Notes under the pieces: generated by a model
Told to the model about the DNA's origin: nothing
What the model saw: the letters and a program-made list of their open reading frames with translations, nothing else
Database searches by the model: none
Translations under genes and position numbers: made by a program
From: Candidatus Saccharimonadota bacterium
GTDB lineage: Bacteria > Patescibacteriota > Patescibacteriia > 2-12-FULL-60-25
Length of the DNA: 32,000 nucleotides
Assembly (NCBI GenBank): GCA_016699205.1
Contig: CP064964.1
Span: forward strand, 510,001 to 542,000
Reading direction: 5' to 3'
Shown here: piece after piece, positions 1-32,000 of the stretch
Layout of the letters: the number at the start of each line of letters is the position of its first letter
Position numbering within the stretch: the stretch's first letter is position 1

Positions 1-1006
1 TATAGAGCGTGAGGAACTCTGTGCCGCGCAATCGACCGACGCGAACTTTAAAAACGGATTCACCGGAGCTACCGGAGACAAAGGAGCCCGCGAAATTCCA
101 TGTGCTTGTAGCACTGGGGGCGAGCGTCGAGAGCGTCTGTTCCCATTCATGACCATCAGCTGTCGGCAAAAGTGTGGTACCTGTTGAAGCTGTTGGGATG
201 AAGCCTGTTGGAAATGCGTAGCGGACGATCAAGCCGGATAATTCTTGGCTGCCGCGATTGGCGAGTTCAAAGGTAAAAGGCACTTGGTCGCCAGCAATGG
301 TTTTGGCGGGCAAGAGAACGCGTCCATCAAAAACCGAAGCGCCGTAATCAAGCGATTGCGTGGCGAGGGATTCACGTGAACGAGTTTGACCGGAGGGTCG
401 ATAGGTGGCGATGGCTTGAAATGCGCTTTTAGCGCCGAGTGATCCAAGGAAAATACCCCGTACCGTGATCTGACCTTCTGCCGCCGGAGCGAGCATGCCA
501 AGTTTCCAGGCCGTGTTCTGGGTTTCCGTTGGCCATGGGTCGGTGTAGGTCACTTGGAAATCGGCGGGCCAGGCGAGACGGAGCTCGGCATCGGAAACAG
601 GCTGGAAGGCACGGTTGCGATACTTCACGACGAACGATTGTTCTTGGCCGAGCGTGATCGATGAAGGACCTTCAATCGCTACCTCAAGACCGAGATCATC
701 GATTTCCGTATTTGGCTGGAGCCAGACAAGACCGAGCCAAGCAACGGCGCTCGTCATCGCACACAAAACAAGCAGCCAGGTGAAAAATCGGCGGATGCGA
801 TGCGGCTTGGAGTGCTCGAGCGTAGCAAGATCTTTTTTGCCGCCTTCTGCGAGATAGATTTTTTCCAATCCCCTGGCGACTTCATCGCCTTTCTTTTTTC
901 TGTCATCGGTTTCATCCTCGGAATAGGAAAAAAACGCCTTCTTCCATGGGCGTGGAGGCGGAGGCGGAAGGCGTTTTTTTGAATGTCCTGAGGAGGGCGT
1001 CGTCAT
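1..1006 (-). CDS. Membrane-anchored surface protein, partial (C-terminus lies beyond the left edge). It has a basic/Pro-rich N-terminal tail, one TM helix, then beta-rich Ig-like (DUF11/CARDB-like?) repeats.
   Basis: Hand translation of the minus strand shows no stop from 1006 down to 1. The ORF is absent from the track because it is open-ended. The ATG at 1004-1006 overlaps the TGA of the upstream DUF4012 gene (ATGA). Sequence: MTTPSSGHSKKRLPPPPPRPWKKAFF...RRFFTWLLVLCAMTSAVAWLGLVWL (TM), then ITLGQEQSFVVKYRN..., FTFELANRGSQELSGLIVRYAFP... The domain assignment is weak. Confidence 0.6.
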   Translation of the reverse strand, partial: MTTPSSGHSKKRLPPPPPRPWKKAFFSYSEDETDDRKKKGDEVARGLEKIYLAEGGKKDLATLEHSKPHRIRRFFTWLLVLCAMTSAVAWLGLVWLQPNTEIDDLGLEVAIEGPSSITLGQEQSFVVKYRNRAFQPVSDAELRLAWPADFQVTYTDPWPTETQNTAWKLGMLAPAAEGQITVRGIFLGSLGAKSAFQAIATYRPSGQTRSRESLATQSLDYGASVFDGRVLLPAKTIAGDQVPFTFELANRGSQELSGLIVRYAFPTGFIPTASTGTTLLPTADGHEWEQTLSTLAPSATSTWNFAGSFVSGSSGESVFKVRVGRLRGTEFLTLY

Positions 1007-3630
1007 GGCGTTTGTAATAATCCGGCGACAACCGTATCGCGGTTCCAGAGCCCATCATAACCGATCGTTGGCTGATTGTTGTTAGCCCAAGAAACTTGCC
1101 ACTCGGCCGGTAAGGCAACGGAAGACTTAATAACACGCTCAGGCTTACCCGATTGACTCGTGAGCTGGAGAACGTAAGCCGGTCTGCGGGCGCTGGAAGC
1201 TCGACCAACACCCTCTTGTAATCGGTTGGCGATTTCCGTGACTTCTGTCTCGCCCGGCTCGAGCTGAATCCATCCGCCAAATGCCGTGCGGCCAAATTCA
1301 TCGGTGATGCGGACATTGCCAGGGCCAATGCGGGGACGCGATTCATTTGCGACCACATCTTGGTCTTCCGGATCGGTTGGCAGCGGGGTTTCAAACAGGT
1401 TTTGTGCAGGCGGATTGAAACCTGAAGCGGCGATGAGCTCGCTTCCCTGCGGAACATACACGCGCAGATAGGTGACATTGTTAGCGCCATGGAAAATCTG
1501 TCCTTTTTGTCCGCGATGCGTGCGCGTGATGGTGACTTTATCGGTGATGGAGCCGTCCGGAGCGATGGTTGCGGCGTGCTCGACTTTTTCATCGATCAAT
1601 AGATCGGATTTTTGTCCGCCGATGTTGGTATTTACGACGGCAAGACTATCGCCAGGAACCGTTTTGAGACGGCTCGACCAGCCAAAGCGGTCGGAGAGCT
1701 CTTGCTCATTGTCGCGCGTGAACCAAGCTTGAATATCTTTTTCAACCAAGGCATCCGTTCCGAGTTTTGCAATATCGATCCATTGCTCATTGGACGCTTT
1801 GCTGATGCGCTCGAGCAATTTTGCCATCAAATCGCCAATGAATTTTTTTGGTTTATTTTCCTCGCGATCATACTCGACCTCAACGGCGAGCTGGGCTTCC
1901 TGCATGAAGTTTTCCGAGGTGATGACTTTGCCGTATTCCGGCATTTCAATCGGACCCGTAATTTTGAGCAGGTTTACAACAAGGCGAGCGTTGACCGTGA
2001 GAATGCCATCGAGCGTCGGCTGGCCGGCTTGGCTCCAGAACCAGTTGATTTTTTGGGCCGAGGCGGCGAAATCCGGAAACCAGTTGGCGTCTTGGAATTC
2101 CCAGTGATCGGCAATGAGGCGCATCGGGCCTGGCGCACGGACACGAGCTTTGAGCTGACCTTGAAGGTCGTAAGGGCCGCCACCTGGTACGGAAAGCGAT
2201 TTGATTTCTCCGCGATCAAACACGACTTCTGCGTACGAACCCATGAAACCGCCGGTTGGACGGAGCTCAGCTGGGTTTTGAAAGACAATGAGGTATCGGC
2301 GCTGCGATTCTTCTCCGACTGCGGCGGCAGCGAAAGCCGAGAGAACGCGTAATTCACGCAAACCGGTTTGTACTTTGGAAAGCAGTTCCTGCGCTTCTTC
2401 TGCTTGCGGACGAACATCGGCCGGCAACGATTCCAACTTCACGCGCGACATCGAGCTAACCGCGTCTTCCAAAAGCGGAGCGGCGGCTTCGATATACGTC
2501 TGCATGAGACGGATGCGTTCTACCGGGTAGCGGATCATTCCGTCTTTTGCCTTGTCCGCGCCTTTGGCGAGCATGCCGGCGGCTTCTGCAGCTTTTTGTC
2601 CGGAGGCAACGAGCGCGCGGGCTGAAGCGTAGGCATCGCGTGTTTGCGGGAGCGCTTGAGAAACAGCAACCGCGAGTACGTTAACGCGATTCAATGCGCG
2701 GTCGCTTTCAGCGAGAGAAGCAGCGGCATTCCCCCATTCCATCGCTTTTGCTTCATCGATAGCGGCGCGGCTATTGCCTTCAATCGATGTCCAAGATGCA
2801 GAAAGCGAACGTCCGAGAGAGACGGCTCCGGCTGGCAATGAAACAAAGAGTGCGAGACCCAGAAAACCGGCAACGACACGCAAAGGCGCCAAACGCGGCA
2901 CCAAAACAGGTGCACCCCAAGCTTGCTCGGTGTTGGTAATGACCTGCTCGACGTCTTCACGGATTTCTTCAACAGCATCCTCGACCTTATGTTCAAAAGC
3001 GACGATTTCTTGAGCGATGGAAGGCTTTTTCTCCGCGACTTGGACTGGTCGAGGCTTAGCTTCACCCAAATCCGCATGTTCCCAGGTAATGAAAGGCGCG
3101 CGAATTCTGTTCCACCAGCGATAGCGTTCCTGAAAAGCTGTCTCGGCCTCGCCTGGCGTGTATTGCTCGACGTACCAGTGCGGGTCGGGCTGAACCAAAG
3201 ACAAGTCGGATGCGGCGGCGGCGAGCGCGTCGAGGGAGACGGGTGCGTCGTAGGGAGCGCTCCACTTGTGAATCTCTGCCATGACTGGCTGATGCAGTTC
3301 CGGCTTGTGAGCGCGAGCCGGGCGGACAACCGGCAAAACATGTGCGCTTGCGCTGTGATCCCCTTGTCGGACTTCCAAACGCTTGGCGTGCGAGACACGT
3401 ACAATTTTTTGGACAAGCGCGATGTCCAAATCGAGAATCGGATTTTGCAGTGGCGCTGTTTCCTGGACGCTGGATTTAATTATTTCCGTTTCTACCGACA
3501 TTGAAACCGATGCCGAATCAACCTCGACATGCTCGACCACGTTGGCGAGCTGACTCTCCAGACGCGAGCGCTCGTTCATGACGCGCCACTCGGGTCTTTG
3601 GTTTTTAGGTTGTCGCTTGGAGCGCGGCAT
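1003..3630 (-). CDS. DUF4012 domain-containing membrane protein
   Basis: 875-aa ORF. The motif RYLIVFQNPAELRPTGGFMGSYAEVVFDRGEI matches the DUF4012 signature as I remember it. It has a long acidic N-terminal region followed by a TM helix (VVAGFLGLALFVSLPAGAV). The start lies 9 nt after the GT stop. Confidence 0.7.
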   Translation of the reverse strand: MPRSKRQPKNQRPEWRVMNERSRLESQLANVVEHVEVDSASVSMSVETEIIKSSVQETAPLQNPILDLDIALVQKIVRVSHAKRLEVRQGDHSASAHVLPVVRPARAHKPELHQPVMAEIHKWSAPYDAPVSLDALAAAASDLSLVQPDPHWYVEQYTPGEAETAFQERYRWWNRIRAPFITWEHADLGEAKPRPVQVAEKKPSIAQEIVAFEHKVEDAVEEIREDVEQVITNTEQAWGAPVLVPRLAPLRVVAGFLGLALFVSLPAGAVSLGRSLSASWTSIEGNSRAAIDEAKAMEWGNAAASLAESDRALNRVNVLAVAVSQALPQTRDAYASARALVASGQKAAEAAGMLAKGADKAKDGMIRYPVERIRLMQTYIEAAAPLLEDAVSSMSRVKLESLPADVRPQAEEAQELLSKVQTGLRELRVLSAFAAAAVGEESQRRYLIVFQNPAELRPTGGFMGSYAEVVFDRGEIKSLSVPGGGPYDLQGQLKARVRAPGPMRLIADHWEFQDANWFPDFAASAQKINWFWSQAGQPTLDGILTVNARLVVNLLKITGPIEMPEYGKVITSENFMQEAQLAVEVEYDREENKPKKFIGDLMAKLLERISKASNEQWIDIAKLGTDALVEKDIQAWFTRDNEQELSDRFGWSSRLKTVPGDSLAVVNTNIGGQKSDLLIDEKVEHAATIAPDGSITDKVTITRTHRGQKGQIFHGANNVTYLRVYVPQGSELIAASGFNPPAQNLFETPLPTDPEDQDVVANESRPRIGPGNVRITDEFGRTAFGGWIQLEPGETEVTEIANRLQEGVGRASSARRPAYVLQLTSQSGKPERVIKSSVALPAEWQVSWANNNQPTIGYDGLWNRDTVVAGLLQTP

Positions 3631-3639
3631 GGGGAATGA

Positions 3640-4725
3640 TCAATGATGGTGTGCGATGGAGCGGAGTGCGGCGAGCGTCTTGCCTGCCGCGTCTTCCCAG
3701 CGATGGCGACGGCGTACTTCCTGGCCTCCTTGGTGGGCTTCCGACTTGGCTTTTGGGAGGTCGGCTAGGCAGCTTTCGATCGCCGTAATCATACCATCTT
3801 TATCGCCAGACTTGAAGAAGAAAACGCCTTCCGAGGGTAGGACTTCCCGCAGCACCGGAATATCCGAGGCGATGACTGGCGTTCCGGCTGAAAGCGCCTC
3901 GATTGGCGGTAGGCCAAAACCTTCAAACGAGGTCGGGAAGACAAAGGCGGAAGCGTTGGAATAGAGCGTTGCGAGCTCTTGGTCGTCAGGCGAACCGACA
4001 AAGAGTACATTCTTGACGCCATTATTTTGGACCTGGGATTTGATACGTGAGAGAAATACATCGTCCTTGCCGGTGATGACAAGCGAGAGCTGCGGATGTT
4101 TTTTTGAAATGATCGACCAGCTATCAATGAGCAGATCGAGACGTTTGTGCGGATATGCGGAACCGACGTAGAGAAGATAGTTTTCAGTTTTTAGTGGCCA
4201 GTGGTCAGTACTGACACCTGACACCTGATCACTGACCACTGCACTTAGTCCTTCCCCTGTTACAACAACGTTCTTGTATGCTGATGGGTAATATTTTTTT
4301 ATATCATCGGCAACCGCTTGCGTGGGGACGAGGATGATTGAAGCGCGATGAATCGCGTTTGATAGAACGATGCGATGACCGAGCCGCTTTAACCAAGAAA
4401 TGATCGGACCACGCGTGGAAGCTTTGGCGCTCGCGGGTTGATGCCGCAAAAGAAGATCATGGATGGTGATGGCGAGCGGGCCTCGATAGAGAAGCGGGAC
4501 ATTCCAGTGCGGAACCCAGAGGAGGTCGGGTTTGGCGGCGCGGATAACTGAAGGAAAACGGAGCTGTTCGGCTAAGCCGTACCAAGTAATTGAGGATTCC
4601 AGCAGCACGAGTTCATCGTTTTGTGTCAGTTTTGGGCGGATGTGGTCGGTTATCTCCTTTATATAACGTCCAATACCGCGGGTTTTCCCGGCTCCCATCA
4701 TTCTGGCGTCGACAACGAGTCGCAT
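3640..4725 (-). CDS. Glycosyltransferase family 4 (GT1-fold)
   Basis: ORF 3640..4866 trimmed to the MRLVVDARMMGAGKTRGIGRY start (ATG at 4723-4725). EGFGLPPIEALSAGTPVIASDIPVLREV is the typical GT4 C-terminal motif. This is the first gene of a GT-DUF4012-surface protein operon. Confidence 0.8.
   Translation of the reverse strand: MRLVVDARMMGAGKTRGIGRYIKEITDHIRPKLTQNDELVLLESSITWYGLAEQLRFPSVIRAAKPDLLWVPHWNVPLLYRGPLAITIHDLLLRHQPASAKASTRGPIISWLKRLGHRIVLSNAIHRASIILVPTQAVADDIKKYYPSAYKNVVVTGEGLSAVVSDQVSGVSTDHWPLKTENYLLYVGSAYPHKRLDLLIDSWSIISKKHPQLSLVITGKDDVFLSRIKSQVQNNGVKNVLFVGSPDDQELATLYSNASAFVFPTSFEGFGLPPIEALSAGTPVIASDIPVLREVLPSEGVFFFKSGDKDGMITAIESCLADLPKAKSEAHQGGQEVRRRHRWEDAAGKTLAALRSIAHHH
4192..4248. 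repeat. Palindromic heptamer-rich insert inside the GT gene. It contains the 12-mer ACTGACACCTGA shared with 16880-16905.
   Basis: The arms cagtggtcagt (4199-4209) and actgaccactg (4231-4241) are perfect reverse complements. The loop carries ctgacac/ctgacac tandem units. The insert is in frame and encodes SAVVSDQVSGVSTDH in the inter-domain linker. Confidence 0.6.
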
Positions 4726-4779
4726 AGATACAAGCACCTTAACCCGTTGACGAAAAACACGGAATATGTGAGATTCTGA

Positions 4780-5051
4780 CCTACGTACAGGAATTTGGAA
4801 GGCGAGCTTATCCCCGACCAGCGGACGCGGTGGCTCACCGCGCGAGCTGTATAAGGATCCGTCCAAATCGCGTCCGCAAGGGCGAAATCCTAGGGCAGGT
4901 GATGTTGTGTCCCGACCTCCGGAAGCGCGACATCAAGACGCATGAAGAGCTAAAGCTGCCAGAGTCCAGGCTGGCAACTGATAGTGCGGCGCCCTGCCCG
5001 GCGCTATTCTGACCCCGATCCGACGTACTGGATCGGGGTCTTCTCTTTTTT
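4780..5051 (+). ncRNA. Candidate structured small RNA of unknown family, with its own intrinsic terminator
   Basis: No credible ORF is present. Possible promoter: TTGACG (4747-4752), 17 nt, GAGATT (4770-4775). Several GC stems are visible, e.g. cgtcc-GCAA-gggcg and ggcgcc-ctgccc-ggcgct, whose G.U pairs only work on the plus strand. A strong terminator follows: gaccccgatcc/ggatcggggtc (5011-5040) plus ttctctttttt. Confidence 0.3.
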
Positions 5052-5081
5052 GATGATTTCGTCTAGGATGCTGGGACTCAT

Positions 5082-5158
5082 CGGGCTGTAGCGCAGTTGG
5101 CTAGCGCATCTGCTTTGGGAGCAGAGGGTCGTGGGTTCGAGTCCCACCAGCCCGACCA
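5082..5158 (+). tRNA. tRNA-Pro (anticodon UGG), CCA encoded
   Basis: Cloverleaf read by eye: acceptor cgggctg/cagcccg, anticodon stem tctgc/gcaga with loop TT-TGG-GA, T arm gtggg-ttcgagt-cccac. Confidence 0.9.
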
Positions 5159-5163
5159 TCAAT

Positions 5164-5190
5164 AAATCCGCCGAAAGGCGGATTTGTTTT
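5164..5190 (+). terminator. Intrinsic terminator after tRNA-Pro
   Basis: aaatccgcc-gaaa-ggcggattt followed by gtttt. Confidence 0.75.
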
Positions 5191-5263
5191 ACCCTTTCGT
5201 TATTGACGAAAACAGTTGGTTGTGGCATTAATTCCAACCCACGCACCTTTAACGGGGGTATCC

Positions 5264-5593
5264 ATGGAGCTCCAGTCCTCGCTCACAGACGAGTCGCCGG
5301 TCGTCACGCTCAAGTCCGGCCATAGGGTCTCGAGCTTCCTCGTGAAGCAGGTCATGTCCAAGGTCAAGGAAATGCAGGAAGACATGAAGAACGGAGCGAT
5401 TCTCTTGAACGACCTCGTTATGAGGTGTCGGGACGAGAATCACGAGTTCTTCATCGGCTGCCAGTGGAAACTCGCAGAGCTCGGGTTCCTCGACACGAAC
5501 GACAATGTCATACCTTCCATGCGGGAGATCATCCTCTCCTCCGCCACAGAGCATGGCAACGGATTCTCCTTTCACTCCCCGATCGCCAGCTAG
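5264..5593 (+). CDS. Hypothetical protein (109 aa), GC-rich orphan next to tRNA-Pro
   Basis: ORF 5216..5593 trimmed to MELQSSL (ATG 5264), which is preceded by GGGGG. No family recognised. A terminator follows. Confidence 0.5.
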   Translation: MELQSSLTDESPVVTLKSGHRVSSFLVKQVMSKVKEMQEDMKNGAILLNDLVMRCRDENHEFFIGCQWKLAELGFLDTNDNVIPSMREIILSSATEHGNGFSFHSPIAS

Positions 5594-5610
5594 TACAGGC
5601 CTACCGCTAT

Positions 5611-5645
5611 AACGGCCCGACATCTGTCGGGCCGTTTATTGTTTT
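5611..5645 (+). terminator. Intrinsic terminator
   Basis: aacggcccgac-atct-gtcgggccgtt followed by tattgtttt. Confidence 0.75.
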
Positions 5646-5695
5646 ATAAGAACCCTCGACAGAATCGAAAAATCGTGCTACACATCGCGTGATTT

Positions 5696-6913
5696 ATGAA
5701 CTACCCCATCGCCACATTATTGCCGGGCCGAGACACGCCAGTACGCGCGGGTCATCCTTGGATTTTTTCCAAAGCGATTGCCAAAGAACCAAAGCCATCT
5801 CCGGCTAATGGCGAGCTTGTTTTAGTGCAGTCGGCCAAAGGTGATTCGATCGGCCTTGGAACATGGGGCGCGGGTGCGTCGATCCGTATCCGCATGCTGA
5901 CGACCGATAGCAAAGCTGTGATCGATACGGATTGGTTTATCGAGAAGTTGCGTGCCATCGATACCTGGAAAAAGACACATCTTCCTGCGGATACGGATGG
6001 GTATCGCGTTGTGTATGCCGAGTCGGATGGCATTCCAGGATTGATTGTGGATCGCTATGCGGATGTGATCGTCATGCAGATTCATACGGCCGGTATGGAT
6101 CGTTTGCGTACGGAGATTCTCCAGGCGTTACAGGAAGTATTTGAGCCACGCGCGATCGTGGAGCGCTCCGACATCGAGTCGCGTTTGCGCGATGGTTTGC
6201 AGATGATTGAGCCGATTGTTCGTCACGGTGAGATCGATAAGCCGGTCGCATTTAAGGAACATGGTCTGACATTTTTGGCCGATGTTCTTGGCGGACAGAA
6301 AACGGGATTCTTTCTTGATCAGCGCGAGACGCCGTCACTTGCGTTGGAACGCTATCGAAGGACAAACATGTATTGAATCTCTTTGGATATACGGGCGGAT
6401 TTAGCGTGCATGCCGGCCAAAGGCGGTGCGAGTTTTGTGACGACGGTTGATTTGTCAGAATCGGCGTTGGAACTTGCGCAGCAAAACTTGAAAGCGAATG
6501 GATTTGATCCAGAAGATGAAAGCCAATTCCTTTTGCTCGAGGCCGATGTGATGGATTTGATTCGCGAACGCGAACTTGCTGGCGCACCCTATGATTTGAT
6601 CGTGTGTGATCCGCCGGCTTTTGCAAAAACGGGCACGCAATCCGAGAACGCGCTCGATGCGTACACAAAACTCAATATGGAATGCTTGATGCGTCTTGGC
6701 CAAGGCGGCATTCTCGTGACGAGCTCTTGTTCCGGACGCGTGACTCCTGATGAATTCAAGTCGATGCTGCGTATTGCCGCAGGACGGGCTGGCCGCGATG
6801 TGCGATTGATTGCGGAACTTGGACATGACATCGATCATGCCGAGCGCATCGCGTTTCCGGAGGGTCGCTATCTGAAGACATTGGTTGTCGAGGTGACGAA
6901 CATCATCAAATAA
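5696..6913 (+). pseudogene. RlmI/RlmK-like class I SAM-dependent rRNA (cytosine-C5) methyltransferase with PUA-like N-terminus. It is disrupted by two compensating frameshifts around SAM motif I.
   Basis: Track ORFs 5696..6376 and 6383..6913 are in the same frame, separated by TGA at 6374-6376. The N-terminal part ends GFFLDQRETPSLALERY. The expected motif I (KDKHVLNLFGYTGGFSVHA) is encoded at about 6357-6412 in the -1 frame. The original frame resumes with AKGGASFVTTVDLSESALELAQQNL...DLIVCDPPAF. Confidence 0.7.
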
Positions 6914-6919
6914 ATAAAC

Positions 6920-6950
6920 AAAAAAGCTCCCGCGTCGGGAGCTTTTTTGT
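6920..6950. terminator. Bidirectional intrinsic terminator (A-tract / hairpin / T-tract)
   Basis: aaaaa-agctcccg-cgt-cgggagct-tttttgt, located between the methyltransferase gene and the convergent tRNA-Gly. Confidence 0.75.
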
Positions 6951-7029
6951 TGGAGCGGGTGAGGGGAATCGATCGAACCCCTGTCAACAGGTTGGAAACC
7001 TGTGGTAATAGCCATTATACGACACCCGC
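6951..7029 (-). tRNA. tRNA-Gly (anticodon UCC), CCA encoded, with an atypical 11-nt T-loop
   Basis: Reverse complement: gcgggtg tc gtat aatggcta ttac c acagg TT-TCC-AA cctgt tgac agggg ttcgatcgatt cccct cacccgc t cca. The T-loop reads ttcgaTCGAtt instead of the usual 7 nt. Confidence 0.7.
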
Positions 7030-7105
7030 GAACGGGAGAAATCTACTTGAAATGCTTTTTTTAGGCAAGACGCTCCTGTGCTATGCTTCATGAGCGGAGG
7101 TTTCT

Positions 7106-7603
7106 ATGCGACAGATATTGCTGATCGCGCGTCAGCTGACGGTTGCAGGGGCGATGATCGACCCGCAAACAGCCAAGTTCATCGACACGCAGAAAGATCT
7201 CCACGAAGAAATTTCTGCGGAACTCTCTACCTTTGGCCAAGTTCTCAAGAAGAGCACGAGCGGTGTCTTTCCCCGCGCTCAGACGCCAGCACCCGACACA
7301 AAGTCGGTCGAGCTCGCGCCCACGTTCTTTGCCGAGATTTTGCCACTCGTTATCAAGTCAGACTGTGTCGTCGTTGTCCGCGACGGCCAAAATGATTTGC
7401 GAGGCGCCATCGTCATGTTTGCATCCATGGAGAGACGTCCGGTCCTTGCCCTTCTGCAGGAACCGAAAGGCGTTCACCTCCCCGGCGACCCCCTCTACCA
7501 TCTACCCAACATCACCAACGTCCGTTTCCATCATTTCCCAGAAGCCAAAAATGGCATCGCGAGATTCATGAACGGAATCCCGCTACGACAAGCGGCCGGC
7601 TGA
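7106..7603 (+). CDS. Hypothetical protein (165 aa) between two tRNA genes
   Basis: GGAGG lies 6 nt upstream of the ATG at 7106. The SDCVVVVRDGQNDLRGAIVMFASMERRPVLAL segment looks like a Rossmann-type beta-alpha unit, but no family is recognised. Confidence 0.55.
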   Translation: MRQILLIARQLTVAGAMIDPQTAKFIDTQKDLHEEISAELSTFGQVLKKSTSGVFPRAQTPAPDTKSVELAPTFFAEILPLVIKSDCVVVVRDGQNDLRGAIVMFASMERRPVLALLQEPKGVHLPGDPLYHLPNITNVRFHHFPEAKNGIARFMNGIPLRQAAG

Positions 7604-7605
7604 CT

Positions 7606-7640
7606 AGAGGGAGGCTGATATAGCCTCCCTCTTCACATTT
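7606..7640 (+). terminator. Intrinsic terminator
   Basis: agagggaggct-gatat-agcctccctct followed by tcacattt (weak T tract). Confidence 0.55.
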
Positions 7641-7681
7641 CTAGCGACATTTGGTACTGTCTGCGAGCAAAAATACCACGC

Positions 7682-7756
7682 GCCGAGGTAGCTCAGTGGT
7701 AGAGCGAAGGACTGAAAATCCTTGCGTCGCCAGTTCGATCCTGGCTCTCGGCACCA
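7682..7756 (+). tRNA. tRNA-Phe (anticodon GAA), CCA encoded
   Basis: gccgagg ta gctc agtggta gagc g aagga CT-GAA-AA tcctt gcgtc gccag ttcgatc ctggc tctcggc a cca. Confidence 0.9.
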
Positions 7757-7760
7757 TGAG

Positions 7761-7797
7761 GGACGACCCTACTCACAGGGTCGTTCTTCTTTTTTCC
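7761..7797 (+). terminator. Intrinsic terminator after tRNA-Phe
   Basis: ggacgaccct-actcac-agggtcgttc followed by ttcttttttcc. Confidence 0.75.
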
Positions 7798-8036
7798 AAA
7801 CAAAAAAAGACCGGCATGAGGTATTCGGCTCAGTCAAATGGGGCCAAGGCCGTACCTGTAGCCCGCTACGCCAGAATGAACCGACGCTGCCGCTACAGAG
7901 GTGGTAAGCCGCCCGGGATCGTCGCCCTTTTGCCTCAGCAAATACGCAGACCGGATCCCACGAGTCGAACATTAGCCCGAATCCTCACACCAGCCTGTTT
8001 CAAATATTCCATGCTTCGCATCGGATGTAAAGCAGA

Positions 8037-8062
8037 AGCCCCCCGAAGTACTTCGGGGGGCT
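8037..8062 (-). terminator. Perfect 26-nt palindromic hairpin just downstream of the 8068-9450 gene
   Basis: agccccccgaagt/acttcggggggct. On the minus strand it is followed by tctgctttacatc, which is only moderately U-rich. Confidence 0.5.
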
Positions 8063-8067
8063 CGAGT

Positions 8068-9450
8068 TCAGAACTTGCCTTTGTTGTCGTGGGCGCGCAC
8101 GTGGGCGACGAATTGGTGCCAGATGTCGGCGTTGGTGCGCGGCAACGTCACGTCGTCGACGGTGACAAAGTCGGCGGGCCACGGGACGTCGGTCAACGCC
8201 TCCGGAAACAAGATGAAGAAGATGTCCCGGATGTACTGCAGGAGCTTGTAGCAGCCGTGATGCGCGTCATCGTGACGGCATCTGCTGTCGATGAAGTCGC
8301 GAATCGACATGAACTGCACTTCGACGACGCGGTCGGCGACGAGCGCGTTGTACTTCATCGCCTTGAAGCGCTTGCTTGATGAACCGTTGCGCTCATCGAG
8401 CTTGCGGCCTTCTCGGTGGCCGAGATTGGAGTCTTGATCGCAGACCGATCCGGGGCACGGCACGAGGACCTGACGCACGGCCGAGACCACCGCATCGACA
8501 TCGGCTTCCGAGTCGATGACAAAGGTCATGGCGACGCCGTCGCCGATGTTGGCGAGCTGCGGGAAGCGGATGTCCTTGATCAGGCCTTTCAGCACCGGAA
8601 AGCGCTTGGGGCGGATGAAGAACAGGGTCGGAATGTCTTCCCCGCGCAGCTTGTATCGATTGGTCTCGACGGTGAACTGCGTATCGGACGGAAGCGACGA
8701 CTCGCGCGGTGCGGCGTAGCGGTATTCCTTGCAGGCAAACGCATGCTCCGGATCGAGCGTTGCGACGATCTTCACCTTTTCCTTGGAACCGCGCTGGAAC
8801 AGGGTCTGCTCCAAGATGCGCTTGATCTGCACGGTCTCATCCTCGAGCGTCGCCTGCGCGTAACCGGCGCGACGATACTCAAAGAACGATTGCGCGAGGA
8901 CGAGTTTGGTCTGCGCGGAGCGCTTGACCCATGCCCAGTCCGACCATTCACGCCCCGGCGGCAAAGGCGCTCGCGCGATATCGAGAAGCTTGATCGGATT
9001 GTGCGTCGAGCGGACTTCTTCCGGACGACGCAGCATGTGATGCAGATCGCGATTCTGGCCATTCACCTCCAGCAGACGCGGAAGATACGACAGCAGGTAG
9101 TCGTACATTTCCTCGACGTCACGGCAGGAGTCGCGCCAGATCGCATAGTTGCGGTCAAAGTCTGCCGGTAGCCCACGGTACATCGGAACGGTCTTGCGAC
9201 CGCTTGCACGACGAAGGCTGCCGACAAAGTGATCGTGGAAGGTTTGGAGCAGGGTCTCCATCTTGATCTTGTCCGACCAGCCGAGGCGATCGGCCTTGGC
9301 AGAGACGGAGTCGAGCTTGGCGAACAGCATGCGCCAGCGGATGATCTCTCCATACATGACGGAGTGGCGGTCGGAAGCCATGGCACCGAGCTCGCTGCCA
9401 CGCAGGTGGATCAGGCTCGGAAACTTACGCGCAAGTCTCTCTCGAGACAT
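8068..9450 (-). CDS. RelA/SpoT-like nucleotidyltransferase domain protein (putative small-alarmone-synthetase/toxSAS-like C-terminal half, unknown N-terminal half)
   Basis: 460-aa ORF. By-eye alignment to the E. coli RelA synthetase core: IRPKRFPVLKGLIKD ~ GRPKHIYSIWRKM; IGDGVAMTFVIDSEADVDAVV ~ DVRAVRIV...DCYAAL; RFKAMKYNALV ~ GYQSIHTVV; VVEVQFMSIRDF ~ VEIQIRT; AHHGCYKL ~ AAHWKYK. The gene is much more GC-rich than its neighbours. Confidence 0.55.
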   Translation of the reverse strand: MSRERLARKFPSLIHLRGSELGAMASDRHSVMYGEIIRWRMLFAKLDSVSAKADRLGWSDKIKMETLLQTFHDHFVGSLRRASGRKTVPMYRGLPADFDRNYAIWRDSCRDVEEMYDYLLSYLPRLLEVNGQNRDLHHMLRRPEEVRSTHNPIKLLDIARAPLPPGREWSDWAWVKRSAQTKLVLAQSFFEYRRAGYAQATLEDETVQIKRILEQTLFQRGSKEKVKIVATLDPEHAFACKEYRYAAPRESSLPSDTQFTVETNRYKLRGEDIPTLFFIRPKRFPVLKGLIKDIRFPQLANIGDGVAMTFVIDSEADVDAVVSAVRQVLVPCPGSVCDQDSNLGHREGRKLDERNGSSSKRFKAMKYNALVADRVVEVQFMSIRDFIDSRCRHDDAHHGCYKLLQYIRDIFFILFPEALTDVPWPADFVTVDDVTLPRTNADIWHQFVAHVRAHDNKGKF

Positions 9451-9510
9451 CTTCCTATCCCTTTCATGGAAAGAACGAGCTTCGACATTTCCACAAAAGC
9501 CCGATTTTGG

Positions 9511-10773
9511 CTAGACCCGAATGCTTTGGACGATAAGGGCGACAGTCGCCAGCCCGAGTCCGATCACCGTCAAACCATTCCACATATTAGACCAAAGTCC
9601 GTTTTTCCAGACTCCCATGCGTTTTTTATCATTTGCGATCAGGAGAATTGCCATGAGCAATGGAGCTGCGATAGCTCCATTTAAGGCAGCAGAAGCAACC
9701 AGTAGATCAATTGGCGCAAAACCCATCAGGGCAAAAAGGAGACCGAGCAAGGTTGAGCACGCGATTACCGCGTAGAAGCCACGGGCACGGAACCAGGGCT
9801 TATCCAAGCCAAGTTTCCAACCAAAGCCTTCAGAAACAGCATAAGCGGTGGAACCAGCAAGAACCGGAACAGCGAGTAATCCAACGCCAATAATACCGAG
9901 GGCAAATACGAGCCCTGCTGCGTGACCAGCGACAGGAACCAAGAGGCGTGCAATATCAGCGGCGGAATGGATTTCACCGACTCCTCCGGCGTGGAGCATG
10001 CCGGCTGCCGTCAGCAAGATGAACCAGGCGACGATATTAGACAGCAGCATTCCGAGCGCCGTGTCGATACGCATGATACGGAGCTCGCCCACAAGCTTAC
10101 GATCGGTTCCATTTTTTTTATGCTGGTGACGTTTTTGACGCTCCTCTTCCCACTCTTGTCCGCCTTGCCAGAAAAAAAGATAAGGCGAGATGGTTGTACC
10201 AAGAATCGCGAGTAGTAAATAAATAAAATCGCGGCTCGGTACGAAGGTGGGAACAACGGTTGCGGTTGCGGCCATGTTCCAATCGATCGGCCAGACAAAG
10301 GCGACAGCGATGTAAGCGAGCAAAGCGAGTGTCAGCCACTTCAAATACTTTGCGTATGTTTTGTAGGAAAGAAAAATCTCGAGACACAGACCGATCAGCG
10401 TAAAAACAACCAGCAGTGATGTTGTCGGAACCGGAATAATGAGGCGAGCTGCTTCCGCCATCATCAACAAATCTGCGGCGATATTTACGACATTTGCAAT
10501 GAACAACAATAGGACTACCGGCACGACCAATGATTTGGAATACTCGCGAATATTGCTTCCTAGCCCCTTTCCCGTAACGAGTACGATGCGTGCACACATC
10601 TCCTGTACGGCAAACATCAATGGGAAACTGAATAACAGCGTCCAAAGAGGCGCATAACCAAAACGCGCGCCTGCTTGCGCATAGGTCGCGACCCCTGACG
10701 GGTCGTCATCTGCGGCGCCGGTTGTGACTCCGGGGCCGATTATTTTTCCAAAACGCTTCAAACGAGCGAACAT
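9511..10773 (-). CDS. NRAMP-family divalent metal cation transporter
   Basis: ORF 9511..10860 trimmed to MFARLKRFGKIIGPG (ATG 10771-10773). GPGVTTGAADDDPSGVATYAQAGARFGY is the Nramp-type N-terminal motif. The protein is polytopic and hydrophobic throughout. Confidence 0.8.
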   Translation of the reverse strand: MFARLKRFGKIIGPGVTTGAADDDPSGVATYAQAGARFGYAPLWTLLFSFPLMFAVQEMCARIVLVTGKGLGSNIREYSKSLVVPVVLLLFIANVVNIAADLLMMAEAARLIIPVPTTSLLVVFTLIGLCLEIFLSYKTYAKYLKWLTLALLAYIAVAFVWPIDWNMAATATVVPTFVPSRDFIYLLLAILGTTISPYLFFWQGGQEWEEERQKRHQHKKNGTDRKLVGELRIMRIDTALGMLLSNIVAWFILLTAAGMLHAGGVGEIHSAADIARLLVPVAGHAAGLVFALGIIGVGLLAVPVLAGSTAYAVSEGFGWKLGLDKPWFRARGFYAVIACSTLLGLLFALMGFAPIDLLVASAALNGAIAAPLLMAILLIANDKKRMGVWKNGLWSNMWNGLTVIGLGLATVALIVQSIRV

Positions 10774-10838
10774 GATTTCATTGTAGCAAAAACACCGACA
10801 GCTTGCGCTATCGGTGTTTGTTTGGACTGAATATTTAT

Positions 10839-11429
10839 TTACTCTGCTGGCAAGAACCACTTGGCATCGTACTGCACGCGATCGTTCACATGCTCGTACT
10901 TGTGCAACTCGACTTCCGAGAACCAGATCGGAATTTCGTTGTTGGCTTCCTGAACATTGCCAGAGGCGTGGATCAAGTTGCGGAGCGGACGGTTCTGCGC
11001 GTTGGAGAGCGCATAGGTGTCGTGCGAGAGATCTCCGCGGATTGTTCCGGCCGGAGAGGAGGCAGGCTCCGTTGCACCAACGAGTTTGCGGACCAAGGAA
11101 ACAGCCATCTCGCCTTCAAGCACCATGGCGACAATCGGCGAGGAGCGGAGGAAGTCGACTAGGCCAGCCTTGATCTCGCCGCCATAGGCTTTGTGATCGG
11201 CGTACGGGAAGACTTTTCCTTCTGCCTCGTACTTGGTTTTAGCCTTGGTAAAGACGGCCATCATCCATTCTTCCGTCAGAGCATAGTGCTTATCGACGTC
11301 TTCCTGCTCAGCGTGAACCATTTTCATGGCCACGATCTTAAGTCCAACCTGCTCAAAACGGCTAAGAATAGTGCCAATTAAGCCGCGCTGAACGCCATCC
11401 GGTTTGATCAATACAAGTGTTTGTTCCAT
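10839..11429 (-). CDS. ndk: Nucleoside-diphosphate kinase (long form with insertion)
   Basis: ORF trimmed to MEQTLVLIKPDGVQRGLIGTILSRFE. GTIRGD and NLIHASG (active-site His) are present. About 197 aa, versus about 140-150 for classical Ndk. Confidence 0.85.
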   Translation of the reverse strand: MEQTLVLIKPDGVQRGLIGTILSRFEQVGLKIVAMKMVHAEQEDVDKHYALTEEWMMAVFTKAKTKYEAEGKVFPYADHKAYGGEIKAGLVDFLRSSPIVAMVLEGEMAVSLVRKLVGATEPASSPAGTIRGDLSHDTYALSNAQNRPLRNLIHASGNVQEANNEIPIWFSEVELHKYEHVNDRVQYDAKWFLPAE

Positions 11430-11441
11430 ATGATGTGGCAG

Positions 11442-11494
11442 AGTATACACATATTTCTCCAAACCTTGCAAAATAATCGGCTTTTTGTTAGACT
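11442..11494. promoter_or_regulatory. Divergent sigma70-like promoter pair sharing one palindromic -35 hexamer TTGCAA
   Basis: Plus strand: TTGCAA (11466-11471), 17 nt, TAGACT (11489-11494), leading to rpmF-nusB-rnc. Minus strand: the same TTGCAA, 18 nt, TATACT (11442-11447). The ndk ATG lies only 12 nt past that -10, and no SD is visible. Confidence 0.4.
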
Positions 11495-11523
11495 TGAGGC
11501 AACTATTTACTGATTTATCTGAT

Positions 11524-11829
11524 ATGGGACTTCCTGGCCATCGCCGAACTAGCTCACACAAGCGCCGCCGCGCCTCACATTTTGCGTTAACTAAGCCTTC
11601 AATTACGACTGACAAGGCCGGTCGTACGCATCGCATGCACCGTGCCGCCCCTGGCGCCACGGAGTACAATGGTATTGCCATTCACGTAAAAGGCCGCGAG
11701 CGCAAGCTTGCCAAGGCCTTGGCCAAGACCAAGCCTCAGCACGATCACAAGCACGACGAGAAGGAGCACGATCACGAAACCAAGAAAGCCGCTCCTCCGA
11801 AGGCTAAGACACGTGCCAAGAAAGCGTAA
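11524..11829 (+). CDS. rpmF: 50S ribosomal protein bL32 with a long His/Lys-rich C-terminal extension
   Basis: ORF trimmed to MGLPGHRRTSSHKRRRASHFAL (bL32 N-terminal signature). No Cys zinc knuckle is present. The tail reads KPQHDHKHDEKEHDHETKKAAPPKAKTRAKKA. Confidence 0.75.
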   Translation: MGLPGHRRTSSHKRRRASHFALTKPSITTDKAGRTHRMHRAAPGATEYNGIAIHVKGRERKLAKALAKTKPQHDHKHDEKEHDHETKKAAPPKAKTRAKKA

Positions 11830-11865
11830 GACTTCCTCAAACCGATCGTTCGCACCTTTGCTCCT

Positions 11866-12375
11866 ATGTCCAATCGTCATCTTGCCCGAGCTCTCGCCAT
11901 GCAATCCTTGTATGAGTGGGATTTTTATGGCGGAGAACGAGATGCGCATAAGCTGATCGAGCGAAATATTGAGGAGTTTGTTAAAGAATTTGATGAGACG
12001 GAGTTTGCGACCAAGATTGTCGATGGCGTTATCAAGCATCAGGCTGATATCGATGCCACGATTACCAAGTTTGCCCCGGATTGGCCTTTAGCCAAGATTA
12101 CGACGGTTGACCGCAATGTCCTGCGTATCGGTGCATTTGAGCTCTTGTTCAATCACGATATCCCGAGCAAGGTGGCGATTAACGAGGCGATCGAGCTTGC
12201 TAAGACATTTGGCGGAGAATCGAGCGGAAAGTTTGTGAACGGTGTTCTCGGAGCCGTGTATCGCGATCAAGTCGCACAAGGCATTACCAAGGACTCGGAT
12301 AAACCAAAAGAGAAAAAAGATACGCCTGACAAGATCCAGGCTAAACATGAAGGCTCACAGATTAACAACATGTAA
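11866..12375 (+). CDS. nusB: Transcription antitermination factor NusB
   Basis: [17 protein letters not shown]..., [14 protein letters not shown]..., [25 protein letters not shown]. Confidence 0.85.
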
Positions 12376-12377
12376 TT

Positions 12378-13103
12378 ATGCCAACACTTCCGGACCTCGG
12401 CCCGCTGGAAGAACGACTGGGGCACGCCTTCCGTGACCGCTCGATCCTCCTGCAGGCACTCACGCATCGATCGTTCTTGAACGAGAACGCCGACCATCCT
12501 TACCCGCACAATGAGCGTCTCGAATTTTTGGGAGATGCTGTTCTTGAATTGATCGTTACCGAATATCTTTTTAAGAATTACGCCAATGATGAAGGCGATC
12601 TTACCAACTGGCGTGCAGCTCTCGTGAATGCGATTACGCTGGCTGGTATTGCCCGCAACCTTCAATTTGAAGAATTCATTTTGATGAGCAAGGGCGAGGC
12701 TAAAGACAAGAATTCAAAAGCCCGTTTGTATATTTTGGCGAATGCGATTGAAGCGATTATCGGTGCGATTTATCTTGATGGCGGAACGCAGGCTGCTGAG
12801 AAATTCATTACGTCGCATATTCTTTCCCATTTGAAAAAGATTTTGGAAGATGAGCTGTACGTTGATGCGAAGAGTAAGTTTCAAGAGACGGCACAGGAAC
12901 TTCTTGGAACGACACCGACATACAAAGTCCTTGAGGAGAGCGGTCCGGATCATGCAAAAGAATTTACGATCGGCGTATATCTTGGGAAGGAATTGGTGGC
13001 CGTAGGAAAAGGCACGAGCAAGCAGGAAGCGCAGGTATCGGCGGCGGATGCAGGGTTGGATGCTAAGGGATGGAGAACGACGCCGGCGAAGAAGGATAAA
13101 TAA
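12378..13103 (+). CDS. rnc: Ribonuclease III
   Basis: The NERLEFLGDAVLELIV signature plus a C-terminal dsRBD (YKVLEESGPDHAKEFTIGVYLGKELVAVGKGTSKQEAQ). Confidence 0.9.
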   Translation: MPTLPDLGPLEERLGHAFRDRSILLQALTHRSFLNENADHPYPHNERLEFLGDAVLELIVTEYLFKNYANDEGDLTNWRAALVNAITLAGIARNLQFEEFILMSKGEAKDKNSKARLYILANAIEAIIGAIYLDGGTQAAEKFITSHILSHLKKILEDELYVDAKSKFQETAQELLGTTPTYKVLEESGPDHAKEFTIGVYLGKELVAVGKGTSKQEAQVSAADAGLDAKGWRTTPAKKDK

Positions 13104-13108
13104 CGAAT

Positions 13109-13140
13109 CGAGCCACCCAGTTTGGGTGGCTCGTGCTTTT
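13109..13140 (+). terminator. Intrinsic terminator of the rpmF-nusB-rnc unit
   Basis: cgagccaccc-agttt-gggtggctcg followed by tgctttt. Confidence 0.75.
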
Positions 13141-13150
13141 GCCTATCGGT

Positions 13151-13489
13151 CTATGGCCGACGTGCGCCGAAGGCAACTTTGAGAGGCTCACTTGAGCCGT
13201 CGAGACGGGATCGCAGCAGATCCAGAAACTCGTTGTCGAGATGACCGTCGAGATGCTTCAGCAAGCCCGTCATCGCTTGCGTCATGCCAAACGGGCTAAG
13301 CGAGAGCCAAGACCCGACCGTTGCGGGGGAGCTCTCCATGAGAGAAAGCCCTTTTTCCAGGTCACCGCGACAATGACCCTCTTGAAGAACTTGGAAAAGA
13401 GCGCTCGGTACCTCGAGCGTCCCGTTCACGACTCGCGCACCAAAATCCGTGGCATCGAACTTGAGTGAAGGGTTCTCTACGTAGCGCAT
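13151..13489 (-). CDS. Hypothetical protein (112 aa), GC-rich orphan
   Basis: ORF 13151..13516 trimmed to MRYVENP. AGGAGG lies 6 nt upstream of that ATG (aggaggatgacaATG). No family recognised. Confidence 0.55.
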   Translation of the reverse strand: MRYVENPSLKFDATDFGARVVNGTLEVPSALFQVLQEGHCRGDLEKGLSLMESSPATVGSWLSLSPFGMTQAMTGLLKHLDGHLDNEFLDLLRSRLDGSSEPLKVAFGARRP

Positions 13490-13714
13490 TGTCATCCTCC
13501 TATGAAACTTTGTCATTATTATTTAATACTGTCTAGACAAATAGAAAGACCCCAAATGCCTATTTTTTAGACACGGGGTCTTGGGATGGCAGCGTCAGGA
13601 AGGACCGATCTACCCACTTGCTGTTGCCTACCGAGCCCAGCTCGGCCTCCAGGTGACGAGAGCCCTCATCCAGCAAGCCTGAATGGAATATAGCTTGAAT
13701 AAGAAAATAGTCAA
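13490..13714 (-). promoter_or_regulatory. Promoter plus structured 5' leader (three-way junction plus terminator-like hairpin); candidate riboswitch or sRNA
   Basis: Minus strand: TTGACT (13709-13714), 16 nt, TATATT (13687-13692). P1 is gcttgctg/cagcaagt (13671-78 / 13616-23). P2 is gatgag-ggct-ctcgtc (13655-70). P3 is gccgagc-tgg-gctcggt (13630-46). A long hairpin, aagacccc-g-tgtcta-aaaaa-taggca-ttt-ggggtctt (13546-13582), is followed by tctatttgt and then the SD/ATG. All four helices contain G.U pairs that become A.C on the plus strand. Confidence 0.45.
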
Positions 13715-13730
13715 TAGTCGGAACATAACG

Positions 13731-13760
13731 AAAAACAACTCGAGGTTGCGAGTTGTTTTT
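13731..13760. terminator. Bidirectional intrinsic terminator downstream of tRNA-Arg
   Basis: aaaaacaactcg-aggttg-cgagttgttttt, with an A-tract and a T-tract on either side. Confidence 0.7.
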
Positions 13761-13763
13761 CCA

Positions 13764-13838
13764 TGGTGTCCCGAGAGGGAATCGAACCCCCATCCCGTGG
13801 TTCGAAGCCACGTATTCTATCCGTTGAACTATCAGGAC
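13764..13838 (-). tRNA. tRNA-Arg (anticodon UCG), CCA encoded
   Basis: Reverse complement: gtcctga ta gttc aacggata gaat a cgtgg CT-TCG-AA ccacg ggat ggggg ttcgatt ccctc tcgggac a cca. Confidence 0.85.
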
Positions 13839-13931
13839 ATTTTTTAGGTAGCGACGTGAGATTAGCCTAGAAAGACATTTGCGACAAGCGTTAGGCTGGG
13901 CTAAGGTTTGGCTGCACCTTTAGGAGGATTC

Positions 13932-14558
13932 ATGCCCAAGTCGGAGCTGCCGATCGATATCCTGATAGAGAAGAAGTGCATCATGCAGGGGCACTTTGTG
14001 CTCAAGAGCGGAAAGCACTCCTCGGTGTACATCAACAAGATCCGGATGTACCCGGACTCGATCTTGCTCAGCACGCTGTGCATCGAACTCGCGACGCCAT
14101 TCATAAGCGATCCGGTCGACATCGTCGTCGGTCCGGCGCTCGGAGTGATTGCGCTTGCGCTTTGTACCGCCAAGTCGCTCTCAATCTGGCGCAATACCGT
14201 CGTGCCGTGGGCGTTTGCGGAGAAGGATGGCGAGAACTTCACGTTCCGAGATCCGTATCCCGAGTATCTCCACAACATGCAGGTCCTCGTCGTGGATGAC
14301 ATCCTGACGACGGGCGGCTCGATCAAGCGTACGATCGAGGCGGTACGACGCGCGGGAGGGATTCCTGTGGGCGTCGGGGCGATCTGCAATCGCGGACGCG
14401 TGACCGCAGAGACGCTAGGCGTCTCCAAGCTGCGCTCCCTCATCGAGATGTCCGTGGAGGACACTTGGGAGGCTGCCGATTGTCCGCTTTGCGCGAGCGG
14501 CGTACCGATCAGCATCGATGTTGGCCACGGCAAGCAGTTCTTGACTGACAAGAGCTGA
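13932..14558 (+). CDS. pyrE: Orotate phosphoribosyltransferase-like PRTase
   Basis: AGGAGG lies 4 nt upstream of the ATG at 13932 (MPKSELPIDIL). GHFVLKSGKHSSVYIN matches the OPRT N-terminal motif and VLVVDDILTTGGSIKRTIEAV the PRPP-binding motif. The gene is GC-rich relative to the background. Confidence 0.7.
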   Translation: MPKSELPIDILIEKKCIMQGHFVLKSGKHSSVYINKIRMYPDSILLSTLCIELATPFISDPVDIVVGPALGVIALALCTAKSLSIWRNTVVPWAFAEKDGENFTFRDPYPEYLHNMQVLVVDDILTTGGSIKRTIEAVRRAGGIPVGVGAICNRGRVTAETLGVSKLRSLIEMSVEDTWEAADCPLCASGVPISIDVGHGKQFLTDKS

Positions 14559-14590
14559 CCCCCCCCATTCCTGAATCAACCTCTCCTGCA

Positions 14591-14630
14591 GCCGCCCCCA
14601 ACGCACTCGCGCTGGGGGCGGCCTTCGTTT
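14591..14630 (+). terminator. Intrinsic terminator after the PRTase gene
   Basis: gccgccccca-(12 nt)-tgggggcggc followed by cttcgtttat. Confidence 0.6.
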
Positions 14631-14642
14631 ATACTCTTGTGC

Positions 14643-15644
14643 ATGTCAAAAGCTCCGATTGCGATTTTGGGTGCTGGGAATATGGCCTCGGCGCTGGCAC
14701 TGAACCTAGCTCGTCATAAACGACCCGTCAGGTTGTATTGCATCGAGGCGGATGTGGAAGCGGACATGCGGGCAAATCGATGTAATGCCAAATATTTGGC
14801 CGGTCATCGATTTCCAAAACATGTCACCGCATCCCCCGATATCGCCGAAGTGCTAAAAGGTGCCGAGGATATCTTTATTGCCGTTCCATCATTTGCCGTA
14901 GCCGAGGTTATGACACTTGCCAAACCGTTTCTCGGACGCAAGATTAAATCGATCGCCAGCATCACCAAGGGACTCGATGAAGTGACATTGAAACCGCTCG
15001 TGATGAGCGAGGCAAATATCCTTTCATCGGAATTACGGAACCGCGTCTGTACATTGGGCGGACCTGCTATTGCCAAAGAAATGGCCGCAGGCTCCCCCAC
15101 CGGATTTGTCATCGCCGGACGCGAGAAATCAGTACTTCAGCGCGTCAAAAAACTTTTAGAGACGCAGACGGTCAAATGCGCAACCTCGACGGACTTGATC
15201 GGCGTTGGTATGGCTTCTGCGCTCAAGAATCCCTATGCGATTGCACTCGGCTTTTGTGACGGTCTACAGTATCCGACCAATGCAAAAGCCATGATGCTCG
15301 CGATCGCAGTCGAAGAAATGGAACATGTTATTCTTAATGCCGGCGGGCATATTGATACAGCGGCCGGATTGGCGGGTTTGGGAGACTTGATCGTCACCGG
15401 CATGAGTCCGCATGGAAGGAATCGTACCTACGGCGAGCGCTTGGTCGGGGCCAAGAGCAAGGTACCGAGCGATTTAGGACTTGGGACCGTAGAAGGGATT
15501 GCAGCGACAGGTTTAGCGGTTAAACTTGCGCGAAGACTCAAGATCAAGACCCCTTTACTCGACACGATTGACCGCTGTCTGCGCAGCAAGCACCATTTTG
15601 AACAACCGTTTGTCCACTATCTGAAACATTTACAACTCCCCTAG
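14643..15644 (+). CDS. gpsA: NAD(P)H-dependent glycerol-3-phosphate dehydrogenase
   Basis: MSKAPIAILGAGNMASALA (Rossmann GxGxxA), GGPAIAKEMAAGSPTG, ALKNPYAIALGFCDGL. Confidence 0.8.
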   Translation: MSKAPIAILGAGNMASALALNLARHKRPVRLYCIEADVEADMRANRCNAKYLAGHRFPKHVTASPDIAEVLKGAEDIFIAVPSFAVAEVMTLAKPFLGRKIKSIASITKGLDEVTLKPLVMSEANILSSELRNRVCTLGGPAIAKEMAAGSPTGFVIAGREKSVLQRVKKLLETQTVKCATSTDLIGVGMASALKNPYAIALGFCDGLQYPTNAKAMMLAIAVEEMEHVILNAGGHIDTAAGLAGLGDLIVTGMSPHGRNRTYGERLVGAKSKVPSDLGLGTVEGIAATGLAVKLARRLKIKTPLLDTIDRCLRSKHHFEQPFVHYLKHLQLP

Positions 15645-15646
15645 CT

Positions 15647-16054
15647 ATGCAACTTCCTCAAGAACTCCAGCACTTTGAAAATCCTTCACTTATCCTGGTT
15701 GCCGATCATGTGCATGCTCAGTTTTGGCTCGCTCATGGAGAGACCTTGGAAGAGGTCGATGTGGTCGCACTCCCCAAAGATACGCATTCCGATAATGAGG
15801 GACTTGTGATTGGACAAGAGCTCTCCGATGACAACCGCCTGCACGAGTATATCCATTTGCTCGTTGATCGCTTGGAGCAAATTATGGGTGAAGGCGTGGC
15901 CGATTCCCTCCATCTCGTTATGAGCGCCGACTTGGCCAATGCCGTGCTTGATCACTCAAATACAGAGGTTCAAGAACAGGTTGGAAAACAATTGCACCTT
16001 GATTTGATGAAGGAAGAGCCGCTGGAAGTCGTGAAGCGTTTGTTGGCGGCCTAA
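15647..16054 (+). CDS. Small acidic protein, host-attachment-protein / baeRF-like (tentative)
   Basis: 135 aa, starting 3 nt after the gpsA stop. LILVADHVHAQFW... and LHLVMSADLANAVLDH...LDLMKEEPLEVVKRLL resemble the Host_attach/eRF1-like pattern from memory. Confidence 0.45.
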   Translation: MQLPQELQHFENPSLILVADHVHAQFWLAHGETLEEVDVVALPKDTHSDNEGLVIGQELSDDNRLHEYIHLLVDRLEQIMGEGVADSLHLVMSADLANAVLDHSNTEVQEQVGKQLHLDLMKEEPLEVVKRLLAA

Positions 16055-16980
16055 TACCAAAAGCCAACGAGATAGGTCGTTGTGAAGCCACTCGAGCCTG
16101 CGTAGTCGTTGGAGATCGCTTGGTCGATCAGGAGCCAGCGCTTGGGGCGTAAAGCCCCGATGGTGGCGGCTATGGCGGGTCCGTTATCGGTGAAAGCGTC
16201 TTTGGCCGAGGAGAAAAAATTGATATCAGAATCGACGAGGGCCTGTTTGGTAGCCTCGTCGTTTTTGATTGCGACGGAATCGTCCAGATAATGCGACATG
16301 TCCGAAGATACGAGGATGAAATTTCCGCGCTTGGATTCACCTTCGAGCCACTTGGCGAGCTCTGCTCGTTGAGCATTGGTGATCGAGGACTTTATGACGA
16401 CAGGAACGATCGAAGCATCAGGTAGAACGCGGTGCAAAAACGGTATCAGTACGCCGACTCCATGCTCGCGATCAAAAAGTACCGTACTCTCCCCTGCCGT
16501 TGGGACTGCTTCGAGGAGTCGGTCTACGGATTTTTCATCGACAGTGACGATGGCGCCAGCTGTTGCATAGGATTTGCGATGCGTTGTAACGGGCGCGCTA
16601 CCTGCGTTGAAATGATCAGGTGACAAGATGATGACGGTTCCTGTTTGGGGTCGACAGCGAGCCAACTCGCGCATGACTTTTACAATGAGATCGGAAGCTA
16701 ATGCGTGATGGTTTACGATGGCTCCACGATAGGACTCGCAAGCACGTGTTTCAAACCGGGTTGACCAAGCCGATTCATACAGTTCCGGCACGAGAAATTT
16801 ATCTGCGTCGATTGGGTAGGTGTCAGGTTTCAGGTTTCGGTTTTCAGTGAAGCCAGAGACCGGCTCCGTTTTTTCTGCCACTGACACCTGAAAACTGACA
16901 CCTGAAAACTGCCCTCGGTATGCCAAAAGCCCCGCGAGAGCGAGGCTTAAGGCAATCAATGGAATGATGAGGCGCTTCAT
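16051..16980 (-). CDS. Memo-like (AmmeMemoRadiSam system protein B family) protein with N-terminal signal/anchor
   Basis: MKRLIIPLIALSLALAGLLAY signal/anchor, GAIVNHHALAS..., VIILSPDHF, ILVSSDMSHYL. The ATG (16978-16980) overlaps the TGA of the upstream A2M-like gene (ATGA). Confidence 0.6.
   Translation of the reverse strand: MKRLIIPLIALSLALAGLLAYRGQFSGVSFQVSVAEKTEPVSGFTENRNLKPDTYPIDADKFLVPELYESAWSTRFETRACESYRGAIVNHHALASDLIVKVMRELARCRPQTGTVIILSPDHFNAGSAPVTTHRKSYATAGAIVTVDEKSVDRLLEAVPTAGESTVLFDREHGVGVLIPFLHRVLPDASIVPVVIKSSITNAQRAELAKWLEGESKRGNFILVSSDMSHYLDDSVAIKNDEATKQALVDSDINFFSSAKDAFTDNGPAIAATIGALRPKRWLLIDQAISNDYAGSSGFTTTYLVGFWY
16818..16911. repeat. Imperfect ~94-nt palindrome inside the Memo-like gene. 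It contains two tandem copies of ACTGACACCTGA(AA).
   Basis: The left arm aggtgtcaggtttcaggtttcggttttcagtg (16818-16849) pairs with the right arm cactgacacctgaaaactgacacctgaaaactg (16879-16911) at about 25 of 32 positions by hand. The insert is in frame and encodes QFSGVSFQVSVAEKTEPVSGFTENRNLKPD just after the signal peptide. Confidence 0.6.
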
Positions 16981-19900
16981 TTCACGATAACAATTTCATC
17001 TTGGCCGACCGAGGCGATGGATGGATATTGGCTGTGCTGGATAAGAGGCGCTTCTGCAGTGAATGTTCCGCGCGTGACGACGCGTGCCGTATAGCGGATT
17101 TCATCAGCCCGCTTACCACAGTGCATGAAGGAGACCGCGCCGTTCAAAGATTCATACGGATACCAGTCGGTGGTGTATTCATACGGATTTCCGAGTACGG
17201 CCTGCCAGCCACCCGGGAGATTATCCGTGACTTGGTAGCAGCCATCGATGGCTTTGGCTGTGAATTCCGGGCGGAGCGTGATGGTGACGGTATCGCCTTC
17301 ACGCAAGTCGGAAAGGTTACGGTTGTCACTCGGGCGATAGGTGCGGCCGATGGCGACTTCTGGCTTGATTCCGGCTTGCCTGGCGTGCGGCGCAAGAAGC
17401 TGACTGTGACTGGTCCATCGACCGAGGTCACACGGAAATTGCGGGCTTCCGCTGCCGTAAGCGTCAGACGCTGTACCGGCTCGTCCTTGAAGAGGAGCGT
17501 TCTGTCGTCAGAACCTAGGGTGTAGGTGAGTTTAATCTCTCGATCAAGGACGGTAGGAAGGACGGACTTGATATAGCGAGCTTTGGCGAGCACCGGGAAA
17601 GCATCGCTGCTCCAGATGGAATCGACGTAGCGGCGGAGAGCAGCGGATTTTGGATGCGCGAGTGCTGCCGCGAGAGCGGCGGCGTCAGCGGAAGCCTCGA
17701 TGTTGTCTAGCTCCGCGTTGGAGACTTCGAGCCATGTGAGATTATCACGATCGACAGAGCGGGCTAGCAAGCTTTCAAGCAAACCGCGAGCGCGTTCACG
17801 GTCGCCAGCAGCGTTCAGGCCGCGGGCAATCGCCAATTGTTCACGCCAGGAGAGATCTTTAATGTCAGCGGCGGTTTGCAAGCTTGGCAAGACAGGTTCA
17901 CCGAGAGCTGCGAGACCAGAAAGTGACTGTAGTTGAATTTCACGGCTTGAGGATTTGTCATCGAGACGATTCCAGAGCGAGGCGGCCATGATTTTGGCGT
18001 CGATAAGCTCTGGAAGTGAAGCGGCAACCTCTGCTGTCAGCTCGATGTCCGTGCTGCCGTATGGCAAGAGATACATTTGTCCGTCTTCACTCTGATATTT
18101 GGCGGCGTCGGCGGACAACTCTTGATCTGTTGGCATCATGTCCAATTTTTCTCCATAGGTTTCGCGCAAGGTACGCAAGGCATAGCGCTGAGCGAGCTTG
18201 GCATCGGAACGGCTGGAGCCGGACCAGATCAGATCGTACAAATACGGGAGAAGCATGGCACGATTTTTGGCTGTAAGAATGATTTCTGCCTCCGCTTGTC
18301 CAAGTTCAAAGATCGCTGATCCTGGAGCTGCGTCGGCGGAGACAAACTCGTCTTTCAGGAAGCGCGACGAATCAATGGTGAGCTCACGTTCAACGGCATC
18401 ATTTCCTTGGGCTGACTCGACGCCGATCACGACCTTGTGACGACCAGGAACGAGCGTATCGATCGCGACATAGGACGGTTCAAGAGCCTTGCCAGTTACG
18501 CGTGCCGAGCGCAGACCAAGGGAAGGTGCATCAACGATAAAGGTCACGGCTGCGCCTTCTGGAAGACCAGCGCCATACGCACGGAGTTTGAGAACAGGCT
18601 TATCCGAGATGAGGAGGCGCGGAGGAAGAACCGCTTCCACGAATACCGGTTTGGAGACGTTCACGTCGAGGCGGCCGGAACCGGCTTCAAGCGCGCCGGA
18701 CAAACCGACGAGCTCCAAACGCCAGCCCGTAATATTGTCAGGAGCTTGGAAGGAGAAGCGACCTGTTCCATTGCTATCGGATTCGACGACTCCAAAGGCG
18801 GCTGTGTCTTTAAAGTTTTTGCGTGCCGATGATTGAAGCGCTCCGTTACCGCCGCCACCTTTTTCTGCACCTCCAAAACCGTCATAGATTTCCTCGTGAG
18901 AACGGGCCGAGAAGATGAAGCCGTCTTGGACAAAGCCATAGAGAGCATCAAGCGGACGCGCTGGATCATCGTATGAGAGAGCGAGAAGAGCTTTGTCGAC
19001 TGCCGAGTAGACGAATTTCAAATCACGAACTGGCTGACCTGTTGATTTGAGATTTGCCGTGACCGTGACATTCACATTTTCACCCGGCATGTAGCGTTCT
19101 TTATCGGTTTTGGCCGTGACTTCCAGCTCGCGATCCGCGGCGCGGAAGAACGCGGTGTTGCGTACCTCGACAAATCTTCCGTTCTGCCAAGTTACGCCGT
19201 AGACCTCAACGTTTGGGATCATGCCCATCTCCATACGGAATGGGTAGCGGTTGGAACTTAGAACTTTCACGTCTTTCAGGCCGCGGCTGGCGAGCAGGTA
19301 CAAGACACCCGGAGTTTTGGAGACATCCAGAGGATCGTTTCCAATGCGGAACTCGGCGGACAAATCTTGATCGAGCGGGTAGCCTATGACGGTTGCATCG
19401 CCCTTGGATTCTGGAAGCAGGGCGAGAGATGGCTCTTTGTTTTCATCCGGGGTGTAGCGCGCATAGGTACCGTAACCACCTGGCCAGACATAACGAATCT
19501 CACGCAGGAGGCGGCCCGCGTCATCGCGAGCTTCTGCGAGCAAGATATAGTCCTTAGCCGGATCCATCGTGAAACTATAGGAGGCTTGGCCGCGGGCGTC
19601 CGTCGTTACCGTAGCGCGGGTCGCTGCCTCATAACGCGCCTCGTAGCGGAATTGCTCAATGTTCTTCTTCTCGATTGTATCGTAGTAGAAGCCGGTAGAG
19701 ATACGCTCCCAGCGCCAAGGAATAACCGTGATGTCAGCCGGATGATTGGCCCAGACATTAGAGCGACCGGCGTCGTTAGCTTCAAATGCATTATGCCAAA
19801 GCTCGATGACTGCATTCGCCTGTCTATCCTTTACCGAGAGGTTCATGTTCATGCCGATTTCACTGCGGCGCACGTTCACACTCGCGCTGCCGCGAATATC

Positions 19901-22216
19901 CCCTTCTTCACCCGTGGTCGGACGAACTTCGATCGAGAGGCGGTCCTCCGGATAACAAGAGAGGTAGTAAGGGTCGCGCATCTGTGTCGTATCTGGAATG
20001 ACGGTGCCGCATGGCACGTTCGTCGGCTTCACTTCAAAACGGGCGGTGCCGTTGGCATCGGTTTCTAGATCGAGAACCGTGTCCCCGCTCGGGATACGGG
20101 CTGACAACTCAAGCTTCTGACGTGGTACAGGAGTGCCGTCAAAAAAACGGACGCGGACTGTTCCAGTCAGAGTTTCGCCAGAGTAGATCGACAAACGGTC
20201 TGGTACGACTTCAATACTGTAAGCCGGCTTGATGAACTCACGCACTTCAATGCTGCGCGAGGAAATCGTGCGGTTGTTGCGGCGCAATTCAATCGTGTAG
20301 TAGCCCTGCGAGAGCTCGTCCCAAGCGAGACGGCCTTCAAAGCGACCGGCAGCATCGACGTTAATGTCCTGCTCTTGATAGACTTTCTCGTTTCCGGTGC
20401 CAAAATCGATCCAGTAATTTGATTTGCGCAGGCGGATGCTCAAACGATCGGAAGGGGCGCGGCGGCTTTCACGATCTTGGGCGAGTCCGAAGAAGCGGAG
20501 CTCATCGCTTACGCGATAGAGAGGTCGATCGGCGTACAAGTAGCTGACGGTGTCAGAAATAAATTGATCCGGGTTACCAAAATCAAAGGCGTAGATGTCA
20601 TATGACTTGCGAAGCACCATGAGCGCGGAGATAGCCCCGTCGCCGACTTCCAAAATCGTAAATGGATAGACATCGCCAGGCTTGGTCGTCGTGCTCGTGA
20701 GTGCCGATGGGGTCTCAAGACGACCCAAACCGTTACCATCGGTGTTGGTGGTCTTGCCGTTCAAGCGGAGCGGCAAATTGGAGAGCGGACGATTGGTTGC
20801 CGGATTTACCGCCCAGACCAAAAGCGTATCTTTGTCGGCCTTGAGATAAGCAGCGGCGTTGTTGACCTGGATAAAGGTCCATGAGGCGCGGACGCTACGC
20901 GAGGCAACCGGATCAAGCCGGACGGCGTAGTAACCAGGTTCCTGGATCGGAGGGAGAGCGATGGATTTTTGATAGTCTTCGTCGATCAATTTGGCATCGG
21001 CTTTGAAAGCTTCTGTTTTGGCGGCCTGCTCAAAATCGGCGTAGCGCTGCTTCTCGGCGACAGTCCATGATGGGATCGTTAAGCGCTTTTCAAGAAGAGC
21101 CTTAGCTTCCTCGCGCGACAAGCGATATCCGGTGACGCGCATGCCCTGAAGGGCGGTCGATACGCCGTATGGGAGGCTGATGGAAATGTCTTTTCCTGGT
21201 TCAAACTGATAGCGCTCGCTTACTGGAACAAATACAACATCCGACGCATTGGCGAGTGATGGAGCATCGGTTTCAAAACGGAGACGGATATCATCATTCA
21301 ATGCCAGTTCGCTGCCGGCGATATTGAAACCTTTTTTCAGGACGACTTCGTAGCGCGTTCCATCGGCCAAGGGACGCTTGGGAACAAAGGTGAGCGTACG
21401 GCCTTGGGTGCGGAACTCGCCCTCGACAGAAGGAGAGATGGAAAAATGGGCGGCCGGGTCGACCCAACCGTCGCGGGAGAGCTTGAATTCGATACCGGTA
21501 TTCGTCGGGACGCGGCTAGCTCCGTCGCGCGGGATCGAAGAGAGAAGACGGAAGTCGTTTTTGGTCTGGAGAGCCCAGGAAAACTCGCGCGCTTGGGACT
21601 CGCCGTTCTCGGAGATAGCGGTGGCGATGGTGACGCGATAAATCTCACCCGGAGCGAAGGATTCTTCCGGAGTAACCTTGAAGGTGTTGTTGCCCGTCGA
21701 CTCGATAGCGACATCTACCGGAGGGACAATGCGCAGAGCTTGGCGAAGCTCGTCGGTTGTGACATCGACTTTGGAGGTGACGGTGAGCGCCGAGTTAGCA
21801 TCCATGCCTGCGGCGTCAGATTTGTCGGCCAAGACCGTGAAGGCATCAGCAGCGTGGGCGGCCGGGATCGATAAGGCGCGGACAATCGAGACTGGGCGGA
21901 CGCCAGAGAGGCCGCCTGGGCGATTGGTGACCATGATCGCCAAAATAAGGACGGCAGCAAGGCCGGCAACGGCGAATGTTGGCCAAACGGGCAGGCGGAA
22001 GCGCGTTTTAGCTGCTTTGGCTGGCGCTTCTTTTTTGGATGGGGCGGGCATAGCGAGTTTTTTGGTGGCTGAGACAAGAATTTGATCGCGAATCGAGGCT
22101 TTTTTAACGGGATCGAGCGTTTCTGATGGTTTTTTGGCCAAATCCGAAACCGCCCGTGACGTTTCTTGGAACGGACGGGACTCTAGGTCATGACGACGGT
22201 TAAGGGGTTCGGACAT
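16977..22216 (-). CDS. Alpha-2-macroglobulin family protein (about 1745 aa if repaired), N-terminally membrane-anchored, no thioester motif seen; frameshifted near 17355-17377
   Basis: RKNFKDTAAFGVVESDSNGTGRFSFQAPDNITGWRLELVGLS matches the A2M-domain signature. Many MG-like beta repeats are present. No CxEQ motif was found. Track ORF 17144..22216 ends in low-complexity junk. ORF 16977..17306 (extendable upstream to KPEVAIGRTYRPSDNRNLSDLREGDTVTITL...YQVTDNLPGGWQAV) is the genuine C-terminal domain in the +2 frame. Confidence 0.75.
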
Positions 22217-22814
22217 AAGTGGCTAGATATTTGGTGCGCAATCGACCCAAGGCGCGATAGACGAGAACGGATGCGTGATTGGGCGTGATGTCCATCGTCT
22301 TGGCAATTTCTTCCGGTTCCATGCCGGCAAAGAACTTGAGGTCGAGGATTTCCTGATCGCGCGGCGACATCGATTTTATTATTTCCACTATTTTGTCGCG
22401 CTCAAGGGAAAGCTCGGCATGCCAAGCAGGTTGATCGATCGGAGAGGGCGGGTCCCAGTCTTCCTCGACTTCTACATCGAGACGGACTTTGGCGCTGCGC
22501 CAGTGATCCGTGAGTGCGTTGGTGGCGGCGCGGAAGAGATAAGCGGAAAGCGAGACGCCTTGCCATTCGATACCAGGAAGATTCTCGATGAATTTCATGA
22601 AGACCTTGGAGACGAGGTCTTCTGCTGTTTCTTTGTGACCGCAGCGCTTTAACAGGAAACCGTAGACGCGATCTGCGTAGCGGTCATAAATAATGGCGAC
22701 GGCCTGCGGGTCAGATTTTGCGCGCATCAAAAGCGCCTCTTCCGATTGAACACTTTCATTGTGCGATGCGCTATCTGACATAACGATCCGTCTTGCGGAT
22801 GATGACGCCAGCAT
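22200..22814 (-). CDS. ECF-type sigma-70 family RNA polymerase sigma factor
   Basis: Region 2: IYDRYADRVYGFLLKRCGHKETAEDLVSKVFMKF. Region 4: SPRDQEILDLKFFAGMEPEEIAKTMDITPNHASVLVYRALGRLR. The start could instead be the ATG at 22781 (MSDSASH). The 3' end overlaps the A2M-like gene start by 17 nt. Confidence 0.8.
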   Translation of the reverse strand: MLASSSARRIVMSDSASHNESVQSEEALLMRAKSDPQAVAIIYDRYADRVYGFLLKRCGHKETAEDLVSKVFMKFIENLPGIEWQGVSLSAYLFRAATNALTDHWRSAKVRLDVEVEEDWDPPSPIDQPAWHAELSLERDKIVEIIKSMSPRDQEILDLKFFAGMEPEEIAKTMDITPNHASVLVYRALGRLRTKYLATYVRTP

Positions 22815-22839
22815 AGCAGATAGGCTATGATCCGGTCAT

Positions 22840-23109
22840 ATGATCCATCTCGACACCTTGAATCGGGGCGAACTGTTCAATGAAATTGCGGAATTGGCGC
22901 GGGCGCAGGGAGTGAACACAAAAGATGTCTGGTCGCAGCTCGTGAACGAAGTTTTGGATAGCCACTTGTCCGATGCGGAGCTTGATCCGGATAGCGATTT
23001 GATCGGACTCAAAACGACACTTACCGATATGTGGGAGGTCTACGAGTCAACGGCTGGAGAAGAGACATCTGACGCGATCGCCGAAGATCCGGAGAAGCCG
23101 CATGCGTAA
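22840..23109 (+). CDS. Hypothetical small acidic protein (89 aa)
   Basis: ATG-initiated ORF divergent from the sigma gene. No family recognised. Confidence 0.5.
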   Translation: MIHLDTLNRGELFNEIAELARAQGVNTKDVWSQLVNEVLDSHLSDAELDPDSDLIGLKTTLTDMWEVYESTAGEETSDAIAEDPEKPHA

Positions 23110-23122
23110 GCACACGCCCCAA

Positions 23123-23577
23123 CTGTACCGCCCCCTAGCCCCCTCCTGTGCTCAGGAGGGGGAATCGTATCCTTCGATACATTGTATTACGTGCTTAAGG
23201 TTTGTTTTTAGTTCTTCGTTTGTGAAACGAAGAACATGGATGTTGTGCGCTTGGAGAAATGCGTCGCGCTCCTTGTCGTAGCACTCTGTATCCCTTTCTT
23301 CATGGATTGGTCCATCGATCTCGATAGCGAGACGGGTCTTTGGGCAGTAGAAGTCCAAAACATAACGATCGACTCCGTATTGTCTCCGGAATTTCATTCC
23401 TCCTAAACGCCTGTCTCTGAGATATTCCCACAACGCTCTTTCGAATATCGTCGACTCTCTGCGAAGTTGCCGTCTTAGTTCTTTGTGAGAAGGATCGTTA
23501 TAGAGTTTTTGCATATTGTTTTGTTTTTAGAACATCCCCCTCCTGAGCACAGGAGGGGGAATGAGGGGGCGGTACAG
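23123..23577. mobile_element. DUF559 endonuclease cassette bounded by ~41-bp terminal inverted repeats (putative miniature selfish element)
   Basis: Left: ctgtaccgccccct-ag-ccccctcctgtgctcaggaggggga (23123-23163). The reverse complement of the right end (23535-23577) is ctgtaccgccccct-catt-ccccctcctgtgctcaggaggggga. Each repeat contains the hairpin ccccctcctg-tgc/agc-caggaggggg. Confidence 0.5.
23152..23514 (-). CDS. DUF559 (Vsr-like) endonuclease domain-containing protein
   Basis: TIFERALWEYLRDRRLGGMKFRRQYGVDRYVLDFYCPKTRLAIEIDGPIHE...YDKERDAFLQAHNIHVLRFTNEEL is the classical DUF559 pattern. The last 4 codons and the stop lie inside the left inverted repeat. Confidence 0.85.
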   Translation of the reverse strand: MQKLYNDPSHKELRRQLRRESTIFERALWEYLRDRRLGGMKFRRQYGVDRYVLDFYCPKTRLAIEIDGPIHEERDTECYDKERDAFLQAHNIHVLRFTNEELKTNLKHVIQCIEGYDSPS

Positions 23578-23580
23578 CTG

Positions 23581-23685
23581 TTAAATCAAGCACATCACAA
23601 CTGCAGCTCCTAACGCCATCGAGACGATGCTAATCGAGACGTAGATCGCCCATGGCTCTGGCGGATTGTCTTGCCAGAAGTTCAT
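23581..23685 (-). CDS. Putative 34-aa transmembrane micro-protein, translationally coupled (ATGA) to the upstream lipoprotein gene
   Basis: Hand translation: MNFWQDNPPEPWAIYVSISIVSMALGAAVVMCLI*. The ATG overlaps the TGA of 23682..24455. Not in the ORF track (under 60 aa). Confidence 0.35.
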   Translation of the reverse strand: MNFWQDNPPEPWAIYVSISIVSMALGAAVVMCLI

Positions 23686-24455
23686 GGGGAGATCAGGTCT
23701 GCGGGGCAATGCGCAAATGAGTCATGCGTCATTGCAAAGGCAACGGGTGCGAGGGCGCGGAGACGGGCTTCACGGATCATGAGAGCGTCTTCCGGGTGAT
23801 AGCCGGCCTCGGCGGCGAGTTCCGGCGGCGTGAAGATGTAGGAGCGGCCGCGAGAGACGATGTAGAGTGCGGACTCGGTTTGCACGAGTGTACCGTCGCG
23901 CAGGTTGAAGTCGGGATCGATGTCTCGGAATGATGACCACTCCGTGGTAACAAAGTCGTACCAGTCGATCCAGTCGGGATCACGGCCCCAAGAGCGCATG
24001 GCTTCCGGGGACGTAAGCCGTCGCTCCATCAAAGACCAGTTCAGGACGTAGAGATTCTCGTCTTCACCGGCGCCGTAGTAAGGAGCCCAGTCGAGGATAT
24101 CGGGGATCCAGAGCTCGTCTTCATCGCCAGGGAGACAGCGCTCTTCCTCGGCAGTCATGGGGATGGCGTCGCCGTCATCGAGACCGGCCTCTCCGAGGAG
24201 ATCGTCACCCGGAACAAAGACACGGCGGCCGCCGACCGCGACCATCCAGAGATCGCCGCGGTGGTCGGCGAGGAGGGTGCCGACGGGGTGGGTGCGGGGC
24301 CAGCCGTGGGAAGGATCATGGATTTCGAATGGCGTATGAAGAGTATGAGAGGCGTCGGGCATGAATCCCCCGTCTGCGGGCTGTGCGGACGCTCCATTCT
24401 CCAATACGCATGCATTCAGAAACAGGAACGCAATCAAACAGCCGATGGTGCGCAT
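23682..24455 (-). CDS. Hypothetical acidic lipoprotein (257 aa), very GC-rich
   Basis: MRTIGCLIAFLFLNAC is a signal peptide with a lipobox (L-N-A-C). AAGGAG lies 6 nt upstream of the ATG. No family recognised. Confidence 0.65.
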   Translation of the reverse strand: MRTIGCLIAFLFLNACVLENGASAQPADGGFMPDASHTLHTPFEIHDPSHGWPRTHPVGTLLADHRGDLWMVAVGGRRVFVPGDDLLGEAGLDDGDAIPMTAEEERCLPGDEDELWIPDILDWAPYYGAGEDENLYVLNWSLMERRLTSPEAMRSWGRDPDWIDWYDFVTTEWSSFRDIDPDFNLRDGTLVQTESALYIVSRGRSYIFTPPELAAEAGYHPEDALMIREARLRALAPVAFAMTHDSFAHCPADLISP

Positions 24456-24467
24456 CGATTTCTCCTT

Positions 24468-24492
24468 GAAGGTAGCAATACTTGCTACCTTC
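24468..24492 (-). promoter_or_regulatory. Perfect 11-bp hairpin between the ogt stop and the lipoprotein SD
   Basis: gaaggtagcaa-tac-ttgctaccttc. On the minus strand it directly abuts AAGGAG. There is no U-tract, so its role as terminator versus translational element is unclear. Confidence 0.3.
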
Positions 24493-24535
24493 TACTCCGT
24501 TGGAATAATTTTATTGTTTTGTCAAGCCCTCATCA

Positions 24536-25036
24536 TTAAGAATCTTGTTCCCAATCCAGCATCTCTTGTTTTCGCTTCAATCCCCAGCCAAACCCGCCGA
24601 GGCTGCCGTCGCTGGCGAGGACGCGGTGGCATGGGATGAGCACACCGATGGGATTTTTACCGCAGGCAGAGCCGACGGCGCGGAACGCGTAAGGCGCACC
24701 GACCGCTTTTGCGACATCTTTATACGATTTTGTTTTGCCGAATGGGATCGACATCATCGCTTTCCAGACTTTGATCTGAAAATCCGTGCCCTGGATTACA
24801 AATGGGACATTCTTTTTAGCTTTTGATTTTGTAAAAATCTTGGCCACGAATGGCTTTACCGCTTTATCGTCGCGGATGAGCTCGGCTTGAGGCCAAGCGC
24901 GTCGTAGCTCGTTCATTACCTTGCTCTGGTTATCGACAAAAGAGAGTTTGCAGAGCTTTTTATCGAGCGTCGCGATCAAACAAGAGCCAAATGGTGACGG
25001 GACGATGCCGTATGCGATTTTCAATGCGGATTTCAT
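24536..25036 (-). CDS. ogt: Methylated-DNA--protein-cysteine methyltransferase
   Basis: VLIPCHRVLASDGSLGGFGWGLKRKQEML contains the PCHRV active site. Confidence 0.85.
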   Translation of the reverse strand: MKSALKIAYGIVPSPFGSCLIATLDKKLCKLSFVDNQSKVMNELRRAWPQAELIRDDKAVKPFVAKIFTKSKAKKNVPFVIQGTDFQIKVWKAMMSIPFGKTKSYKDVAKAVGAPYAFRAVGSACGKNPIGVLIPCHRVLASDGSLGGFGWGLKRKQEMLDWEQDS

Positions 25037-25054
25037 GCGGGAACCTTAAAGCAT

Positions 25055-25208
25055 TTGCCTAAATCGTCCAAATTACATAGATTATTCTTATGAAGAAAGA
25101 GATCCGGCGCTAATACCAACACTGATTCACTCAGCGCCGGAATTGAAATAGACCCGCTTGGGTCTTTATTTTTACACTGGATTCCAGCGTTCGCTGGAAT
25201 GACAATAT
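25055..25208 (+). promoter_or_regulatory. hflX leader: promoter, leaderless 7-codon uORF, hairpin, intrinsic terminator and pre-start hairpin (attenuator-like)
   Basis: TTGCCT (25055-60), 17 nt, TAGATT (25078-83). The ATG at 25090 lies 7 nt after the -10. The uORF is atg aag aaa gag atc cgg cgc taa (MKKEIRR, 25090-25113). Its 3' end forms the 5' arm of tccggcgct(25103-11)/agcgccgga(25133-41). The terminator is agaccc-gctt-gggtct plus ttattttt (25150-25173). A further hairpin, attccagc-gttc-gctggaat (25181-25200), sits just before the hflX ATG. Confidence 0.45.
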
Positions 25209-26339
25209 ATGCCTATTATTCCAAATAAACCGAGAGCCATCCTGATTGATGTCATTCCCCCATCGATGGATGAGAAGACGGCTAAGCGCCGTATTGAAGA
25301 GTTGGAATTGCTCACAAAAACGTATGGCGGAATGATCATCATTAAATTGATGCAGAAAAAAGGAACACCGGATTATCGTACCTATCTTGGCGGAGGAAAG
25401 ATGGAGGAAATCATCGAGCTTGCGAATAAAGAGAAGGCGGAAGCGTTGATCATTAATAATCTCCTCAAGCCGGGGCAGATGTTTAATGTGAATGAGGCGT
25501 TGCGGAAAGCAAAATTGAACATGCAGGCTTGGGATCGAGTCGATTTGATTTTGAAAATTTTTGATCGCCACGCAAAAACGGCGGAAGCAAAACTACAGAT
25601 CAAACTGGCAGCCATCCATCACATGGGACCGCGTATTTACGGTATGGGTATGGAGCTCATGCAGCAGAAAGGCGGAACCAGTACGCGCGGCGGACAGGGT
25701 GAAACCAATACCGAGTTAATGAAGCGCCACTTGTTTGAGCAAGAGCAAAAAATTAAGCGCGACTTGGAGCGCGTAAACGTGGCGCGCAAAGGTCATCGTG
25801 CACGACGCGACCGCGTGGGCTTGAAAACGGTGTCCGTTGTCGGATATACGAATGCCGGAAAGTCATCACTGTTGAATGCGCTGACAAAAAAAGGCGCGTA
25901 TGTGGCCAATGCCTTGTTTGCGACACTTGATACGCATGTCGGAAAGATCTGGATTCCGACGAAGGATGGTCGCGGGAAAGAAATCCTTATTTCAGACACA
26001 ATCGGATTCATTCAAGACTTGCCGCCGCAGCTGATTGACGCGTTTCGATCGACCTTGGATGAAACGATTGATGCCGATTTGCTTTTGCATGTGATCGACG
26101 TGAGTGACAAACACGTGCATGAGAAAATTAAAGAAGTCGAGCAGGTACTAAAGCAGATTGGTGCGGATGCGATTCCCAAAATCTATGTATTTAACAAGAT
26201 GGATTTGGTCAAGCGTAAGCCGGCAAAGATTGTGAAAGATGAATACAAGGCATTCCAGCCCGCGTTTGTCTCAGCGCATAGCGGAGTAGGTCTTGCCGAG
26301 CTTAAGACACTCATTGCCGAGACCCTTGGCTTGGATTGA
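25209..26339 (+). CDS. hflX: GTPase HflX
   Basis: N-terminal HflX domain. G1: VGYTNAGKSSLLNALT. G3: DTIGFI. G4: NKMD. Confidence 0.9.
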   Translation: MPIIPNKPRAILIDVIPPSMDEKTAKRRIEELELLTKTYGGMIIIKLMQKKGTPDYRTYLGGGKMEEIIELANKEKAEALIINNLLKPGQMFNVNEALRKAKLNMQAWDRVDLILKIFDRHAKTAEAKLQIKLAAIHHMGPRIYGMGMELMQQKGGTSTRGGQGETNTELMKRHLFEQEQKIKRDLERVNVARKGHRARRDRVGLKTVSVVGYTNAGKSSLLNALTKKGAYVANALFATLDTHVGKIWIPTKDGRGKEILISDTIGFIQDLPPQLIDAFRSTLDETIDADLLLHVIDVSDKHVHEKIKEVEQVLKQIGADAIPKIYVFNKMDLVKRKPAKIVKDEYKAFQPAFVSAHSGVGLAELKTLIAETLGLD

Positions 26340-26372
26340 CCGTTGGTCGGATTCCATTACACTTAGCTGCAT

Positions 26373-26744
26373 ATGGAACTCCTCACGATCCTCTTCCCGT
26401 TTGCCCTCGTTGCCCTCATTTTTGGAGCCATGATTTTTATGGCTGTTCAAAGAGGCTTTGAGATGAAAGAGCTTGTTGAACAAGGCGTTGAAACACAGGG
26501 TACAATTATCAGTAAGCGTTCGGTTTCAGCATCTCGCGCCTCTTCACGCCGGCAAAAACTCGCCTATCGCTATACGGATCGCCAAGGCAGCTCGCATGAA
26601 CACACTTCAATTGTCACATACGATGCCTATGACCAATACGAAGTCGGACAACCGATCGAGATCGTCTATTCCGCCAAGCGTCCGGGAGTAAGCGCGGCAA
26701 AGTACATGGTCGATCTGGCGCGTGAGACGATGCAGAAGAAATAA
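26373..26744 (+). CDS. DUF3592-like membrane protein
   Basis: N-terminal TM helix (LLTILFPFALVALIFGAMIFMAV) followed by a small beta domain (GTIISKRS...YRYTDRQGSSHEHTS...YEVGQPIEIVYSAKRP). Confidence 0.5.
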   Translation: MELLTILFPFALVALIFGAMIFMAVQRGFEMKELVEQGVETQGTIISKRSVSASRASSRRQKLAYRYTDRQGSSHEHTSIVTYDAYDQYEVGQPIEIVYSAKRPGVSAAKYMVDLARETMQKK

Positions 26745-26749
26745 TCGAC

Positions 26750-28204
26750 ATGGAGCTCGCACAAGCCATCGATCTTATTAAGCGCTCGATACCGAGCGCT
26801 TATCTTGTCGGTGGTTTTGTGCGGGATGAATTACTCGGGATTACATCGAAGGATGCGGATATTGAGGTGTTTGGGATGGCGTCGGAAGAGCTGGAGAAGA
26901 GGCTGCATGAGCTTTTTGATGGAAATGTCGTAACGGTTGGACGGTCGTTTGGCGTTTTCAAGGTTATGCTCGGTGGAGGTGTCGACGTTGATGTGGCGAT
27001 TCCGCGTCGCGAGTCAAAATCAGGAAAAGGCCATAAGGATTTTGTGGTTGAAGGTGATCCGACAATGACCATTGAAGAGGCGGCGCGACGTCGAGACTTC
27101 ACGATCAACGCCATGTATCGCGATTTGGCGAGCGGAGCGCTTGTTGATCCGTACGGAGGCGCGGATGATCTTAAAAACAAGGTCTTGAAGGCGGTGGAGG
27201 TGAAGACGTTTGGGGAAGATCCGTTGCGCGTGTATCGCGCGGTGCAGTTTGTGGCGCGTTTTGGGCTAACGGTTGAAGAAGAAACGTTTGAACTCATGAA
27301 AGGCATGGTCGAGGACGGCGAGCTTGATCATTTGCCGGCGGAACGCGTGACGGGCGAGATCAAAAAACTCTTGCTACAAGCCGAGCGACCCTCGATAGGA
27401 TTTGAGGCGATGCGCGCCCTCGGGATTATCGAGATGTATTATCCGGAATTACTGGTTTTGGAGGATACGCCGCAAGAACCGGACTGGCATCCTGAGGGAG
27501 ATGTTTGGATTCATACGATGATGGTGGTGGATCAAGCGTCACGCATCGCGCGTCACGCGTCTTCAAATCCGTTTGAACAATTCACGGATGAGGAGAGGCT
27601 TCAGATCGTACTAGGTGCGCTTTGCCATGATTTGGGAAAGCCATCGACCACGGCGATTGGAGAGAAAGATGGCGTACAGAGAATCCGCTCGCTCGGACAT
27701 GAAGAAGCGGGGGTTGAGCCGACAAAATTGCTTTTGGCCAAGTGGACATTTGGTCAGGCGGCATTGGAAGCGGCGCTTGCATCGGCTAAAGAGCATTTGA
27801 AACCGGGAATGTTATCGATGACCGTCGACAAAGGACAGATGAATGAGGAGCAATACGTAAATTCCGTGCGCAAGCTTTTGAAACGGATTCATCCGATCTC
27901 TTGGCGCATTTTATTGGCGATTGCCGAAAGCGATTATCGCGGCAGAACCATTCCCGGAGTCGACACGGAGCCCTATCTTGCCGGCGAGCGCATGCGCCAA
28001 ACGATCCGCACGTTCAAACTCGATGAAGCGCCGACGAAGCCGCTCATTTCCGGCAGCGATTTGATTCCGCTTGGCGTGAAACCGGGTCCGGGGATGGGTG
28101 AAATTATTAAAAAGGTCGAGACGGCACGCGATGCGGGAGAAATCAAGACACGGGAGGAAGCGCTGGAGATGGCAACAAACATTTTAAAAAGCCCGGCCGA
28201 GTGA
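26750..28204 (+). CDS. cca: CCA-adding tRNA nucleotidyltransferase with HD domain
   Basis: YLVGGFVRDELLG...DADIEV, RRDFTINAM, and the HD region GALCHDLGKP. Confidence 0.85.
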   Translation: MELAQAIDLIKRSIPSAYLVGGFVRDELLGITSKDADIEVFGMASEELEKRLHELFDGNVVTVGRSFGVFKVMLGGGVDVDVAIPRRESKSGKGHKDFVVEGDPTMTIEEAARRRDFTINAMYRDLASGALVDPYGGADDLKNKVLKAVEVKTFGEDPLRVYRAVQFVARFGLTVEEETFELMKGMVEDGELDHLPAERVTGEIKKLLLQAERPSIGFEAMRALGIIEMYYPELLVLEDTPQEPDWHPEGDVWIHTMMVVDQASRIARHASSNPFEQFTDEERLQIVLGALCHDLGKPSTTAIGEKDGVQRIRSLGHEEAGVEPTKLLLAKWTFGQAALEAALASAKEHLKPGMLSMTVDKGQMNEEQYVNSVRKLLKRIHPISWRILLAIAESDYRGRTIPGVDTEPYLAGERMRQTIRTFKLDEAPTKPLISGSDLIPLGVKPGPGMGEIIKKVETARDAGEIKTREEALEMATNILKSPAE

Positions 28205-28221
28205 TGGCGGGGCTTTTCAGA

Positions 28222-28674
28222 TCAGAGATCGGGATGAATTTCAGGAACGCGCGAATGTCGCGGGCGCTTGGCGAGCAAGACGGCGACGAGGCCGCGCATG
28301 TAATCCCTCCCTTTGAATCGGTAGGTGGATGCGCTCCCGTCGATCAGGACGAGGCTGCGCCGTTTGTAGATGAGGAGGCCGGGCTTGCCGAGCATCACCG
28401 CCGTTTCAAGCGGGTTGTACAGCTTGGAACGCGCTTTCAAGCCATCCGCGACTCCGCAGGTGTAGTGCTCGGGAGCACGCGTCTCGCAGCCGATAAGTCC
28501 GATCAGGTCGATGGCGGTTGCACCGTTCACCGATGCGTTGGCGTCAAAGGCGTGATAGAGATAGTCGTCACTGACGAGACCGTTCTTGCGGAGCGATTCA
28601 CGGAACAGCGCCACGAGCTTGCGGCGCTCCCATTCATCACCGATGTCGACACGGATGAGACGGAAATCTTCCAT
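28222..28674 (-). CDS. Hypothetical protein (150 aa), GC-rich orphan
   Basis: ORF 28222..28713 trimmed to MEDFRLIRVDIG, preceded by GGAGGA. No family recognised. Confidence 0.5.
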   Translation of the reverse strand: MEDFRLIRVDIGDEWERRKLVALFRESLRKNGLVSDDYLYHAFDANASVNGATAIDLIGLIGCETRAPEHYTCGVADGLKARSKLYNPLETAVMLGKPGLLIYKRRSLVLIDGSASTYRFKGRDYMRGLVAVLLAKRPRHSRVPEIHPDL

Positions 28675-28787
28675 CACTCCTCCAAAGGTGCACTCCGACG
28701 AATCGGAGGACAACTATTGCATCACCCTGATTTGGACGTGTCAATCCCATTTGACCCTTGGACAAGCACAGGGCATGCTGTCGTCGT

Positions 28788-29366
28788 ATGAAACAATCCT
28801 ATACCGCAAAAACCTTTGCGCTCGGAGCTCTTGAAGGACTCTCGGAGACGCAAATCGCCGAGCATTTGAAACTCTATGCCGGCTATGTGAAGAACACGAA
28901 CGCGCTCATGGAGAAAGTCGCGGCTCACAAGCAGAACTCGGAGGCGATGGCTATCGAACTTTCAGAACTCACGCGCCGATTTGGTTTTGAATTCAACGGC
29001 ATGCGCTTGCACGAGTATTACTTTGCGCAATTTGAGAAGTCGGAAGGCTCTGCTGATAAGCTAAAGATGACGCTTGAGGCTCAATACGGTTCATTCGACG
29101 CTTGGAAGAGCGAGGTATCCGCGATGGCTGTCATGCGCGGTATCGGCTGGGTGCTTACCGTCGTCGACGAAACAAATGGCAACCTCTTGAATGTCTGGGT
29201 AAGCGATCATGAACTTGGTCAGCTCGGCGGACAGAAGATCGTGTTTGCGCTCGATGTTTGGGAGCATGCGTACACGGTCGACTATAAGCCGACGGAGCGT
29301 GCAAAATATGTGGAGGCGTTTTGGAAGAATGTAAATTGGCAAAAAGTGGAGGAACGGTACGCGTAA
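28788..29366 (+). CDS. Fe/Mn superoxide dismutase family protein
   Basis: The C-terminal LDVWEHAYTVDYKPTERAKYVEAFWKNVNWQKV matches the D-x-W-E-H-A-Y SOD signature. The N-terminal helical hairpin reads IAEHLKLYAGYVKNTN. The start was chosen at MKQSYTAKTF. Confidence 0.75.
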   Translation: MKQSYTAKTFALGALEGLSETQIAEHLKLYAGYVKNTNALMEKVAAHKQNSEAMAIELSELTRRFGFEFNGMRLHEYYFAQFEKSEGSADKLKMTLEAQYGSFDAWKSEVSAMAVMRGIGWVLTVVDETNGNLLNVWVSDHELGQLGGQKIVFALDVWEHAYTVDYKPTERAKYVEAFWKNVNWQKVEERYA

Positions 29367-29374
29367 CAATGCGC

Positions 29375-29405
29375 AAAAACCCTTGACCATGTCGAGGGTT
29401 TTTGC
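29375..29405 (+). terminator. Intrinsic terminator after the SOD gene
   Basis: aaaaa-cccttgac-cat-gtcgaggg-tttttgc. Confidence 0.7.
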
Positions 29406-29429
29406 TATACAAGCGATCCGGAGGTGAAT

Positions 29430-29873
29430 GTGAATCTTTTGTTTGTTTGCCGCGGCAACACTTGCCGTAGCGTGCTCGCGCACTACATCGCGGAGGTGCT
29501 GGTTCGCAGCCATCCGGTCAAGCAGAAACCATTGATCCGCTCTGCGGGTGTCGAGGCTTGGCCTGGGATGACGGCGTCGTCCCACACCCTACAGGTTCTC
29601 GCCAAGGACTATGACTACGATGCGAGCTCGCACCGAGCGAGCAAGCTCACGCCTGAGCACATCAAATGGGCGGACGTGATCTATACGATGACGACCGCCC
29701 GCCGCGACCAGATCACGACCCAATTTCCCCAAGCCGTCGCCAAGCTCAAGCTCCTGTCTGCCAAGATTCCAATCGAGGATCCGATCGGTGGTGATGAGAC
29801 CGTGTACCGCGAGCTTGCAAAAGACATCGAGCAGGCTCTCAAGGTGCGCTACCTCGAGCTCGGCATCTTCTGA
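29430..29873 (+). CDS. Low-molecular-weight protein tyrosine/arginine phosphatase
   Basis: LLFVCRGNTCRSVLA carries the CX5R(S) P-loop. The catalytic Asp region is IEDPIGG. The GTG start lies 5 nt after GGAGG; the track start at 29424 lies within the SD. Confidence 0.8.
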   Translation: MNLLFVCRGNTCRSVLAHYIAEVLVRSHPVKQKPLIRSAGVEAWPGMTASSHTLQVLAKDYDYDASSHRASKLTPEHIKWADVIYTMTTARRDQITTQFPQAVAKLKLLSAKIPIEDPIGGDETVYRELAKDIEQALKVRYLELGIF

Positions 29874-29879
29874 CGAAAT

Positions 29880-29922
29880 AGCCCCGACACGCATCTGCGT
29901 CGTCGGGGCGTTGTGTTTTTTT
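29880..29922. terminator. Intrinsic terminator between the convergent phosphatase and cupin genes
   Basis: gccccgac-(13 nt)-gtcggggc followed by gttgtgtttttttt. Confidence 0.7.
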
Positions 29923-30302
29923 TAGTAATGCTCCGGCTTATGCTCGGCTTCATCCAAAGTTTTGTGAATCGTGCCAATCTTGTGACGAGGCGGGGCGTAG
30001 ATGGTGACGATTTTAAGATCTTCCGAGCCGGTATTGATGAAGTTGTGACTTGTGCCACGCGGAACCATGACGAGGGTGCCGGCGTTAATCGGACTTTCTT
30101 CACCGTTCAAGACGGCTTTTCCTGTGCCGGCGACGAACAGCAGGTTCTGATCGACGTCATCATGGACTTCTTCCCCCACTTCACTTCCGACGGGGATGCT
30201 CATGACCACGACTTGGGAGTCTTGCGCTGTTGCGACCTCGCGGCGATAGAAGGCGTTGTCTTTGGCTATGGCGACGATGTCGCCGGAAAAGGGTTTGAAC
30301 AT
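29922..30302 (-). CDS. Cupin domain protein
   Basis: ORF trimmed to MFKPFSGDIV. G(E)EVHDDVDQNLLFVAGTG...GTLVMVPRGTSHNFINTG fits the two cupin motifs. Confidence 0.7.
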   Translation of the reverse strand: MFKPFSGDIVAIAKDNAFYRREVATAQDSQVVVMSIPVGSEVGEEVHDDVDQNLLFVAGTGKAVLNGEESPINAGTLVMVPRGTSHNFINTGSEDLKIVTIYAPPRHKIGTIHKTLDEAEHKPEHY

Positions 30303-30426
30303 ATGTAAGCATGGTAGCACTAACGGAAGTGCCCTGGCTCTCGCCTTCTTTCTAACGCAAAACACCTACTCAAAAGGAGTTGACCGATGATGGAGAACTC
30401 CTCATTATAGAGATGTTCTTTTCCAA

Positions 30427-30583
30427 CTCATTATCAAGAGCGCAGACGAGGGTTTCTGGCCCAATGACTCTGCCGGCAACGTATCCATATGGACAACGTG
30501 CCAATTCCAGCCCTTATCGGGACAGATAACGAGTTCGAAATGGAATTTCATCGACTCTTCCGTCCACGGGAGAGCGTTTTTTT
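30427..30583 (+). promoter_or_regulatory. SAM-I (S-box) riboswitch with intrinsic terminator, upstream of metK
   Basis: ctcaTTATCAAGAGcgcagacGAGGGtttcTGGCCCaATGActctgCCGGCAACg...cGTGCCAATTCCagccc...gggacAGATAAcgag matches the S-box consensus. The terminator is ctcttccg-tcca-cgggagag plus cgttttttt (30555-30583). Confidence 0.85.
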
Positions 30584-30601
30584 AATCTTGTTTTTTCCTT
30601 T

Positions 30602-31654
30602 ATGCCTTTATTGCCATCGACCTACACCGCCGAAAGCGTTACTTCCGGACATCCTGATAAAGTTTGCGATCAAATCTCGGATGCGATTCTTGATACGTGT
30701 CTCGCGCAAGATCCCACGAGCCGTGTGGCTGTCGAGTGTCTTGGCTCGCATGGGCTACTCGTCATCGCCGGAGAAGTTACAACGCGTGCGGATTTTGATG
30801 CGGAAAAAATCGCGCGAAACGTCTACCGTAAAATTGGTTATGAGGATGATTTGGAGGTACGGGTCCATCTCACCAAGCAATCGCCGGATATTGCGCAGGG
30901 CGTTGATCCGGGAGGCGCGGGCGATCAAGGAATTATGTACGGTTTTGCCACAGACGAAACGGCGGAATATCTGCCGATAGCTAGCGTGGAGGCGCATCGC
31001 CTTGCAAGGACACTGGAGCAGCTCCGCAAGAACGACGCCGCTTATCACTGGTTACGACCCGACGGAAAAACGCAGATCACCATTCAGGATGGGAAGATCA
31101 CAGACGTCTTGATCAGCACACAACATGCGATCGAAATAACGCAGGAAGAGATCGCGCGAGCGCTTGAGCCGTTGATCGATCCGATTTTGGAGAAAGGACA
31201 TAGACCGCGTTTCCTTGTGAATCCTACGGGGCGATTTGTCCTTGGTGGATTTACCGCCGATGCCGGATTAACCGGACGTAAAATCATGGTTGATACGTAT
31301 GGCGGTGTCATACCGCATGGCGGGGGCGCGTTTTCCGGAAAAGATGCGACCAAGGTTGATCGCTCAGCGGCGTACATGTGCCGGTTTGTGGCAAAAAATC
31401 TTGTGGCAAATGGTCACGCCAAGGAGTGCCTGGTTTCTGTTGCTTACGCCATCGGTATGGTTGATCCGCTGATGGTGTATGCCATAGACCAAGACCGAAG
31501 ACCTATCGACAAGCACTTACTTGATTCCTTTGATTTTCGGCCGACAGCTATCATGGAGCGGCTTGGGTTACGACAGCCAATTTTCCAACAAACTGCCGCG
31601 TATGGGCACTTTGGTAAGGCCGGATTGCCGTGGGAAGATGTCGTGGTATGCTGA
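30602..31654 (+). CDS. metK: S-adenosylmethionine synthetase (compact, 350 aa)
   Basis: ESVTSGHPDKVCDQISDAILD, GAGDQGIMYGFA, GGGAFSGKDATKVDRSAAY. Confidence 0.9.
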   Translation: MPLLPSTYTAESVTSGHPDKVCDQISDAILDTCLAQDPTSRVAVECLGSHGLLVIAGEVTTRADFDAEKIARNVYRKIGYEDDLEVRVHLTKQSPDIAQGVDPGGAGDQGIMYGFATDETAEYLPIASVEAHRLARTLEQLRKNDAAYHWLRPDGKTQITIQDGKITDVLISTQHAIEITQEEIARALEPLIDPILEKGHRPRFLVNPTGRFVLGGFTADAGLTGRKIMVDTYGGVIPHGGGAFSGKDATKVDRSAAYMCRFVAKNLVANGHAKECLVSVAYAIGMVDPLMVYAIDQDRRPIDKHLLDSFDFRPTAIMERLGLRQPIFQQTAAYGHFGKAGLPWEDVVVC

Positions 31655-31661
31655 TAGAATT

Positions 31662-32000
31662 ATGTCTCCTCTAACAATAAGCAGACAGCTAACAGCGACC
31701 CGTTTTGTGCTCATCGCCTCGATGCTTCTTGTCGCGCCGATCGCCCATGCGGGAGATTGCGGTGCCGACCCTGTTTACGAGCGCAATATGACCGGCACGC
31801 CGACCGTCGGACTGCGTGTGCGCGATATTGCTTGTATGGAAGGCTCCAAAGTTTTGACGACGGTATCTGCCGGCACCTCGGTGAAGATCATCGGTGAGAC
31901 GGATGGTTGGTATAAGGTGAAAATTGGCGATACGGTTGGTTGGATGGGAGCGTCGCTTATCAAAGTGACAAATGGCAACGCAAATTCTTCCGATAAAGTC
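31662..32000 (+). CDS. Secreted SH3b-domain protein, partial (continues past the right edge)
   Basis: Hand translation has no stop: MSPLTISRQLTATRFVLIASMLLVAPIAHA (signal), then VGLRVRDIACMEGSKVLTTVSAGTSVKIIGETDGWYKVKIGDTVGWMGASLI (bacterial SH3 pattern). Confidence 0.6.
   Translation, partial: MSPLTISRQLTATRFVLIASMLLVAPIAHAGDCGADPVYERNMTGTPTVGLRVRDIACMEGSKVLTTVSAGTSVKIIGETDGWYKVKIGDTVGWMGASLIKVTNGNANSSDKV

Follow-up and report, generated by a model that had tools for sequence, protein, structure and literature searches.

A gene on the minus strand of the window (the whole 32,000-nucleotide stretch of DNA analysed here) is best explained as encoding a RelA/SpoT-homologue (RSH) pyrophosphokinase that is extremely diverged, lineage-specific, linked to ndk, vertically inherited and predicted to be catalytically competent, with an alarmone-type role likely; we put the probability of this reading at about 60%. 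The gene is an open reading frame with an ATG start at 8068–9450 (coordinates including the stop codon) and specifies a protein of 460 residues. It is inherited vertically in Candidatus Uhrbacteria and related Patescibacteria (CPR).

RSH enzymes are central growth-control and stress-signalling enzymes of bacteria, and have more recently been recognised also as toxins and phage-defence effectors. The regulatory physiology of the ultra-small CPR bacteria is largely unknown, and to our knowledge no stringent-response system has been characterised in them. A literature search found no paper that connects RSH enzymes with CPR/Patescibacteria or with ndk neighbourhoods, and candidate phyla are not mentioned in Jimmy et al. 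2020. If active, the protein would be a candidate alarmone synthetase for one CPR lineage and would extend the RSH superfamily by a novel domain architecture, in a family that escapes the models of Pfam, NCBIfam and PADLOC examined in this analysis.

The C-terminal part of the protein adopts an RSH synthetase fold

The RSH-like protein has 61 homologues in total, 22 of them close. None is annotated, and every database copy retrieved is named "hypothetical protein". The AF2 model has a pLDDT of 83.8 and a pTM of 0.84. Residues ~270–420 adopt the RSH synthetase fold, an assignment made because four lines of evidence concur: Foldseek, a family profile against the PDB, hhalign to RelA, and invariant catalytic residues. 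This catalytic core (residues ~271–420) is encoded at 8191–8640 on the minus strand.

In the Foldseek search against the PDB, nearly all of the top ~30 matches are RSH enzymes, with a few low-probability exceptions. The best match is 7oiw (E 1.8e-4, probability 1.0), and the matches include Rel, RelA, SpoT N-terminal domains, RelP, RelQ, CapRel and FaRel. The TM-scores are modest (0.3–0.45, target-normalised) because a single domain matches. When the viral structure library BFVD was searched, phage RelA/SpoT proteins ranked first.

A profile of the 54-sequence family (A2) reaches RelSeq (1vj7) among PDB sequences at E 0.0019. Its top four sequence matches are all Rel or RelA, with RelSeq, Mtb Rel and RelA at E 0.002–0.006. 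Alignment by hhalign to residues 246–359 of E. coli RelA gives E 4e-4, and equates R280, K282, K288 and D304 with RelA R252, K254, K262 and D275, and E377, Q379, H398, Y401 and K402 with RelA E335, Q337, H354, Y357 and K358, respectively. Across the 54 relatives, whose mean identity is 18%, the sole invariant columns are K282, K288, D304 and E377. Conservation is also high at Y401 (53/54), R280, N355 and H398 (51/54 each), K366 (48/54) and Q379 (46/54).

Sequence methods reach the RSH enzymes only with hhalign and the broader A2 profile; Pfam, NCBIfam, PADLOC, phmmer against the PDB, and a PDB search with the close-family (A1) profile turned up no relevant match. An hmmscan against PF04607, the check suggested in an earlier note on this DNA, came back empty for the window protein (no Pfam match at E ≤ 10). 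Among the 54 relatives, eight show weak, near full-length matches to this model, the best at E 5.4e-4 and 20.5 bits against a cut-off of 27, and no other Pfam family recurs. Rerunning the A2 profile on a database of 5.8 billion proteins returned the same set of relatives, with no growth of the family. The earlier note had read the C-terminal part, by eye, as an RSH synthetase-type nucleotidyltransferase, and Foldseek, the A2 profile, hhalign and the weak PF04607 matches bear this out. The motif blocks that it named make up the family's best-conserved columns and are the very blocks that hhalign places on the core of E. coli RelA.

The conserved residues suggest how the enzyme may work. By analogy with RSH enzymes, R280, K282 and K288 are predicted to hold the β- and γ-phosphates of ATP, D304 and E377 are positioned to potentially hold Mg2+, and the aromatic residue at position 362 could stack on the acceptor base. 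The β–γ pyrophosphate would then be transferred to the 3′-OH of the acceptor ribose, and the product of this stand-alone pyrophosphokinase would be a (p)ppGpp/(p)ppApp-like alarmone. Of the two residues essential in FaRel2, D90 (Mg2+) and Y128 (acceptor stacking) (10.1101/2021.04.30.441581), the first has a conserved counterpart here and the second a probable one.

Compared with RelA, the loop from D338 to F362 has been remodelled and bears an insertion. In place of the canonical N-G-Y-x-S-x-H block stands N355-x-x-S-S-x-x-[FY]-x-A-x-K, Lys366 taking the position of His. The Arg of the D-x-x-x-x-R motif is replaced by Thr309, K or R being found at this position in just half of the family. Position 362, inside [FY]-x-A-x-K, is aromatic in 49 of the 54 sequences (F in 29, Y in 20), and matches RelA Y319-Q-S-I-H323 only when the hhalign gap is moved by four residues, the loop alignment being uncertain. 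In characterised enzymes the G-loop aromatic that stacks on the acceptor base is Y319 (RelA), Y128 (FaRel2) and Y155 (CapRel).

Additional segments surround the catalytic core

The model suggests an architecture in which a lineage-specific helical N-terminal domain of ~165 residues is followed by a helical hairpin and β-meander, the RSH core, and a β-β-α tail. The N-terminal domain (residues ~1–165; 8956–9450, minus strand) is all-helical in the model except for one small β-hairpin, and may be a regulatory module of the enzyme. Residues F10, P11, G34, R38, Y91, D97, F98, P124 and P152 are invariant in the close family. As the earlier note had stated, this part of the protein is unrecognisable: the N-terminal region has no match at E ≤ 10 in Pfam, NCBIfam, PADLOC or PDB sequences, and residues 1–222 modelled separately (pLDDT 76) match no PDB fold significantly (best E 0.97, probability 0.20).

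We examined whether the N-terminus is a degenerate HD domain (a pseudo-hydrolase), because the best fold matches of the whole model are two-domain Rel N-terminal regions aligned over 250–440 columns. This was rejected, as the 1–222 model matches no HD or Rel structure (best E 0.97) and the His/Asp metal ligands (H/HD/D) are not conserved.

The helical hairpin (residues 169–217) and β-meander (residues 224–268) precede the core in the model and are encoded at 8641–8946 on the minus strand. DSSP assigns helices at 169–197 and 199–217 and strands at 224–233, 239–246 and 258–268. The PDB profile alignment to RelSeq begins in this region, from RelSeq residue 195 onward. All family members have at least 154 residues, and mostly at least 195, ahead of the RxK motif; a short-form clade is missing the first ~80–100 residues. 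The C-terminal tail (residues ~421–460; 8071–8190, minus strand) comprises strands 426–431 and 434–439 and helix 441–455 in the model. W424, P425, F428, P437 and H450 are conserved in the close family, and the tail is reduced in distant relatives, which have 39–45 residues past the YK motif.

The gene is under purifying selection throughout, with a dN/dS of 0.11 relative to the orthologue in locus L002 (0.13 for residues 1–222 and 0.095 for the C-terminal half).

The gene is paired with ndk and inherited vertically

Upstream of the RSH-like gene, and on the same strand, lie an Nramp (Mn2+/Fe2+ transporter) gene (9511–10860, minus strand), 60 nt away, and ndk, encoding nucleoside diphosphate kinase (NDK; 10842–11426, minus strand, tblastn coordinates; PF00334, E 4e-39). 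NDK is found upstream on the same strand in 16 of 16 distinct informative loci, rearranged neighbourhoods included. Nramp is optional, being detected (PF01566) in L002, L004, L007 and L022 and missing in L005, L006 and L011. No terminator was called in the 60-nt gap between Nramp and the RSH-like gene, and strand and spacing suggest that the gene is co-transcribed with ndk and Nramp. The gene is thus part of a conserved array on one strand, ndk-(Nramp)-RSH-like gene, usually followed by an independently transcribed RNA of ~200 nt. NDK, if expressed jointly, would supply and balance the NTP/NDP substrates of the RSH-like enzyme, and the invariant pairing suggests a direct coupling of nucleotide-pool maintenance to alarmone or RNA modification chemistry.

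The order L32-NusB-RNaseIII/NDK-(Nramp)-RSH-like gene is kept at protein identities of 87, 68, 57, 53, 47, 39, 36 and 32%, and in distant relatives with different neighbourhoods NDK still precedes the RSH-like gene. Every related locus recovered has the gene at the orthologous site; these loci were retrieved through the RSH-like protein itself, which samples gene-bearing sites. The tRNA-Phe gene remains in the neighbourhood at other loci, at varying distance and orientation. Downstream of the module in L017 is a NUDIX hydrolase; NUDIX enzymes are known (p)ppGpp degraders.

A structured RNA is encoded beside the gene

The 310-nt gap between the RSH-like gene and tRNA-Phe(GAA) (7682–7756, plus strand; ARAGORN, Rfam 67.7 bits) contains a structured non-coding RNA of ~200 nt (7799–8001, minus strand), identified by conservation, covariation and a covariance model. 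The adjacency to tRNA-Phe stressed in the earlier note is accordingly only partial: the tRNA is there, but 310 nt off, and the spacer carries an RNA gene. The RNA gene has a promoter-like site (8003–8031, minus strand; TTTACA-17 nt-AATATT with a TG extension), whose blocks align between loci (−35 TTTACA/TTGACG/TTGACC, and TGgAAT(A/T)T). The closing stem and a U-run form its own terminator, and the 3′ end is not CCA.

The conservation of the RNA exceeds that of the RSH-like protein. The RNAalifold consensus has 65 pairs, of which 16 are compensatory, and covariance model R1 scores the RNA in the window at 203.5 bits. Among 12 sequences, both sides have changed in 38 of the 65 pairs, as against 17.9 ± 2.8 in shuffles and 12–17 in slid controls, and the share of paired cells is 91%, as against 38–45% in controls. 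The fold is a three-way junction with two hairpins, in which the 5′ and 3′ ends are joined in a long irregular stem and unpaired conserved nucleotides lie at an internal loop or the junction.

Rfam 15 (4227 families) contains no match to the RNA at the gathering threshold or at E ≤ 1, nor at E ≤ 10 when a 231-nt stretch was searched, and no match at E ≤ 10 was found at the RNA positions of L005, L007, L015 and L017. The RNA is thus unclassified and represents a new RNA motif. It resembles 6S RNA, Y-RNA/YrlA and raiA-type motifs in its length of ~200 nt, long closing stem and conserved unpaired nucleotides, and a promoter and terminator of its own are also common in that group; 6S RNA, however, is a single bubble-interrupted rod, unlike the three-way junction seen here. 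A T-loop-like hairpin and an ACCA-like stretch, noticed by eye as clues to identity, are not conserved in L005 and L006. Five viral contigs matched an RNA sequence pattern, but the covariance model bore out none of these matches.

In most long-form loci the RNA keeps its place beside the RSH-like gene. The two are no more than 100 nt apart in 11 distinct loci, spanning protein identities of 87% to ~27%. It stays beside the gene in L005 and L007, where tRNA-Phe is 2–3 kb off, and in L023, where the RNA is inverted. No other downstream neighbour is as well conserved, and what lies beyond the RNA differs by locus (tRNA-Phe, hyp444, NUDIX or acetyltransferase). Such tight linkage is not expected of a plain nucleotide alarmone synthetase and counts against one. 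An RNA partner would be a first for a stand-alone RSH enzyme, and the structured RNA may be such a partner.

RelA is activated by deacylated tRNA. FaRel2, PhRel2 and CapRel are tRNA 3′-CCA pyrophosphokinases; FaRel and Tas1 are (pp)pApp synthetases. The linkage raises the possibility, which we regard as unlikely, that the RSH-like protein is an RNA-directed enzyme with the adjacent RNA as its substrate, activator or inhibitor (an RNA antitoxin), bound by the N-terminal domain. toxSAS enzymes offer a precedent for an RNA acceptor, since RSH enzymes have been proven to pyrophosphorylate RNA 3′-CCA ends (10.1101/2021.04.30.441581). The presence of the N-terminal domain and that of the RNA are also loosely correlated, the RNA being undetected in the short-form clade that lacks the first ~80–100 residues; an unfiltered covariance-model search of this clade and of L012 gave short hairpin matches only, and direct inspection of the sequence shows a tRNA-Pro in L013.

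Other observations weigh against RNA direction. An inserted gene separates the RNA from the RSH-like gene in L010 and L020, and no RNA is found beside the full-length orthologue in L012, where a repeat-rich stretch is present. Since the larger NusB-RNaseIII-NDK block is retained in all RNA-positive loci, phylogenetic inertia could account for the linkage. The 3′ end of the RNA is a terminator U-run rather than CCA, and L005 and L006 do not conserve the T-loop-like hairpin and ACCA-like stretch. The RNA could also have an unrelated housekeeping function, for instance as a 6S-type RNA too divergent for Rfam to detect. Equally tentative is the proposal that the RSH-like enzyme, the RNA and ndk form a growth-control module specific to CPR bacteria, with the RNA as target, ligand or antitoxin.

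Synteny and domain order argue against a toxin or defence island

The earlier note had described a GC-rich single-gene island beside tRNA-Phe, encoding a toxic small alarmone synthetase (toxSAS) or a CapRel-like fused phage sensor with a built-in antitoxin or sensor. We consider this improbable, and the data do not support the gene as a recent island or toxin–antitoxin element. The compositional deviation itself is real. The GC content of the gene is 0.604, compared with 0.535 for the window, a richness matched by just 0.16% of equal-length windows, and its GC3 is 0.79, above the 0.52–0.59 of the adjacent Nramp and NDK genes. Comparable GC3 values occur elsewhere in the window, at 13908–14558 (0.77) and 29424–29873 (0.75). 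Foreign origin does not follow from this deviation: the relative GC3 excess recurs in orthologues at the same locus, in genomes of 43–59% GC, indicating that it is an old property of the gene.

The island reading fares no better at the locus. No integrase-like ORF is present between 7000 and 11700, and the sole repeat touching tRNA-Phe, in a search for att-like sites, is a 13-nt, 85% match within Nramp, at chance level. No relatives were found in IMG/VR viral contigs, INPHARED phages or PLSDB plasmids, and PADLOC models gave no match to the protein. Examination of homologue neighbourhoods showed the homologues to be conserved genes in related genomes, with synteny over 87–32% identity and the family-wide link to NDK, which is largely an outcome that the earlier note had named as refuting its claim; the island, toxSAS and defence parts of that claim are not supported, and the RSH part is.

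An RSH fold fused to an extra domain in a single ORF, with no separate antitoxin, is also the architecture of fused CapRel, and CapRel (7ztb) and FaRel (8pu1) are among the fold matches, weakly (E 0.3–0.6). The top fold matches, however, are housekeeping Rel enzymes, not toxSAS. In CapRel, an N-terminal toxSYNTH domain is followed by a C-terminal pseudo-ZFD antitoxin/sensor, the part of the protein that is conserved least (PMC9712102). The order of domains is opposite here: the extra domain comes first, has an unrelated fold and is not hypervariable, and purifying selection acts on it as on the catalytic half, which speaks against a fused sensor of the CapRel type.

The RSH-like protein is 39–57% identical across loci, compared with ~80% for the neighbouring NDK, and thus diverges far more quickly, a pattern that would also fit a conflict-related gene. 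In L023, a ParE toxin–antitoxin pair is inserted beside the RSH-like gene. The absence of an adjacent small ORF recorded in the earlier note is upheld, in that no conserved one adjoins the gene in the window or in the compared loci, and the gene belongs to no toxin–antitoxin operon; toxSAS genes are patchy and mobile, whereas this one is syntenic and vertically inherited. Candidate antitoxins of 74 residues (L005) and 72 residues (L015) between ndk and the RSH-like gene are mutually unrelated (E 14) and have no Pfam match, and in the window the spacer ORFs of 61–67 residues overlap with the RNA gene.

Relation to characterised RSH enzymes

The best structural and profile matches are long RSH enzymes (RelSeq 1vj7, S. 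aureus Rel 7oiw, B. subtilis Rel 8acu, M. tuberculosis Rel 5xnx and E. coli RelA), which share with the RSH-like protein, in the same order, the motifs R-x-K...K, D-x-x-G/A, aromatic-x-[SA]-x-[HK] (as far as the uncertain loop alignment allows), E-x-Q and H-x-x-Y-K. Unlike them, it has no HD hydrolase, TGS, helical, ZFD or ACT domain, carries an additional β-meander ahead of the R-x-K strand and a remodelled acceptor loop, and falls below PF04607 detection. RelP and RelQ (6fgj, 6ewz, 5ded, 5dec) are alike in having one catalytic RSH domain encoded by a stand-alone, chromosomal, non-mobile gene, and match the fold over 117–165 columns (target-normalised TM ~0.4, probability up to 0.99). The RSH-like protein differs from RelP and RelQ in being over double their length, with ~270 residues ahead of the catalytic strand, and shows no detectable sequence similarity to them; its gene has ndk as an obligatory neighbour, along with an RNA gene. 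The corresponding matches to CapRel (7ztb) and FaRel (8pu1) are weak (E 0.3–1.2).

The remodelled acceptor loop, with its insertion and its His-to-Lys366 and Arg-to-Thr309 replacements, together with the failure of PF04607 to detect the family, would suit a protein that has left alarmone chemistry, either for another acceptor (a metabolite, protein side chain or cofactor) or for a role as a nucleotide-binding regulator of NDK or Nramp, in which case the obligatory ndk pairing could reflect a physical complex. We give this little credence, since strong constraint across the 54 sequences is seen on all donor-site residues, on the Mg2+ residues and on the presumed stacking aromatic, which argues for true pyrophosphoryl transfer to a base-bearing acceptor.

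Past tRNA-Phe, a terminator-like hairpin with a 13-pair stem followed by TTTTTT (7758–7795, plus strand) is convergent with the RNA gene. The perfect hairpin that the earlier note placed 3′ of the RSH-like gene is a 13+13 palindrome, AGCCCCCCGAAGT/ACTTCGGGGGGCT, at 8037–8062 on the minus strand, which resembles an intrinsic terminator and begins 5 nt past the stop codon. A GC-rich hairpin of other sequence occupies the equivalent site 3′ of the gene in L002, L004, L006 and L011.

The RSH-like protein has a RelA/SpoT synthetase fold

The RSH-like gene, an ATG-initiated ORF of 460 codons (8068–9450, minus strand), lies beside tRNA-Phe(GAA) (7682–7756, plus strand), and a perfect 13+13 palindrome (8037–8062) is located 5 nt past its stop codon. 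The ORF, the tRNA, the palindrome and the deviating base composition described in the earlier note are all present in the window. The protein retrieves nothing relevant from Pfam, NCBIfam, PADLOC or PDB sequences, even at E ≤ 10; the match to PF04607 that the earlier note had proposed as a check is among those missing, and in this respect the protein departs from the RSH superfamily. Its 22 close relatives (35–99% identity, nearly all of ~460 aa) are all unannotated, and those with a named source are Candidatus Uhrbacteria MAGs, one of them on a 1.07-Mb contig. An exhaustive phmmer search of 1.8 billion representatives yielded only 61 relatives.

From the family alignment, AlphaFold2 produces a confident model (pLDDT 83.8, pTM 0.84). 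Nearly all of the model's top 30 Foldseek matches in the PDB are RelA/SpoT-homologue enzymes (best E 1.8e-4, probability 1.0), including Rel from S. aureus, B. subtilis, S. equisimilis and M. tuberculosis as well as RelA, SpoT, RelP, RelQ, CapRel and FaRel, and phage RelA/SpoT proteins rank top in the viral structure library too. Furthermore, a profile of 54 diverse relatives matches RelSeq (1vj7) with an E-value of 0.0019, its best four PDB sequence matches being Rel/RelA without exception, and hhalign, run with this profile, aligns residues 274–403 with residues 246–359 of E. coli RelA (E 4e-4), reproducing block by block the motifs picked out by eye in the earlier note. PF04607 itself is matched weakly but near full-length by 8 of the 54 relatives, among which every other Pfam family occurs only once. 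These four lines of evidence agree in placing the protein in the RSH superfamily, and the fold had thus been called correctly.

The donor site is conserved and the acceptor loop is remodelled

Mean column identity in the 54-sequence alignment is 18%, and only K282, K288, D304 and E377 are invariant; R280, N355, H398 and Y401 are kept in 94–98% of sequences. Specifically, hhalign equates the donor-ATP and Mg2+ residues R280, K282, K288, D304, E377 and Q379 with E. coli RelA R252, K254, K262, D275, E335 and Q337, and further equates H398, Y401 and K402 with H354, Y357 and K358. Since the donor-ATP/Mg2+ residues are conserved, the donor site looks intact.

RelA Y319 is the G-loop tyrosine, which stacks on the acceptor base. 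The [FY]362-x-A-x-K366 segment corresponds to the RelA Y319-Q-S-I-H323 block, with an uncertain loop alignment in which the gap is shifted by 4 residues, and 49/54 members carry Phe or Tyr at position 362. The acceptor loop is remodelled by an insertion and by Lys366 in place of His. The arginine of the D-x-x-x-x-R motif is Thr309 in the RSH-like protein, with K/R in only half of the family. In FaRel2, the equivalents of the conserved Asp and the aromatic residue, D90 and Y128, are essential (10.1101/2021.04.30.441581). Taken together, the model and the alignment show a predicted RSH synthetase fold in which all donor-ATP/Mg2+ residues and a putative stacking aromatic are conserved under purifying selection.

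An N-terminal domain without a PDB fold match

In the AlphaFold2 model, residues 1–~165 form a helical domain with one small hairpin, residues 169–217 form a helical hairpin, residues 224–268 form a beta-meander ahead of the R-x-K strand, and the C-terminal end of the chain forms a beta-beta-alpha tail. As the best fold matches are two-domain Rel fragments, the N-terminus was tested as a degenerate HD hydrolase. This candidate was ruled out: a separate model of residues 1–222 (pLDDT 76) gave no significant match in a PDB fold search (best E 0.97, probability 0.2), in keeping with the earlier note, which had recognised nothing there, and no metal-ligand pattern is conserved in the N-terminus across the family alignment. 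The domain is nevertheless constrained, with a dN/dS against the 87%-identical orthologue of 0.13 for residues 1–222 and 0.095 for residues 223–460 (overall dS 0.75).

The protein resembles RSH synthetases in fold and active site and is predicted to act in a like manner. The lack of HD, TGS and ACT domains sets it apart from the long RSHs, and its novel N-terminal domain and doubled length set it apart from a typical SAS. The survey of Jimmy et al. distinguishes 30 SAS, 11 SAH and 13 long-RSH subfamilies, with candidate phyla unmentioned (PMC7229694). The family is a Pfam-invisible RSH clade of new architecture, confined to Uhrbacteria-like CPR bacteria as far as sampled.

The RSH-like gene is inherited vertically next to ndk

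The position of the gene is conserved at protein identities of 87, 68, 57, 53, 47, 39, 36 and 32%: the divergent L32-NusB-RNase III block comes first, and after it, on the opposite strand, come ndk, an optional Nramp gene and the RSH-like gene, in that order. Nramp is missing from three loci (L005, L006 and L011), which makes ndk with the RSH-like gene behind it the ancestral pair. More distant family members (24–34% identity over the catalytic core, 374–531 aa) still have ndk immediately upstream, some of them in an unrelated ComEC-MBL-ndk-gene neighbourhood. The linkage is obligatory, ndk being upstream on the same strand in 16 of 16 distinct loci with upstream sequence. A tRNA-Phe is kept in the region, but its distance and orientation vary. 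Of the loci, L002 and L004 stem from lake and groundwater samples. A pattern-seeded scan that covered 185,579 species-representative genomes met the family only in Uhrbacteria/Patescibacteria MAGs. These data show vertical inheritance.

Two loci deserve mention. In L023, ndk is separated from the RSH-like gene by an insertion, a ParE-toxin gene with a small upstream ORF that is likely a TA pair (2471–2997, minus strand). L010 (CAYZVS010000001.1), titled 'uncultured Gammaproteobacteria bacterium', is an Uhrbacteria-type locus whose RSH-like protein is 79% and NDK 89% identical and which contains the structured RNA described below; its label is probably wrong.

As a whole, the protein is best explained as an ndk-linked RSH pyrophosphokinase (probability roughly 0.6). 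Such an enzyme would take the beta-gamma pyrophosphate from ATP and attach it to the 3'-OH of an acceptor that carries a base. The simplest such acceptor would be a purine nucleotide, yielding a (p)ppGpp/(p)ppApp-type alarmone; that the acceptor is specifically a nucleotide is a tentative assignment, at slightly less than even odds. The enzyme would be expressed together with NDK, a balancer of NDP and NTP pools, and its N-terminal domain may be regulatory. In L017, a NUDIX hydrolase gene (5955–6428, plus strand) directly follows the array of ndk, RSH-like gene and RNA, and its product could be a degrading partner for a pyrophosphorylated product.

A structured RNA accompanies the RSH-like gene

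The 310 nt from the stop codon to tRNA-Phe are conserved well above the protein in the cross-locus DNA alignment, which together with covariation delineates a structured RNA of ~200 nt (7799–8001, minus strand). Upstream of it is a promoter-like TTTACA-17-AATATT site extended by TG (8031–8003, minus strand). The 5' and 3' ends pair in a closing stem of 23 bp with a U-run behind it, a terminator of the RNA's own, and between them lies a three-way junction from which two hairpins extend. RNAalifold predicts 65 pairs from 7 sequences, and 16 of these pairs carry compensatory changes. In an alignment of 12 sequences fitted to a covariance model, which biases it somewhat towards the structure, both sides have changed in 38/65 pairs (17.9±2.8 in shuffles, 12–17 in slid controls) and 91% of cells pair, versus 38–45% in slid controls. 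Neither the window copy nor divergent copies match an Rfam 15 family at thresholds up to E ≤ 10.

The RNA tracks the RSH-like gene, not the tRNA. It lies <100 nt from the RSH-like stop codon in 11 distinct loci, adjoining the gene in L005 and L007 despite a tRNA-Phe 2–3 kb off, and also in the distant L015, L017 and L022; in L023 it is inverted but still adjacent. At all loci, the protein has changed far more quickly than the neighbouring NDK and RNA (47% for the protein, 79% for NDK and 191 bits for the RNA in L011; 48% and 230 bits in L020). The proximity of gene and RNA would fit an RNA-directed or RNA-regulated enzyme with the RNA as its partner. The RNA is absent beside the full-length orthologue in L012, and no copy was detected in L013, L016 or L018, the short-form clade. 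Every RNA-positive locus retains the wider syntenic block, so that inheritance alone could account for the linkage. The linkage is therefore suggestive of functional pairing, and we regard both an RNA-partnered enzyme and a dedicated RSH-RNA system as unlikely. The RSH clade is firmly tied to ndk, and most of its long-form loci keep this unclassified structured RNA beside the gene.

In L012 (1470–1720), where the orthologue is 42% identical, the place of the RNA downstream of the gene is taken by a stretch of inverted GTCATTGCGAGGAG / CTCGCAATGAC repeat units. In L010 and L020, the RSH-like gene and the RNA are separated by an inserted gene of ~460 aa in opposite orientation. It belongs to a family of ~430–470-aa proteins, with no Pfam match, a signal-peptide-like N-terminus and a conserved SVGQEYNNPDVN motif, which is mobile around the locus, at times in tandem copies (L010 6479–7855, minus; L020 2604–4007, plus, and 962–2266, minus; L004 8083–9381; L005 7777–9111; L007 7664–9007).

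Island, toxin and defence readings

The gene has a GC content of 0.604 (0.535 for the window), a level reached by only 0.16% of same-length windows, and a GC3 of 0.79 (0.52 in Nramp, 0.59 in NDK). The earlier note had read this as a GC-rich island carrying a toxSAS-type, possibly defensive gene. The orthologues share the GC3 excess (their genomes are 43–59% GC), and neither an integrase nor an att-like repeat surrounds the gene in the window; its conserved position down to 32% identity likewise speaks against an island. The source genome is heterogeneous in GC3 in general: values of 0.70–0.77, on par with the RSH-like gene, occur at 13901–14558 (both strands, two overlapping 216-aa ORFs), 23682–24455 (minus) and 29424–29873 (plus).

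A toxSAS/CapRel-like defence toxin is improbable. As the earlier note had itself seen, there is no adjacent antitoxin-type small ORF, none being conserved across loci; no relatives were found in plasmids, phages or viral contigs, no PADLOC defence-system model matches, and ndk linkage holds throughout. The domain order is the reverse of CapRel's, and the extra domain is not hypervariable, unlike the CapRel sensor, where conservation is lowest in that protein (PMC9712102). Conserved synteny, shared GC3 and the lack of mobility signs thus largely refute the island, toxSAS and defence readings. It is improbable as well that the RSH fold serves a different chemistry here or has no catalytic role.

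Other features of the window

The tRNA-Gly(UCC) gene present in L002 (the 87%-identical orthologue's locus), L004 and L010 aligns to 6940–7045, where the window copy (6960–7024, minus strand) has a 4-nt tandem duplication (TCGA) in its T-loop, GGGGTTCGATCGATTCCCC versus GGGGTTCGATTCCCC in those loci. It is missed by ARAGORN and scores only 33 bits with Rfam; the cause is either damage to the tRNA gene or a misassembly. Only ~600 nt away, a PUA + SAM-methyltransferase (RlmI-like) gene, a single 404-aa ORF in L002, L004 and L011, is split into 5696–6376 and 6383–6913 (plus strand). Inspection of the sequence points to two or more frameshifts near 6330–6415, and the gene is either a pseudogene or affected by local indel errors. 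Finally, a SAM riboswitch (RF00162, 60.9 bits) at 30428–30532 (plus strand) precedes a 350-aa ORF at 30602–31654.

Follow-up and report, generated by a model that had tools for sequence, protein, structure and literature searches.

A candidate stand-alone structured RNA gene, probably pseudoknotted, in Patescibacteria

Introduction

Between a tRNA-Arg gene and rnc, a Patescibacteria genome carries on its minus strand a promoter-like site, a compact set of helices and a terminator-like hairpin, followed by a small open reading frame (ORF). Is this arrangement a leader that controls the ORF, as a preliminary description had proposed in calling it riboswitch-like, or is it an RNA gene in its own right? 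We address this question by computational analysis of the window, a 32,000-nucleotide stretch of DNA (positions 510,001 to 542,000 of contig CP064964.1, assembly GCA_016699205.1, Candidatus Saccharimonadota bacterium), together with other genomes and metagenomes. The genome is closed and 1.08 Mb long; its RNase III falls into a 90% cluster shared with a Candidatus Uhrbacteria protein, and the genes adjoining other copies of the RNA have matches in named Patescibacteria. All coordinates are those of the window, in which the neighbourhood reads as follows.

12378-13103, plus strand: rnc; nusB-rnc converge with the 112-aa ORF
13109-13133: bidirectional terminator-like hairpin between rnc and the 112-aa ORF
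13151-13489, minus strand: 112-aa ORF with its ATG at 13489, a neighbour and no fixed partner of the RNA
13496-13501, minus strand: Shine-Dalgarno (SD) sequence of the 112-aa ORF
13764-13838, minus strand: tRNA-Arg(TCG), with its own terminator at 13761-13730

The RNA gene and the 112-aa ORF together form an insertion between the tRNA-Arg terminator and rnc. In five near-relative loci rnc directly adjoins tRNA-Arg, so that the site is empty, and in two others the rnc-tRNA-Arg site holds other cargo.

Several side observations concern this setting. The hairpin at 13109-13133, of the form GAGCC...GGCTC, ends the insertion, and a very similar hairpin occurs twice around the insertion in G020, a genome of the same family (L022, near 1308 and 2040); the empty-site relatives have a different one. 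Locus L064 (G020:C54) is syntenic with the window, and its genome, placed in this Patescibacteria family, bears the record title 'uncultured Gammaproteobacteria bacterium'. Elsewhere in the window a SAM-I riboswitch scores above the gathering threshold at 30428-30532 (plus strand), 70 nt upstream of a 350-aa ORF (30602-31654), and a weak Rfam tRNA match (33 bits) lies at 6960-7024 (minus strand), where ARAGORN makes no call. Ser(GGA) and Gly(TCC) are missing from the ARAGORN tRNA list of the genome, and its tmRNA was detected by Rfam and missed by ARAGORN.

Results

The promoter that had been placed on the minus strand is present and near consensus: TTGACT-16-TATATT (13714-13687) scores 10/12, and the 1.3-kb region holds two sites of such score against 0.7 +/- 0.9 in shuffles. 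In all nine copies of the RNA described below, TTGAC stands 34-35 nt upstream of the RNA's first AG (34 in G029), a pentamer expected by chance at a rate of 0.0007 per site in the window genome; the -10 box of the homologues is weaker and more variable. Because the covariance models spanned the RNA only, with the promoter left out, this spacing lends independent support to the strand and the start. Judged from promoter spacing and folds, transcription would begin near 13680 and end near 13537, giving a product of about 144 nt in place of the terminated species of about 130 nt that had been expected. The parts of the RNA gene are listed here.

13709-13714, minus strand: -35 hexamer TTGACT, sigma-70-type
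13687-13692, minus strand: -10 hexamer TATATT
13537-13680, minus strand: predicted transcript, from the conserved AG (13680 +/- 2) to the U-rich tail
13616-13678, minus strand: 5' domain, a three-way junction
13678-13671 with 13623-13616, minus strand: P1, whose first pair is a conserved G.U (one copy has A-U) and whose second is C-G
13655-13670, minus strand: P2 hairpin with a GGCU loop, drifting freely in length and sequence among copies
13627-13653, minus strand: P3, consisting of P3a, a purine bulge and the variable P3b hairpin; 7-bp P3 helix at 13646-13630
13646-13650, minus strand: purine bulge GGAGG, with the family consensus GRAGG; would form the 5' strand of the pseudoknot
13588-13614, minus strand: 3' hairpin of 27 nt, with P4 (5 bp), a small internal loop, an inner helix and a 6-nt loop
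13604-13599, minus strand: loop of the 3' hairpin, containing CCUUC, 3' strand of the proposed pseudoknot
13537-13582, minus strand: terminator-like hairpin (13582-13546) and imperfect U-tract

P1, P2 and the 7-bp P3 appear in both the MFE and centroid folds at the positions first assigned to them. Each contains a G.U pair, which had been taken to favour the minus strand, and the fold of that strand is indeed more stable, by 10 kcal/mol, than that of the plus strand (-59.6 vs -49.9). The strands joining the helices are present but not free, as CCU and AGG pair over 3 bp and leave a purine GGAG(G) bulge. By itself the junction is barely above chance in energy (z -1.8, matched in 8/200 shuffles); its reality rests on covariation. 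The architecture of promoter, junction and terminator hairpin also held, but it had overlooked the hairpin at 13614-13588 between junction and terminator, which is the best-conserved part of the RNA family.

A terminator-like hairpin stands where the preliminary description had placed it. The hairpin at 13582-13546 is strong (-19.8 kcal/mol, z -4.9, 0/200 shuffles), but its U-tract is imperfect and a simple terminator scan makes no call there. A terminator-like hairpin lies behind the core in every one of the nine copies: the window genome (G000), G020 and G436 have a single hairpin with a U-rich tail, and in the remaining six, one or two further hairpins (P6) precede it. When the window transcript was folded at four lengths, nested folds only, the terminator stem formed with a probability of about 1.0 at each, and no antiterminator competing with it was predicted.

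Among the extra hairpins, those of L139, L140, L141, L149 and L166 include one with a self-complementary CCUAGG loop, a palindrome that could possibly support a kissing dimer. The terminator of L139, L140, L166 and L168 contains a conserved inner GAAA hairpin. Long intergenic hairpins in L126 (1254-1482 and 2233-2349) and L168 (1114-1282) drew spurious microRNA matches in Rfam and are probably palindromic repeat elements.

The family now comprises nine copies, that of the window and eight more, all in Patescibacteria and from at least two classes, with core identities of 52-76% except for the L139/L140 pair at 96%; three of the nine sequences are close kin. The G020 copy surfaced as a weak BLAST match lying exactly over the overlooked 3' hairpin, and its full locus keeps the fold in different letters: both partners differ in 8 of 32 pairs, and every pair is intact. 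A covariance model of these two copies recovered G436 (of which L138 is a repeat), a metagenome search with a pattern drawn from three copies yielded L139, L140 and L141, and a second model gave G029 as a weak match in which promoter, core and terminator are all present. A third model found G532 (E 5e-15) and G679 (E 7e-10), both absent from its training set and belonging to a different class. We did not count the weak model matches L137, L150, L165 and L167, in which no full core with promoter was seen, nor L179 (E 2). One further match, L142 244-330 (minus strand; E 5e-4), has a near-perfect 3' hairpin with GGAG upstream on a GC-rich, non-CPR-like contig without TTGAC, and is either a chance match or a distant relative, two readings between which we set no order.

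Carriers are few: 4 of 127 genomes of the family, 2 of 35 in the family of G532, 1 of 149 phylum genomes and, with the second model, 0 of 149 other genomes of the class. Large genome searches score part of the candidates under strict filters, so these counts are lower bounds; two same-genus genomes that were scored in full have no copy, and each carrier shows one. A BLAST search with the element in 400 class genomes gave promoter-like or coding chance matches only, a 13-mer pattern (family) and a 15-mer pattern (300 class genomes) gave mostly chance matches at or near the level of the reversed-pattern control, and a pattern search of genome contigs returned the known G020 copy alone. Viral contigs (four scans), phage and plasmid collections yielded no copy, their matches lying in capsid or other coding sequence. 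Given the patchy spread, the empty sites and the single copies, the RNA gene is evidently accessory and appears to travel with its own promoter. Could it then be a mini-element, selfish or neutral, with a fold of consequence at the DNA level or only for its own spread? Patchiness and changing sites would suit such an element, as would the position beside a tRNA in two genomes and the similarity (75-76%) of copies at different loci (L139/L140 vs G532). We nevertheless consider this very improbable: there is one copy per genome, the G.U pairs and the promoter fix one strand, the aligned flanks show no terminal repeats or target duplications, and the viral, phage and plasmid collections gave no copy.

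Covariation in the homologues, proposed at the outset as a check on the helices, bears them out. In a model alignment of eight copies, which leans to its own structure, 95.7% of cells are paired against 34-43% in slid controls, and 22 of 30 pairs show compensatory change on both sides; in a hand-segmented alignment of all nine, set by eye, 247 of 250 cells pair. Unguided MAFFT/RNAalifold recovered the 3' hairpin and missed P1-P3, whose helices are of unequal length in the copies. The six upper positions of P1 all vary on both sides, P2 is not formed in L141, and P3a is CC/GG in all eight copies that have it (G029 does not). Little or no change is seen in the starting AG, in the first two pairs of P1 (G.U and C-G), in the CC/GG of P3a, in the GRAGG bulge or in the P4 hairpin and its internal loop. 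The RNA unit contains no shared ORF on either strand, and the window genome holds no exact 14-nt match to the RNA or its complement elsewhere.

In all nine copies five pairs are possible between the GRAGG bulge and YCUYC in the loop of the 3' hairpin (45/45 cells). Of these five positions the second alone varies: seven copies have G.U there, G436 has A-U and G532 has G-C. Since 42 of 45 cells also pair after a one-base shift of the register, a 5-bp pseudoknot is probable and not proven. The inner helix of the 3' hairpin has two possible registers, of which the one favoured by RNAalifold exposes YCUYC in a six-base loop.

The same loop could be put to a different use. In a trans-acting sRNA of the RsaE/RoxS kind, CCUUC/CCUCC would mimic the anti-SD tail of 16S rRNA and pair with the ribosome-binding sites of mRNAs, and the internal GGAGG would be a lock or a coincidence. 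A C-rich loop is indeed present, together with a conserved internal partner; it resembles the 16S tail of the genome (CCUCC), is exactly CCUCC in G532, and pairs with the SD of the 112-aa ORF at -6.8 kcal/mol vs -4.2 with the bulge. In most copies, however, it reads CCUUC, which is a poorer anti-SD; both changes in the bulge-loop pair convert a wobble to a Watson-Crick pair, a seed hairpin would need neither the invariant internal loops nor the three-way junction, and the genome offers no long complement. We therefore think an sRNA of this kind unlikely, though it is the leading alternative to the reading given below.

The neighbours bear directly on the opening question. In seven of the nine copies the downstream gene is convergent: trxB (G436), radA (G029), secA (G532, G679), a 97-aa gene (L140), hicA (L139) and a Mur ligase (L141), most of these names being read from translations. 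The two same-strand downstream genes, in the window and in G020, are unrelated to each other, and the one in G020 (146 aa) is preceded by a separate TTGAC hexamer, located past the terminator. A comparison of the regions upstream of orthologues of the 112-aa protein had been suggested as a check; the closest orthologue (60% identical) sits beside rnc with no RNA upstream and with its own TTGAC hexamer. The SD (13501-13496) and ATG (13489) of the ORF are where they had been reported, but the ORF is no orphan, as homologues were found in other genomes. Its family occurs in 5 of 127 family genomes, and the two sets of carriers overlap in the window genome and G029, where a distant homologue lies 3.3 kb from the RNA with recG between; three further family genomes have the protein without the RNA, and the protein was not found in four RNA carriers. 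We reject a functional link between the RNA and this protein family, since the two occur apart, and the sequences suggest that the 112-aa gene belongs to a small accessory protein family and is a neighbour only.

With seven copies convergent and the ORF found without the RNA, the RNA does not behave as a leader. Riboswitch character as a family property is largely refuted, and a riboswitch-like leader for the adjoining 112-aa gene finds no support, which in effect removes one false riboswitch candidate. An aptamer-like fold that covaries is there, and a same-strand downstream gene in most copies, a shared gene function and a competing structure were not found. A leader (riboswitch or attenuator) serving the downstream gene at least in the window genome has some points in its favour: promoter, aptamer-like fold, terminator and ORF follow in that order here and in G020, no convincing separate promoter precedes the 112-aa ORF in the window, a read-through transcript would allow the 3' hairpin to refold and pair with the SD of the ORF, and there is the distant homologue in G029. 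Set against the seven copies with nothing downstream to regulate, the unrelated G020 gene with its own hexamer, the largely separate distribution of the ORF family and the lack of a predicted antiterminator, we judge even this local role quite improbable.

As to the protein family itself, its members are scattered proteins of 105-126 aa (L127 908-1279, L172 1438-1785, L175 1172-1857, L176 1462-1842), and G483 has a tandem pair. It has no Pfam or NCBIfam match, and the 112-aa protein has no match in Atlas. We had presumed a likeness of the protein to papain prodomains, for which a search of longer proteins, a weak test, gave no support.

Does the RNA belong to a known class? Rfam 15 covariance models (riboswitches, ribozymes, raiA and sRNAs included), applied to the window and six homologue loci with gathering score and E-value thresholds, gave no match over the element (best E 2.1 in the window), in agreement with the earlier failure to fit any riboswitch or ribozyme consensus. 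Individual candidates were rejected on the following grounds. SRP RNA has no RF00169 match here, and a whole-genome search of the window genome found neither Ffh/FtsY nor SRP or 6S RNA; 6S RNA has no RF00013 match, and there is no long rod with a central bubble. tmRNA has no RF00023 match at the element, the genome's tmRNA lying at C1:498602-499024. Among five carrier genomes, Ro60 (TROVE), as for a bacterial Y RNA, occurs in one, on another contig; CsrA, as for a CsrB/RsmZ-type sponge, in one, and the RNA has one GGA motif; a reverse transcriptase, as for a retron or DGR RNA, in one, on another contig; and TnpB-type PF07282, as for an OMEGA RNA, in none, so that no partner protein emerged from these four families. 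A type III antitoxin was rejected because the RNA is a single unit, with no tandem repeats and no common downstream gene.

Could the RNA be a small ribozyme, self-cleaving or otherwise, from a class not yet described? Typical of small ribozymes are the size of its core (85-107 nt), the probable pseudoknot, the clustering of invariant nucleotides and the conserved G.U with which P1 opens. The G.U first pair of P1, also a mark of HDV-like ribozymes, is present in eight of nine copies, but the nested P2-P3-L3 order ahead of the 3' strand of P1 and the J4/2 catalytic C are absent by inspection, L3 varies freely and there is no P2 closure. In addition to this and to the lack of an Rfam ribozyme match, cleavage beside P1 would take no more than about 2 nt off the predicted transcript, and neither repeats nor mobile-element genes linked to the RNA were seen. 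A ribozyme is improbable in our view.

Discussion

With its own promoter, a terminator-like hairpin, covarying helices, no ORF and independence of its neighbours, the locus has the features of a stand-alone structured ncRNA, and we consider it very probable that it is a real RNA gene of this sort. What might such an RNA do? The invariant bases cluster at the proposed pseudoknot while the arms drift, which is the pattern of RNAs that work through their shape, and there is nothing to regulate in cis, so a role as a binder in trans is our best guess. We propose that the GRAGG bulge of P3 docks on the YCUYC loop of the 3' hairpin, and that the resulting 5-bp pseudoknot would unite the invariant positions at the base of P1, in P3a, in the bulge and in the internal loop of P4 in one compact core, with P2, P3b and P6 as free peripheral arms. 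The RNA would then most likely act as a decoy or scaffold for a protein or small molecule, and not on its neighbour. Its gene may move at the DNA level together with the promoter and land in intergenic sites; the 112-aa gene, unrelated cargo in the same tRNA-Arg insertion, may be fed by read-through of a leaky terminator. On present comparisons we find this reading, an accessory stand-alone ncRNA that binds a protein or small molecule in trans by a compact tertiary fold, reasonably probable.

The next question is why cells would keep such a gene at all. Patescibacteria genomes are stripped, that of the window showing no SRP or 6S RNA, and the strong promoter and the covarying, probably pseudoknotted fold have been kept across two classes, so selection on this optional RNA gene is likely. 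A bolder reading, which we put forward with considerable doubt, is that of a new small pseudoknotted RNA class, mobile among Patescibacteria, with an activity of its own: either a ligand-sensing or catalytic core working in trans, or an SD:anti-SD mimic that opens to expose its anti-SD loop. Compact three-way-junction pseudoknots of such size are a class that has yielded new aptamers and ribozymes. The RNA is short enough for in vitro synthesis, and the alignment names both the nucleotides and the tertiary contact to be examined.

Several known RNAs offer partial parallels. The glycine riboswitch aptamer, like the window RNA, folds as a three-way junction in which P3 starts with CC/GG and an internal loop is rich in purines. 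In the window RNA, by contrast, that loop is one-sided with no opposing UCA strand, there is an extra hairpin, probably pseudoknotted, no Rfam match was found, and no glycine genes lie nearby. ZTP (pfl) and class-II cobalamin riboswitches use base pairing to join an internal loop in their 5' domain to the loop of a hairpin that stands apart on the 3' side, and a terminator follows. The topology proposed here is the same, but there is no sequence or Rfam match, the terminator stands apart from the core, and most copies have no regulated gene. sRNAs of the RsaE/RoxS type have their own promoter and terminator and a C/U-rich loop that pairs with SD sequences. The window RNA has a predicted promoter and terminator of its own and a C/U-rich loop that could pair with an SD; it differs in having a three-way-junction core and a conserved partner for the loop within the RNA itself.

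Searches of a literature collection, itself incomplete, found no description of such an RNA in CPR bacteria. The closest parallels are the stand-alone structured ncRNAs. The distance and orientation of the genes beside the raiA motif RNA vary, which spoke against a riboswitch in that case, and that RNA acts in trans (PMC10861870); OLE, ROOL and GOLLD are other stand-alone structured bacterial ncRNAs of unknown function (PMC12286853). The window RNA differs from the raiA type in finding no Rfam match, in having a core of 85-107 nt vs about 200 nt, and in being found only in Patescibacteria, in a few percent of genomes. Like raiA, OLE, ROOL and GOLLD, it combines covarying helices, a probable pseudoknot and many invariant unpaired nucleotides, and it occurs in single copy beside neighbours that differ in identity and orientation from locus to locus, a pattern that speaks against regulation in cis. 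By these marks it is apparently a new family of a known kind, a stand-alone structured RNA of unknown function.

Follow-up and report, generated by a model that had tools for sequence, protein, structure and literature searches.

In the 32-kb stretch of DNA analysed here (the window, part of a 1.08-Mb contig) a gene for a 120 amino acid DUF559 protein lies between two near-identical inverted repeats, which raises the question of whether gene and repeats form a minimal mobile cassette, as a preliminary description had proposed from the sequence, and of what the repeats and the encoded nuclease have to do with each other. Sequence reading and a repeat finder both resolved an inner pair of repeat arms (23139-23163 and 23535-23559; 25 nt each, 100 % complementary) and an outer pair (23120-23136 and 23564-23580; 17 nt each, 94 % complementary), bearing out the preliminary description in that the gene is bracketed by near-identical inverted repeats each carrying a 10-bp G/C hairpin. 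The exact 14-mer CTGTACCGCCCCCT occupies 23123-23136 on the plus strand and 23564-23577 on the minus strand, and the spacer between it and the 25-mer, AG in the left repeat and CATT in the right, was correctly given as the only difference between the shared parts. Neither the 25-mer nor the 14-mer recurs in the rest of the window, for which shuffles gave a chance expectation of 0.00 and 0.06 matches respectively.

The left repeat (23120-23163), identified like the right one by sequence, repeat finder and folding, is composed of the outer box CTGTACCGCCCCCT (23123-23136), the AG spacer and the hairpin CCCCCTCCTG-TGCT-CAGGAGGGGG (23139-23162), so that read on the minus strand it runs C-arm, loop, G-arm, loop, mirrored G-box. 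The right repeat (23535-23580) holds the hairpin (T)CCCCCTCCTG-AGCA-CAGGAGGGGG(A) (23535-23560), an 11-bp copy of the common CCCCCTCCTG-4 nt-CAGGAGGGGG structure, followed by a second loop (AATGA) and the mirrored G-box GGGGGCGGT(ACAG), which ends at 23577 while the inverted repeat itself reaches 23580. Stretches of 71 nt around the hairpins were predicted to fold at about -24 to -31 kcal/mol (z -2.8 to -4.2), the hairpins dominating the fold, and the entire element taken as one DNA strand gave a panhandle (z -8.8). The DUF559 gene (23152-23514, minus strand) ends inside the left repeat, its last three codons (S-P-S) and TGA stop at 23152-23163 lying where the left hairpin has its loop and 3′ arm, again as first described. 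An A-rich leader of 20 nt (23515-23534, minus strand) separates its ATG from the right hairpin and leaves no room for a promoter; a scan of the minus strand found no promoter-like site 5′ of the gene. The ORF stands alone, with an 89-aa gene on one side and a small membrane-protein gene on the other, and no intron or intein encloses it.

The window ORF matched Pfam DUF559 (PF04480) over residues 11-113 with an E of 3.2e-33 (114.3 bits, cutoff 20.6). By sequence it matched the PDB entries 3HRL (E 2e-31) and the homing endonuclease I-Bth0305I (3R3P, E 1e-5), the latter being its closest characterised relative. Foldseek searches with an AF2 model (pLDDT 87.6) returned the same two structures (target-normalised TM-scores of 0.82 and 0.73) and, more weakly, Vsr (1CW0), and the protein is predicted to adopt a Vsr-like PD-(D/E)XK fold; structural neighbours of the model also included RAP-domain proteins of apicomplexan mitoribosomes. 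Residues E65, D67, H71 and D80 were invariant across 40 homologues and are the putative catalytic residues of an EDxHD-type nuclease. The likeness to the Vsr very-short-patch repair endonuclease is one of superfamily, with the fold recovered weakly; unlike Vsr, the window gene has no cytosine methyltransferase gene beside it and belongs to Pfam family DUF559, not Vsr. The JGI label of the gene, 'very-short-patch-repair endonuclease', is an annotation transfer and no proof of function. PADLOC gave weak domain-level matches only, to DpdF and mREase_II. The DUF559 family as a whole numbers 23,252 clusters at 50 % identity (E<=1e-3).

The repeats turned out not to be private to the DUF559 gene. 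Judged by their sequence they belong to the BoxC/PIT/TM class of intrastrand triplex motifs (Bergler 1992; Hoyne and Maher 2000; Holder et al. 2015, PMC4666352), a known and widely dispersed REP-like class. An ITxF motif of class II is defined by three consecutive blocks of 6-15 nt (C-arm, G-arm and second G-block) with 1-6 nt in each loop and no more than one triad mismatched (Holder et al. 2015, PMC4666352); the window unit has arms of 10, 10 and 9 nt and loops of 4 and 5 nt, and placed in triplex register it gives 8 canonical triads out of 9, with C facing A in one triad. Outer box and purine arm are mirror images, the mirror alignment being the better one in 273 of 418 half-units and the direct alignment in 37. 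A strict match to TM_ECO/BoxC (CCCTCNCCC N3-6 GGGNGAGGG N3 GGGNGAGGG) fails, the window arms being CCCCCTCCTG, CAGGAGGGGG and GGGGGCGGT, and the unit is a different sequence variant within the same class. It shares with the published elements the succession of C-rich arm, loop, G-rich arm, short loop and a second G-rich box mirroring the first, and units of the window type are likewise dispersed, intergenic and often arranged as inverted pairs. It differs in the arm, CCCCCTCCTG in place of the CCCTCNCCC of the TM_ECO consensus, and in bracketing a nuclease gene, whereas published work names no associated enzyme and found no mobility functions near the motifs (PMC4666352). Holder et al. (PMC4666352) reported that the class II motif TM_ECO folds as a triplex in vitro, excluded a quadruplex by NMR, linked TM_ECO sites to raised local rearrangement and did not find a stable triplex in vivo; earlier work cited there found PIT elements to be without promoter or terminator activity.

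Neither window hairpin was called as an intrinsic (rho-independent) terminator by scan, no T-run following either, and Rfam covariance models run on the element gave chance-level hits only (E above 2), which leaves no known RNA family as a candidate. Mobilisation as RAYT-dependent REPs was also rejected, since just two of some 200 loci had a RAYT-like ORF, neither one flanked by these repeats. Most sampled repeat copies have no DUF559 gene inside 8 kb, and in one survey only 3 of about 125 hairpins adjoined such a gene; solo repeats are skewed to gene 3′ ends, like REPs. Around DUF559 genes the units take two opposite topologies, box-hairpin-gene-hairpin-box and hairpin-box-gene-box-hairpin, so there is no one element-end geometry, and at two loci (L136 and L170) the flanking units are direct repeats.

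Seen from the gene, the association is far closer. Across 80 diverse metagenomic loci containing 81 DUF559 genes, with 98 ORFs of the same contigs as controls, a pyrimidine/purine-arm hairpin was present within 200 nt of 70/81 DUF559 genes vs 9/98 control ORFs (Fisher p 2e-27), and hairpins on both sides accompanied 32 of the 60 DUF559 genes with complete flanks vs none of the 98 controls (p 3e-17). Hairpin density was 4.83 per kb around DUF559 genes vs 0.19 per kb elsewhere, the hairpin lay a median of 27 nt upstream of the DUF559 start codon and many hairpins overlapped the stop codon. The pairing also occurs in Cyclobacterium isolates and cyanobacterial plasmids, and the phyla involved range well past Proteobacteria and Cyanobacteria. 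The E. coli DUF559 gene ycjD has the same arrangement, adjoining the original BoxC and TM_ECO no. 9, one of 23 TM_ECO sites in E. coli. E. coli genomes with the ycjD locus have repeats in a median of 17 places vs 5 in those without, a comparison that ignores phylogeny and is confounded by phylogroup; strains without ycjD retain some repeats. Repeats distant from a DUF559 gene share their sequence type with the gene-adjacent repeats of the same contig, and no other protein family was found to recur beside solo repeats. A small GIY-YIG nuclease gene in one relative (L002) is without such hairpins, a single case that speaks against their being a general trait of small nuclease genes. This DUF559 subfamily is tightly and specifically linked to hairpin repeats in many phyla, and the link appears to be new to the literature. 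The caution that the hairpin could be a REP-like element unrelated to DUF559 genes was right in that the class is dispersed and REP-like, but the linkage to DUF559 is specific.

Gene and repeats also travel as a unit. Cassettes 77-91 % identical in DNA were found within unrelated genomic contexts, the shared part of 330-460 bp comprising the gene and its flanking repeats only and the flanks being unrelated even when compared by tblastx. A cassette of the window topology sits inside a DUF1156 gene in Synechocystis sp. B12, the same gene being whole in Nostoc and Planktothrix, and in the fabI-sapF gap of E. coli, a variable region, the ycjD cassette and the eef operon alternate as occupants. Gene plus repeats is a discrete cassette that occurs in unrelated contexts. 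The proposal of a minimal mobile cassette is upheld at the level of the family by these contexts and the DUF1156 insertion, but recent mobility in the window lineage is not, no copy-number or insertion polymorphism of the cassette having been found there. The element has no target-site duplication, its flanks reading ...CCCCAA|CTGTACC and GGTACAG|CTGTTA with no direct repeat, and Pfam found no transposase domain, on which grounds a classical TIR transposon or MITE was rejected. Matches in 2/50,697 phage and 33/72,556 plasmid records likewise set aside phage or plasmid cargo.

Eight relatives carry the cassette at the site that it occupies in the window, all with the gene in identical orientation. 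Its DUF559 gene has a dN/dS of 0.10-0.13 at a dS of 0.6-1.1, and despite this dS the repeats remain 88-100 % identical. The left repeat is 98-100 % identical in L001 and L002 vs 77-86 % for the CDS, and the right hairpin is identical at 24/24 positions in an Uhrbacteria MAG (L034) where the adjoining lipoprotein is only 37 % identical. Such values point to a cassette that is old, fixed and vertically inherited in this lineage, with selection on both protein and repeats, and the gene is apparently single-copy. At the cassette site a more distant relative has retained no more than a single half-repeat.

How then might the nuclease and the repeats be related? We give an even chance to the reading that the ~455-bp segment, a DUF559 nuclease gene between two inverted BoxC/PIT/TM-class repeats, exemplifies a widespread partnership of nuclease and repeat, with the folded repeats as the substrate of the nuclease. 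Each repeat copy combines a pyrimidine-arm/purine-arm hairpin with a mirrored G-rich box that could fold back to supply a third strand. In single-stranded DNA the repeat would expose the hairpin or intrastrand triplex, and the nuclease would recognise this folded form and nick or cut at it; repair and recombination at the breaks may then copy, rearrange or delete repeats, and the gene may now and then be copied into a repeat pair. The partnership would be comparable to that of RAYT with REPINs, or to a free-standing homing endonuclease targeting a dispersed repeat. A wider proposal, which we put forward only tentatively, is that DUF559 proteins are the missing enzyme partners of BoxC/PIT/TM repeats bacteria-wide, being structure-specific PD-(D/E)XK nucleases whose cuts in hairpin or triplex DNA give rise to the repeats, preserve them and rearrange them.

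REPIN-RAYT systems (REPtrons) share with the cassette a gene for a DNA-cleaving enzyme (here a predicted one) flanked by inverted hairpin repeats that are also dispersed as singlets and inverted pairs, a dispersal seen for our repeats in other genomes, and an enzyme gene that, in the window lineage, seems to be present once, to be inherited vertically and to be under purifying selection. They differ in that the window enzyme is a predicted PD-(D/E)XK (Vsr/EDxHD) hydrolase and not a Y1/HUH (IS200-like) transposase, and in that the window-type repeats bear the mirrored third-strand box. With I-Bth0305I (3R3P) and free-standing homing endonuclease genes the cassette has in common the catalytic fold and motif, its small and selfish-looking form and, in Synechocystis B12, the insertion into a conserved gene. 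Unlike these, the window gene lies outside any intron or intein, its 120-aa product is without the long N-terminal DNA-binding region, a repeat and not one particular gene would be the putative target, and the gene shows conservation instead of decay in the window lineage (dN/dS about 0.1). A PD-(D/E)XK hydrolase alone is incapable of strand transfer, and this counts against a partnership, as do the many repeats with no DUF559 gene inside 8 kb, the two topologies, the repeats of ycjD-less E. coli, the phylogroup confounding of the E. coli comparison, the lack in the window lineage of polymorphism in copy number or insertion, the lack of further repeat copies in the 32-kb window and the lack of a stable in vivo triplex (Holder et al., PMC4666352).

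Another reading does without any recognition of the repeats by the nuclease. The repeats could serve expression control only: acting in cis as RNA or DNA structures, they would insulate a nuclease gene that may be toxic and hold down its translation. Both the G-box and the purine arm AGGAGG resemble a Shine-Dalgarno sequence and the pyrimidine arm an anti-Shine-Dalgarno, the ends of the mRNA could pair and the entire element folds as a panhandle; the hairpin stands 20 nt from an ATG with no promoter-like site upstream, the G-box is immediately 5′ of the ATG in other loci, and in L034, L041 and L115 the purine arm falls 6-12 nt 5′ of the start of an ECF sigma gene. We nevertheless consider this unlikely, since it does not explain solo or paired copies of identical repeat types far from any DUF559 gene, the mirroring of the purine arm by the outer box or the joint movement of cassettes and repeats, the hairpins are without a U-tract, and the inactivity of PIT elements as promoters or terminators argues against it too. 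Less likely again is an action on RNA, with DUF559 proteins resembling the RAP domains of FASTK-family and mitoribosomal proteins and binding or cutting hairpins in their own or neighbouring transcripts. The RAP-domain proteins among the structural neighbours would fit, as would the mRNA role of the Vsr-like FASTKD4 (PMC11879112) and a read-through transcript, which would include both hairpins; however, purine-motif triplexes do not form in RNA (literature cited in PMC4666352), and I-Bth0305I and Vsr, the closest characterised relatives by sequence, are DNA enzymes. A comparison of G-U with A-C pairs for strand asymmetry found the stems nearly always perfect, with too few imperfect ones to compare.

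The association could also be passive, recombinogenic and independently spreading repeats collecting in the dispensable, rearrangement-prone gaps where small accessory genes live, and the tie of TM_ECO sites to local rearrangement (Holder et al., PMC4666352), the REP-like preference of solo repeats for gene 3′ ends and the variability of the E. coli fabI-sapF gap are all consistent with this. We regard it as improbable nonetheless, because hairpins flank 9 % of the other ORFs on these contigs and never stand on both sides of one, the GIY-YIG nuclease gene of a relative has no hairpins, DUF559 is the sole recurrent gene family beside the repeats, and the repeats adjoin the start and stop codons of DUF559 genes or overlap them and move with the gene. 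That the inverted repeats form an invertible switch, flipping the gene on and off by site-specific or homologous inversion, seems very unlikely, even though predicted programmed inversions are enriched for 'DUF559 domain-containing protein' (odds ratio 14.3) and 'endonuclease domain-containing protein' (9.6) (Milman et al. 2023). The gene has one orientation in all eight related loci, no recombinase gene was found near it by domain search or in the gene lists of the related loci, and neither solo repeats nor the direct-repeat loci L136 and L170 are explained.

If the wider proposal is true, it would constitute a second REPIN-like system, independent of RAYT, and one answer would cover an orphan repeat class of 30 years' standing as well as a large family of orphan proteins. 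On record since 1992, BoxC/PIT/TM repeats mark genome sites that are unstable, and their cross-phylum linkage to DUF559 merges two puzzles into one testable hypothesis; if confirmed, it would place a nuclease-based counterpart beside the REPIN-RAYT paradigm, and it might also yield a DNA nuclease specific for structure. Some assemblies of sister strains list an 81-aa product or no gene call at the locus. A pseudogene was rejected in these strains, the ORF being intact in all, and the differing calls trace to how the gene was called at an internal ATG that follows AGGAGG.

The DUF559 gene (window 23152-23514, minus strand) is the single ORF between two inverted repeat arms identified in the window sequence with a repeat finder, the left at 23123-23163 (CTGTACCGCCCCCT-AG-CCCCCTCCTGTGCTCAGGAGGGGGA) and the right at 23535-23577, the reverse complement of the left with the spacer CATT. 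The inner 25 nt of the arms are 100% complementary, the outer arm reaches 17 nt at 94% complementarity (23120-23136 versus 23564-23580) and each arm contains a 10-bp G/C hairpin with a 4-nt loop that dominates its predicted fold. The left hairpin contains the last three DUF559 codons (S-P-S) and the TGA stop, and the right hairpin ends 20 nt ahead of the DUF559 ATG. The preliminary description was correct in all of this: hairpin-bearing inverted repeats around the gene, arms differing in their AG and CATT spacers and a gene whose end and stop are built from the left repeat. No further copies of the 25-mer or 14-mer were found across the 32 kb (shuffle expectation 0.00 and 0.06) and no target-site duplication was seen at the cassette ends. 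The G+C content of the DUF559 CDS is 45% compared with 50-61% in its neighbours.

The 120-aa product clearly belongs to DUF559 (Pfam E 3e-33). By sequence, a 40-homologue profile matched the solved structures 3HRL, from an uncharacterised Neisseria protein (E 2e-31), and 3R3P, which is the I-Bth0305I homing endonuclease catalytic domain (E 1e-5); both are also the best structural matches of the AlphaFold model (pLDDT 87.6), ahead of PvuRts1I/AbaSI nuclease domains, mitoribosome RAP-domain proteins, Vsr and TnsA. The residues invariant in the family alignment (E65, D67, H71 and D80) agree with the EDxHD motif described for the I-Bth0305I homing endonuclease family, and the gene encodes a conserved PD-(D/E)XK nuclease that is probably active. 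The family is very large: when clustered at 50% identity it has 23,252 clusters with a cutoff of E<=1e-3, or 10,224 with E<=1e-10. An internal ATG (M40, window 23392-23400) preceded by AGGAGG accounts for protein entries of 81 aa (P0121, P0123 and P0124) or a missing gene in some assemblies; the 120-aa ORF is intact and gene decay was ruled out in favour of gene-calling differences only.

The repeat is a member of an already described class, variously named BoxC, PIT elements or TM and TM_ECO motifs (PMC4666352), BoxC having first been seen beside envM/fabI in E. coli. The published consensus is a C-arm, loop, G-arm, 3-nt loop and second G-arm (Holder et al. 2015, PMC4666352); the motif forms triplexes in vitro and is present in 23 copies in MG1655, five as inverted pairs, and in 3,610 copies in 262 proteobacterial genomes (PMC4666352). 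The window unit conforms to the structural definition of Holder et al.: its arms measure 10, 10 and 9 nt, its loops 4 and 5 nt, and 8/9 of its triads are canonical. Its arm sequence differs from that of TM_ECO. Scanning one genome per species for the pattern CCCCCTCCTG-N4-CAGGAGGGGG we identified at least 120 loci, where by our own estimate about 0.5 matches are expected by chance. Matches listed include Bacteroidota (Cyclobacterium, Rudanella, Pontibacter and Hymenobacter), an Armatimonadota MAG with >25 copies, gammaproteobacterial MAGs, several Patescibacteria, Nautiliaceae, Streptomyces and others. Most copies listed carry the window-type outer box on one side of the hairpin (ACC-N-CCCCC, or GGGGG-N-GGT on the other strand), and many Cyclobacterium copies are long palindromes equal to both window arms fused with no gene inside. 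Across 418 half-units with varied arm sequences the outer box is the purine arm mirrored, A usually becoming T or A (mirror alignment better in 273, direct in 37), and mirroring of this kind is the hallmark of an intrastrand purine-motif triplex. The Fimbriimonadaceae MAG CBFGUV01 has >25 copies of a longer composite repeat around the same hairpin (loci L006, L013, L018-L024, L035, L040, L043, L049 and others) with conserved flanks such as GCTTCGCCGGACCACGGCACCTCCCCCTA ... GGATTCC...CTGCGAGCGAAGC, and no DUF559 ORF was found in ~200 kb sampled around these copies.

To relate the repeats to DUF559 genes we compared 80 metagenomic DUF559 loci of diverse origin (38-50% identity to the window protein) with control ORFs from the same contigs. 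A hairpin lies <=200 nt away from 70/81 DUF559 genes versus 9/98 control ORFs (p 2e-27), hairpins on both sides are found at 32/60 versus 0/98 (p 3e-17), and hairpin density is 4.83 per kb by DUF559 genes versus 0.19 per kb elsewhere on these contigs. The flanking rate is a lower bound since the detector, which requires a stem >=7 bp, overlooks short units like the ones in PCC 7002. On the upstream side the nearest hairpin ends at a median distance of 27 nt from the start codon; the one on the downstream side often overlaps the stop codon, which explains frequent C-terminal tails such as ...SPS or ...PPLTPP..GGE within the family. The window clade and a Synechocystis plasmid display a box-hairpin-gene-hairpin-box topology, hairpin-box-gene-box-hairpin is the commonest elsewhere, and some genes have a complete repeat pair on either side, the two pairs in direct orientation. 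Within a contig, repeats distant from the gene share the sequence type of the adjoining ones. The reverse relation is weak, as only 3 of the ~125 hairpins listed in the genome scan adjoin a DUF559 ORF, and the idea that this known dispersed class is private to the gene has to be abandoned. The possibility of a generic REP-like element unrelated to DUF559 holds in its first half only: the repeat is generic but its association with DUF559 is both specific and widespread. No other protein family recurs next to solo repeats at the repeat-scan loci listed, and a GIY-YIG gene of one close relative has no such hairpins. RAYT involvement was ruled out, the two RAYT-like (IS200/Y1-type) ORFs found lying up to about 1 kb from a unit (L115 3123-3716, minus; L030 2648-3340, plus) without being flanked by units; Holder et al. 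state explicitly that a transposase or integrase was never found nearby (PMC4666352). The repeat class and the protein family are each known, and their connection is apparently new within open-access text, in which we found no paper linking DUF559, ycjD or COG2852 to BoxC/triplex repeats; ycjD, Vsr and endonucleases of any kind are absent from the text of Holder et al. (PMC4666352).

The arrangement recurs in E. coli, whose DUF559 gene ycjD ends in ...SPSP with its stop inside a degenerate unit and is followed 168 nt downstream by TM_ECO no. 9 in the opposite orientation to that unit. Between them is a duplicated, diverged ycjD 3′-end fragment (ggagacggtgctggagaatatt...ctgaaccg; K-12 locus L209, 2242-2395) which resembles what an earlier cassette copy or a recombination event would leave behind. 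The fabI-sapF gap is occupied either by the ycjD cassette or by the eefRABCD operon (PMC12817139), and in eef-operon strains similarity to K-12 ends about 40 nt short of TM_ECO no. 9. The ycjD repeat region matches a median of 15 places per E. coli genome. An evenly spaced sample of 60 genomes has 12-26 places (median 17, n=37) where the ycjD locus is present versus 1-17 (median 5, n=23) where it is absent, a significant difference (p 3e-9) that ignores phylogeny and is confounded by phylogroup.

There is further evidence that the cassette is, or once was, mobile. Cassettes at 77-91% DNA identity (L137, L160, L168, L146, L124, L189, L129, L141, L178, L166 and L127) share a stretch of only 330-460 bp consisting of the gene and adjoining repeats, and apart from one orthologous pair their flanks show no relationship, even when compared as protein. 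For the cassettes that were aligned (L137, L160, L168, L146 and L124) similarity starts at the outer box. Synechocystis sp. B12 has a box-hairpin-DUF559-hairpin-box cassette within a DUF1156 methylase gene, in a variable linker ahead of the conserved YLWTRTVKCPNP motif, while homologues in Nostoc and Planktothrix are uninterrupted. The PCC 7002 homologue contains in-frame repeat-derived peptide segments at this linker, and immediately upstream of it is a DUF559 gene that has short units. In independent work, DUF559 proteins are among the products that Milman et al. 2023 list as enriched at predicted programmed inversions, which fits genes placed between inverted repeats. Gene and repeats are shown to be physically coupled and to behave as a unit; the DUF559 subfamily is rare on plasmids and phages. 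On Picosynechococcus PCC 7002 pAQ6 (L210 2119-3312) the annotated DUF1156 protein contains ~95 repeat-derived residues (PQPSPPAPMNGGE..., SPQNGDLGAGE..., PQPSPPTPKFGGEE...).

Within the lineage of the window the gene occupies the same site in five near-identical strains (L204-L208; DNA 96-98% identical) and in two relatives that have diverged (L001 and L002/L003; protein 79-81% identical). On one side of it is the 89-aa gene, on the other a small membrane-protein gene and then a lipoprotein-like gene of 257-280 aa; the ORF is intact in all. Among three diverged lineages dS is 0.6-1.1 and dN/dS 0.10-0.13, with identities of 77-86% for the CDS, 98-100% for the left repeat, 88-98% for the right repeat and about 50% immediately beyond CTGTACC, indicating strong constraint on protein and repeats and sharp element ends. 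The far more distant syntenic Candidatus Uhrbacteria MAG L034 (lipoprotein 37% identical) lacks the DUF559 and 89-aa genes and retains the right half-unit, its hairpin identical at 24/24 positions including the loop. The lineage looks like a persistent, vertically inherited RAYT-like state and not an active invader. The mobile or selfish cassette of the preliminary description finds support at the family level, where flanks are unrelated, but not in this lineage with its shared site and lack of presence polymorphism. In L208 (GCA_020051655.1, 903-960) the 17-nt outer box at the right element end is doubled in tandem (GAGGGGGCGGTACAGC twice), and other strains differ by one base in length or by C-to-T changes in the right hairpin's C5/G5 runs.

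We give about even odds to an inferred mechanism in which the nuclease would recognise the repeat when transiently single-stranded DNA folds it into a hairpin or intrastrand triplex, and would cut there, break repair then copying or rearranging repeats and sometimes copying the DUF559 gene into a repeat pair. The known systems that it most resembles are REPIN-RAYT systems and free-standing homing endonucleases. It is unlikely that the hairpins instead serve expression control; they end close to start codons, but no promoter or terminator activity was found for the published motif (PMC4666352). Passive co-location of gene and repeats in unstable gaps is similarly doubtful; published motif sites are associated with local genome rearrangement (PMC4666352), but control ORFs on the same contigs seldom have hairpins.

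An RNA-level role like that of RAP domains, which appear among the structural matches below 3HRL and 3R3P, is improbable. An inversion switch is more improbable still: DUF559 proteins are enriched at predicted programmed inversions (Milman et al. 2023), but neither orientation nor presence polymorphism of the cassette was seen among close relatives.

One flank of the cassette is a small conserved gene (window 23581-23709, minus) downstream of the lipoprotein-like gene, encoding a 42-aa hydrophobic protein (32-34 aa in relatives) with no family match. The other (22840-23109, plus) encodes the acidic 89-aa protein, also with no family match and in a cluster of 8 members. A thioredoxin/DsbD block and HTH gene lie between the 89-aa and sigma genes in the relative L001 (4420-7213), the neighbourhood having therefore been rearranged between relatives. 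Three different genomes each have an ECF-type sigma-70 gene that begins 6-12 nt past the purine arm (CAGGAGGGGG) of a unit (L034 354-377; L041 2103-2126; L115 2702-2725), an arm that could be a hairpin-sequestered Shine-Dalgarno sequence. The homologous window sigma gene (22200-22814, minus) is no longer next to a unit because the 89-aa gene and the cassette intervene. It is followed by a gene for a 1,690-aa alpha-2-macroglobulin-like protein (17144-22216, minus; MG2, A2M and Big_5 matches in relatives) that overlaps its final 17 nt, both being called as one 1,934-aa gene in strain L204.
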